NCBI GenBank assembly: GCA_028826165.1
Contig: JAPDFW010000068.1
Coordinates: forward strand, 186,001 to 250,000
Direction of reading: 5' to 3'
Length of the DNA stretch: 64,000 bases
Source of the DNA: Anaeramoeba ignava BMAN
Lineage: Eukaryota > Protista > Anaeramoebae
The position numbers were made by a program, and so were the translations under genes. Under the pieces are notes generated by a model. That model ran no database searches, was not told the origin of the DNA, and saw only the letters and a program-made list of their open reading frames with translations. Positions 1 to 64,000 of this stretch are shown here, one piece after another; the first letter of the stretch is position 1, and every line of letters begins with the position of its first letter.

Positions 1-631
1 AAATGGAAAAGCAAAACAAGGAGAATCATTCAATGGAAGAGGAGGAGATCTTCAAGATACAAATAAAGGAGGTGGTGGAGCTGGTTTGGGTTCAGGTAAT
101 TTTGGAGGTATTGGAGGAGGTGGAGGAGGATATGGAACTAAAGGTGAAGATTCTGAACCAAATAGATATCGAGGAGGAAATCGTCCAGGAGGAAAAGGAG
201 GAGAAATTTATGGAGATGAAAAAATAACACAACTTTATTTAGGATCAGGTGGTGGTTCTGGTCATCCATATTATAATGGACAAACAAAGGGAAAAGGAGG
301 AAATGGAGGAGGAGCTTTATTATTAGAAGCAAATACTATTATTAATAATGGTGAAATTTATTGTAATGGAGAAAAAGGTGAAGATGGAATTAATGGAACA
401 TATGGTTCAGGAGGAGGAGGAGGAAGTGGAGGAAGTATTTTATTTATTTCAAAATTAATTTTCAATAACGGAACAATTGAAGCTAAAGGTGGTGAAAAAG
501 GAATTGGTCTCCATTCATCTGATCCAGGAGCTAATTCTTCAGGTGGAAAAGGAGGAAATGGAAGAATTGCTGTTTGTGGAGTTGCTAAAGGATTAACTCC
601 AAATCCAAATTGGTTTATTTATCAAAATTAA
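1..631 (+). CDS. Glycine-rich domain protein, 3' part only (5' end outside window)
   Basis: Frame +2 is open from base 2 (NGKAKQGESFNGRGGD...) to TAA at 629-631. It has repeated GGGGSGG/GGKGG motifs with beta-strand spacers (ALLLEA, SILFIS, RIAVC). Confidence 0.75.
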   Translation, partial: NGKAKQGESFNGRGGDLQDTNKGGGGAGLGSGNFGGIGGGGGGYGTKGEDSEPNRYRGGNRPGGKGGEIYGDEKITQLYLGSGGGSGHPYYNGQTKGKGGNGGGALLLEANTIINNGEIYCNGEKGEDGINGTYGSGGGGGSGGSILFISKLIFNNGTIEAKGGEKGIGLHSSDPGANSSGGKGGNGRIAVCGVAKGLTPNPNWFIYQN

Positions 632-659
632 AATCAAAATGCAAATGAAAATTTAAATG

Positions 660-1010
660 AAAAATCAAAGTCAAATTCAAAAATAAAAAACCAAATTCAA
701 AAACCAACAAAAAAATGAAAAACAAAAAAATGGAATTTAAAATTTAAAATTAAAATTAAAATTAAAATCAAAATTAAAATCATATTTAAGATTAAAATTA
801 AAATCAAAATTAAAATTAAAATTAAAATCAAAATTAAAATCAAAATTAAAATTAAAATCAAAATTAAAATTAAAATTAAAATTAAAATTAAAATTAAAAT
901 TAAAATCAATATTAAAATCGAAATCAAAATCAAATTCAAATTTAAAATTTAAAATAAAAATTTAAATGAAAATTAAAATTAAAATTAAAATTAAAATCAA
1001 AATCAAAATA
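660..1010. repeat. (AAAATT/AAAATC)n hexamer microsatellite
   Basis: Directly visible tandem hexamers after the stop codon. They generate the spurious ILILIL ORF. Confidence 0.95.
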
Positions 1011-1086
1011 AACTCAATTTTAAAAGAAAAAGAAAATCGGATAAAAATTTTTTAATTAGAAAATTAAAACAAAAAAACATTAAAAA

Positions 1087-1136
1087 ACGTCATTCATTTT
1101 CTAATTAAAAAATAAAAGGATTTATGACGTCATTCA
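1087..1136 (+). promoter_or_regulatory. Duplicated ACGTCATTCA; second copy forms a perfect CRE-type palindrome TGACGTCA (1125-1132) upstream of eIF6
   Basis: Two 10-mers 40 bp apart in otherwise almost CpG-free intergenic DNA. Confidence 0.35.
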
Positions 1137-1364
1137 ATAAGGAAAAAAAAAGGAAAATAAAAAGAAAAAAAATAAAAAAAAGAATTTCCATTTTTCTTTC
1201 TTTTTTTTTCAACTTCTTCTTTTTTTGAGCTTTCTGTAATTAATTTAAATTTAAATCTTAATCTTGATTTTAATCTTAAATTAATTTTAATTTTAATTTT
1301 AATTTTAATTTTGATTTTAATTTTAATTTTTAATTTTATTTGAAAAAAAAGAAAATAATCTAAA

Positions 1365-2105
1365 ATGGCTTTTCGAGCTCAATTTCAAAACAGTTCAGAT
1401 ATTGGAGTATTTACAAGACTAACAAACAAATATTGCCTTATTGGATTAGGAGGAAGTGAGAACTTTTATTCAATTTTTGAAGGGGAACTTAGCGATCACA
1501 TACCAGTAATTCATTCAACAATAGCCGGAACAAAAATCATAGGAAGGATGACAACAGGGAACAAAAACGGATTACTTCTTCCGAGCCCAACAACCGATCA
1601 GGAACTACAACTGATAAGAAACTCACTTCCGGATGAAATCGTGGTAAAAAGAATAGATGAGAGAATGACGGCTTTGGGGAACTGCATAGCTTGCAATGAC
1701 TATGTAGCATTGGTACACCCTGAAATCGAGAAGGAAACAGAAGAACTCATTGCAGATACACTTCAAGTGGAGGTATTTCGGCAAACAATCTCAGGAGAAG
1801 CTCTTGTGGGAACTTATTGTTCTTTTACAAATCAGGGGGGACTTGTCCATACAAAGACTAATGTCGAAGAACAAGATGAACTCTCCTCTTTATTACAAAT
1901 ACCCTTGGTTTCTGGAACTGTTAATAAAGGTAGTGATCTTATCTCAGCTGGTCTTTGTGTTAATGACTGGATTGCCTTCTGTGGTATTGATACTACTAGT
2001 ACTGAAATTACTACTATCGAAAATATCTTCAAACTTGATGAGCAAAAATTTCCGTTGAAAATTTTTCATAATTTAAGAGATCCAATTGTTGACCAAATGG
2101 TTTGA
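1365..2105 (+). CDS. EIF6: Eukaryotic translation initiation factor 6
   Basis: Intronless 246-aa ORF with classic eIF6 motifs ([56 protein letters not shown]). Confidence 0.98.
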
Positions 2106-2299
2106 TTTTTAATTCTTTTATATATATCTTCTATGATTATATATAATTGCTCTCTTTTTTTTTCAAGTTGATTTTTTTCGCTTGATTGTGTTTTGTTGAT
2201 AATTGGATTTCTTTTTCTTTTTCTTTTTCTTTTTTGAATTTAAAAAAAAAGTGGAATTTTATTTTTGAATAAATTTAGATCAAATTCCAAAAAAAAAAC

Positions 2300-2641
2300 A
2301 TTTTAATTTTAATTTTAATTTTGATTTTGATTTTAATTTTAATTTTGATTTTAATTTTAATTTTAATTTTAATTTTAATTTTAATTTTAATTTTGATTTT
2401 AATTTTAATTTTGATTTTAATTTTAATTTTAATTTTAATCTTAAATATGATTTTAATTTTAAATTTTAATTTTAATTTTTAATTTTAATTTTAATTTTAA
2501 TTTTAATTTTAATTTTAATTTTAATTTTAATTTTAATTTTAATTTTAATTTTGATTTTAAATTTTAATTTTAATTTTAATTTTAATTTTAATTTTAATTT
2601 TAATTTTAATTTTAATTTTAATTTTAATTTTAATTTTAATT
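2300..2641. repeat. (TTTTAA/TTTTGA)n hexamer microsatellite
   Basis: Visible tandem array directly downstream of the minus-strand stop at 2642. Confidence 0.95.
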
Positions 2642-4318
2642 TTAATTTTGATTATTAAATTTATTAATTAATAAATCAAATAAATTTGGATTTGTTTGAT
2701 TTAATTGAAAATAATCAATTCCAATTTGAATTTCATCAATTATTTCTTGTGTAATTTGAATTTCATCTTTAATTTGATTCGAATAAATCCAATATTCAAA
2801 TATTTGAAATGATTTATTACTTAATTCACTATAATCTGTAACTTTATTTGAAGTATCATTTGTTACAGATAAAAACATTCCTCGATATAATTCACTTCTC
2901 ATTATTAATATTAATTTTGGAAATTTATATTGTTTTTCTTTTCTTTCAATAATAAAATATTTTTCATTTTCATTTTCATTTCCATTTAAATAAATTCTTT
3001 TCATTGTTTCTTCAATTTTTTCATTTGAATTTATAATTTCTTTAATTTCAAAATATAATTTTGGATTTATTATTCTGTTTGAATAAATCATTTCAAATAT
3101 TTGATTTGATTCTTTAATTGATTTTTTTGAAATAATTTCTTGAAGTTTTTCAATTTGATTTTGATTTTGATTTAATCTATATTTCAATATTAATTTATGA
3201 GCTTCAATTATTTCTCCATTTTTGGTTTTAAATGAAATATTGCAAAATTCTTTTCTTCTAAATAGTTTTATCAAATCTTCTTCAAGATTGGAAAAAGAAG
3301 GAGAATAATAAAGAAATGATCTGTTATATCCACAAAGAATATGATAATTAGAAATTTTTTCATTAAATCTTAATTTAGGAAGTTCAATTTGAATTGGAAT
3401 TTTTTTATATTCTGTATTTCCAGTTCCTAATTCACCATAACCATTGTTTCCAAATCCAATTAATTTTGAATTGGAAGTTAAAATCAAAGTATAAGTATCG
3501 CCAATAGAAATTTCAAGAATATTATCATCATTTTCAAATAAAGATGATTTGATTTCAGTAAATTTATAAGTATTTTCATTTTTGCCAAGTCCATTATATC
3601 GATTATGGCCACATGAATAAAGTTTTCTTTTTGGATTTTCATTTTCATTTTCAATTTCGATCAACATTACTGAATGAGTATATCCACATTGAATATCAAT
3701 TATTTTGCCTTTTGGAATATTTTGGATTTTGGTTAATTTTTGGATTTTCCATTTGTTTAATTTTCCTAATCCAAGTTGACCATAATAATTATATCCGCAT
3801 CCAAATAATTCTTGATTTGAATTTAAAAGAAAAACATGATCTGAACCATTTCCTGAAAATATTTTAGAAACATTTTTCATCATTAAAATTGGTTTTTCTG
3901 TTTTATTAAGTGCATATGAATCAAAACCAAGTTGACAATCATCATTTGAACCAATTCCATAAGCATTTTGATTTGAAGTTAATAAGTAAATTGAATTAGA
4001 TCCAGAAACAATATCTTGAATTATTCTATCATTTGTATCTTCAATTAATGATGAAATATTGATAAATTCATTTGGATTTTCTGGATTAATATATTCTCCT
4101 TTAGCAAATACATTTCCTTCTATTGTTAAAATAGCTTCATTTTGATAACCAACAGTTACTTTTTGAATATTTTCTTTAATTTGGATTTTTTGAGGATTTT
4201 GTTTTGAATTAAATAAATATTCTATTGCTTTTCCATTTTCAAAAAGCAAAATTGTTGATAAACTTGATGATGAAATTTGTTTAATTTGTTTTTCATTTTC
4301 ATTTTCATTTTCATTCAT
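2642..4318 (-). CDS. RCC1-repeat + tandem BTB/POZ-like protein, copy 1 (intact, lacks the N-terminal MNDCLFFGRN segment)
   Basis: 558-aa ORF with RCC1 blades (GSNDDCQLG, CGYNYYGQLG, FGNNGYGELGTG) followed by BTB-like segments (FCNISF...IEAHKLILKYR; KLILIMRSELYRGMF). Confidence 0.88.
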   Translation of the reverse strand: MNENENENEKQIKQISSSSLSTILLFENGKAIEYLFNSKQNPQKIQIKENIQKVTVGYQNEAILTIEGNVFAKGEYINPENPNEFINISSLIEDTNDRIIQDIVSGSNSIYLLTSNQNAYGIGSNDDCQLGFDSYALNKTEKPILMMKNVSKIFSGNGSDHVFLLNSNQELFGCGYNYYGQLGLGKLNKWKIQKLTKIQNIPKGKIIDIQCGYTHSVMLIEIENENENPKRKLYSCGHNRYNGLGKNENTYKFTEIKSSLFENDDNILEISIGDTYTLILTSNSKLIGFGNNGYGELGTGNTEYKKIPIQIELPKLRFNEKISNYHILCGYNRSFLYYSPSFSNLEEDLIKLFRRKEFCNISFKTKNGEIIEAHKLILKYRLNQNQNQIEKLQEIISKKSIKESNQIFEMIYSNRIINPKLYFEIKEIINSNEKIEETMKRIYLNGNENENEKYFIIERKEKQYKFPKLILIMRSELYRGMFLSVTNDTSNKVTDYSELSNKSFQIFEYWIYSNQIKDEIQITQEIIDEIQIGIDYFQLNQTNPNLFDLLINKFNNQN

Positions 4319-4812
4319 TTTTGAAAAGAAAAATGAAAAATTTTCATTTTAATTTTCATTTTAATTTTAATTTTAAATTAAAATTGATTTTGATTTTAAT
4401 TTTGATTTTTTTTAAAATTTTAATTTTAATTGGAAATTTTAATTTTAACCAAAAATTTAAACAATCATTCATTTTTTTTGAAAAGAAAAATTTTAAAAAT
4501 GATTTTTAATTTTAAATTTTAATTTTTTTTAATTTTAATTTTAATTTTAATTTTAATTTAATTTTAATTAAATTTTAATTTTAATTTTAAATTTTAATTT
4601 TGATTTAATTTTAATTTTAATTTTAATTTTAATTTTAATTTTAATTTTAATTTTAATTTTAATTTTAAATTTTAATTTTAATTTTAAATTTTATAATTTT
4701 AATTTTTAATTTTAATTTTAATTTTAATTTTAATTTTAATTTTAATTTTAATTTGATTTAAATTTAAATTTAATTTTAATTTTAATTTTAATTTTAATTT
4801 TTAATTTTGATT

Positions 4813-6586
4813 TTAATTTTGATTATTAAATTTGTTAATTAATAAATCAAATAAATTTGGATATGTTTGATTTAATTGAAAATAATCAATTCCAATTTCA
4901 ATCTCATTAATAATTTCTTGTGTAATTTCAATTTCATCTTTAATTTGATTTGAATAAATCCAATATTCAAATAATTGAAATGATTTATTACTTAATTCAC
5001 TATAATCTGTAACTTTATTTGATTTATCTTCAGTAACAGATAAAAACAATCCTCGATATAATTCACTTCTCATTATTAATATTAATTTGGGAAATTTATA
5101 TTTCTTTTCTTTTCTTTCAATAATAAAATCTTTTTCATTTTCATTTAAATAAATTCTTTTAATTGTTTCTTCAATTTTTTCATTTGAATTTATAATTTCT
5201 TTAATTTCTAAATATAATTTTGGATTTATTTTGGAATTATTTGAATAAATCATTTCAAATATTTGATTTGATTCTTTAATTGATTTTTTTGAAATAATTT
5301 CTTTAAGTTTTTCAATTTGATTTTGATTTTGATTTAATCTATATTTCAATATTAATTTATGAGCTTCAATTATTTCTCCATTTTTGGTTTTAAATGAAAT
5401 ATTGCAAAATTCTTTTCTTCTAAATAATTTTATCAAATCTTCTTCAAGATTGGAAAAAGAAGAAAGAAAAGGAGAATAATAAAGGAATGATTTTTATTTC
5501 TACAAAGAACATGATAATTTGAAATATTTTCATTAAATTTTAATTCAGGAAGTTCAATTTGAAATGGAATTTTTTGATCTTTTGTGTCTCCAGTTCCTAA
5601 TTGACCATAAGAATTATCTCCAAATCCAATTAATTTTGAATTAGAAACTAAAATCAAAGTATGAGTATCTCCACAAGAAAAATCAAGAATATTATCATCA
5701 TTTTCAAATAAATATGATTTGATTTCAGTAAATTCATAAGTATCTTTATTTTTGCCAAGTCCATTATATCGATTATTTCCACATGAATAAAGTTTTCTTT
5801 TTGGATTTTCATTTTCATCTTCATTTTCAATCAACATTACTGTATGAATATATCCACATTGAATATCAATTATTTGATCTTTTGGAATATTTTGGATTTT
5901 GGTTAATTTTTGGATATTGTTTTGCTTTATTGATGGTTCTCCTAATCCAAGTTGACCATGATAATTGAATCCACATGTGAATAATTCTTGATTTGAATTT
6001 AAAAGAAAAACATGAAATGAAGTATTTCCTGAAAATATTTTAGAAACATTTTTCATCATTAAAATTGGTTTTTCTGTTTTTTTAAGTGTTTTAGAATCTA
6101 AACCAAGTTGACAATCATAATTACCACCAATTCCATAAGCATTTTGATTTGAAGTTAATAAGTAAATTGAATTAGATCCAGAAACAATATCTTCAATTAT
6201 TCTATCATTTGTATCTTCAATTAATGATGAAATATTGATAAATTCTTTTGGATTTTTTGGATTAATATTATTTCCTTTTGCAAATACATTTCCTTCTTTT
6301 GTTAAAATAGCTTCATTTTGATAACCACCAGTTACTTTTTGAATATTTTCTTTAATTTGAATTTTTTCAGGATTTTGATTTGGATCATTTTCTCTTAAAT
6401 ATTCTATTGCTTTTCCATTTTCAAAAAGGAAAATTGTTGATAACTTGATGAAAAAATTTGTTTAATTTGTTTTTCATTTTCATTTTCATTTTCGAATTTA
6501 AATTGAATTGGTTTTGTTATTATATCTGGTTTATTTTCGATAATTTTTGGATAGTCATTTCTTCCAAAAAATAAACAATCATTCAT
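4813..6586 (-). CDS. RCC1-BTB protein, copy 2 (frameshifts near 6442 and 5492; pseudogene or assembly error)
   Basis: Three ORF pieces are colinear with copy 1. The breaks are single-base deletions relative to paralogs. Confidence 0.8.
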
Positions 6587-6763
6587 TTTTGAAAAGAAAA
6601 AAATGAAAAAATGATTTTGGAATTTTAATTTTAATTTTAATTTTGATTTGAATTTTAATTTTGATTTTAATTTTAATTTGGAATTTTTATTTTGATTTTA
6701 ATTTTGATTTTGATTTTAATTTTAATTTTAATTTTAATTTTAATTTTAATTTTAATTTTAATT

Positions 6764-8530
6764 TTAATTTTGATTATTAAATTTGTTAATTAATAAATCA
6801 AATAAATTTGGATATGTTTGATTTAATTGAAAATAATCAATTCCTCTTTCTAATTCTTCAATGATTTCTTTTGTAATCTCAATTTCATCTTTAATTTGAT
6901 TTGAATAAATCCAATATTCAAATATTTGAAATGATTTATTACTTAATTCACTATAATCTGTAACTTTATTAGAAGTATCATTTGTTACAGATAAAAACAT
7001 TCCTCGATATAATTCACTTCTCATTATTAATATTAATTTAGGAAATTTATATTGTTTTTCTTTTCTTTCAATTATAAAATCTTTTTCATTTTCATTTAAA
7101 TAAATTCTTTTCATTGTTTCTTCAATTTTTTCATTTGAATTTATAATTTCTTTAATTTCAGAATATAATTTTGGATTTATTTTGGAATTATTTGAATAAA
7201 TCATTTCAAATATTTGATTTGATTCTTTAATTGATTTATTTGAAATAATTTCTTTAAGTTTTTCAATTTGATTTTGATTTTGATTTAATCTATATTTCAA
7301 TATTAATTTATGAGCTTCGATTATTTCTCCATTTTCTGTTTTAAATGAAATATTGCAAAATTCTTTTCTTCTAAATAGTTTTATCAAATCTTCTTCAAGA
7401 TTTGAAAAAGAAGAAAGGAAAGGAGAATAATAAATAAATGATTTTAGATCACCACAAGAAATATGATAATTAGAAATATTTTCATTAAATCTTAATTTAG
7501 GAAGTTCAATTTGAATTGGAATTTTTTTATATTTTGTGTCTCCAGTTCCTAATTCACCATAAGAATTATTTCCAAATCCAATTAATTTTCCTTTAGAAGT
7601 TAATATCAAAGTATGATAAAAACCAACAGAAAAATCAAGAATATTATCATTTTCAAATAAAGATGATTTGATTTCAGTAAATTCATAAGTATTTTCATAT
7701 TGGCCAAGTCCATTAAATTGATAATTTCCACATGAATAAAGTTTTCTTTTTGGATGTTCATTTTCATTTTCATTTTCAATCAACATTATTGAATAAGTAT
7801 ATCCACATTGAATATCAATTATTTTGCCTTTTGGAATATTTTGGATTTTGGTTAATTTATTGATTTTCCATTTGTTTAATTTTCCTAATCCAAGTTGACC
7901 ATAATCATTATATCCACATCCAAATAATTCTTGATTTGAATTTAAAAGAAAAACATGATCTGAAGTATCTCCTGAAAATATTTTAGAAACATTTTTCATC
8001 ATTAAAATTGGTTTTTCTGTTTTTTGGAGTGTTTGATAATCAAAACCAAGTTGACCAGAATAATTTAAACCAATTCCATAAACATTTTGATTTGAAGTTA
8101 ATAAGTAAATTGAACGAGATCCAGAAACAATATCTTGAATTATTCTATCATTTATATCTTCAATTAATGATGAAATATTGATGAATTGATTTGGATTATT
8201 TGGATTAATATCTTTTCCTTTGGCAAATACATTTCCTTCTATTGTTAAAATAGCTTCATTTGATAACCAACAGATACTTTGAATATTTTCTTTAATTTGA
8301 ATTTTTGAAGGATTTTGATTTGGATCATTTTTCTCTTAAATATTCTATTGCTTTTCCATTTTTAAAAAGGAAAATTGTTGTAAACTTGATGAAATTTGTT
8401 TAATTTGTTTTTCATTTTCATTTTCATTTTCATTTTCAAATTTAAATTGAATTGGTTTTGTTATTTCTTTTTGTTTCATTTTTGAAAAGTTTTGGTTTTT
8501 GATTTAAACCAAAAATAAACAATCATCCAT
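6764..8530 (-). CDS. RCC1-BTB protein, copy 3 (several homopolymer indels at about 8255-8480)
   Basis: 412-aa intact 3' ORF. The 5' part (MDDCLFFG from ATG 8530) is homologous but broken by short indels in T/A runs. Confidence 0.8.
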
Positions 8531-8720
8531 TTTTGAAAAAGAAAAATGAAAAATGATTTTGGAATTTTAATTTAGATTTTAATTTTAATTATTAAATTTG
8601 TTAATTTAAATTTGGATTTGTTTGATTTAATTGAAAATAATCAATTCCCATTTGAATTTCATCAATTATTTCTTTTTGAATTTGATTTAATTTTTGTTCG
8701 AATTAAAAATTAAACAATTT

Positions 8721-10572
8721 TTACTTTTTCTCATTTTGATTTTGATTTTGATTATTAAATTTGTTAATTAATAAATCAAATAAATTTGGATATGTTTGAT
8801 TTAATTGAAAATAATCAATTCCTCTTTTAAGTTCATCAATTATTTCTTGTGTAATTTGAATTCCATCTTTGATTTGATTTGAATAAATCCAATATTCAAA
8901 TATTTGAAATGATTCTTCACTTAATTCACTATAATCTGTAACTTTATTAGAAGTATCATTTGTTACAGATAAAAACATTCCTCGATATAATTCACTTCTC
9001 ATTATTAATATTAATTTAGGAAATTTATATTGTTTTTCTTTTCTTTCAATTATAAAATCTTTTTCATTTTCATTTTCATTTCCATTTAAATAAATTCTTT
9101 TCATTGTTTCTTCAATTTTTTCATTTGAATTTATAATTTCTTTAATTTCAGAATATAATTTTGGATTTATTATTTTGTTTGAATAAATCATTTCAAATAT
9201 TTGATTGGATTCTTTAATTGATTTAGTTGAAATAATTTCTTGAAGTTTTTCAATTTGATTTTCATTTTCATCTTTTAATCTATATTTCAATATTAATTTG
9301 TGAGCTTCGATTATTTCTCCATTTTCTGTTTTAAATGAAATATCACAAAATTCTTTTCTTCTAAATAGTTTTATCAAATCTTCTTCAAGATTGGAAAAAG
9401 AAGAAAGGAAAGGAGAATAATAAATAAATGATTTTTCATTTCTACAAAGAATATGATAATTGAAAATATTTTCATTAAATCTTAATTTAGGAAGTTCAAT
9501 TTGAATAGGAATTAATTTATTTTCTGTATCTCCAGTTCCTAATTGACCAAATTTATTATTTCCAAATCCGATTAATTTTGAATTGGCTGTTAAAATCAAA
9601 GTATGAGTATTTCCACCAGAAAAATCAAGAATATTATCATTTTCAAATAAAGATGATTTTATTTCAGTAAATTCATAAGTATCTTCATATTTGCCAAGTC
9701 CATTATATTTATAATTTCCACATGAATAAAGTTTTCTTTTTGGATTTTCATTTTCATTTTCAATCAACATTATTGAATAAGTATATCCAGATTGAATATC
9801 AATTATTTTACCTTTTGGAATATTTTGGATTTTGGTTAATTTATTGATTACTGGCAATTTTTTTGATGATAACCCAAGTTTGGAGTAGTAATTCCAACCA
9901 CATGTAAATAATTCTTGATTTGGATTTAAAAGGAAAACATGATCTGAAGTATCTCCTGAAAATATTTTAGAAACATTTTTCATCATTAAAATTGGTTTTT
10001 CTGTTTTTGGAAGTGTTTTAGAATTAAAACCAAGTTGACCATAATAATTATTACCAATTCCATAAGCATTTTGATTTGAAGTTAATAAGTAAATTGATTT
10101 AGCTCCACAAACAATATCTTGAATTATTCTATCATTTGTATCTTGAATTAATGATGAAATATTGATAAACTCTTTTGGATTTTCTGGATTAATATTTCTT
10201 CCTTTGGCAAATACATTTCTTTCTATTGTTAAAATAGATTCATTATAATCACCAACAGTTACTTTTTGAATATTTTCAATTTGGATTTTTTTGAGATGTT
10301 GATTTGGATCATTTTGATTTAAATATTCTATTGCTTTTCCATTTTTAAAAAGGAAAATTGAAAAATTTCCTGATGAAAAATTTCATTTTGATTTGAATTT
10401 TCATTTTAATTTTTTTTTCATTTTCATTTTCATTTTCATTTTCATTTTCATTTTCATTTTCATTTTCATTTTCATTTTCAAATTTAAATTGAATTGGTTC
10501 TATTATTTTTTCTGGTTCATTTTTGAAAAGAGTTGGTAATTGATTTCTTCCAAAAAATAAACAATCATTCAT
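8721..10572 (-). CDS. RCC1-BTB protein, copy 4 (garbled or frameshifted near 10350-10420)
   Basis: MNDCLFFGRN start at 10572, an EN repeat, then homologous sequence continuing into the 421-aa ORF. Confidence 0.8.
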
Positions 10573-10663
10573 TTTTGAAAAAGAAAAAAAATGAAAAAAT
10601 GAAAAAAAATTTTTTTGAATTTTAATTTTTTCATTTTTTTATTTCTTTCTTTCTTTTAAAAAA

Positions 10664-13548
10664 ATGACAAATGAAATTTCAAATATTGATCTTTTTACAG
10701 AAAAAATTGAATGGGAAGAAATTTTTACAGTTTTAAATGAAGCAAAAGAAGGTTAATTAAATTTTAATTTTAATTTTAATTTTGATTTTAATTTTAATTT
10801 AAATTTTAATTTTAATTTTAATTTTAATTTTAATTTTAATTTTAATTTTAATTTTAATTTTAATTTTAATTTTGATTTTAATTTTGATTTTAAATTTTGA
10901 TTTTAAATTTAATTTTAATTTTGATTTTAAATTTAATTTTAATTTTAATTTTAATTTTAATTTAAATTTTAATTTAAATTTGATTTAAAATTAAAAGAAA
11001 TGAAAATGGGAGAACTTTTAAGTTCAAAAGAATTCACCATTTCGAAAACAAAATATTATCGAGAAATTGGAAATGTAAAATCTGATTCTGGACTTGTTCG
11101 AGTTCCAGGAGAATTATTTACAATTGAAGAAGCACAAGGAAGTTTTCCGTTATCTAATTTAACTGCACCACAAGTATTATCAGTTATGGATAAGTTATTT
11201 TGTTGTGAAATGACTTGGTTAAATGGTGAAAATATCGCTCAAACTATTTTTTCCTCCTTTTATTGTTATTATATTGAATCTGTTCAAAATAAACCTTTGA
11301 AATTATTTTGTCAATCTGTTTTAAAACATTGTGTTGTTATTTTAAGATTGATTTCTACTACTGGTGTTTATGTTGTAAATTTTATATTTAATTTTAATTT
11401 ATATTTAATTTTTATATTTAAATTTTATATTTAAATTTTATATTTAAATTTATATTTAATTTTATATTTAAAATTTTATATTTAAATTATATTTAAATTT
11501 ATATTTAATTTTATATTTAAATTATATTTTAATTTAAATTATATTTAATTTTATATTTAATTTTATATTTAATTTTATATTTAATTTTATATTTAATTTT
11601 ATATTTAATTTTATATTTAAATTTTATATTTAATTTTATATTTAAATTATATTTAAAAATTTATATTTAATTTTATATTTAATTTTTATATTTAAATTTT
11701 ATTTAATTTTATATTTAAATTATATTTAAATTTTAGGAAGATGAAGATTTTACAACAAATGTTTTTGGATTTAATTTATTTGATGGACCAATAAACCAAA
11801 ATCTAGAAAAATTCGAAAAAGAAATTATCCAAGAATCAGAATTACGAATAGAATCCGAAAACGAAATAGCAAACGAATTAGACACACTTTTAGATTGCAT
11901 GCTTGGCGGAATCACAAAAAATGATTTCTTAGAAGCACTTTTAGTGCGTTTCAAATTAAGAAAATTACTTTTAAATATTCAAGAAACATTTGAAAAAGAA
12001 CCAAACGAAGACAATTTGGAAATTTTACACAAAAAAATCACAGAAGAAATGGAAGAAATAATTCTCAAATTAACAAAAACACATGAAAAATTAATAGAAA
12101 TTTTTGGGGAAAAAGATCCGCCAGGATTTGATACAGAAATCCATCGGAGAAGAATATCTCCACCAACACAAATCCGGACTGTCAAGATATTTGATTTCGG
12201 ATCTTCAATTTCAATGCTTAAGAAAATCATGGATGAAACCAAATGGATTTGCGAAATTTTTGGATATTTAGATCCCATGTCGAAAATAAATTGGGATAGC
12301 GAAGCGATTCCCGAAATTGGATATCGCGAAAGATTATTTTATTATTTAATCAATTTTAGTCACAAAAACCCTAATATTATTTCGCGGTCGCGATTGAAGC
12401 TACTCGTGACCCAAGAACAATCTATTTTGCAGGAAATCAAGATGGATGAGATGATTATTGAGGATATGGTTGAGTTTGGGGTGCTTCCCAAATATGCAAA
12501 ACACAAGGAGGCGCACCCAACAATAATGACCATATCGTTTGTTTTTACGGAAATGATTTCTGCACCTTGTTTTGAAAAGACAACATATTACAAAAAGCTG
12601 AAAAAATTATTCCAATTGTGGGGAAGTACAATTTCGAAAGGAAATCAACTTGACCCGACTTTGGTTTCGAAGTCGGACTCGCAAGCAGAAGATTTCGGAC
12701 TTCACGACACTCACATTATCAAAAACTTCCCATTTTCATGTTGGATGCTTGATGTTTCACTGAATATTTGCATATATTACATTTCGCTCTGTTTTGAGCT
12801 TGATTTGTATTCTCTTCCCGAATCAACAAGTGCGTTTTGGTACTTGCATTATTTGATGGGAATAAAATTGAAAACAATGCTTGCAGGAAATTTATATAAA
12901 ATCACAAGAAATCAAAAATTCCCAATTCAGTTTGAAATTTCATCCAAAAAAACAAAAGGAAGAAAAGCAATTTCACAGCATAAATTATACAAGGAGCAAG
13001 AACGCCAAAAGAACCAACGCATCCAGGAAGAGCGCGATCTCGCAACTACAAGATTCATGTATCTTCTTCAAGCACAGCAACTTATATGCAGGGCTCTTCT
13101 GCATCTTATGCTTGGATGCGAAAAGGATAACATAATCGGCCCATCTCAAAATCAAAAATATTCCTTTCTTAATATGCAGGCTGTTTTTAAAAACCGTTTT
13201 AATCTCATCCATTTTGTTCTTAATCCTTCTCATTCTTATCAAACTTTTACTGAAAAAACTGAGTTTCTTCGCGAAAATGATTTCCCTTCGTTCTGTGAAA
13301 GCGCCCTTAATTCCCTTGATGAATGCCAGGCTACTATCCAGGAATGCTTCGAAAAACGTCGAAAGGAATCAATGGTTTCTTTGATCGATGATGAACTCGA
13401 ATCTATTAAAAAATTAGCTTTTGCAAATAAAATTGCGGTTAAACTCATTCTGCAACTTAGAGAGAAACAAAAAATCCCTTTTCTCAGTTTCCGTTTTGAC
13501 ATCCATCCATGGCTTCCTGTTGTGTGTGTGTCTACAACAAAGAAGTGA
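10664..13548 (+). CDS. NAA35: N-alpha-acetyltransferase 35 (NatC auxiliary subunit MAK10); exons 10664-10751, 10998-11374, 11737-13548
   Basis: GT-AG introns 10752-10997 and 11375-11736 join in frame. MAK10-like motifs: MDKLFCCEMTWLNGENIAQTIFS, GVYVEDEDF, FELDLYSLPE...FWYLHYL, HPWLPVV. Confidence 0.88.
11380..11730. repeat. Intronic (ATTTTATATTTA)n-type minisatellite
   Basis: Visible degenerate array of about 12-nt units filling NAA35 intron 2. Confidence 0.9.
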
Positions 13549-13689
13549 AGACTGAGATGATAAATAGTATATTTTTTTTTTGAAAGATAAAAAGAGAAAG
13601 AAAACGATCCACTTTTTTTTTTAAATAAAAATTTTCATTTTTTTCATTTTTTTCATTTTTTCATTTTTCATTTTTCATTTTTCTTTAAA

Positions 13690-16493
13690 ATGATAGAAAA
13701 AGAAGCAAAAAATTTCCTTATAAATTTTGCCAATCAAACTGTTCCCATTCAAATTAAATCAAACTTATCTAATTTTATAGCACTTACAACTGGAGACAAA
13801 GAAGAATATTCAAAATTACATCAATCCAAATTAGAACTTCATAAAATTTATTCAAATCCAGAAACGTTTGAAATTATGAAGAAATTTAAAGAATCAAAAG
13901 AGATTTCTGATTCAATGATTAAAAGAGAAATTGAGGTTCTTTATCCAGAATTTGTTGAAAATCAAGGTTCAAAATTAAAAGAAGAGATTTTAACAATTGA
14001 GACTGAAATTCAAGAAGTTTTTTCGAAGTTTCGAGTTAATTTTAAAGGGAAAGAGATTAATGATAATGAAGTTGATAAAATTTTGATTGAATCTATTGAT
14101 AATAAGGAGTTAGAAGATGTATGGTTTGCAAGTAAACAAATTGGAGGAAGAGTTGCACCTACTGTTTTGAAGCTTGTTAAATTACGGAATAAATTAGCGA
14201 ATGAATTAGGTGAATTAATAATATTAATTTTATAAATTTGATTATAAATGAATTTTATAAATCAATATTATAAATGAATATTATAATTGAATATTATAAA
14301 TGAATATTATAAATTGAATTTTATAATTGAATATTATAAATCAATTTTATAAATGAATATTATAAATTAATATTATAAATTCAATATTATAAATGAATAT
14401 TATAAATGAATATTATAAATTAATATTATTAATTGATTCTATAAATGAATATTATTAATGAATATTTTAAATGAATATTATAAATGAATATTATTAATTA
14501 ATATTATAAATTGAATATTATAAATGAATTTTATAAATGAATATTATAAATTAATATTATAAAAATGAATATTATTAATGAATATTATAAATGAATTTTA
14601 TAAATGAATATTATAAATTGAATATTTTAAATGAATTTTATAAATGAATATTATAAATGAATATTATAAATGAATATTATAAATGAATATTATAAATGAA
14701 TATTATAAATGAATATTATAAATTAATATTATTAATTAATATTATAAATGAATATTATAAATGAATTTTATAAATGAATATTATTAATGAATATTGCAAA
14801 TGAATATTATAAATGAATATTATAAATGAATTTTATAAATTAATATTATAAATGAATATTATAAATTAATATTATAAATTAATATTATAAATGAATATTA
14901 TAAATGAATATTATAAATGAATATTATAAATGAATTTTTATAAATGAATATTATAAAATGAATATTATAAATGAATATTATAATTGAATATTTTAAATGA
15001 ATTTTATAAATGAATATTATTAATGAATATTATAAATGAATATTATAAATGAATATTATAAATGAATATTATAAATGAATATTATTAATGAATATTATAA
15101 ATTAATATTATTAATGAATATTATTAATGAATATTATAAATGAATATTATAAATGAATATTATAAATGAATATTATTAATGAATATTATAAATTAATATT
15201 ATAAATCAATATTATAAATGAATATTATAAATGAATATTATTAATGAATATTATAAATGAATATTATAAATGAATATTATAAATTGAATATTATAAATGA
15301 ATATTATTAATGAATATTATAAATCAATTTTATAAATGAATATTATAAATGAATATTATAAATGAATATTATAAATTAATTAATTTTATATCAATTTTGA
15401 ATACTCAAAAGGTTTCGAGAATTATTACAAAATGGCAATGCAACTTTCAGAACAAGATCCAAATCACATCAATAAAATTTTTGATGAATTAGAAAAACTA
15501 ACAACTCCAAACTTTAAAAAACAAAAAGAACAAATTGATAATTTTTGCTCAACAAAATACAACATAAAAAAAGAAGAATTAATGGTTTGGCATTATCAAA
15601 ACAGATTTTTCCAAGCTCCACCACAAATCCATAACGAAGACATGAATAAATACTTCACAGACAAAGATATTGTTGAGATCACAAAGAATTTCTATTCAAA
15701 TAATTACGATCCAAAAAGTGTCAAAGAAATATTTGAAAAGAGTAGTCTTTTCCCAAAAGAAAACAAGTACCAACATGCATGTTGTTTAAGTATCGATAAC
15801 GGAATTGATACTCGAGTTATTTGCAATGTTGTTCCAAATTATTACTGGTTCTCAACACTTATTCATGAATTTGCACATGCAATGACTTGCAAATTTGTCG
15901 AAGAATCACTTCCTTGGATTCTTCGCACTTACAATCACTTGATCACAACTGAAGCTGTTGCACTTCTTTATGAAGATCTTGCAAGCAATGCAAATTTTCT
16001 AGTTGGAATTGGAATTCTTCCTAAAAATGAGGAAAAAAAAACAGGCGTTATTTTGGATCAAATAAGAAAACTTAAACAAGTTGTTTTTGCTCAATTTTCT
16101 CAAGTTATGTTTAGATTCGAACAAGAATTATATCAAAAAGAATTAACTGAAAAAGAAGCAAATATTTTATGGTGGAATCTTGTTGAGAAATATCAATTAC
16201 TCAAAAAACCTCCTAATTATGAAAATGTTTGTGGTTGGGCTTCTAAAATTCATCTTGCGCTTAATCCTTGTTATTATCATTTCTATTTGATTGGTTTTCT
16301 TATTCAATCTCAACTCAAAGATTTTATTCTTTCTAATTTTGGAAATAATTGGATTGAAAATTTGAAAATTTCCGATTATTTAATCCAGAATGTTATTCGT
16401 CCTGGGAAAACAATTTCTTGGTTAGAATTGGTTAAGAAAGCAACAGGAAAAGAATTATCATCTGAAAGTTATATCAAAGAATATCTTAATTAA
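13690..16493 (+). CDS. Gluzincin metallopeptidase, M2/M3 family (bacterial peptidyl-dipeptidase/oligopeptidase-like); exons 13690-14209, 15412-16493
   Basis: A phase-1 GT-AG intron (14210-15411) joins ...LRNKLANELG-FENYYKMAM. HEFAH zinc motif plus downstream TTEAVA glutamate; WASKIH...YYHFY. Confidence 0.85.
14230..15380. repeat. Intronic 13-mer minisatellite (ATAAATGAATATT)n, about 1.15 kb
   Basis: Directly visible tandem array. Confidence 0.95.
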
Positions 16494-16549
16494 TTTTTTC
16501 ACAATATTTTCCATTTCTTTTATGAATGATTTCAATAAAAGTTTTCTCT

Positions 16550-16885
16550 TCTTAATTTTGATTTAATTTTGATTTAATTTTAATTAAATTTTGATTTAAT
16601 TTTAATTAAATTTTGATTTAATTTTGATTTAATTTTGATTTAATTTTGATTTAATTTTGATTAAATTTTGATTTAATTTTGATTAAATTTAGATTTAATT
16701 TTGATTAAATTTTGATTTAATTTTGATTTAATTTTGATTTAATTTTGATTTAATTTTGATTAAATTTTGATTAAATTTTGATTAAATTTTGATTTAATTT
16801 TAATTTAATTTTGATTAAATTTTGATTAAATTTTAATTTAATTTTGATTTAATATTGATTTAATTTTGATTTAATTTTGATTTAA
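16550..16885. repeat. (GATTTAATTTT)n 11-mer array
   Basis: Directly visible intergenic array. Confidence 0.9.
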
Positions 16886-17033
16886 TTCGCTTTTCTTCTC
16901 CTTTTCTTTTCAATTTCAATTTCTTCTCCTTTTTTTTTCTTTTTTTAAATGTTATCTTTTAAGAAAAAACAAAAAGAAAAAAAAAAAAGCAAAAAATTTT
17001 TTACATTTTTTTTTCATTTTTCAAAATTAACAA

Positions 17034-19971
17034 ATGTTAAAAATAAAAACAACAAATTCCTTAGTGACCCCATTGCTAACGGATAAATATCAGTTAACAA
17101 TGGCATATGCATATTGGAAATCAGAAAAGCAAAATCAAGATGCAGTATTTGATTTATTTTTTCGAAAAAACCCATTCAAAGGAGAATTTACAGTATTTGG
17201 AGGATTAGACGAAGTTATCAAATTCTTGCACAACTTTAAATTCCAACAAGATGATATTGATTATCTTAAAACAACAATGCCAAATTGCGAACAAGGTTTC
17301 TTTGATTATCTCCTTTCTTTAGACGCTTCAAAAGTCAAACTTTTTGCTATTGATCACGGTACAATTTGCTTTCCAAAAATTCCGTTAGTTCGTGTTCAAG
17401 GTCCTCTTGCTGTTGTTCAACTTTTGGAAACTCCCCTTTTAAATCTTATTAATTATCCAAGTTTGATGGCTACTAATGCTGCTAGATTTAAACTTGCTAG
17501 TGGTCCTAAAGTTACTTTGTTGGAATTCGGTTGCAGAAGAGCTCAAGGTTTGTTTTCTTAATATAAGTCAATTTTATATCAATTTTAAATCGATTTTATA
17601 TTAATTTTATATCAATTTTAAATCAATTTTATATTAATTTTAAATCAATTTTATATCAATTTTATATCAATTTTAAATCAATTTTATATCAATTTTATAT
17701 CAATTTTAAATCAATTTTATATCAATTTTATATCAATTTTATATCAATTTTATATCAATTTTATATTAATTTTAAATCAATTTTATTTCAATTTTATATT
17801 AATTTTAAATCAATTTTAAATCAATTTTATATTAATTTTATTTCAATTTTATTTCAATTTTATTTCAATTTTAAATCAATTTTATATCAATTTTAAATCA
17901 ATTTTAAATTAATTTTAAATTAATTTTATTTCAATTTTAAATCAATTTTAAATCAATTTTATATCAATTTTATATTAATTTTATATTAATTTTATTTCAA
18001 TTTTATTTCAATTTTATTTCAATTTTATATTAATTTTATATTAATTTTATATCAATTTTATTTCAATTTTATATCAATTTTATATTAATTTTATATCAAT
18101 TTTAAATCAATTTTATATCAATTTTAAATCAATTTTAAATCAATTTTATATCAATTTTAAATCAATTTTAAATCAATTTTAAATCAATTTTAAATCAATT
18201 TTAAATCAATTTTAAATCAATTTTATATCAATTTTAAATCAATTTTAAATCAATTTTATATCAATTTTAATCCAATTTTAAATTAAATTTTAAATCAATT
18301 TTATATCAATTTTATTTCAATTTTATATCAATTTTATATCAATTTTAAATCAATTTTAAATCAATTTTAAATCAATTTTATATTAATTTTATATCAATTT
18401 TAAATCAATTTTAATTCAATTTTAAATCAATTTTAAATCAATTTTAAATTAATTTTATTTCAATTTTAAATCAATTTTAAATCAATTTTATATCAATTTT
18501 AAATTAATTTTATATTAATTTTAAATCAATATTAATTAAATTTTAAATAGGACCTGATGGTGCAATTTCTGCTTCTAAATATAGTTTTGTTGGAGGTTTT
18601 GATGCAACAAGTCATGTTGAAGCAGGAAAACTTTTTGGAATTCCAATTCAAGGAACTCATGCTCATTCATTTGTTTCTTCATATATGGACTTTTCTGATA
18701 TTAAAAATCCAACTTTAAAAGATTCTAAAGGAGAAAAAGAAGGTTTGCAAAAATAAAATATTTAAATCAAATTAAATCAAATTAAAATATTTAAATCAAA
18801 TCAATTCAATTCAAATTAAATTAAATCAAATAAAATATTTGAATTAAATTAAATCAATTTAAAATATTTGAATTAAATCAAAATTAAATCAAAATTAAAT
18901 TAAAATTAAATTAATTTAAAATAATTAAATCAAATTAAATCAAATTAAATCAAAATAATTAAATCAATTCAATTCAAATAAAATTAAATTAAATCAAATC
19001 AATTCAATTCAAATTAAATGAAAATATTTAATTTAAATTAAATTAAATTCAAATCAATTTGAAAAAAAAAAGTCAATTTTGTCGAATTCACACTTGAAGC
19101 AAGAAAAGAAACAGGATATTTAAACACAAACGATTCTGAATTAGCAGCATTTATTGGATATGCACTATCATTTCCCGATGGATTCCTAGCATTAGTGGAC
19201 ACATATGATACACTTTTAAGCGGAGTACCAAATTTCTTAACAGTAGCATATTCACTGCACAAATTAGGATACAAATCAGTTGGAATCCGTTTAGATTCTG
19301 GAGATCTAGCAGAACTTTCGAAACAATCAAGAAAAATGTTTACTGAATGTGGAGAAAAATTTGGAGTTGATTATTTCAAAGATTTTCGGATTGTTGCCAG
19401 TAACGACATTAACGAACCTGCTATTCATAAATTGAATGCAAATAATCACGAAATCAACGTGTTTGGAATCGGTACTCATTTGGTTACTTGCCAAGCACAA
19501 CCTGCTTTGGGATGTGTTTTCAAGCTCGTAGAAATTGATGGAGTTCCAAGAATTAAATTATCAAACGAATTGATTAAAATCACAATTCCAGGAAAAAAAG
19601 AAGCTTACCGACTTTTTGGAAAGGATAATCAACCGCTTCTTGATGTTTTAGTTAAAACTGATTCTGAACAGATTCCTAAAGTTGGAGAGAGATTTTTATG
19701 CAGAGATCCTGCAATTGAATCAAAAAGAATGGTTGTTACTCCTTCAAAAGTTGTTCCTCTTCATTCTTGCTATTGGGATGGTAAGCAAGTTAAGGATGTT
19801 CCTTCTCTTGCTGAGACTAGAAAGTTTGTTCTTCAACAATTGGAAAATATTAATCCTGTTCATCTTGATTTGTTAAAGCCTAAACAATATCCTGTTACTT
19901 TGAGTGATGAACTTTATCATTTCCTTCATGATCTTTGGTTGAAAGAACAACCACCTATTGAGCTTAAATAA
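17034..19971 (+). CDS. NAPRT: Nicotinate phosphoribosyltransferase; exons 17034-17547, 18551-18742, 19073-19971
   Basis: [15 protein letters not shown]; EFGCRRAQ|GPDG across intron 17548-18550; GTHAHSFV; LVDTYDTL; GIRLDSGDL; [10 protein letters not shown]. Confidence 0.95.
17570..18540. repeat. Intronic 11-mer minisatellite (ATCAATTTTAT/ATCAATTTTAA)n, about 1 kb
   Basis: Directly visible array in NAPRT intron 1. Confidence 0.95.
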
Positions 19972-20534
19972 TTTTCCATTCCAAAAATTCAAAATCAAAA
20001 TCAAAATTAAAATTGAAATCAAAATCAAAATTAAAATCAATTTTAAAATTAAAATCCAATTCAAAATTAAAATTAAATCCAAAATCAAAATTAAAATTAA
20101 AATTAAAATTAAAATTAAATTCAAAATCAAAATTAAAATCTAATTTAAAATCAAAATTAAAATTAAAATTAAAATCAAAATCAAAATTAAAATTAAATTT
20201 AAAATTAAAATTAAATTAAATTAAAATTTTGCTTTTTTTTAATAAGGGAAAGAAAAGAAAAAAATTTTTTTAATTAATTAATTAAAAGAAAAGAAAAAAT
20301 TTTTTTTTATTTCAAATTTTTTTTTTCATTTTTCTTTTTGTTTCTTTTAATTAATTAATTAATTAATTTTTATTTTTAATTTTAATTTAAAAAAAAAAAG
20401 AAAAAAAAATTTTTTTTTAACAACTTGTTACAAAAAAAAAAAACAAAAACTGTTGTTTATTCAATTGATTTGATTTATTCAATTTATTTTATTTCAATAT
20501 AATTTATTTAAATAATAAAAATAATAAATTTAAA

Positions 20535-23500
20535 ATGGGAGGTTGTTCATCAAAAAAGAAAAACCCAATTGAAAACTTAGGATTTGTTGGAATGAAACTA
20601 GACAAAGTGCCAGGAATCATAAAATTATGTTATCAATTAAACTCATTAGATTTAAGCGACAACAAAATCAAAAAACTGCCTAATGCTTTAGTGGAACAGG
20701 ATTCAATTACGAATTTCACGTGGAAAAGCAACAAATTGAAGAAAATTCCAAATAATTTATTTGACATGAAAAATATTCAATATTTGGATTTAAGTATGAA
20801 CAAAATTGAATCGATCCCGGACAAAATACAGAAACTCACAAAGCTCATAGAACTTGACTTGCACGAGAATTCCATTCGTTCGTTTCCCGAACTCAGCTTT
20901 GGCTATTTGTCGTCTTTAAGAAAACTGAACGTCTCGCGGAACTGCATTGAGAAAATACCGGAATGTTTTCAAAATTTAAATAGTCTTCGCGAACTTGATT
21001 TAAGTGGGAATTATTTGTGGATCGTCCCAATGCACTTCTCAAGACTAACTGCCCTGGAGGTTCTTAACGTCTCCCACAACACCATAAAATCCCTTGAAAT
21101 TGGAACCGGTTTAGAAGGTCTTGTTTCGTTAAATCGGTTTGATTTTTCATTCAACTTAATCGATAGTATTCCGGAATCGATTGCTCATTTGCATAATATA
21201 AGAGTCATACTTGGCGAATCGAACAATATATCGATCATAAACAATGAGTTTGGAAACTTGCAGAACTTATCACAGCTTTCTTTGGAAAAAAACAAGTTAC
21301 GAGCTTTACCTGAAAATTTCGAAAATTTAAATTCTTGTCTTTTGGAACTAAATTTGAGATCCAATGAATTCACTATTATTCCCGATGTTATTAATAATCT
21401 TTCTTCTCTCCAGCTCCTGATTCTTTCTCACAACGCCATTTCCACTTTTAGTCTTCATCTTCCAAAACTATTTGAACTCGACTTGGCATATAACAATTTG
21501 GAATTTTTCTCCGATAACGCTTTTGCGGATCTGGGACTTCTTTCCAAAATCAATTTATCGAACAATCTTATTCGAGGGTTGCCACCATCAATCTCCGAAA
21601 TGGCAAACTTGATTATTTTGAATTTATCAGGAAACCAACTTGAGACACTACCAAAAGAAATCGGATTTCTCACAAGTTTGGCCGAATTGGATCTTTCTTG
21701 CAATCAACTACGCGTTCTTCCTGAAGAGATTGGCAAGCTTGATTCAGTTTACAAGATGATTCTGAACAACAACAAACTCTCATCACTTCCAGAATCCTTC
21801 TCAGAAATCAAAAGCTTGAGCGCACTTAATATTTCTTCAAATTTGTTCACTTCGATTCCTTCATCTGTTTTCTCACTTCCAAGACTACAGAAGCTATATG
21901 CCTCTCACTGCCGCTTGCGTATCGTTCCTTCAAACTTCATGCTCTTAATGACTCTTAAAGAAATCAATCTCAGTGACAATAGAATCATGTTCGTTTCTCC
22001 ATTAGTTGGAAGTATGCGATCCCTGTCAGAAATCAATCTTAGTAATAATAAAATTACCGAAATTCCTGACGCATTTTTTGAACACGGTTCATCCTCAAAA
22101 ACTTCCTTGACAAAAATAGATCTATCTCACAATAAAATCGAAAAATTTAATCCTTTATGGTTCAATTTGGTAAACTTGCAAGAACTTGATCTTTCTCATA
22201 ATAAAATCTCAGAAATTCCATCCGAAGGTTTTGAAAACTTCCACAATCTCGAATCACTCAAACTTTCCTTCAATAATTGCATGAATTTAGACTTATCATC
22301 TGCCAAGAAAATTGCAAAACTTCAATTTTTACATTTAGAAGGAAATTCACTTTCTTCCTCATTTGAGAATCTTCTCATAAAAATATCCTCCAAAAACCCC
22401 CAGCAATCTACATATAAACGAACAAACGAAAAGCCTGAAGTTCTCATACCTCGTCTCTATACACAGCGTTCACGCGCTTTGATTTCAACAGGAAATACGC
22501 CACCTTCGTTTGATTTCCCTAATATAAAAGAAATTCTTATTAATCCCCAAAATTTTACTTCTTTTGCAAGAAATATTTTTTGGAAAAGTTCCCGTTTCAA
22601 TATCGGTTATTGTGAAACAAAAGGAAGAAGAATATCAATGGAGGATAGTGTTGATATTCGTGGAAATTTCGCAAATTTTTCAAATGTTGATTTTTTTGCT
22701 GTTTATGATGGTCATAAAGGTAGATTTACTGCTGATTTTCTTGCTGCTGTTTTTTCTGATTTGTTTAAGGAAAAATTACTTAAATTATTTCCTTCTTTGA
22801 AAAAAAATACTACTTCATTTGATTATTCGAAAGTGGATTTAAAAGAGGAAGAAGAATATGATAATATTTTATTATCGAATCAAAATGAAAATCAAAATGA
22901 AAATTTAAATGAAAATAATAATGAAAATCAAAATCAAAATCAAAATGAAAATCAAAATCATAATAATAATGAAAATCAAAATTTAAATGAAAATCAAAAT
23001 GAAAATCAAAATCATAATAATAATGAAAATCAAAATCAAAATCAAAATCAAAATCAAAATGAAAATCAAAATGAAAATTTAAATGAAAATAATAATGAAA
23101 ATAAAAATGAAAATGAAAATGAAAATCAAAATAATAATCAAAATAATAATCAAAATCAAAATAATAATGATAATGAAAATAAAAATAAAAATCAAAATCA
23201 AAATGAAAATCAAAATCAAAATGAAAATCAAAATCAAAATAATAATGAAGCATTGGAGCTCGATATTCAAGAAAACCCAAAAACAACATCCAATAACAAA
23301 AATCAATATCAAACATTACAACAAAAACTAACACTTCAAGAAGAAGAAAAATTTATACAATTACGACAAACATTTTATGAATTATATATTGAAATAAACA
23401 AAAAACTTGAAAAAATACAAACGGAAAGTGGAGCAACAGCAGTAACATGTTTAATAGTAGAAAACAAATGTTTCACAATAAACGTTGGGGATTCAAGAGC

Positions 23501-24449
23501 AGTTCTAAGCCGAGGAACAAAGGCGTATCGACTGTCATTTGATCACAAACCCAACGAACCCGAAGAGCAAGAAAGAATAAGAAAATTAGGAGGAATTGTG
23601 ACTCGAGATGGAAGAGTTAACGGAATAATTGGAGTTTCAAGATCAATCGGTGATTTTTCATTTCAACCGTTTGTTTCATGTGAACCTTATGGATTTTCTT
23701 TTGAAATTCAAGAAAATGATGACTATCTCATATTGGCTTGTGATGGTGTTTGGGATGTTCTTAGTGATCAAGAAGTGGTTGATATTGTGAATTCAATTAA
23801 AAATCCTTCAATCGCTGCTTTTTATCTTAGAAATATCGCTTTTTCAAAAGGAAGTAATGATAATATTTCTGTTGTTGTTGTTGATTTGAAACCAAAAAAA
23901 ACTCGTGATTATTTCAAACAAAATCAAGACTTGATTTCTCAACTCGAACTCAAAGAAGAACAACTTGCTCAACAAGAATATAAAAATGATCAAGAAAGTA
24001 CAAATTCTATTCAGTTACTTTCAAAAAAATTGTTTGAATCTTCTCCTGATCTTCAAGTTGATGAACAGAATAATGATAATCTTGATTTGAATTTTGGTGA
24101 TTTTCCCAAAAATAGCTTTATTACAAATCCTCGAAGAAGATATTATGATAAACCTCAATTTTTAAATTTAGATTTTGAAGAATATAATGATGAAAATAAT
24201 GAAAAAGATGAAAAAGATAAAAATGATGAAAATGAAAATAATGAAAATAATGAAAAAAATGATGAAAAAGAAAATAATGAAAAAGATGAAAATAATGAAA
24301 ATGATGAAAATAATGAAAATGATAAAAATAATGATGAAAATAATGAAAATGATGAAAATAATGAAAATAATGAAAATGATGAAAATAATGAAAATAATAA
24401 TGAAAATGATAAAAATGATAATAATGAAAAAGATGAAAATGAAAATTAA
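20535..24449 (+). CDS. LRR + PP2C (PPM) protein phosphatase with predicted N-myristoylation/palmitoylation signal and N/Q/E low-complexity tracts
   Basis: 1304-aa ORF starting MGGCSS, more than 20 LxxLxLxxNxL repeats, and a full PP2C motif set (RRISMED, VYDGHKG, NVGDSRAVL, DHKP, GVSRSIGD, LACDGVWD, GSNDNISV). Confidence 0.93.
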   Translation: MGGCSSKKKNPIENLGFVGMKLDKVPGIIKLCYQLNSLDLSDNKIKKLPNALVEQDSITNFTWKSNKLKKIPNNLFDMKNIQYLDLSMNKIESIPDKIQKLTKLIELDLHENSIRSFPELSFGYLSSLRKLNVSRNCIEKIPECFQNLNSLRELDLSGNYLWIVPMHFSRLTALEVLNVSHNTIKSLEIGTGLEGLVSLNRFDFSFNLIDSIPESIAHLHNIRVILGESNNISIINNEFGNLQNLSQLSLEKNKLRALPENFENLNSCLLELNLRSNEFTIIPDVINNLSSLQLLILSHNAISTFSLHLPKLFELDLAYNNLEFFSDNAFADLGLLSKINLSNNLIRGLPPSISEMANLIILNLSGNQLETLPKEIGFLTSLAELDLSCNQLRVLPEEIGKLDSVYKMILNNNKLSSLPESFSEIKSLSALNISSNLFTSIPSSVFSLPRLQKLYASHCRLRIVPSNFMLLMTLKEINLSDNRIMFVSPLVGSMRSLSEINLSNNKITEIPDAFFEHGSSSKTSLTKIDLSHNKIEKFNPLWFNLVNLQELDLSHNKISEIPSEGFENFHNLESLKLSFNNCMNLDLSSAKKIAKLQFLHLEGNSLSSSFENLLIKISSKNPQQSTYKRTNEKPEVLIPRLYTQRSRALISTGNTPPSFDFPNIKEILINPQNFTSFARNIFWKSSRFNIGYCETKGRRISMEDSVDIRGNFANFSNVDFFAVYDGHKGRFTADFLAAVFSDLFKEKLLKLFPSLKKNTTSFDYSKVDLKEEEEYDNILLSNQNENQNENLNENNNENQNQNQNENQNHNNNENQNLNENQNENQNHNNNENQNQNQNQNQNENQNENLNENNNENKNENENENQNNNQNNNQNQNNNDNENKNKNQNQNENQNQNENQNQNNNEALELDIQENPKTTSNNKNQYQTLQQKLTLQEEEKFIQLRQTFYELYIEINKKLEKIQTESGATAVTCLIVENKCFTINVGDSRAVLSRGTKAYRLSFDHKPNEPEEQERIRKLGGIVTRDGRVNGIIGVSRSIGDFSFQPFVSCEPYGFSFEIQENDDYLILACDGVWDVLSDQEVVDIVNSIKNPSIAAFYLRNIAFSKGSNDNISVVVVDLKPKKTRDYFKQNQDLISQLELKEEQLAQQEYKNDQESTNSIQLLSKKLFESSPDLQVDEQNNDNLDLNFGDFPKNSFITNPRRRYYDKPQFLNLDFEEYNDENNEKDEKDKNDENENNENNEKNDEKENNEKDENNENDENNENDKNNDENNENDENNENNENDENNENNNENDKNDNNEKDENEN

Positions 24450-24719
24450 TCTCAAAAAATTAATAACTTCAAAATCTATTTCCATTTGATTACTTTGATA
24501 TTCTTATTTTATTTTCTTTTCTTTTTGTTTTTGTTTTTGTTTTTGTTTTTGTTGTTTTTGATTGAAGAAATTAATTGATTTTTAAATTAATTTTTTTTTT
24601 ATCAAAAATGAAAAAGAATGAAATGAAAAATTTAATTGATTTCTTTTCTTTTGTTTTGTTTTGGTTTTTATTCCTTTTAATTAATGATTTTCTTCTTAAA
24701 TTTGAAAAGAAAAAAAGAG

Positions 24720-24955
24720 ATTTTGAAATTGAATTAAATTGAATTAAATTGAATTAAATTTGGAAATTAAATTGAATTAAATTGAATTTAATTGAATTTA
24801 ATTGAATTTAATTGAATTAAATTGAATTTAATTGAATTTGGAAATTAAATTGGAAATTAAATTGAATTGAATTGAATTGAAATTGAATTGAAATTGAATT
24901 AAAAATTGAATTAAATTTGGAAATTGAATTGAATTGAATTGAAAATTGAATTGAA
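24720..24955. repeat. (AATTG/AATTA)n pentamer-based array
   Basis: Visible intergenic array. Confidence 0.85.
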
Positions 24956-24957
24956 AA

Positions 24958-27900
24958 TTAATCTCTTTTAGTTTGTTTGATTTCAGGATCTGGAATGTAA
25001 ATTGATCTTGAATAAACGTATGGAGAGAATGGTTTTCTCTTTACGATTCTTCCATGTTTTGTATCAACATTAATTTTTGGATTTTTCCAATCAATTTTTC
25101 CATCAACAAATTGATGTTCACAAGCAATAACACCTCTTGAAATTGTCATAATTGGAACTCCAGTAATTTCCATTCCTTCAAACCTAATTTTTATTTTATT
25201 TTAATTTTGATTTTAATTTTTGATTTTAATTTTAATTTTAATTTTAATTTTTTTTTACATGTTGTATTCAATGTATGAATGATGTGTTTTTCCTGAAATA
25301 ACTCTAGTTGCTTTTGGATCCCAAATTGCAATATCTGCATCAGCTCCTTCACGAATAACTCCTTTTTGTGGGAAAACATTGAAAATCTTAGCTGCATTTG
25401 TACTAAATATTTTAATTAAATTTTTTAATTTAAGATTTTAATTTAATATTTTAATTAAATATTTTAATTTAATATTTTAATTAAATATTTTAATTTAATA
25501 TTTTAAGATAATTTACCTTGTAATAGCAACAAAATCACGACGAGAAATTTTTCCTGAATTAACACCAAGTTGCCACTAAATAAATATTAAATAAATAATA
25601 ATTATTAAATAAATATTAAATATTAATTAAATAAATATTAAATAAATATTAATTAAATAAATATTAAATAAATATTAAATAAATATTAAATATTAATTAA
25701 ATATTAAATAGATATTAAATATTAAATAAATATTAAATAAATATTAAATAAATATTAAATAAATATTAAATAAATATTTACAAGAACAGATGGTCTATCT
25801 TCAATTCCTCCACAACCATTAGGGATTTTTCTAAATTTAAAAAATAAAAAATTATATTCATTTCATAAATAAAATAATTAATACCTGAAATCATTGAATC
25901 CCATTCTCTTTTGTTTGTAATCAAAAACACAATGATCTGTTCCTGTTGTTGAAATAACTCCATTTTGAATGTGTTGCCATAAAGCTTTTTGATGTAATTT
26001 GGGTCTGAAAGGTGGACTCATAACATGTGCAGCAGCAACATCGAAATCCTTATCCCCTTTTATATAAAAAATTTAATTGAAAAATTTAATTGAAAAAAAA
26101 AAGGTGAAAAAAAAACTGTCAAATTTTTTACAATAAGCTGAATCATCTTTTGACAAATGAGTTGCAAGTGCTGTTAATTATTATTTTTGTTTAATATCAA
26201 AAATTTATTTTCATTTTCATTAGTTTTGTAATTAATTAATTAATTGATAATTATATTCTTTTTTTTTTAGAATATTTACATTCTCCAAAACAAACCTAAA
26301 TAAAAAAGAAAAAAAGTTTGGAAAATGAATTAATTAAAATTAAAAATAAAAAATAATTTAAATAAAATTTACTTGTCCATCTTGTTTAGCTCTTTAATTT
26401 ATAGAGAAAGAAAATTTAATAAGAAATTAATAAGAATTTAATAAAAAATAATAAGAATTTAATAAAAATTTACCTCATAATTGCATCACTTGCTTCTTTG
26501 CAACTAACATGAACAACATATAAAGGAGCTAAAAATCAAAAAATCAAAAATAAAAAATCAAAAATCAAAAAAAAAGTGGAATAAAAAATTTTCTTACCAT
26601 TTGCTAATCTAATAAATAATAAATAATAAATAATAAATAATAAATAATAAATAATAAATAATAAATAATAAATAATAAATAATAAATATTAAAATATAAA
26701 AATTAATTCACCTTGCAATCATTAATGCTCTATTAGTTGCCTAATTATTAAATTAAATTAAAATAAAATTAAAAAAAGTGGATTTAATTTGATTTGATTT
26801 GATTTAATTTCTTACTTCTCCTTCAAGATAAGATGGTCTAGAAAGTGCATGAGCTTCTGGTCCCATAATTCCACGTTCAACCATATTATTACATCCTTCA
26901 ACAACCAAATCTCCATTCTAAAAAAAAAAATCAAAAACAAGAAATTTGTTTGTAAAAATTTTTAGAGAATTTTTTTTTTGTAAATTTTTTTTACTTCTGC
27001 ATGAACTTGACAAAGAGCTCCTAATTCTGCACATCTTTTGAAACTTTGGAAGAGATAAGAATCTTCGAGTTGAAGAATTCCTTTCTAAATATTTTCCAAT
27101 TACAAAAAAAATAATAAAAGAAATTTTTGAATAAAAAAAAAATAATGAAAAATTTACATAAGCAAGAAAGTGTTTAAAAGAATTGATTCCATAATCTTTG
27201 ACGCAAATTTCTATTTTAAGATTATTTTTAAGTTTAAAAACAATTAAAAGAATAAATTTAAATTAAAAAATAATAATAAATTTTTACCAAGTTCTTTTCC
27301 AATTTGTTCATTATAAGCAACAACACACATATGATGAGAAACTATAAAATAAAACAAATTAAAATTAAAATCAAAATTAAAATTAAAATTATTATCAATA
27401 TTAATATTAAAATTACCATCGCAATGAATTCTATCTGTAGCCCATTCCATCCATGTTTTATAAGCATCAACTAAACTTGGATTTGATTTAGAAGGACAAA
27501 TAAAATCAATTAACTAATTATTTAAAAAAATTTTAATCAACATAAATTGAACTTTAATCCAAATTTCCTTTTTGTTTCTTTTTTAAATTAATTTAAATTA
27601 ATTTTTTTTTGTTTACCAATGTTGATCCCTAAAAATAAAAATAAATAAAAATAAAAATAAATTAAATTTAAATTTAAATTTAAAATTAGATTTAAAATTA
27701 AAAATTACTCCAATAATTGCCATCTTTGTTCCATTTGGATCTTTTTAAAAAAAAAAAAAAAGCAAAAAAAAAAAAATTAATCAAAAATTTTTCTTAAATT
27801 CGAAAATTGAGAAAAAGAAAAAAAATTTACAATCATCTTTTGCATAAGTTCTATTTATTTTGATTATTTAAAATAAAATTAGTAAAAAATTTATTATTAA

Positions 27901-28440
27901 ATAAATTATAATAAATAATATTTACCCTCCAAAAGGCTAAATTAAGAAAGAAGAATAAAGAAAAATAAAGAAGAATAAAAATTAATTTATTCTGTAATTT
28001 AAATTTATTTAAGAAAATTTATTACCATTTGCATGTGAGTATGAGGATCTAATTAAAAGAAAAAAAGAAATTTGATTGTTTAAAAAAGATTGAGAAAAAG
28101 TTTTAAAAATAATATTTTAAAGGATAACTTACCAATTCCACCTGGAAGTCTTTTATTTGGAATAGCCAATAAATAAAAAGAGAAAAAAAGAAAAAAAGCA
28201 AAAAAAATTTAATTAATTAAAATAAAAAGAGGAAGAATAAAGTAAAGCAAAAAAAAAAATTTTTTTTAAATTGGTTTTTTACAAATATTTTCCAGTACAA
28301 TCAATGACTTTAACATTTTCTTCAACTTTAATTTCTTTATCAACTTTGACAATTATTCCATTATCAATTAAAACATCAACATCAGGAATTTCTTCATCTG
28401 CATTAATAATAGTTCCTTTTTTCAATAAAATCTTAGACAT
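24958..28440 (-). CDS. DPYS: Dihydropyrimidinase / D-hydantoinase, 495 aa, 23 exons: 28440-28283, 28149-28133, 28048-28026, 27936-27926, 27850-27831, 27740-27709, 27628-27617, 27513-27417, 27341-27288, 27210-27158, 27084-26995, 26917-26816, 26740-26712, 26608-26598, 26528-26474, 26391-26373, 26295-26280, 26170-26132, 26056-25885, 25830-25782, 25575-25517, 25402-25259, 25183-24958
   Basis: Manual splicing at 22 GT-AG introns gives one 1488-nt stop-free frame with all amidohydrolase ligands: [15 protein letters not shown] (HxH), [13 protein letters not shown] (carbamylated Lys), QVHAENGD, LYVVHVS, GTDHC. Also [30 protein letters not shown] and [11 protein letters not shown]. Confidence 0.93.
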
Positions 28441-28747
28441 TTTTTTTTTATTGAAAAGAAAAAATGAAAATTAAAAAAATTGAAAAAATAATTTTTTAAA
28501 TGAGAAAAATTTCTAATTATTTTTAAATTTAAATTTTAAATTATTTTTTAAAAGGTAAAGTTAATTAAATTTAATTTATTTTTAGAAGAAAATTTAAATA
28601 ATCCAAAAAAAAAATAATTATTTTATTTTTTTAGTAATAAATTGAATAAAATTAATAATAATTAAAAATTTTTATTTATTTTTCCAAATCATTTTTTCAT
28701 TTTTTCATTTTTTCTTTTCAATTAAAATCAAATAAAAAAAAAATCAA

Positions 28748-29083
28748 ATGGAATTTCTTTCAAAAATATTTCAAACAAAAAATACAAAAATCAATACAAT
28801 TGTTACAAATAAATTATTAGTGACACCATTAGTTCGTTATTTAAGCACAAGTATTCAAGAAGAAATTAAAAAAGTGATTGATACAAAAATCAAACCAGGA
28901 ATTCAAATGGATGGAGGAGATGTTAAAATGGTTGGATTTGATGAAAAAACTGGAGTTTTAGAAATTCAACTTAGTGGTGCTTGTTCAACTTGTCCAATGA
29001 AGCAATTTACTCTTAAACAAGGAATTGAAAGAATTATGAAATATTATGTTCCTTCAGTTAAAAAAGTTAAAGAAGTTTTATAA
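28748..29083 (+). CDS. NFU1: NifU-C/NFU Fe-S cluster carrier with putative mitochondrion-related-organelle targeting peptide
   Basis: IKPGIQMDGGDV...LSGACSTCPMKQFTLKQGIER (CxxC). The N-terminal leader of about 34 aa is K/T/L-rich, nearly acid-free and ends RYLST. Confidence 0.9.
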   Translation: MEFLSKIFQTKNTKINTIVTNKLLVTPLVRYLSTSIQEEIKKVIDTKIKPGIQMDGGDVKMVGFDEKTGVLEIQLSGACSTCPMKQFTLKQGIERIMKYYVPSVKKVKEVL

Positions 29084-29219
29084 TTCCTTTCTTTTATTTT
29101 CTCCACTTTTTTCTTATTACAAACCAAACAAAAAGAAAATTGATTTTTTTTGAAAATTTCCAATTATTTCAAATTTAGGAAAGGATTAATAAATAAAACC
29201 ATTTAAAATTACATTTAGA

Positions 29220-31055
29220 AATTTAATAATAATTTTAATAATAATTTTAATAATAATTTTAATAATAATTTTAATAATAATTTTAATAATAATTTTAATA
29301 ATAATTTTAATAAATAATTTTATTAATAATTTTAATAATAATTTTAATAATAATTTTAATAAATAATTTTATTAATAATTTTTAATAATAATTTTAATAA
29401 TAAATTTAATAATAATTTTAATAATAATTTTAATAATAAATTTTAATAATAATTTTAATAATAATTTAATAATAAATTTAATAATAATTTAATAATAATT
29501 TTAATAATAATTTTAATAATAATTTTAATAATAATTTTAATAATAATTTTAATAATAATTTTAATAATAAATTTTAATAATAATTTTAATAATAAATTTT
29601 AATAATAATTTTAATAATAAATTTAATAATAATTTTAATAATAATTTTAATAATAATTTTAATAATAATTTTAATAATAATTTTAATAATAAATTTAATA
29701 ATAAATTTAATAATAATTTTAATAATAATTTTAATAATAATTTTAATAATAATTTTAATAATAATTTTAATAATAAATTTAATAATAAATTTAATAATAA
29801 TTTTTAATAATAATTTTAATAATAATTTTTAATAATAAATTTAATAATAAATTTAATAATAAATTTAATAATAATTTTTAATAATAATTTTAATAATAAT
29901 TTTAATAATAATTTTAATAATAATTTTAATAAATAATTTTATTAATAATTTTAATAATAATTTTAATAATAAATTTAATAATAATTTTAATAATAATTTT
30001 AATAATAAATTTTAATAATAATTTTAATAATAATTTTAATAATAATTTTAATAATAAATTTAATAATAATTTTTAATAATAATTTTAATAATAATTTTTA
30101 ATAATAATTTTAATAATAATTTTAATAATAATTTTAATAATAATTTTAATAAATAATTTTAATAATAATTTTAATAATAATTTTAATAATAAATTTAATA
30201 ATAATTTTAATAATAAATTTAATAATAAATTTAATAATAAATTTAATAATAATTTTAATAATAAAATTTAATAATAATTTTAATAATAAATTTAATAATA
30301 AATTTAATAATAATTTTTAATAATAATTTTAATAATAATTTTTAATAAATAATTTTATTAATAATTTTATTAATAATTTTAATAAATAATTTTAATAATA
30401 ATTTTTAATAATAATTTTAATAATAATTTTAATAATAAATTTAATAATAAAATTTAATAATAAATTTAATAATAAATTTAATAATAAATTTAATAATAAA
30501 TTTAATAATAAATTTAATAATAATTTTAATAATAAATTTAATAATAATTTTAATAATAAATTTAATAATAAATTTAATAATAATTTTAATAATAATTTTA
30601 ATAATAATTTTAATAATAATTTTAATAATAAATTTAATAATAAATTTAATAATAAATTTAATAATAATTTTAATAATAATTTTAATAATAAATTTATAAA
30701 TAATTTTAATAATAAATTTAATAATAATTTTAATAATAATTTTAATAATAATTTTAATAATAAATTTAATAATAAATTTAATAATAAATTTAATAATAAT
30801 TTTAATAATAAATTTAATAATAAATTTAATAATAATTTTAATAATAAATTTAATAATAAATTTAATAATAAATTAATAATAATTTTAATAATAATTTTAA
30901 TAATAAATTTAATAATAAATTTAATAATAAATTTATCAAAAATTTAATAATAATTTTAATAATAATTTTAATAATAATTTTAATAATAAATTTTAATAAT
31001 AAATTTAATCATAATTTTAATAATAATTTTAATAATAATTTTAATAATAAATTTA
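29220..31055. repeat. (AATAATAATTTT/AATAATAAATTT)n 12-mer satellite, about 1.8 kb, essentially pure A/T
   Basis: Directly visible. Confidence 0.97.
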
Positions 31056-31123
31056 TCAAAAATTTTTCACTTTTTCATTTTTTTCAATTTTTTCATTTTT
31101 TTCATTTCATTTTCTCTTTTTTA

Positions 31124-32540
31124 ATGGAAACAACAAAATATTTTCTAATAACAAATGATCAATTCAATCCAATATATCGAGATTTACCAGAAAATACTTC
31201 AATAGAATCATTTATATTTTCATTAAATTTTTTCACTGAAATTTTACATGAAAACGCATCAATAATAAAATTTGGGGATTTCAAAGTAGTAATAATAACA
31301 TCACAAGATTTAATCTTCCTTGTGATGAGCAAAGGAAATGAATCAGATGCATCACTTAGGAAACAGCTAACAATAGTGCAGAATTTATTTGATCTAGCTT
31401 TTGGAAAGCAATTTCTTGTAAATGTTTCATTAAATAGAAGTAGAATTCCAATTCAAGCTCAACCGAAAATGAGAGTTCTAATTGATGCCTTAATAAACCT
31501 CAGTAACAACCATCAGCATTTCTTGGTTCATGCGGTTCACAAGATCGAAAAGCAAAATTTGGCAGAAACTATTAAGGAAAAACTACTTCCAATAATTCAA
31601 GAAAATGAATCAATTATTCAAATACTTTTTTTTGTGGATACAAAATTATTGATTCAATTGAATTCAAATCACAAACCAAGAATCAAAATTTCATCAGAAG
31701 ATATTTTCCTCTTGCTGATTTATATCCATGCTGTTCTTGACTATGAACAGCTTACATCGTCAGAAAAATTCGATGATGTTCCTTTGGAAACAAGTGAAAA
31801 TGAAAGTGTTGATTTTTCAAATGAAATCCCAATAAATGATTGTGATGAAGAATTATACTTTCGGCTACCAAATCATCAGCCGTTAAGAGTGTATTCGGCA
31901 AAAACAACAAGTAACACGAAGTTAGTGTTAATATTGAGACAAAATAGTTCGCTAAGCACTGAAAATCTGCGCGAAATTGCGCATCGTTTTAGATATTCAG
32001 TTCGTCATCATGTTGAATGCTTGTCAATTCCTTCATTCACTATTCTTCCTTATGTCTCAAAATATCCAGGAATTATCCACTTTATTTTTGTGGATCGCAA
32101 CAGAAATAGAGTTATTGCACCTGATTTTACTTCTCTTCATGAAGTTTATAAAATAGAAACTCCAAATATTGAAAATATGTCAAAAAATTATATCAAATCA
32201 AAAGTTTGGGATCTTTCTTCTCATGCTCAAACCTTTCTTGAAAAAGGTTTTCATTCAATGATGATGAGAGTTGGTCCCTTTTTACTGCTATAGAATGTGG
32301 TTTGAAAACAAAGAAGGTGAAAAACTTCTTATCAATGAAAAACTACCAAGTCTTGAAAATTTAAGTCAAGAAAATAGTTTTCATATTCAAACGATCCAAA
32401 AATTATTTCGTTCAAAAAAGGTTTATTGTTATGAGATTTATACTTTATATTCTGCTGCTTTATCTTCAGAAACTGCCGCAAATTTCAATAACTGTTTAAT
32501 TTCTGATTTATTTTCTTATTTTATGGATTCAAAAAATTAG
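31124..32540 (+). CDS. HPS1: HPS1-like (BLOC-3 subunit, longin/Mon1 family); one frameshift in a T-run at about 32279-32283
   Basis: N-terminal longin-like domain; YPGIIHFIFVDRNRNRVIAP, then (other frame) FYCYRMWFEN...VYCYEIYTLY, resembling HPS1 C-terminal motifs. Confidence 0.72.
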
Positions 32541-32596
32541 TTCAATAAAAATTTTTTTCATTTTTTTCATTTTTTTCTTTTTTTTCTTTTTTGAAA

Positions 32597-34457
32597 ATGT
32601 CAAAATTTTATGCTGTTCGTGTTGGAAGACAAACTGGTATTTTTTTTTCTTGGTTAGATTGTGAAAAACAAGTTAAAGGTTTTCCAAAAGCTGTTTATAA
32701 ATCATTTAAAACTTTATCAGAAGCTGAAAATTTTCTTTCAAATAATCCAAATTTATCAACAAATCAAAATATAAATTCAATTCAAAATTTATCAACAAAT
32801 CAAAATATAAATTCAATTCAAAATTTATCAACAAATCAAAATTTAAATTCAATCCAAAATTTATCAACAAATCAAAATATAAATTCAATTCAAAATTTAT
32901 CAAGAAATCAAAATTTAAATTCAATTCAAAATATAAATTCAAAATTTTATGCTGTTCGTGTTGGAAGACAAACTGGTATTTTTTTTTCTTGGTTAGACTG
33001 TGAAAAACAAGTTAAAGGTTTTCCAAAAGCTGTTTATAAATCATTTAAAACTTTATCAGAAGCTGAAAATTTTCTTTCAAATAATCCAAATTTATCAAAA
33101 AATCAAAATATAAATTCAATTCAAAATTTATCAACAACCCAAAATATAAAATCAATTCCAAATTTAAATTCAATTCAAAATATAAATTCAAATCAAAATA
33201 TAAAATCAATTCCAAATATAAATTCAATTCAAAATATATCAACAAATCAAAATATAAATTCAATTCCAAATATAAATTCAATTCCAAATAATATTCAAAA
33301 TATAAATTCAATCCAAAATTTAAAATCAATTCAAAATTTATCAACAAATCCAAATAATATTCAAAATATAAATTCAATTCAAAATATAAAATCAATTCAA
33401 AATAAAAATTATCAGCCAAACATTTCTATTTCAAAAATTCAAAATATAAAATCAATTCCAAATATATCAACAAATCAAAATTTATCAACAAATCAAAATA
33501 TAAATTCAAATCCAAATAATATTCAAAATATAAATTCAATTCCAAATAATATTCAAAATATAAATTCAATTCAAAATTTAAAATCAATTCAAAATATAAA
33601 ATCAATTCCAAATTTATCAACAAATCAAAATATAAATTCAAATCCAAATAATATTCAAAATATAAATTCAATTCCAAATAATATTCAAAATTTAAATTCA
33701 ATTCAAAATTTAAAATCAATTCAAAATTTATCAAGAAATCAAAATAATATTCAAAATATAAATTCAATTCCAAATAATATTCAAAATATAAATTCAATTC
33801 AAAATATAAAATCAATTCAAAATTTATCCAAAATAAGACCTGAAAAAAAAAGAAAAGAAAATGAATTCCTTGAAGTATTTACAGATGGAGCTTGTCAAGC
33901 AAATGGAACAAAAAGAGCAAAAGGAGGAATAGGAATTTTTTGGAAAGAAACTCAAGGCAAGTTATTTATTTTCAAACAAAACAAAAATATAATAACTTAA
34001 AATTGAAATAAAATTAATATTAATAGGTCTTAATTTGGAAAATGTTTCAAAACCACTTGAAAGTAAAAAAAAATTTATTTTTGAAAATTAAAAAAAAATT
34101 AAATTCAAAATGAAAAAAATAGAAAAACAAACAAATAATTCGGCAGAACTTACTGCAATTTTAGAAGCAATTAAAATGTGTCCAAAAAATAAAAATCTTA
34201 ATATCTTTTCAGATTCTCAATATTCAATTAATTGTATTACAAAATGGAGTAAAAAATGGAAGAAAAATAGATGGAAAACTACAAAAGGAAACAAAGTTGA
34301 AAACAAAGAATTAATTCAAGAAATTTTAAATGAAATATCAAAACATTCTGGAAAAATTAAATTTACTTATGTTGAAGGTCACAATAATGATTTTGGAAAT
34401 GAAATGGCAGATTTTTTAGCAAAAAAAGGTGCTTTTGAAAATAGAAAAGAAAAATAG
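32597..34457 (+). CDS. RNASEH1: Ribonuclease H1 with two hybrid-binding domains and a long N/I/Q/S linker; exons 32597-33956, 34027-34062, 34123-34457
   Basis: Two KFYAVRVGRQTGIFFSW...YKSF domains; catalytic motifs VFTDGAC, QTNNSAEL, FSDSQY, VEGH, GNEMADFLAKKGA. Intron 33957-34026 is GC-AG and intron 34063-34122 is GT-AG. Confidence 0.92.
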
Positions 34458-34559
34458 AAAAATAATTTTTTTTGTTCCACTTTTTTTTTTAATAAAAATA
34501 GAAAAATAATATTTTTTTTTTGTTTGTTTGTTTGTTTGTTTGATTTTGTTTTTTTTTTA

Positions 34560-36570
34560 TTAAAATCCCCAAAATTTTATTGTTCCATCTTCACTATAAG
34601 TAACTAATAATGATTTTTGTGGATGATGAACAATTCCAACAACTTCTTTTTCATGACCAATAAATTGATGTTCCAAATTATTTGTAATTAAACTAAAACA
34701 AAAAATAGTTCCCGATTCATCAACAGCATAAATCCAAGTTCCTTTAGCAGAAACACAAGCGGCAACAAAATCTTTTGGTTGATTAGTCTTTATAGTTGGA
34801 GATGAAAAAATTTGTGAAATGGATCCACTTTGATCAATAATGAACAAATGAGGAGAACGATTACAAACAAGAATTTTGCCTTTTTTTTCAGGAATAAATT
34901 GAATTGAATAAAGAGTTGCATCATCTTTTGCTTGTAATTCCAACGTATTAAGATCCATTCCTTTTATCTTCTCTTGATCAACTTGTGCCAATTTTGGAAG
35001 ATGGAAAATTGACAAACATTGTTCTGATTTGATGTCCCAAATCCTAATTGATCCATCACTTGATCCACTGAGCAAAATTGTTCCACTTTTTGGAATAAGA
35101 ATTGAATTTACAAACGATTGATGTCCTCGAAATTCTTTTAGTTTGTTTCCTGATCTTAATCCATGAGAACGAATTAAAGAATCAAAAGACCCACTCATAA
35201 TCTCTAATTTTTCTGATAAAATTTCAAGACAAGTTATTCCTTGTGAATGAGCAGTTGGAATTTTTTTTAACAATTTTCCAGTTTCTATTGACCAAATCTA
35301 AAAAAGAAAAAAAGCAAAATTTAAAAAAAAGCAAAATTTAAAAAAAAAAGCAAATAAAAGTTTCAAATTCAAAATTTTTTACTTTTATTTCCCCATTTTG
35401 TGATCCTGATGCTAATAATTTACTATTATTACTAAATGCTAAACTTAATATTGCTGAATCATGTTTCATTAATCCATTTTCTTGAAATGCTAAATCGGGA
35501 TGAATCTTGGCAATTTCAGGATCCCAAATCTCAATAAAACCTTGAATAGATCCAGTTGCAAAATATTTCCCGTTTGGAGAAAATAAAGCTTTTTCAGGAT
35601 AAGAATTTTGGAACTAAAAAAAATAAATAAATCAATCAAATCAATTTAAATGGAATAAAAATTAAATAAAAATCTTATTATTTACTTTGATAGAATCAAT
35701 AAATTTATCAGTACATTTTTCAACTTCTTCTGATAATCCAAAACTTTTCCTTGTTTGTGTTGTTGTTTTTCCATGAAAAAGATCAAAAGGTCCTTCAATT
35801 TGACTTAATTGATAATGCTCATGTTGAAATTTCATTGATTGTTCAAGTAAAACAAGTAATCGAGAAGGTTGACCTTCTGTTAAATAAGAAGAAACTCCTA
35901 AAAAAAAAATTGAATTATTTTTAAAAAAGAAAAAAAAAAGTGGAACAAAAAAAGTGGAACAAAAAAAAATTTTTTTTTTGGATAAGAATAAAATGGAAAT
36001 TAATAAATAAATACTATGAGAAAGTGTTGCTCTTCTTTTCTCACGAGTGATTCCTTCAGGATAAAACGATTGAAGTGAGAAATTTGGTTCATTAATAATC
36101 TGTTTCAATTTAACAAATCTTTCTGGCGAATTTTCATACATAATTTTCATTGGTTTTGTTGATGAAAGAATACTATTTGCCAATTCAAGTTCTTGAAGTT
36201 CAGCAAGTTCTAAAACAATTTGTTCGTTAAGATCAAATAGTAAATCGGTTGGTAAAGTTAATCCACTTAACATTTTAAGTACATCATCCCATTTTCCTTC
36301 TTGAATTGATAATGTGATTTTATCAACGGAATTCACTATATTTAAATATACTCCTGTTTCTTCTTGAATTGCTTGAAATGATTTAGGAAGATTATTCTCT
36401 TTCATAAATTGAAGAATCAATTTAATAACACTTTAATTTTTAATTTTTAATTTTAATTTTTAATTTTAATTTTAATTTTAATTTTTAATTTTGATTTTAA
36501 TTTTAATTTTAATTTTAATTTTTAATTTTGATTTCAATATTAATTTTTACTCTCCAGAATCTATTTCCAT
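34560..36570 (-). CDS. SMU1: WD40 spliceosomal factor SMU1; exons 36570-36551, 36430-36015, 35897-35686, 35613-35383, 35297-34560
   Basis: MEIDSGDVIKLILQFMKENNL (LisH), IQEGKWDDVL, PSRLLVLL, FSPNGKYFATGS, HGLRSGNKLKEFRGHQSFVN, HEKEVVGIVHHP. Four in-frame GT-AG introns. Confidence 0.93.
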
Positions 36571-36646
36571 TAAATTAAAAAAAATGAAAAAAATGAAAAA
36601 AATGAAAAATGAAAATTTCATTTTTTTTCTTTTCAAAAAATAAATT

Positions 36647-39087
36647 ATGTTCAATCAAAATAATTTATCCTTTTTTTTTGGAAGAAATCAAGCACCAATC
36701 CTTTTTAAAAATGAATCAAAGAAAATAAAAAAACCAAAACAATTTAAATTTGAAAATGGAGAATTAAAACTTTTAAATAACGAAATAAATCTAATTCCAA
36801 TTAAAGTCGAATATATAGAACCAGAAAAAATATTTTACAAATGTGAACCAATTGAAAATCAAAATGAAATTGAAAATCAAAATGAAAATCAAAATGAAAC
36901 TGAAAATCAAAATCAAATTGAAAATCAAAATCAAAATCAAAATAAAAATCAAATTGAAAATCAAAATCAAATTGAAAATCAAAATCAAATTGAAAATCAA
37001 AATCAAATTGAAAATCAAAATCAAAATGAAAATCAAAATAAAAATCAAAATCAAAATCAAAATCAAAATCAAAATCAAAATCAAAATCAAAATCAAAATT
37101 GAAAATAAAAATGAAACTGAAAATCAAAATCAAATTGAAAATGAAAATCAAAATCAAAATCAAATTGAAAATCAAAATCAAATTGAAAATGAAAATCAAA
37201 ATCAAAATCAAATTGAAAATAAAAATGAAACTGAAAATCAAAATCAAATTGAAAATCAAAATAAAAATCAAAATCAAAATCAAAATCAAATTCAAAATGA
37301 AAATCAAATTCAAAATCAAAATCAAATTCAAAATGAAAATGAAAATGAAAATGAAAATGAAAAACAAATTAAGCAAATTTCATCATGTTATTTTTCAACA
37401 ATTTTCCTTTTTAAAAATGGAAAAGCAATAGAATATTTAAGTAATGAATATTCAAATCAAAATCCTCAAAAAATCCAAATTGAAAATATTCAAAAAGTAT
37501 CTGTTGGTTTTCGAAATGAAACTATTTTAACAATAGAAGGAAATGTATTTGCCAAAGGAAAAGATATTAATTCAAAAAATACAAATGAATTTATCAATAT
37601 TTCATCATTAATTGAAGATACAAATGATAGAATAATTCAAGATATTGTTTCTGGATCTTTTTCAATTTACTTATTAACTTCAAATCAAAATGCTTATGGA
37701 ATTGGTTTAAATAATTTTGGCCAACTTGGTTTTGATTCTGAAACACTTAAAGAAACAAAAAAACCAATTTTAATAATGAAAAATGTTTCTAAAATATCTT
37801 CAGGAAATTCTTCACATCATGTTTTTCTTTTAAATTCAAATCAAGAATTATTTGGATGCGGATATAATCAATTTGGTCAACTTGGATTAGGAGAATCAAT
37901 AAAAGAAAAAGAAAAAATCCAAAAATTAACCAAAATCCAAAATATTCCAAAAGGTAAAATAATTGATATTCAATGTGGAGGTTTCCATTCAATAATGCTG
38001 ATTGAAAATGAAAATGAAAATCCAAAAAGAAAACTTTATTCATGTGGAAATTATCATTATAATGGACTTGGCAAAGAAGGAGATACTTATGAATTTACTG
38101 AAATCAAATCACCTTTTTTTGAAAATGATGATAATATTCTTGATTTTTCCGTTGGATATACACATAATTTAATTTTAACAACAGAAGGGAGAGTGATAGG
38201 ATTTGGAGATAATTTATATGGTGAATTAGGAACTGGAAATACAAATCATCAATTAATTCCAATCCAAATTGAACTTCCTGAATTAATATTTAATAAATAT
38301 ATTTTCAATTATCATATTTCTTGTGGATATTTCAATTCATTTATTTATTGCCCTTCTTCTTTTTCCAATCTTGAAGAAGATTTGATAAAACTATTCCGAA
38401 GAAAAGAATTTTGTGATATTTCATTTAAAACAGAAAATGGAGAAATAATCAAAGCTCATAAATTAATATTGAAATATAGATTAAATCAAAATCAAAATCA
38501 AATTGAAAAACTTCAAGAAATTATTTCAACTAAATCAATTAAAGAATCAAATCAAATATTTGAAATGATTTATTCAAACAGAATAATAAACCCAAAATTA
38601 TATTCTGAAATTAAAGAAATTATAAATTCTAATGAAAAAATTGAAGAAACAATGAAAAGAATTTATTTAAATGAAAATGAAAATGAAAATGAAAATGAAA
38701 ATGAAAAAGATTTTATAATTGAAAGAAAAGAAAAACAATATAAATTTCCCAAATTAATATTAATAATGAGAAGTGAATTATATCGAGGAATGTTTTTATC
38801 TGTAACAAATGATACTTCTAATAAAGTTACAGATTATAGTGAATTAAGTAATAAATCATTTCAAATATTAGAATATTGGATTTATTCAAATCAAATTAAA
38901 AAAGGAATTAAAATTACACAAAGAAATGATTAATGAAATTAAAATTGGAATTGATTATTTTCAATTAAATCAAACAAATCCAAATTTATTTGATTTATTA
39001 ATTATCAAATTTAATCATCAAAATGAAAATTACAAAACTAAAGAAGGATATATTCCAATCCACATTCAATATATAAATCAAAATTAA
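36647..39087 (+). CDS. RCC1-BTB protein, copy 5, with a unique N-terminal insertion and long NQ/NE tract (frameshifts near 37099 and 38921)
   Basis: MFNQNNLSFFFGRNQ start, RCC1 blades and BTB segments homologous to copies 1-4. The corrected frame ends ...HQNENYKTKEGYIPIHIQYINQN* at 39087. Confidence 0.8.
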
Positions 39088-39357
39088 AATCAAAATTAAA
39101 ATTAAAATTAAAATTAAAATTAAAATTAAAATTAAAATTAAAATTAAAATTAAAATTAAAATTAAATTTAAAATTTAAAATCAAAATTAAAATCAAAATT
39201 AAAATCAAAATTAAAATCAAAATTAAAATTAAAATTAAAATTAAAATTAAAATCAAAATTAAAATCAAAATTAAAATTAAAATTAAAATTAAAATTAAAA
39301 TTAAAATCAAAATCAAAAATTCATTTTTTCATTTTTTCATTTTTTTTCTTTTTAAAA

Positions 39358-41141
39358 ATGAATGAAATTTTATTTTTTGGAAGAAATGTTATTCCAATTA
39401 TTATCAAAAATGAACCGAATATAATAACAAAACCAATTCAATTTAAATTTGAAAATGAAAATGAAAATAAAAATGAAAAACAAATTAAACAAATTTCATC
39501 AGGTTATTTTTCAACAATTTTCCTTTTTAAAAATGGAAAAGCAATAGAATATTTATATGAAAATGATTCAAAACAAAATCCTGAAAAATCCAAATTGAAG
39601 AAAATATTCAAAAAGTAACTGTTGGTGAAGATAATGAAACTATTTTAACAATAGAAGGAAATGTATTTGCCAAAGGAAAAGATATTAATTCAAAAAACCC
39701 AAATGAATTTATCAATATTTCATCATTAATTGAAGATAAAAATGATAGAATAATTGAAGATATTGTTTCTGGATATAATTCAATTTACTTATTAACTTCA
39801 AATCAAAATGTTTATGGAATTGGTTCAAATGAATATGGTCAACTTGGTTTTGATTCTAAAACACTTCCAAAAACAGAAAAACCAATTTTAATAATGAAAA
39901 ATATTTCTAAAATATTTTCAGGAATTTCTTCAAATCATGTTTTTCTTTTAAATTCAAATCAAGAATTGTTTGTATGTGGTGGTAATTACAATTCTAAATT
40001 TGGATTAGGAGAATCAAGAAAAGAATTAAAAATCCAAAAATTAACCAAAATCCAAAATATTCCAAAAGGTAAAATAATTGATATTCAATGTGGATTCTCT
40101 TTCTCAATAATGTTGATTGAAAATGAAAATGAAAATCCAAAAAGAAAACTTTATTCATGTGGAAATTATGAATTAAACGGACTTGGCAAATATGGGGATA
40201 CTGATGAATTTACTGAAATCAAATCATATTTATTTGAAAATGATGATGATATTCTTGATTTTTCTTGTGGAAATAGACATACTTTGATTTTAACTTCCAG
40301 AATGATGATAGGATTTGGAGATAATTTTTATGGTCAATTAGGAACTGGAGATACAAATAATCAATTAATTCCTATTCAAATTGAACTTCCTAAATTAATA
40401 TTTAATGAAGATATTTCCAATTATCGTATTCTTTGTAGAAATGAAAAATCATTTCTTTATTATTCTCCTCCTTCTTTTTCCAATCTTGAAGAAGATTTGA
40501 TAAAATTATTTGAAAGAAAAGAATTTTGTGATACTTCATTTAAAACAAAAAATGGAGAAATAATTGAAGCTCATAAATTAATATTGAAATATAGATTAAA
40601 TCAAAATGAAAATCAAAATCAAAATCAAAATGAAATTGAAAAACTTAAAGAAATTATTTCAAATAAATCAATTAAAGAATCAAATCAAATATTTGAAATG
40701 ATTTATTCAAACAGAATAATAAATCCAGTATTATATTCTGAAATTAAAGAAATTATAAATTTAAATGAAAAAATTGAAGAAACAATGAAAAGAATTTATT
40801 TAAATGAAAATGAAAATGAAAAAGATTTTATAATTGAAAGAAAAGAAAAACAATATAAATTTCCTAAATTAATATTAATAATGAGAAGTGAATTATATCG
40901 AGGAATGTTTTTATCTGTAACAGAAGATAAATCAAATAAAGTTACAGATTATAGTGAATTAAGTAATAAATCATTCCAAATATTTGAATATTGGATTTAT
41001 TCAAATCAAATTAAAGATGAAATTCAAATTACAAAAGAAATCATTAATGAATTAGAAACAGGAATTGATTATTTTCAATTAAATCAAACAAATCCAAATT
41101 TATTTGATTTATTAATTAAGAAATTTAAAAATCAAAATTAA
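39358..41141 (+). CDS. RCC1-BTB protein, copy 6 (single A-run frameshift near 39585)
   Basis: MNEILFFGRN start; colinear with the other copies; intact 415-aa 3' ORF. Confidence 0.82.
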
Positions 41142-41570
41142 AATTAAAATCAAAATTAAAATTAAAATCAAAATTAAAATTAAAATTAAAATTAAAATTA
41201 AAATTAAAATTAAAATTAAAATCAAAATTAAAATCAAAATCAAAATTAAAATCAAAATTAAAATTAAAATCAAAATTAAAATTAAAATTAAAATCAAAAT
41301 TAAAATTAAAATTAAAATTAAAATTAAAATCAAAATTAAAATTAAAATTAAAATTAAAATTAAAATTAAAATCAAAATTAAAATTAAAATTAAAATTAAA
41401 ATTAAAATTAAAATTAAAATTAAAATCAAAATTAAAATCAAAATCAAAATCAAAATCAAAATTAAAATTTAAAATTAAAATTAAAATTAAAATTAAAATC
41501 AAAATTAAAATCAAAATCAAAATCAAAATTAAAATTTAAAATTAAAATTAAAATTAAAATTAAAATCAAA
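41141..41570. repeat. (AAAATT/AAAATC)n hexamer microsatellite
   Basis: About 430 bp pure array beginning at the stop codon. Confidence 0.95.
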
Positions 41571-41690
41571 ACTATTTAAAAAATTTGATTTGGATTTGGA
41601 TTTTATTTTTTGCTTTTCAAAAAAAAAAGAAAAGAAAAAAGAAATCCATTTGAAGAAGAAATTCAAAAAAGAAATGATTTAGATTGAAAT

Positions 41691-42830
<1,140 letters not shown>

Positions 42831-43282
42831 TTAAAATAAAAATTGAAAAGATTAGATTTTTTCTTTTTGTGAAATTTTTAATCATTTGAAAAAAAAATTT
42901 TTTTTTCCTTACAAAATTGTTTAATCAAAAAAAAAATTAATCTTGTTAAAGAATAATGAATTTCCTTAAATGAAATTTTTTTTTTCTTTTATTTTCTTTT
43001 TTTAGTCATTTTAGCATAATTTTTTTTGAGAGTTTTTTCTCTTTTTTATTGTTTTATCAAATAACCATTTTAAATAAAATTTTAACTATTTTGATTTAGA
43101 ATTCTTTATTAATTTCTTTTTTTTTCTTTTGATCTCTTTAATTGTTTTTTTTTTGCTTTCTTTGAAAGAAAAAAATTAAATCAATTTAATTAATATTAAT
43201 TTGTAATTTCTATTAAATTTTTCATTTCAAATTGAGTTTGTTTGATTAAAAATTAAATTAAAATAAAATTAAAATTTTTTGT

Positions 43283-44746
43283 TTAAATAAAATAAGTCTC
43301 AACTTCATCAACAATCCATTCATTATAAGAACCAGCTAAATAATTTTTAGCTTGATTTTTTCCTAATTTAACTTCATTAGGCAAATTGTAGGCATATCCT
43401 AAAGCTGAAAAACCAGGTTGTAATTTAGAATTTAAATATATATCAAAACCTGATCCAAAAACTGGACCTCTATCATCATACCAATATTCAATTGCATTTT
43501 CTTCTTTTCCTTTTTTAATTGTAAGTTTCTCTGGTTTTCGATCATTCTTATCATTTCTTAATGAAAAAATAAATGCATTTGGATCAATAATGAAACCATT
43601 TTTGTTTTTTCTCGATGTTTTTTCCCATTTTGATTTATCAGTCGTAAATCCAACTTGAGTAAATCCTCCAAAAATAAAGTTATCTAGTGTTTTGATAATA
43701 ACTAATGTTTTTCCTTTATTATCACAAATATCATGCCATTTTTTAGAATTGAATCCATCTCTTATTGCTGAAAATCCCAATTTCATTTTGCAAAAGAAAT
43801 CATTATCATTGATCCATTCTTTTAATTTCTTGAAATGTTGTATATCTTGAATAATTGCTGATTTAAATCTTATCCTTGGTTTGAAAATGAATGAATTTTC
43901 TTCTTCAATAAATTCATTCAATTCTTTTTTATCATTTTCATTCTGAAGTTTTTGGAATTGAATTAATTTTTGTGAAATTTGGTTTGGAATTAAATCTTCT
44001 TTCAAAATATCTTCAATTTCTTGTTTTGTAAAATCAATAAATCTGATTTTATCAATAAGATTGGAAATTTGATTTTCTAATTTTTCTTTTTCTTCTTTAT
44101 TCAGTTCTTGGTTTTCTTTTTCTTGATTAATATTTAATTTATGTTTTCCCCATTTTATTATTGATTGAAAAAGTTCAAATTCATTTGAAAAAATATCATC
44201 ATTTGATAATATTGAATTTAAATGATTTTCTTCAAGTTCAAGAAAAAATGGAGTTTTGATGAATTCTTCAAAATTTTCAGAAATAAATTGATAAGAAAAA
44301 TCCAATAATTCATTTAAGTTCATTGATTCAGATAATTTAAGAACATCAATAACAGTTTCAATTTGTAAATTCTTTTGAATAAAATTTGAAGAAAAATGAA
44401 TTAATTCATCAATGAAATATTTTGAAGAAAACAATAAAATTTGAATTGCATTTTCTAAATTAATTTCAATTTTTCCTGAATAAAAATAATTCAAAATTGG
44501 AGATAGAATTGAACTTGAAAAATCTTTTAGAATCATTTTATTTTCTTGATATTCTTTCATTTTGGAATTGAAAAGGGATTTAAAATAATGACTTCTTGAA
44601 GAAAGAATTGATTTATGAGTTTTAAATGAAATTTGATTTTGTTCACAAATTATTTCAAAATCAAAATAACTTTCTTCTTCTTTTTGATTTTGAAATAAAT
44701 TTTTAAAATCATTTGAAAGTTTTTCTAAATTTAAATAAGTTTCCAT
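43283..44746 (-). CDS. BTB-BACK-TLDc domain protein
   Basis: Likely start METYLN at 44746. BTB: FDFEIIC...HKSILSSRSHYFKSLF. BACK: EFELFQSIIKW. TLDc: GFSAIRDGF...FIFGGFT...FIFSL...VDEVETY. Confidence 0.88.
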   Translation of the reverse strand: METYLNLEKLSNDFKNLFQNQKEEESYFDFEIICEQNQISFKTHKSILSSRSHYFKSLFNSKMKEYQENKMILKDFSSSILSPILNYFYSGKIEINLENAIQILLFSSKYFIDELIHFSSNFIQKNLQIETVIDVLKLSESMNLNELLDFSYQFISENFEEFIKTPFFLELEENHLNSILSNDDIFSNEFELFQSIIKWGKHKLNINQEKENQELNKEEKEKLENQISNLIDKIRFIDFTKQEIEDILKEDLIPNQISQKLIQFQKLQNENDKKELNEFIEEENSFIFKPRIRFKSAIIQDIQHFKKLKEWINDNDFFCKMKLGFSAIRDGFNSKKWHDICDNKGKTLVIIKTLDNFIFGGFTQVGFTTDKSKWEKTSRKNKNGFIIDPNAFIFSLRNDKNDRKPEKLTIKKGKEENAIEYWYDDRGPVFGSGFDIYLNSKLQPGFSALGYAYNLPNEVKLGKNQAKNYLAGSYNEWIVDEVETYFI

Positions 44747-44937
44747 TTTTAAATAAAAATTTGAAATGAAAAAAATGAAAAAAATTAAAATTAAAATCAA
44801 AATCAAAACTATTTAAAAAATTTGATTTGGATTTGGATTTTATTTTTTGCTTTTCAAAAAAAAAAATTGATTTGGGAATTGATTTAAAAATTCAAAAAAA
44901 ATTGATTTGAATTTTAAAAATTGGAAAGGATTTAAAT

Positions 44938-46113
<1,176 letters not shown>

Positions 46114-47468
46114 TTAATTTTTGGATAATAGAATTTTTTTCCTTACAAAAATTTTTAAATCAAAAAATTAATCTTGTTAAAGAATAATGAATTTCCTTAA
46201 AAGAAATTTTTTTTTTCTTTTATTTTCTTTTTTTAGTCATTTTAGCATAATTTTTTTTGAGAGTTTTTTCTCTTTTTTATTGTTTTATCAAATAATAATT
46301 TTAAATAAAATTTTAACTATTTTGATTTAGAATTCTTTATTAATTTCTTTTTTTTTTCTTTTGATCTCTTTAATTGTTTTTTTTTTGCTTTCTTTGAAAA
46401 GTTGTTTCTCTTATTGATTTGGGAATCAAAAAAATCCAAATATTGGTCTCTTGAAAAAAAAAAATTCAAAGAAGTTATTCAATTCAAAAAATTTTGGATA
46501 TATATTATTGAAATTTCTAAAAGGAATTTAAAAAGTGTTAATAATAAAAATTTTCTCCAAAACTTCATTTACTTCAGATTATTAACTTTAATAAGAAAAT
46601 ATAATTAAACTTTCTTTTCAAAATTTAATAAACTTTTCTAATTAATTTTATTTCCAAAATGAAATGGAAAATATTAAACAAATTAATTTGAAAATAAAAA
46701 TAGGATCCTGTTTAAAGTTTAATTTTAAATTAAATAATAATTCAAACAATTTAAAAAATTTGATATAAATTAAATCAAAATATTTATTAATAAAATATAA
46801 TTATTTTTGAATTAAAAAGTATTAATTTAATTTATAAATTAATTTAAAAATATAATTTAATATTTAGTTTTATTATTGAAATAATAATTTATTGTTTTAA
46901 ATTTAAATATTTTATTATTAAAATATTTAAACATATAAATATAAAAATGAAAATAGATTTAATTTAATATTTAATTTATAAATTAATTTAAAAATATAAT
47001 TTAATATTTAATTTTATTATTAAAATAATAATTCAATGTTTTAGATTTAAATATTTTATTATTTAAAAATATTTTGAAAATTGATTTTTGAAATTAAAAT
47101 TTTATCTTTTTGAATTAAATTGAATTAATATTAATTTGGAAATTTGTTTTTAAATTTAAATTTATTAATAATTTTTAAATTCCAAAAAAATTAAATTAAA
47201 AATTAAATTAAAATAATTTTCCTTTTTTTTTTAATAATAAAAATTAATAAAAAATAATAATAATTTATTAATAAATTAATTTAAAATAATAAATTAAAAA
47301 GAAAATTAAATTAATTATTAATTTAAATTTATTCTCATTTTTTATATTTTTATTTATTTTCAAAATCCACTTTTTTTATTCATTTTTTTTTTGCTTTTTT
47401 TTTTTCATTTTTCCTTTTTCTTTAAAAAACAAAAAACAAAACACAAAAAAACAAAAACAAAAAACAAA

Positions 47469-49076
47469 ATGGATAATAATGATAATAACCAAATTCAAAA
47501 TGCAAATCAAAATCAAAATGAAAATGAAATGAAAAATTTAGAAAAAAAAGTAACAAAAAATTTAATTAAAAATTATTCAAACCTTTTAAATGGAAATTCA
47601 TTTACTGATTTTTCAATTTTTGTTGAGAATAAATCAAATCCTTTTGAAATTAAAGTTCATAAATCAATTTTATCTTCAAGATCTCCTTTTTTTAATAAGT
47701 TTTTAAGAGAAGAAAAATATCCTTATTCTATTTCTTTAAATCAATTTAATAAAAAAGAAATAGAATCAATTTTGAGTTATATTTATTATGGAAATATTTC
47801 TTTTGAGAATCAAGAAAATCTTATTGAATTATTAGAAATTTCAATTTATTTTAAATTAAATTTATTGAAAGAAATTATTGAAAAAAAAATTTCAAATTCA
47901 ATTAATTATTCAAATTTTTTCCAATTTTTATTCCAAAATCGAAATTTAAAATTAAATGAAATTGAAATAAAATGTTTTGAATTAATAAATCAAAATTTTT
48001 CCCAAATTCAGAATAATGAGAACTTATTCAATTTAACTAAAGAAGAAATTAACAAATTTATTCAATTTAAACAAGAAAAAAAAGAAATTTTTCAATTTGA
48101 TTTTTTTCAATTTTTAAATAATTGGATTGAAAAAAGAAATCAAAGATTAAAAGGAAAGAAAGAAAAAGAAAAAGAAAAAGAAAAGGGAATTGAAAAGAAA
48201 AGATTATTTCATTCTTTTTTTTCATTATTTAATCAAGATTCAATTTCAAAACAAGATTTTGATAAATTCAAACAATTTGATATTTTTCCAAATTCTTTTT
48301 TAATTGATATTCAAAACAAAGTTATTCAAGACAAAGATAAGGAAATTGAAAATAAAGAGAAGGAAAATCAACAAATGAAAATTGAAATTGAAGGTAAATG
48401 GAAGAAAGAAGTTGAAGAGAAAAACAAAGAAAATCAACAAATGCAAATTGAAATTGAAGATAAATGGAAGAAAGAGGTTGAGAAAATGAAGCAGCAAATG
48501 GAATTCCAAAAGATTTTTCCAGAAACAAAAATTATTACAGAAGAAGAATATGCTAAGAAATTAAAAGAATGGATAAATGATAATGATTTTTTTTCTAAAA
48601 TGAAAAAAGGATTTTCAGCAAAAAGAGATGGATTTTCTTCTAAAATTTGGCATAAAGCAGTTGATGGGCAAGGAAAAACATTAGTTCTTATCAAAACAAA
48701 AGATAATTTTATTTTTGGAGGTTTTACTCAAGTTGGATTTAAACATGTTCAAACAGGTGGAGAATGGATTAAAGATTCAAATGCATTTATTTTTTCATTA
48801 AGAAATGATAAAGGGGATAGAAAACCAGAAAAGTTTACAATTAAAAAAGGAGAAGAACCATATGCAATTCATTCCCATTATACTTATTATGGTCCATTAT
48901 TTGGTCGTGGAGCTGATTTTCGTTTAGTTTCTAATTTACAACCTGGTTATTCAAATTTTGGTTATAGTTATAATCTACCTAATGGAATTATTTGGAATCC
49001 AAATGAAGCTCAAAGTTATTTAGCTGGTTCTTATAATAAATGGGTTGTTGATGAACTTGAAACTTATTTCATTTAA
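47469..49076 (+). CDS. BTB + coiled-coil + TLDc domain protein
   Basis: Likely start MDNNDNN at 47469; FTDFSIFV...VHKSILSSRSPFF; duplicated ENQQM.IEIE.KWKKEVE coil; TLDc C-terminus similar to 43283-44746. Confidence 0.88.
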   Translation: MDNNDNNQIQNANQNQNENEMKNLEKKVTKNLIKNYSNLLNGNSFTDFSIFVENKSNPFEIKVHKSILSSRSPFFNKFLREEKYPYSISLNQFNKKEIESILSYIYYGNISFENQENLIELLEISIYFKLNLLKEIIEKKISNSINYSNFFQFLFQNRNLKLNEIEIKCFELINQNFSQIQNNENLFNLTKEEINKFIQFKQEKKEIFQFDFFQFLNNWIEKRNQRLKGKKEKEKEKEKGIEKKRLFHSFFSLFNQDSISKQDFDKFKQFDIFPNSFLIDIQNKVIQDKDKEIENKEKENQQMKIEIEGKWKKEVEEKNKENQQMQIEIEDKWKKEVEKMKQQMEFQKIFPETKIITEEEYAKKLKEWINDNDFFSKMKKGFSAKRDGFSSKIWHKAVDGQGKTLVLIKTKDNFIFGGFTQVGFKHVQTGGEWIKDSNAFIFSLRNDKGDRKPEKFTIKKGEEPYAIHSHYTYYGPLFGRGADFRLVSNLQPGYSNFGYSYNLPNGIIWNPNEAQSYLAGSYNKWVVDELETYFI

Positions 49077-50127
49077 AAACTTTTTTTTAATTTTTTTTTT
49101 CAAAATTTAATTCAATTTTAATTTACTTTTAATCAAATTAATTTCTTTAAAACAATAAATAAGAAACAAATTTAATTTTAAATAATCTAATTTTAATTTA
49201 AAATATTTATTAAAAATTTAATTAATAAAAAATAATCCAAAAAAAAAAATAATAAATTTTAAAAAATTGAATATTTTTAATATAATAAATAAAAATAAAA
49301 ATTGAAAATAGAAATTAATAATAATTAAATTTAAATTCATTAATTAAAATATTAAAATAAAAAAAAATCAAATAAAATTTATTATTAATTAATATTTAAA
49401 TATTAATAAATTATAATCAAAATCAAAAATAGAATAATTAGTAAATTATTTTTTTTAGAAAGTTTATCTTATTCAATCATGTTAAATTCAATTTATTTAA
49501 AATTTTTTAATTTTTTAATTTTATTTTTAATATATTTTTATTATAATTAAAATTGGAATAATAAATAATTAAAAATATTAATATAATAAATAAAAATATT
49601 ATATTAAATTAAAATAAAATAAATTTAAATTAAATTATTATTAAATATTATTAAAATTAAATATTTATCTTTATTAAAATATTTATTCCACTTTTTTTAA
49701 TATATTTTATTATAATTAAAATTGGAATAATAAATAATTAAAAATATTAATATAATAAATAAAAATATTATATTAAATTAAAATAAAATAAATTTAAATT
49801 AAATTATTATTAAATATTATTAAAATTAAATATATATATTTATTAAAATATTTCAATTTTCTTTTAAATTTTATTTAATTATTGGGAATAATTTTATATT
49901 ATTTTAAATAAAGAAATATTAATAAAATATATAAAATAGAATTAATTTTAAATTTAATTATTTAATATTCTTTATTCCATTTTTGAAATAAATTAATTAA
50001 AATATTTTATTAATTTTATTAAATTATTGGTAATAATTTTATATTATTTTAAATAAAGAAATGTTAATAAAATATATAAAATATAATTAATTTTAAATTT
50101 AATTATTTAATATTCTTTATTCCATTT

Positions 50128-50424
50128 TTGAAATAAATTAATGAAAAAGATTTTATAATTGAAAGAAAAGAAAAACAATATAAATTTCCTAAATTAATAT
50201 TAATAATGAGAAGTGAATTATATCGAGGAATGTCTTTATCTGTAACAAATGATACTTCTAATAAATGAATTAAGTAATAAATCATTCCAAATATTTGAAT
50301 ATTGGATTTATTCAAATCAAATTAAAGATGAAATTGAAATTGGAATTGATTATTTTCAATTAAATCAAACAAATCCAAATTTATTTGATTTATTAATTAA
50401 GAAATTTAATAATCAAAATCAATA
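50128..50424 (+). pseudogene. 3' fragment of an RCC1-BTB gene with internal deletions
   Basis: Encodes ...NEKDFIIERKEKQYKFPKLILIMRSELYRGMSLSVTNDTSNK, then a deletion/frameshift, then IDYFQLNQTNPNLFDLLIKKFNNQNQ*. No upstream gene body. Confidence 0.85.
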
Positions 50425-50429
50425 AAAAA

Positions 50430-51105
50430 TGAGAATAGATTTAATTTAAAAATATAATTTAATATTTAATTTTATTATTGAAATAATAATTTAATGTTTT
50501 AGATTTAAATATTTTCTTTATTAAATATTTAACATAAAAATATGAAAAATAAGAATAAGTTTAATTTAATATTTAATTTATAAATTAATTTATAAATATA
50601 ATTTAATATTTAATTTTATTATTAAAATAATAATTTAATGTTTTAGATTTAAATATTTTATTATTAAAATATTTAACATATAAATATAAAAATAATAATA
50701 GATTTAATTTAATATTTAATTTATAAATTAATTTAAAAATATAATTTAATATTTAATTTTTATGTTTAAAATAATAATTTAATGTTTTAGATTTAAATAT
50801 TTTATTATTTAAAAATATTTAACATATAAATATAAAAATGGAAATAAATTTAATTTAATATTTAATTTAGAAATTAATTTAAAAATATAATTTAATATTT
50901 AATTTTATGTTTAAAATAATAATTTATTGTTTTAGATTTAAATATTTTATTATTTAAATATTTAACATATAAATATAAAAAATGAGAATAGATTTAATTT
51001 AATATTTAATTTATAAATTTATTTAAAAATATAATTTAATATTTAATTTTATGTTTATAATAATAATTTATTGTTTTAGATTTAAATATTTTATTATTTA
51101 AAAAT
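50430..51105. repeat. Tandem array of about 143-145 bp AT-rich units (4-5 copies); related copies at about 46830-47065
   Basis: The phrases AATATAATTTAATATTTAATTTT, GTTTTAGATTTAAATATTTT and TTTAACATATAAATATAAAAA recur with a period of about 145 bp. Confidence 0.8.
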
Positions 51106-51294
51106 GTTTTGAAAAAAAGGAGAAATTTATTATTTTTTTTTCTCCTTTACTTTTTTTTTTGTTCAATTTTTTGAAACAATTACTTTTGGATAATTTTTAT
51201 TTAAAAAGTCCAAAAAAAAAAACCAAAAAATTCATTTACCTTTTTTTATCTTTTTTTATCTTTTTTTATCATTTTTATTTACAAAAACAAACAA

Positions 51295-51954
51295 ATGCAT
51301 AAATTATTTTCACTTTCAAAACAAAATCAAACAGGAGGAGGAAAAACTGGACATCGAGTTTCAGCAGGAGAACTTAGAGTTCAAAAAGGTAAAAAACAAA
51401 CAAAAAAGAAAAACCATTTCTTTTTTAACAATCCAATTTTTTTTCCATTTTGTAATAAAAATAGATTTAGATGCTCTTGAACTTCCACCATCAACAAAAA
51501 TTGAATATCCAGACAAAGATGATATTCTTAACTTTAAAATTATAATGACTCCTCGAGAAGGAATTTACAAAGATGGAACTTTTACTTTTACTTTCCAAAT
51601 TTCAACTGAATATCCACATCAAGTTCCAAAAGTTCATTGTGATACTAAAATTTTTCATCCAAATATTGATACAGAAGGTCATATTTGTTTGAATATTTTG
51701 AGAGAAGGATGGTCACCAATTCTTACTTTAAATGCAGTTATTTTTGGTTTGGAATTTTTATTTCTTGTAAAAAAATCCAAAAAAAAAATAATCCAAAAAA
51801 AAAATAATCTAATTAATCTCTCTTTTATTTTCTTAAATAGGAACCTAATCCAGATGATCCTTTAAATAAAGAGGCTGCTAAACTTTTGAAATCAGATCGA
51901 TATCAATTTGAACAAAAAGCAAAAAGAGTTATGAGAGGAGATAACTATTATTAA
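51295..51954 (+). CDS. UBC12: NEDD8-conjugating enzyme Ubc12; exons 51295-51388, 51465-51766, 51841-51954
   Basis: MHKLFSL N-terminal docking peptide, SAGELRVQKD, FHPNIDTEGHICLNILREGWSP, EPNPDDPLNKEAA. Two GT-AG introns. Confidence 0.95.
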
Positions 51955-52179
51955 AAAAACTAACAATTTTTTTTTTCAAACAAGTTTTTCTTTTTTGATT
52001 TAAACTTATTTTTAAAAATAAAACCAATTTTGATTTTAATTTTGATTTTGATTTTGATTTTAATTTTAATTTTAATTTTAATTTTAATTTTAATTTTAAT
52101 TTTGATTTTAAATTTAATTTTAATTTTAATTTTAATTTTAATTTTAATTTTAATTTTAATTTTAATTTTAATTTTAATT

Positions 52180-53962
52180 TTAATTTTGATTATTAAATTT
52201 CTTAATTAATAAATCAATTAAATTTGGATTTGTTTGATTTAATTGAAAATAATCAATTCCAATTTCTAATTCATCAATAATTTCTTGTGTAATTTGAATT
52301 TCATCTTTAATTTGATTTGAATAAATCCAATATTCAAATATTTGAAATGATTTATTACTTAATTCACTATAATCTGTAACTTTATTTGATTTATCTTCAG
52401 TTACAGATAAAAACATTCCTCGATATAATTCACTTCTCATTATTAATATTAATTTGGGAAATTTATATTGTTTTTCTTTTCTTTCAATTATAAAATCTTT
52501 TTCATTTTCATTTTCATTTTCATTTTCATTTTCATTTTCATTTTCATTTAAATAAATTCTTTTCATTGTTTCTTCAATTTTTTCATTTAAATTTATAATT
52601 TCTTTAATTTCTGAATATAATTTTGGATTTATTTTGGAATTGTTTGAATAAATCATTTCAAATATTTGATTTGATTCTTTAATTGATTTTTTTGAAATAA
52701 TTTCTTTAAGTTTTTCAATTTGATTTTGATTTTGATTTTGATTTAATCTATATTTTAATATTAATTTATGAGCTGATATTATTTCTTCATTTTTGGTTTT
52801 AAATGAAATATTGCAAAATTCTTTTCTTCTAAATAGTTTTATCAAATCTTCTTCAAGATTGGAAAAAGGAGAAAGAGAAGGAGAATAATAAAGAAATGAT
52901 CTGAAATCTCCACAATAAATATGATAATTGAAAATATTTTCATTAAATCTTAATTTAGGAAATTCAATTTGAATTGGAATTAGCTGTTCATTTGTATCTC
53001 CAGTTCCTAATTGACCAAAATCATTATTCCCAAATGCAATCAATTTTTGTTTGGATGTTAAAATCAAAGAATGATAATCTCCAACAGAAATCTCAATAAT
53101 ATTATCATCATTTTCAAATAAAGATGATTTGATTTCAGTAAATTCATAAGTTTTTTCTTCATTTTTGACAAGTCCATTTAATTGATAATATCCACATGAA
53201 TAAAGTTTTCTTTTTGGATTTTCATCTTCATCTTCAATCAACATTATTGAATGAAATTCTCCACATTGAATATCAATTATTTTACCTTTTGGAATATTTT
53301 GGATTTTGGTTAATTTTTGGATTTTATCTTTTAATGATTCTCCTAATTCAAGTTTATCCCAAAAATTATATCCGCATCCAAATAATTATTGATTTGAATT
53401 TAAAAGAAAAACATGATGTGAAATAATTCCTGAAAATATTTTAGAAACTTTTTTCATCATTAAAATTGGTTTTTCTTTTTTTTTAAGTGTTTTAGAATCA
53501 AAACAAAGTTGACCATATTCATTTGAACCAATTCCATAAACATTATGATTTGAAGTTAATAAGTAAATTGAACTAAAGCCAGAAACAATATCTTCAATTA
53601 TTCTATCATTTTTATCTTCAATTAATGATGAAATATTGATAAATTCATTTGGATTATTTGGATTAATATCATATCCTTTGGAAAATACATTTCCTTCTAT
53701 TGTTAAAATAGTTTCATTTTGATAACCAACAGTTACTTTTTGAATATTTTCTTCAATTTGGATTTAAATCTTCATTTAAATATTCTATTGCTTTTCCATT
53801 TTTAAAAAGGAAAATTGTTGAAAATCTTCTTGTTGAAATTTGTTTAATTTGTTTTTCATTTTCATTTTCAAATTTAAATTGAATTGGTTTTGTTATTTTA
53901 TTTGGTTCATTTTTGAAAAGTTTTGAATATTGATTTGAACCAAAAAATATAATTTCATTCAT
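52180..53962 (-). pseudogene. RCC1-BTB protein, copy 7, probable pseudogene
   Basis: Multi-base frameshifting deletion near 53760, in-frame nonsense codon GAA>TAA at 53386-53388, and loss of conserved glycines (GQLC, NGLV). Confidence 0.8.
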
Positions 53963-54060
53963 TTTCTTTATTTAATTTTTAATTTTTTAATTTTTTTGAA
54001 AAGAAAAAAATGAAAAAAAAAAAATTGAAAAAAAATTTTTTGAATTGAATTGAATTGCTT

Positions 54061-57000
54061 CTATAATTTTTTGTCTAAAGAAGATAAATCAAGAAAAACT
54101 TTTCTTGCTTGTTTTTTCTTTGATTTTTTTCTTTGATTTTTTTTTGGAACAACTTTCTTCTTCTTTTGTGAAACTTTCTTTTTTTTCTGAGTTATTCTGT
54201 TTTGACGGTTTTGTTTTTTTTTTGTTTTTGATTTCAATTTATTGATTTTTTTATTTCCTTTGATAAATAATTTTTGAGGAATTTCTGTTATTCTTGTTTT
54301 TGGTTTATCATGAAAAATTATTCCCATTTGTTCTTGAAAAAATTCTTCCAAAAGTTTTTTTTTCTTTGAAAAATTTTTAAAATTGCTCATTTTTGAATCT
54401 AAACTTTGAATTTTTTGATAATCTGTTTGGGAAATTTCTTGTAGAATATTAATTGTTGATTGTTTTTGAGAAGAGTAAATTTGAAGAATAAGAGAAAGTA
54501 AATTTTGATAAAGAGATTCATCCAAATTAGAAATTTTCAAAGATTGAATTAGTGATCTTAAAAGAGAATTTGAAATATATTTCCGAACATTATCCGAGAT
54601 CTCTAATCAAAAAAAAACAAAAACAAAATGAAAATGAAAAAATCATGTTTAGGTAAAAAAAATTCAAAATAAAAATTAAAGCATACTTTGCCCAGTTACA
54701 ATTAATGGATAACATAACGGAGTAATTCTTTTGATTATAAAGGGATCTTCAATTTTAAATAGGATTGTAATCGAATTCAATAAGGATTCTGAAAGTTTCT
54801 GAGAAGAAAACACTTTTTTGATATTTTTTTCGGAATTTTTTGCTTTTTTCTTCGTTTTATCTGTTTTTTTCTTTTGCTGAACAAATACTTTTTGGTTTGA
54901 ATCAGGAAAAATCTCCATAAAAGCATTATTATATTGACAAACTAAGTTTTGAATGAGGAGAATATAAGAGTCAGTAAAATCCTTCAAATCTTCCTCAAAT
55001 TTAAACTCTTCGAATTGCTCTCCTGATATTATATTTTGGTTTAAATTGGATAAAGTTTGCCAGCCATTTAAGGTTTTATTGCCAAAAAAATCCAAAATGG
55101 GTGAAAAAATTGGATTGATCAACAAGTCATATTGTGATAATGGACAATTCAAAAGAAAGTTAAGTAGAACTTTTTCTGATAATAAATGCAAAAGACTGTC
55201 TGGCAAATTTTCAGCTGAAGAAAGAACAAAATTTTGGATTAGCAAATCAATTCCAGGAATAGTATAAAACAAGTCGTTATTCTCGCAAAAAATGCCGATG
55301 ATTTGATAGCATAATTTGAGTGTTGAAAACATCCATTTGACAATTCCTGAGATGAGTGTATTCATCAAAATGTTGAGATCCACATTTTCACTCACATTTT
55401 CATTGCGATAAATCAATCCTTTTAATTCTGGATCAATTAGTTCTTCGTGATGTTTGAATGACGAAATGTATTGTGATTGTTCTTGAGTAAATAAATTCCC
55501 GTAAATTTTGGGATCATAAATGGAATGAATGGATTTGATCAACTTTGCGATAATGGGAAGGATGGATTCCGCAATTTTGGTGATTGGTTTCTTTGTGCCA
55601 TAAACATTATTTTCAATTTTAAAAGGACCGAAATCACCTTTTGATTTTTCTTTTGGATTTTTGGGAACTTCACTTGATTTTAGCACTTCATAAAACAATG
55701 TGAGTAAAGAGGTGATTTTTCTTCTGTTATTCGCATAATTAGCCAGTTCTTGAATATTCTTGATGTTATTTAAAGATAATCCTATTATTGAAACAAATTG
55801 TTGTATTTCTTCATCTCCTCCTATAAAATTAAGTTGGGTTAAATCGGAAACATATTGATTTAATATAGTTTCTAATAGCTGTTCTTGCAAATTAAATGTT
55901 TTCGATTCATTTGAAACTGAAACCAAGGATTTAAGAAGATTATTTCTTTCTTCATCTCCAATTTCTTGATTTGAGGTTAAAGTTTGGAAATTTTGTGTTA
56001 AATCAGGAAGAAATTTCTAATCCAAAAAAAAAATATGTATATCAATAAAATTATAAATAAATATTTTTGTTTTTTTTTTCATTTACTAATAAAGCTTTTG
56101 ATTCTCCTTGACATAATCTTAAAATTTCTTCACTTGCTTTGATTCTAATTTTTTGAGTTCCTTCAGTTAATTTAGTTGATTGTTGATCATCTGATTCTGT
56201 TTTGTATGTTATATAAGAAAATAACTGAGAAAAACCAAAACAAATTAATAACAATAAAAGAAATTTTTTTTTTTTTTCCAAATTTTTTTCAATTTACATG
56301 AGATAAAATCTTTTGAATTTCTTCAGTTTTTTCATTTAAAAATAAGCATAAAGATGTAAGAATTGAAAATATTTGAGCAAGAAATTTAGGATCCTTATTT
56401 TCATTTTAAATTTTTAAATTTTTGAATTTTTAAATATTTGAATATTTTTTTGTTTATGATTCTTTTTCAAAGAAAAAAAATTTTTTCAGATACAGTTGTT
56501 TGAAAAGTTAGTAAATAATTAACAGCTTTTTTGACATTTTCTATTGATTGTTGAACCTTATACATTTGACGTTTTTTGTTTGAAATTCTTGATAAAATTG
56601 CTTGAATTCCCAAGGAAAGTGCTTTCATTTGATTATAAGAAACAAAAGAAGAATCCTGAGCACTTCCTTCAAAAGCTTCACCCAAAATATTCAACCATCT
56701 ATTCAAACTAAAAAGAGGGTATTTTTGACCCAAAATTTGAAGTAATTTAACCAATTTTTTCCTGTACATTTTGTAAAACTCAATAAATTCACTTTCAATC
56801 AAAAAATCAATCATAATATATTTATTTGCTGGATTTGTTTCGTTTTCTTCGAAATTAACTTTGACCAATTTTATCAAAGAAAAATCAAAAATATTTGAAA
56901 GTAATTGATTTGTTGATTCTTGATCCAGTAAAGAAGTTTTTCGGAGTATATGAATCCAAAAAGGGAGAACAAAAGATGAAACCATTAAGCTTGAATGATT

Positions 57001-58347
57001 TGAGAATTTGAGCATTAGATCAAGAAATCTGTTAAATTTTTTGAATTAAATTATGAATTTTTGAATTTTGAAATTTTAGTTGAAAATTTTGAAATGTTAA
57101 TACTCAGAAATTGTCTTCTTTTGCTCATCTTTTGGCTTAGAAAATAAAACAGAATTATTTTGAGTAAAAATTGTAAGAAATTGACAGAATTTCTTTTGAA
57201 AAGCATAATCTTGTTCAAGAGAGTTTTCCTCGAGTAAAGAATCTGAAAATCTACAAATTGTCGAAATTAATTGATATAATTGCTCCTTTTTATCTCTTAT
57301 CATGCTAATTTTCTGGGTTTTTGAACCAAATACAATCAAACAATCAATTGCAAACTTGAAAAAAAAAAAGAAGAGAAGAAATCAAACGAATTTGAATTTA
57401 AGATTGAGTATTTGAATTTAAGATTGAATATTTGAATTTAAGATTGAATATTTGAATTTAAGATTGAATATTTGAATTTAAGATTGAATATTTGAAAAAT
57501 GATTTCTTGCTTAAAAAATGGATACCATTCTAAGTTCAGGTTCAGTCAATAGATTGCAAAAGGCTAACAAAAGAGAGTTTCGATAAATTTCGCTTGATGG
57601 AATCCAATCAATCAAGGAAGTAAAAGCCTTCAAAGTTGCAACTAAAATTTTTAAATGGCTCTGATATTCATTTTCCATTTCAATTTTATCTTGTATTTGC
57701 GGTTGATTTTCTTGAGATTGAGCCAAATCTCTAATTTGAGCGAATTTTTGGTAATGCTCCTCCAAAATTTTAACCATGAATTGAATAATTTTAGGGATTT
57801 CTTTTGAAAATGAAATTTTCAAATTTTTCCTTCTATGATCACTTATATCTTTAGCCTCAATATAAATATATAATTCATCAGAAAATGAACGAATAAATAT
57901 CAAACATAATTCTCTTTCTGAAAAGCCTTTATCAGCAAGACTAATAAGCTCCTCCAACAAATTTGGCCATCTTTGAGGCCATTCTCTTTTGACAATTTCA
58001 TTCAGAAGAGAAACAATTTTTTCCTTAATAAAAGTTTTTTCTTGCAAAATATTATTTGGAGTTGAAAATAAATGCAGGATTTTTGACTTCAGATTTTGTT
58101 TCAAATCCACATTAGATTCTTCAACATTTCTCATAATATGTTCGAGATAATGATATCCAAAATATCGAACTGTTGCTGAAAATTCTCCATTTTGCGAAAT
58201 TTCAAATGCTGTTTCTAAATTGTCAATATTGTTTTTAAAATTATCGCAAAAATTTTGTGCAAGTTGTCTTTGTTGAGGATCTGTTTGTGGATTATAAATC
58301 AATTCAATACAATGAATTAATTCTTGAACCTCTTGAGAATAATTCAT
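54061..58347 (-). CDS. XPO5: Exportin-5-like karyopherin; exons 58347-57526, 57354-57104, 57028-56494, 56393-56298, 56224-56087, 56016-54687, 54602-54061
   Basis: IBN_N/Xpo1-like N-terminus (RQLAQNFCDNFK, VRYFGYHYLEH, FIKEKIVSLLNEIVKREWPQRWPNLL) and YAFQKKFCQ. Six in-frame GT-AG introns. Confidence 0.8.
57390..57497. repeat. 20-bp unit (TTGAATTTAAGATTGAATAT) x about 5 in XPO5 intron 1
   Basis: Near-perfect direct tandem repeats without spacers. Confidence 0.9.
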
Positions 58348-58470
58348 TTTTTTTTTCTTTCTTTCTTTCTTTAATTCAGAAAAAATGAAAAAATGAAAAA
58401 ATGAAAAAATGAAAAAAAATTTTTTTTAAATAGTTATTTTTTTATTTGAAAATTAAAATTAAAAGAATAG

Positions 58471-61400
58471 ATGAATAATTTGGATATTTATCAAATTATT
58501 GAAAAGAATCATTTTGATTTATTGAACAAAATTGATTCTTTTTCGGAAAATGTTTTTGAAAAAGATCGAAAACCAATTTTACATTTTGCAATAAAAAAAC
58601 AAATTCCAAAAGAAATTATAAAAGAATTAATAAGAAAGGGAGTCGATCCAAATTTACTTGATAAAAGAGGAAGAAATTCGATACACATTTCAATCAAAAA
58701 TAATTGTGAATTAGAAATTATTGAGTTATTGATAGAAAAAGGAGTTTCAATTCATTTAAAGGATCAAAAAGGAAAATCAATCATTCATTTTGTGATCAAA
58801 TATTTAAAAGGAGAGAATTCAATCAAAATGATTGAATTCTTCATTTCCAAAGGATTTGATATTTATTCACAAACAAAATTCCGTTTTTCACCTTTACACT
58901 ACGCATGCAAATACAACTCACTGGAGGTTATCAAATATTTGCAATACAAGAAAATTGATACTAATTTTGAAGTTATTGGAAACGAGACAATTTTGCATCT
59001 AGCTTGTCAAAATAGAAATGAAGATGCACTTGAAATTGTCAAGTATTTAGTTTCCAAAGGATTTGATGCCAATGCTAAAACAAATTTTGGAATTTCTGTT
59101 TTGCATTCTGCTTGTAAAAAGAGTAATTCAGTTGAAGTGATTAAATATTTGACTGAAAAAGGAGCTTATATTCATGCAAAAACACTCTCATATAAAACAG
59201 TACTGCATCATGCCTGCCAAAATAAAAATGAGCAATCAATCGATATTGTCAAGTATCTAATTTCCAAAGGATTTGATATTAATGCTAAAACTGATACAAA
59301 TGAAACACCATTGCATTATGCTTGTAATAAGAATAATTCAATTCAACTGATCAAGTATTTGATTTCTAAAGGAGCTGATATCAATGCAAAGACACACGAA
59401 CATGAAACAATTTTACATTTTGCTTGCCAGAAAAACTCCATTGAAACTATCAAGTATTTAGTCTCCAAAGGATTTGATCTTCATGACAAAACAACTGAAA
59501 ATTGGACAACCTTACATTATGCTTGTTGCTCAAATACATTTGATGTGATTAAATACTTAGTTAGAAAAGGAGTCCGTGTCAATATTAAAACTAACAATAA
59601 CCAATCCCTTTTGCATTTGGCTTGCCAAAATAGAAAATCTCCTTTCCAGATTGCTAAATATTTAATCGAGGAAGGAGTGGATATTCATGACAAAACAAAT
59701 TTTGATCAAACAATCTTGCATTTGGCCTGCGAAAACCGAAATTCATCACTTGATTTTATTCGATATTTGATCAAAAACAGAGTTGATATTAATGAAGAAA
59801 CAATTTTGGGTGAAAATACCTTGTATACTGCTTGCAAAAATAACCTGTCGTTTGAAATTATTGAATATTTGATTGAAAAAGGAGCAGATATCAATTCAAA
59901 ATCAGTTTATGGTGAAACCTTGCTTCATATTGCTTGCAAATCAAAACAATCATTTCGGGTTATCAAATATCTGGTTGAAAAAGGAGTGAATATGAATGCC
60001 CAAACAATTCGAAAAGAAACCGCTTTGCAATTTGCTTGCCAATACAGCTCTCTTGAAGTTATCAAGTATATGATTGAAAAAGGAGCCGATGGGCAAGTCC
60101 AAAACAAAAGGGGTCAAACAATTTTACATTTTGTTTGTCGGAATGTAAATAACTCAATTGAAATTATGGAATTTTTTATTAAAAAGGGATTTGGTATTAA
60201 CCAAAAAGATATCGATGATCGTTCAATATTGCATTCATCTTGTCTAAATAGAAATTCAATTGAAGTAATCAAATATTTAATTGAAAAAGGAGCAGATATC
60301 AATGCAAAAACACAATTTGATCAAACAGTTTTGCATTTAGCTTGTCAATATCGAAATTCAATTGAAGTAATCAAATATTTAGTTGAAAAAGGAGTAGATA
60401 TCAATGCAAAAACGCAAGTTAATCAAACAGTTTTGCATTTAGCTTGCAAATATAAAAATTCAAGCGAAATACTTCAATATCTCATTTCAAAAGGGGTCGA
60501 TATAAATGCAAAAGATGCATTCGAAAACACACCTCTTTCCATTTTGGTTGAAAAGAAGAACCAGAAAGGAATCATGTTGCTGCTAATGAACGATGCGGAT
60601 ATGTACGATTTAGAAAAGGAAGAAATTACACAAACTTTTTGCGATTTGTTTTTGAAAATTTATTCACTTAATGAAGATGTATATCAACTCTTCACTTCAG
60701 AAGATAATTTTTCAGATTATCAGATTAAATCTAGTGATTATTTCCAATTCAATGTTCATAAATTTTTTTTGTTAACAAGATTTGATAACAATGAAGCATT
60801 GCTCCAAAAATTCATCAGCACATGCCAGGAAAAATCAAAAGAAGATGTCCAACTTGTTTTGAATTTTCTTTATAGTGGATTCCACGATTTTGAACAAATC
60901 AAGCAAGCATTAATCAAACAATCAGAATCAAGTCCACAACCTCCAAGAAGCAAAAAGAGTATTTTTATTCCTCATGCCAAAAATGAAACCAAAAATCCCA
61001 TTTTAAGAGAAAATTTGGCAAATAAAGAAGCAATCGAAGAATTTTTCCAAGGAATGGGTTTTGATTCAAATTGGGTTAAATCCAAGAAAGGAAGAAAAGG
61101 AATTTTGCAAGATTTTCATCAACTATTCCAACAAGAATCAACAAAAGATTTCACAATAATAGTTGAAGAAAAAGAAATTAAAGTTCATAAATTAGTATTG
61201 ATAACAAGAAGCGAATTATTTAAAGGAATGTTTCTTTTAAGTGTTCAAGATTCATCCAATAAAGTTCACGACTATTCAAGAAAATCATTGGAAACAATAA
61301 ATCAATTAATTTATTTTCTTTATCACGATGAGTTTGATAAGGAAATCCATCTCACAAACCAAATCATTGAAGAACTTGAGGATGTCAAAGATTATTATCA

Positions 61401-61479
61401 ATTAAATCAAAATTCAATAATTGATTTAATTTTAGAAGATGAATTTTATATCTTTAATGAAGAAAATAACAAAAATTGA
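58471..61479 (+). CDS. Ankyrin-repeat (about 20 repeats) + tandem BTB-like protein
   Basis: Repeated T.LH.AC....I..IKYL..KG.DINAK units; C-terminal FSDYQI...VHKFFLLTR and KDFTII...VHKLVLITRSELFKGMF. Confidence 0.92.
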   Translation: MNNLDIYQIIEKNHFDLLNKIDSFSENVFEKDRKPILHFAIKKQIPKEIIKELIRKGVDPNLLDKRGRNSIHISIKNNCELEIIELLIEKGVSIHLKDQKGKSIIHFVIKYLKGENSIKMIEFFISKGFDIYSQTKFRFSPLHYACKYNSLEVIKYLQYKKIDTNFEVIGNETILHLACQNRNEDALEIVKYLVSKGFDANAKTNFGISVLHSACKKSNSVEVIKYLTEKGAYIHAKTLSYKTVLHHACQNKNEQSIDIVKYLISKGFDINAKTDTNETPLHYACNKNNSIQLIKYLISKGADINAKTHEHETILHFACQKNSIETIKYLVSKGFDLHDKTTENWTTLHYACCSNTFDVIKYLVRKGVRVNIKTNNNQSLLHLACQNRKSPFQIAKYLIEEGVDIHDKTNFDQTILHLACENRNSSLDFIRYLIKNRVDINEETILGENTLYTACKNNLSFEIIEYLIEKGADINSKSVYGETLLHIACKSKQSFRVIKYLVEKGVNMNAQTIRKETALQFACQYSSLEVIKYMIEKGADGQVQNKRGQTILHFVCRNVNNSIEIMEFFIKKGFGINQKDIDDRSILHSSCLNRNSIEVIKYLIEKGADINAKTQFDQTVLHLACQYRNSIEVIKYLVEKGVDINAKTQVNQTVLHLACKYKNSSEILQYLISKGVDINAKDAFENTPLSILVEKKNQKGIMLLLMNDADMYDLEKEEITQTFCDLFLKIYSLNEDVYQLFTSEDNFSDYQIKSSDYFQFNVHKFFLLTRFDNNEALLQKFISTCQEKSKEDVQLVLNFLYSGFHDFEQIKQALIKQSESSPQPPRSKKSIFIPHAKNETKNPILRENLANKEAIEEFFQGMGFDSNWVKSKKGRKGILQDFHQLFQQESTKDFTIIVEEKEIKVHKLVLITRSELFKGMFLLSVQDSSNKVHDYSRKSLETINQLIYFLYHDEFDKEIHLTNQIIEELEDVKDYYQLNQNSIIDLILEDEFYIFNEENNKN

Positions 61480-62552
61480 TTTCAACATGAATAGAATTGA
61501 TATCATAGATTAATTATTAATGAAAAAATAATTCAATAAAGATTATCAATGAACAAAACATTTCCTCTTTTTTTTTTCATTTCAAGTTTTTTCAAATTTT
61601 TTTTTTTTCAAAAATCAAATTTCATTTTTTTTCTTTTCTTAGAATTTAATTTGATTTGATTTCATTTCAATTCCTTCAACTTTTTCTTTTCGATTAAACG
61701 AAATCCAAAATGTATTCAAATTAAATCACATTAAAAAAAAAACACAAAAAAAAATTTCTATTGAAAAAAATTTTTGATTTTTTTTTTTCAAAAATGAAAA
61801 TAATTGAGAATTAAAATTAATAAAATATTCATTTATAAATTAAATCAAAATAATCAATACAACACACTTTATGATTTAGATTTTATTTTTCTAAATAAAA
61901 AATATAACAAAAAATGAATTAATAATTGTGGGCAAAATGATATTATTAAAATATATTTTTTTTTCAATATGTTTGATTGAGAAGATTATTTGAATCAATA
62001 GCTTAAATAATTTGATGAGTTAATTTTGTTGGGGATTTATTATTGAATTAATATGATTACATAGAAATAAAAATGTGAAATTGATTTGACAATATTTAAT
62101 TTAATTTTAATAATGATATTTTTTTTTTGGAAAATAAATTTACTAATCATTATATTTATAAATTCATTTCAAATAAACTAATGAAAAAAATTTTAATTTA
62201 ATTTAAAAATGTAGGGATAGATAGGAATTGGAAAATAGATCTGAGATTTAATAGGATTTTTTTAATATTAATCCTTTTATAAAAAAAAAAATCAAAATTA
62301 TTCAACTTTTATATTTTATTACTAAACTTTAGAACAAAAAAAAAAAAGAAAAAAAGAAAAAAAAATTAACTTATTTTACAACATTTTTTACTTTATTTTT
62401 TTTACAATTCATTTATAAAATTATCTTTTTTTTTTCCATTCGAAAAAAAAAACAAAAACAAAAACAAAACAATATAAAAAATTCACATCCAAATTTAAAT
62501 TTAAAATTTAAAAACAAATTTCCAAATTAAGTTTTTAAAAATCTTTTATCAA

Positions 62553-63284
62553 ATGTTAAAGTAAGAAAAAAAGAAGAAAAAAAAAAAAAAAAAAAACGAA
62601 TTAAAAAAAAATTTTTTTTATAATTAAAATTAAAAAAAGAAAGAAGAAAATAAACAAAAAAATTAAAATAATTAAAAATTAAAATTAAAAATTAAAATAA
62701 TTTAAAATAGAAAAAAAACAAAACGTATTCCAGAATTTTATTGTGATATTTGTGGTCGAGATATCACAGAATCTGTTCGTATTCGATGTGCTGTTTGCGT
62801 TGATGTTGATCTTTGTGTTGATTGTTTTGCAAAAGGAAAGGAAACAAACACTCATAAAAAAAATCATCCATACTTAGTCATCCATGGACAAAGATTACGA
62901 ATTTTTAGTAATAAATGGGATGTTCTTGAAGAATTACTTTTACTTGATGCTATTAAATTATATGGTCTTGGAAACTGGCTAGATATTGCTTCCCATGTTG
63001 GTACTAAAACTCATAGAGAATGTGAGAAGCATTATACTTCTATTTATTTGGAATCTGATGATTTTCCTTATCCTGATGAAAGTAGCATTCTTGATTCAAA
63101 AGAAAATGAAAAAAATTCAATTAAAAATTCAAATTCAAAATCTTCAAAATCAAATTCAAAATCTTCAAAAGCAAATGGAAATAATTCTAAATCTTTAAGA
63201 AAAAATCAAAATCAAAAACAAAATCAAATTGCTAAAAAGAGAAAAAATCAACCTAATCGTGGAAAAAGAAAAAGTGCTTGGTAA
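62553..63284 (+). CDS. ADA2: Transcriptional adapter ADA2 (ZZ finger + SANT), 5' portion; exons 62553-62560, 62711-about 63281
   Basis: ATG TTA AA|gtaag...tag|A joins to FYCDICGRDITESVRIRCAVCVDVDLCVDCF...HKKNHPY and WDVLEELLLLDAIKLYGLGNWLDIASHVGTKT. The end is ambiguous (TGG TAA stop or TG|GTAATT donor). Confidence 0.85.
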
Positions 63285-63489
63285 TTGTAAATAGCCTTTA
63301 TTTTTTCTTCCAAATTTTTTTGCTTTTTTTCTCTTTTTTTCTTCTTTCTTTTTTTTTTTGCTTTTTTCTTTCTTTTTTTCTTCTTTTTTCTTTTGTTCTG
63401 TTTTGTAGATTCCTCTTTTCCTTCTTTCTTTTTTCTCTTTTTAAAAGAAAAAAATATCAATAAAAATAAATTTTCAAATAACTTTTCTT

Positions 63490-64000
63490 AATCAATTTTA
63501 GATTAATTTTATTAATAAATTTTATAAATAAATTTAATAAATAAATTTAGATTAAAATTAATAAATAAATTTTGATTAAATTTAATAAATAATTTTAGAT
63601 TAAATTTAATAAATAAATTTTGATTAAATTTAATAAATAAATTTAGATTAAAATTAATAAATCAATTTAGATTAAAATTAATAAATAAATTTAGATTAAA
63701 ATTAATAAATAAATTTAGATTAAATTTAATAAATAAATTTAGATTAAATTTAATAAATAAATTTAGATTAAATTTAATAAATAAATTTAGATTAAATTTA
63801 ATCAATAAATTTAGATTAAAATTAATAAATAAATTTAGATTAAATTTAATAAATAAATTTAGATTAAAATTAATAAATAAATTTAGATTAAAATTAATAA
63901 ATAAATTTAATAAATAAATTTAGATTAAATTTAATAAATAAATTTTGATTAAATTTAATAAATAAATTTAGATTAAAATTAATAAATAAATTTAGATTAA
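63490..64000. repeat. About 24-mer minisatellite (AATAAATAAATTTAGATTAAATTT)n running off the window end
   Basis: Directly visible. Confidence 0.92.

Follow-up and report, generated by a model that had tools for sequence, protein, structure and literature searches.

The fungal PRPP synthetase first posed the question of what leads a single gene to collect many introns, and it is raised again by one locus of the anaerobic amoeba Anaeramoeba ignava BMAN, a metamonad. The window, i.e. the whole stretch of 64,000 nucleotides that was analysed (contig JAPDFW010000068.1, positions 186,001 to 250,000), carries on its minus strand, at 24958-28440, a predicted dihydropyrimidinase gene interrupted by 22 introns. 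Metamonads are known for intron loss. A preliminary description of this DNA had seen here a hidden gene, filled by massive gene-specific intron gain, possibly for domestication or the control of expression. Our analysis indicates that the gene is a real outlier, that it is already annotated and that it probably reflects an old gene-specific gain, regulation being unsupported.

Gene model and predicted product

The reading frame, with its ATG at 28440 and the end of its stop codon at 24958, comprises 23 exons, 1488 nt and 495 aa, and no internal stop codon was found in the joined frame. The 22 introns measure 54-206 nt and, on re-reading of the minus strand, GT-AG ends were present at 22 of 22, as first described. 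Eight exons have 11-23 nt (17, 23, 11, 20, 12, 11, 19 and 16 nt) and the intron density reaches 14.8 introns per kb of CDS. Exon 1 (28283-28440, 158 nt, with the start codon) is followed by exons 2 (28133-28149, 17 nt), 3 (28026-28048, 23 nt), 4 (27926-27936, 11 nt), 5 (27831-27850, 20 nt), 6 (27709-27740, 32 nt), 7 (27617-27628, 12 nt), 8 (27417-27513, 97 nt) and 9 (27288-27341, 54 nt). The residues that align with the metal ligands of homologues are distributed over exon 3 (His61 and His63, the HxH motif, which had rightly been assigned to a 23-nt exon), exon 10 (27158-27210, 53 nt; Lys154, the metal-bridging lysine), exon 11 (26995-27084, 90 nt; His187), exon 15 (26474-26528, 55 nt; His243) and exon 19 (25885-26056, 172 nt; Asp320), and those that align with substrate residues over exon 19 (Ser293) and exon 20 (25782-25830, 49 nt; Asn341). 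Between them lie exons 12 (26816-26917, 102 nt), 13 (26712-26740, 29 nt), 14 (26598-26608, 11 nt), 16 (26373-26391, 19 nt), 17 (26280-26295, 16 nt) and 18 (26132-26170, 39 nt). Exon 21 (25517-25575, 59 nt) comes after the longest intron, exon 22 (25259-25402, 144 nt) carries an Amidohydro_1 match and exon 23 (24958-25183, 226 nt) holds the stop codon.

When a profile built from homologues was spliced onto the raw DNA, with GT/AG signals, a constant intron penalty and nothing else as further inputs, 22 introns were found and all 22 were exact to the base, giving again the structure first described, with its micro-exons down to 11 nt. An ab initio parser trained without the dihydropyrimidinase gene recovered 21 of the 22 introns in the first round, and split the gene in later self-trained rounds. 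The gene model is secure at the DNA level, splicing being predicted; an artefact or a pseudogene is ruled out by the conservation of a twin copy (see below), the exact alignment of the homologue profile and the intact active-site residues.

Database searches, run exon by exon, returned Pfam Amidohydro_1, PDB dihydropyrimidinases (E 4e-15) and pieces of TIGR02033 in order. The A. ignava enzyme has the metal and substrate residues of the family of human DPYS and plant PYD2 (TIGR02033), and its best structure matches belong to this family. A catalytically dead CRMP-like protein is ruled out, all these residues being present, and the product is a predicted dihydropyrimidinase / D-hydantoinase (EC 3.5.2.2) with an intact frame. 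Its predicted activity would be the hydrolysis of dihydrouracil and dihydrothymine, and the pathway partners, DPYD-like and beta-ureidopropionase genes, are found in the genome. Set beside 97 other genes, it has the codon usage nearest to that of actin/EF1A (z 5.2, with three reference genes only), hinting at a high expression.

Intron density relative to the rest of the genome

A total of 32,108 introns is reported for A. ignava, i.e. 2.13 per gene, with a modal length of 76 nt and 8% GC (PMC11550330). At this published mean, 22 introns in one gene have a Poisson p of about 1e-15. As a background sample, 264 kb, mostly of the same contig and equal to 0.6% of the assembly (42,843,398 bases in 147 contigs), were parsed with a self-trained ab initio parser. 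The 107 other genes of this sample have 1.08 introns per kb of CDS and 1.6 per gene, with a maximum of 6.9/kb in Rab genes, and only 1 of their 104 internal exons is of 30 nt or less, a parser of this kind being liable to under-call micro-exons. Within this 0.6% ab initio sample, a density typical of the genome is therefore ruled out (14.8 versus 1.08/kb), and the dihydropyrimidinase gene is a true intron-density outlier, with an about tenfold excess. The neighbouring genes, credited at first with 0-6 introns, have 0-5 in the parse, and the actins, eIF6 and LRR-PP2C are intronless as had been stated. Among other amidohydrolases, 0-3 introns were counted over the stretches available, and for most aminotransferases and aldehyde dehydrogenases the match runs through one long frame. 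In about 310 kb, clusters of at least three micro-exons were found only in the dihydropyrimidinase and beta-ureidopropionase genes.

The comparison with genome averages elsewhere, on which the preliminary description also relied, was overstated since the orthologues are themselves often intron-rich (12 introns in Trifolium, 10 in Paratrimastix and 10 in an alga-like locus), while the excess over the gene's own genome stands. For reference, the mammalian intron density is about 6/kb (PMC3488318). The A. ignava gene has about twice the introns of any orthologue seen, at other positions.

Several other features were observed in these sequences. Arrays of RCC1-plus-BTB-like and BTB-TLDc genes with 0-2 introns occupy 2642-10572, 36843-41141 and 52180-53962 of the window, and such expanded families pull down the mean intron count of the genome. 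An RNase H1-like gene (window 32591-34457) has two similar N-terminal units, each followed by long Asn/Gln/Ile-rich repeats. On another contig, 3.4 kb of coding-like Ser-Lys, Ser-Thr and Glu/Lys-rich repeats with many frame breaks (L008:100-3520, i.e. C69:26100-29520) seem to be a repeat protein gene hurt by assembly errors or decay.

Second copy and annotation status

The genome has two dihydropyrimidinase loci, the second being on a 44.5-kb contig (C53), so that the gene, supposed at first to be single-copy, occurs twice in the assembly. No difference was found between the two copies in 1464 aligned exon bases (of 1488). In the introns, 25 substitutions and 244 gap columns separate the copies; the GT-AG ends are intact in all 22. 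The similarity extends beyond the gene, positions 19000-44512 of C53 (L003-L005) repeating about 12000-38100 of the window at 95-98% identity. The C53 copy probably represents either a second haplotype or a duplication of recent date, and for the contig itself a second haplotype is likely; A. ignava is assumed to be haploid by the authors of the genome paper. If C53 is read as a second haplotype, part of the published gene duplicates may be alleles. Private A/T repeats enlarge introns, and the longest one, intron 20 (25576-25781, minus strand), a nearly pure A/T repeat, measures 206 nt in the window and 312 nt on C53. In other amidohydrolase genes, introns of more than 1 kb are built of one repeat (L040:345-1446 and L043:1630-3126).

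Supplementary Data 4 of the genome paper (PMC11550330) lists two A. ignava dihydropyrimidinases, M0811_07889 and M0811_14813, and the window gene is one of these twins. The flanking locus tags follow the gene order of the window (eIF6 07880, peptidase 07886, NAPRT 07887, NFU 07890 and RNase H 07892). The idea of a hidden gene, of a kind systematically missed by annotation, is refuted for this gene by its presence in this table. The case reveals no missed gene and no new element.

Gain or retention of the introns

The comparison of intron positions with orthologues, proposed in the preliminary description, was carried out on five intron-bearing orthologous loci, including Trifolium, Paratrimastix, L045 and L049; L046 was left out for its spurious alignment, and the set holds neither the A. 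flamelloides orthologues (M0812_28704 and M0813_09042) nor a gene from animals, fungi or Naegleria. Three of the 22 positions are matched in another eukaryote, which is more than the 0.5 expected by chance (p 0.016): the intron after exon 12 in L049, the one after exon 19 in the alga-like locus L045 and the one after exon 21 in Paratrimastix. The other 19 are absent from all five loci. Three positions are common to Trifolium and Paratrimastix, and thus old, and none of them is present in A. ignava. The orthologue of Tritrichomonas, a member of the sister group, is intronless. Since 19 of 22 positions are unshared and three old sites are missing, gain is favored, and a loss of old introns followed by many gains would be the simplest reading of these positions. 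Given the few orthologues compared, more of the 22 positions may prove old. The massive gene-specific gain first proposed is therefore upheld for the excess and probable for the gain. A literature search for a paper on the intron positions of dihydropyrimidinase found none.

Taken together, these data lead us to propose, with a probability of about 0.6, that a normal and probably well-expressed dihydropyrimidinase gene turned into a gene-specific hot spot of intron gain in the Anaeramoeba line. Conserved and expressed genes have been reported to gain introns preferentially (PMC3488318). Most of the old eukaryotic introns would have been lost first, and about 19 new ones would then have been added singly, long ago, to coding positions taken roughly at random. 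The route would not involve transposons; an example would be the repair of breaks with an AT-rich filler that already read as an intron. The short introns would be recognised one by one (intron definition) and would be tolerated because intron definition makes exon size nearly irrelevant. Introns would then have been kept short, and donors strong, by selection for splicing a transcript with 22 introns both constitutively and efficiently, the output being a single constitutive mRNA, which encodes the enzyme of step 2 in the reductive breakdown of pyrimidines.

The properties of the introns are in agreement with this hot spot. Their median length of 78 nt and their 9% GC are near the published mode (76 nt, 8% GC), and the U12 donor motif was found in 0 of 22. 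They are ordinary, short, AT-rich introns of the major (U2) spliceosome type, whose removal from the RNA is predicted. Their phases are flat (8/7/7), but they show no significant difference from those of other genes (p 0.15). Compared with the introns predicted elsewhere, they are more often of 135 nt or less (21/22 versus 64%, p 0.003) and more often have a GTAA donor (20/22 versus 56%, p 0.002), a combination that would fit selection for efficient intron-definition splicing.

A rather unlikely alternative is that the gene is a relic: the Anaeramoeba stem would once have been intron-dense throughout, most genes would have been cleared of their introns through recombination with reverse-transcribed mRNA, from which dihydropyrimidinase would have escaped. 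Intron loss is indeed rife in the genus, A. pumila keeping 22 introns in total and A. flamelloides having 1.3 introns per gene (PMC11550330). The intronless actins and eIF6 of the window, the beta-ureidopropionase gene, which pairs a 609-nt intron-free block with a dense tract, and the weak 5' lean of the introns (first half holding 14/22; KS p 0.095) go in the same direction. However, an escaped gene should keep its old sites, and the three sites common to the plant and Paratrimastix are gone. Such a past would also need a genome-wide density far above the mammalian one (PMC3488318), and the codon usage suggests a high expression, which should favor loss via reverse-transcribed mRNA.

The pyrimidine breakdown pathway

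The preliminary description had supposed that intron gain acts on selected metabolic genes. The beta-ureidopropionase gene, single copy at C64:353385-356759 (L031:40-2097, minus strand), speaks for it: a first exon of 609 nt is followed by exons of 28, 40, 18, 26, 27, 105 and 40 nt, i.e. at least 8 introns within about 110 residues in a stretch seen without its 3' end. The amidohydrolases, aminotransferases and aldehyde dehydrogenases speak against it, as do two DPYD/DHODH-like genes (C1:1546639-1547517 and C138:42306-43226), nearly intron-free since their frames stay open over 998 and 915 aa. Dense tracts in two of three pyrimidine-breakdown genes, obtained from one targeted look, are suggestive. 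The middle of the first exon of beta-ureidopropionase is richer in GC (GC3 reaching 0.48 versus a median near 0.12). In the same gene, the order of two small exons is the reverse of that in the homologue P0329, one short piece that was expected is lacking and an intron start is duplicated; these anomalies are probably due to a local mis-assembly.

Two related explanations could be issued from this lead. The first is a selected regulatory device, in which the introns burdening the genes of steps 2 and 3 would tie the flux to splicing, through retention and decay, delay or intron-mediated enhancement. It would account for micro-exon clusters restricted to two consecutive enzymes in the roughly 310 kb scanned and for the biased codon usage of dihydropyrimidinase, and the fungal precedent is likewise a nucleotide-metabolism gene (PMC532390). 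Against it, the DPYD-like genes of step 1 have open frames of 900-1000 aa, and beta-ureidopropionase came up in a search aimed at its family, with a tract that covers only part of the gene and an assembly that looks damaged. The exons themselves also argue against such a device. The number of exons of 23 nt or less is close to that expected under random placement (8 observed versus 6.1, p 0.22), with a mild shortage of those of 10 nt or less (0 versus 2.9, p 0.03), and a clustering of micro-exons beyond chance is rejected. Only 6 of the 21 internal exons preserve the frame, so that a cassette-exon design is rejected for want of an excess, and a conserved intronic element sought in the 22 introns was found in none. 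Since the exon sizes fit random placement, a point in favor of the hot spot proposed above, the micro-exons are a by-product of density and not cassettes. We consider this device improbable. The second explanation, to which we give an equally small chance, is that dihydropyrimidinase and beta-ureidopropionase gained their micro-exon tracts independently in a pathway-linked accumulation, as members of a small class of splicing-tuned metabolic genes.

Origin of the gene

The lateral transfer of a bacterial gene, which would have taken the place of the native one and then have gathered introns quickly like the Basidiomycete alpha-amylase, appears quite improbable. In its favor, the identity to proteobacterial enzymes (about 50%) is higher than that to eukaryotic ones (39-46%). 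The absence of the old intron sites and the frequency of lateral transfer in the A. ignava genome also fit it, and the AU test does not reject a grouping with proteobacteria (p-AU 0.17). In quick tree searches, the only phylogeny made, the A. ignava enzyme was nonetheless nested inside the proteobacteria in 0 of 2 trees, and trees constrained with parabasalids or with other eukaryotes scored above the free quick search. Furthermore, the C-terminal insertion on exon 23 also occurs in parabasalid enzymes, which favors vertical descent, and three intron sites recur in other eukaryotes. On these sequences, vertical descent seems more likely than lateral transfer. The published table of lateral transfers carries no gene ids, and an absence from it is uninformative.

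Two bacterial-like sequences were met during this comparison. A marine eukaryote contig (L047:758-4710) carries, in head-to-head arrangement, a carbon-nitrogen hydrolase gene and a proteobacterial-like dihydropyrimidinase gene that has four introns, and this pair may be the remnant of a transferred operon. P0329, from the transcriptome of Salpingoeca infusionum, is a 770-aa fusion of dihydropyrimidinase and carbon-nitrogen hydrolase which groups with bacterial sequences by transfer or contamination.

Comparison with known cases of intron gain

Single-gene intron pile-ups are rare and already known from fungi. The PRPP synthetase gained 14 introns in M. grisea and 6 in N. crassa by a mechanism that is unknown (PMC532390; Nielsen et al. 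2004). Like dihydropyrimidinase, it is a conserved nucleotide-metabolism gene whose lineage-specific introns are far above the genome average; it differs by enzyme and lineage, and its gains were polarised with four genomes, whereas the A. ignava case was compared only with distant orthologues. The laterally acquired alpha-amylase of Basidiomycetes has 8-22 short introns, against genome averages of 3.8-5.7 (PMC3584928; Da Lage et al. 2013). It shares with our gene the many short introns and the lack of an identifiable donor sequence, but its bacterial origin is proven and its host genomes are intron-rich, whereas the A. ignava genome is intron-moderate and vertical descent more likely.

Introner elements likewise give rise to numerous new introns whose sites and phases are random, but they form a shared sequence family, spread genome-wide and leave target-site duplications, none of which applies to the A. 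ignava gene. The similarity among the 22 introns (mean pair score 11.5) is close to that of random A. ignava introns (11.1), and target-site duplications sought at the junctions amounted to overlaps of 0-2 nt only; an introner family is ruled out, and the domestication first envisaged finds no support in introns unrelated to each other and without such duplications. An old burst of such intron-generating transposons, since eroded, would suit the random positions, the flat phases and the fast decay of AT-rich introns, but it is very improbable with mutually dissimilar introns and junctions without duplications, and one gene alone would not be expected to be hit by a burst.

By analogy, the A. 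ignava dihydropyrimidinase would best be classed with the intron-gain hot spots of the fungal PRPP-synthetase type. It provides a clean metamonad example, in a genus whose members range from one nearly intronless species to two that have more than 30,000 introns, so that the gains are datable with public genomes. To express this gene, the A. ignava spliceosome would have to handle runs of 11-20-nt exons with catalytic residues. In A. ignava itself, the C-terminal half of the PRPP synthetase lies in one exon. Two tandem PRPP-synthetase-like genes were located at C93:514238-518038, with C-terminal halves in one frame and N-terminal parts that match weakly, being divergent or split.
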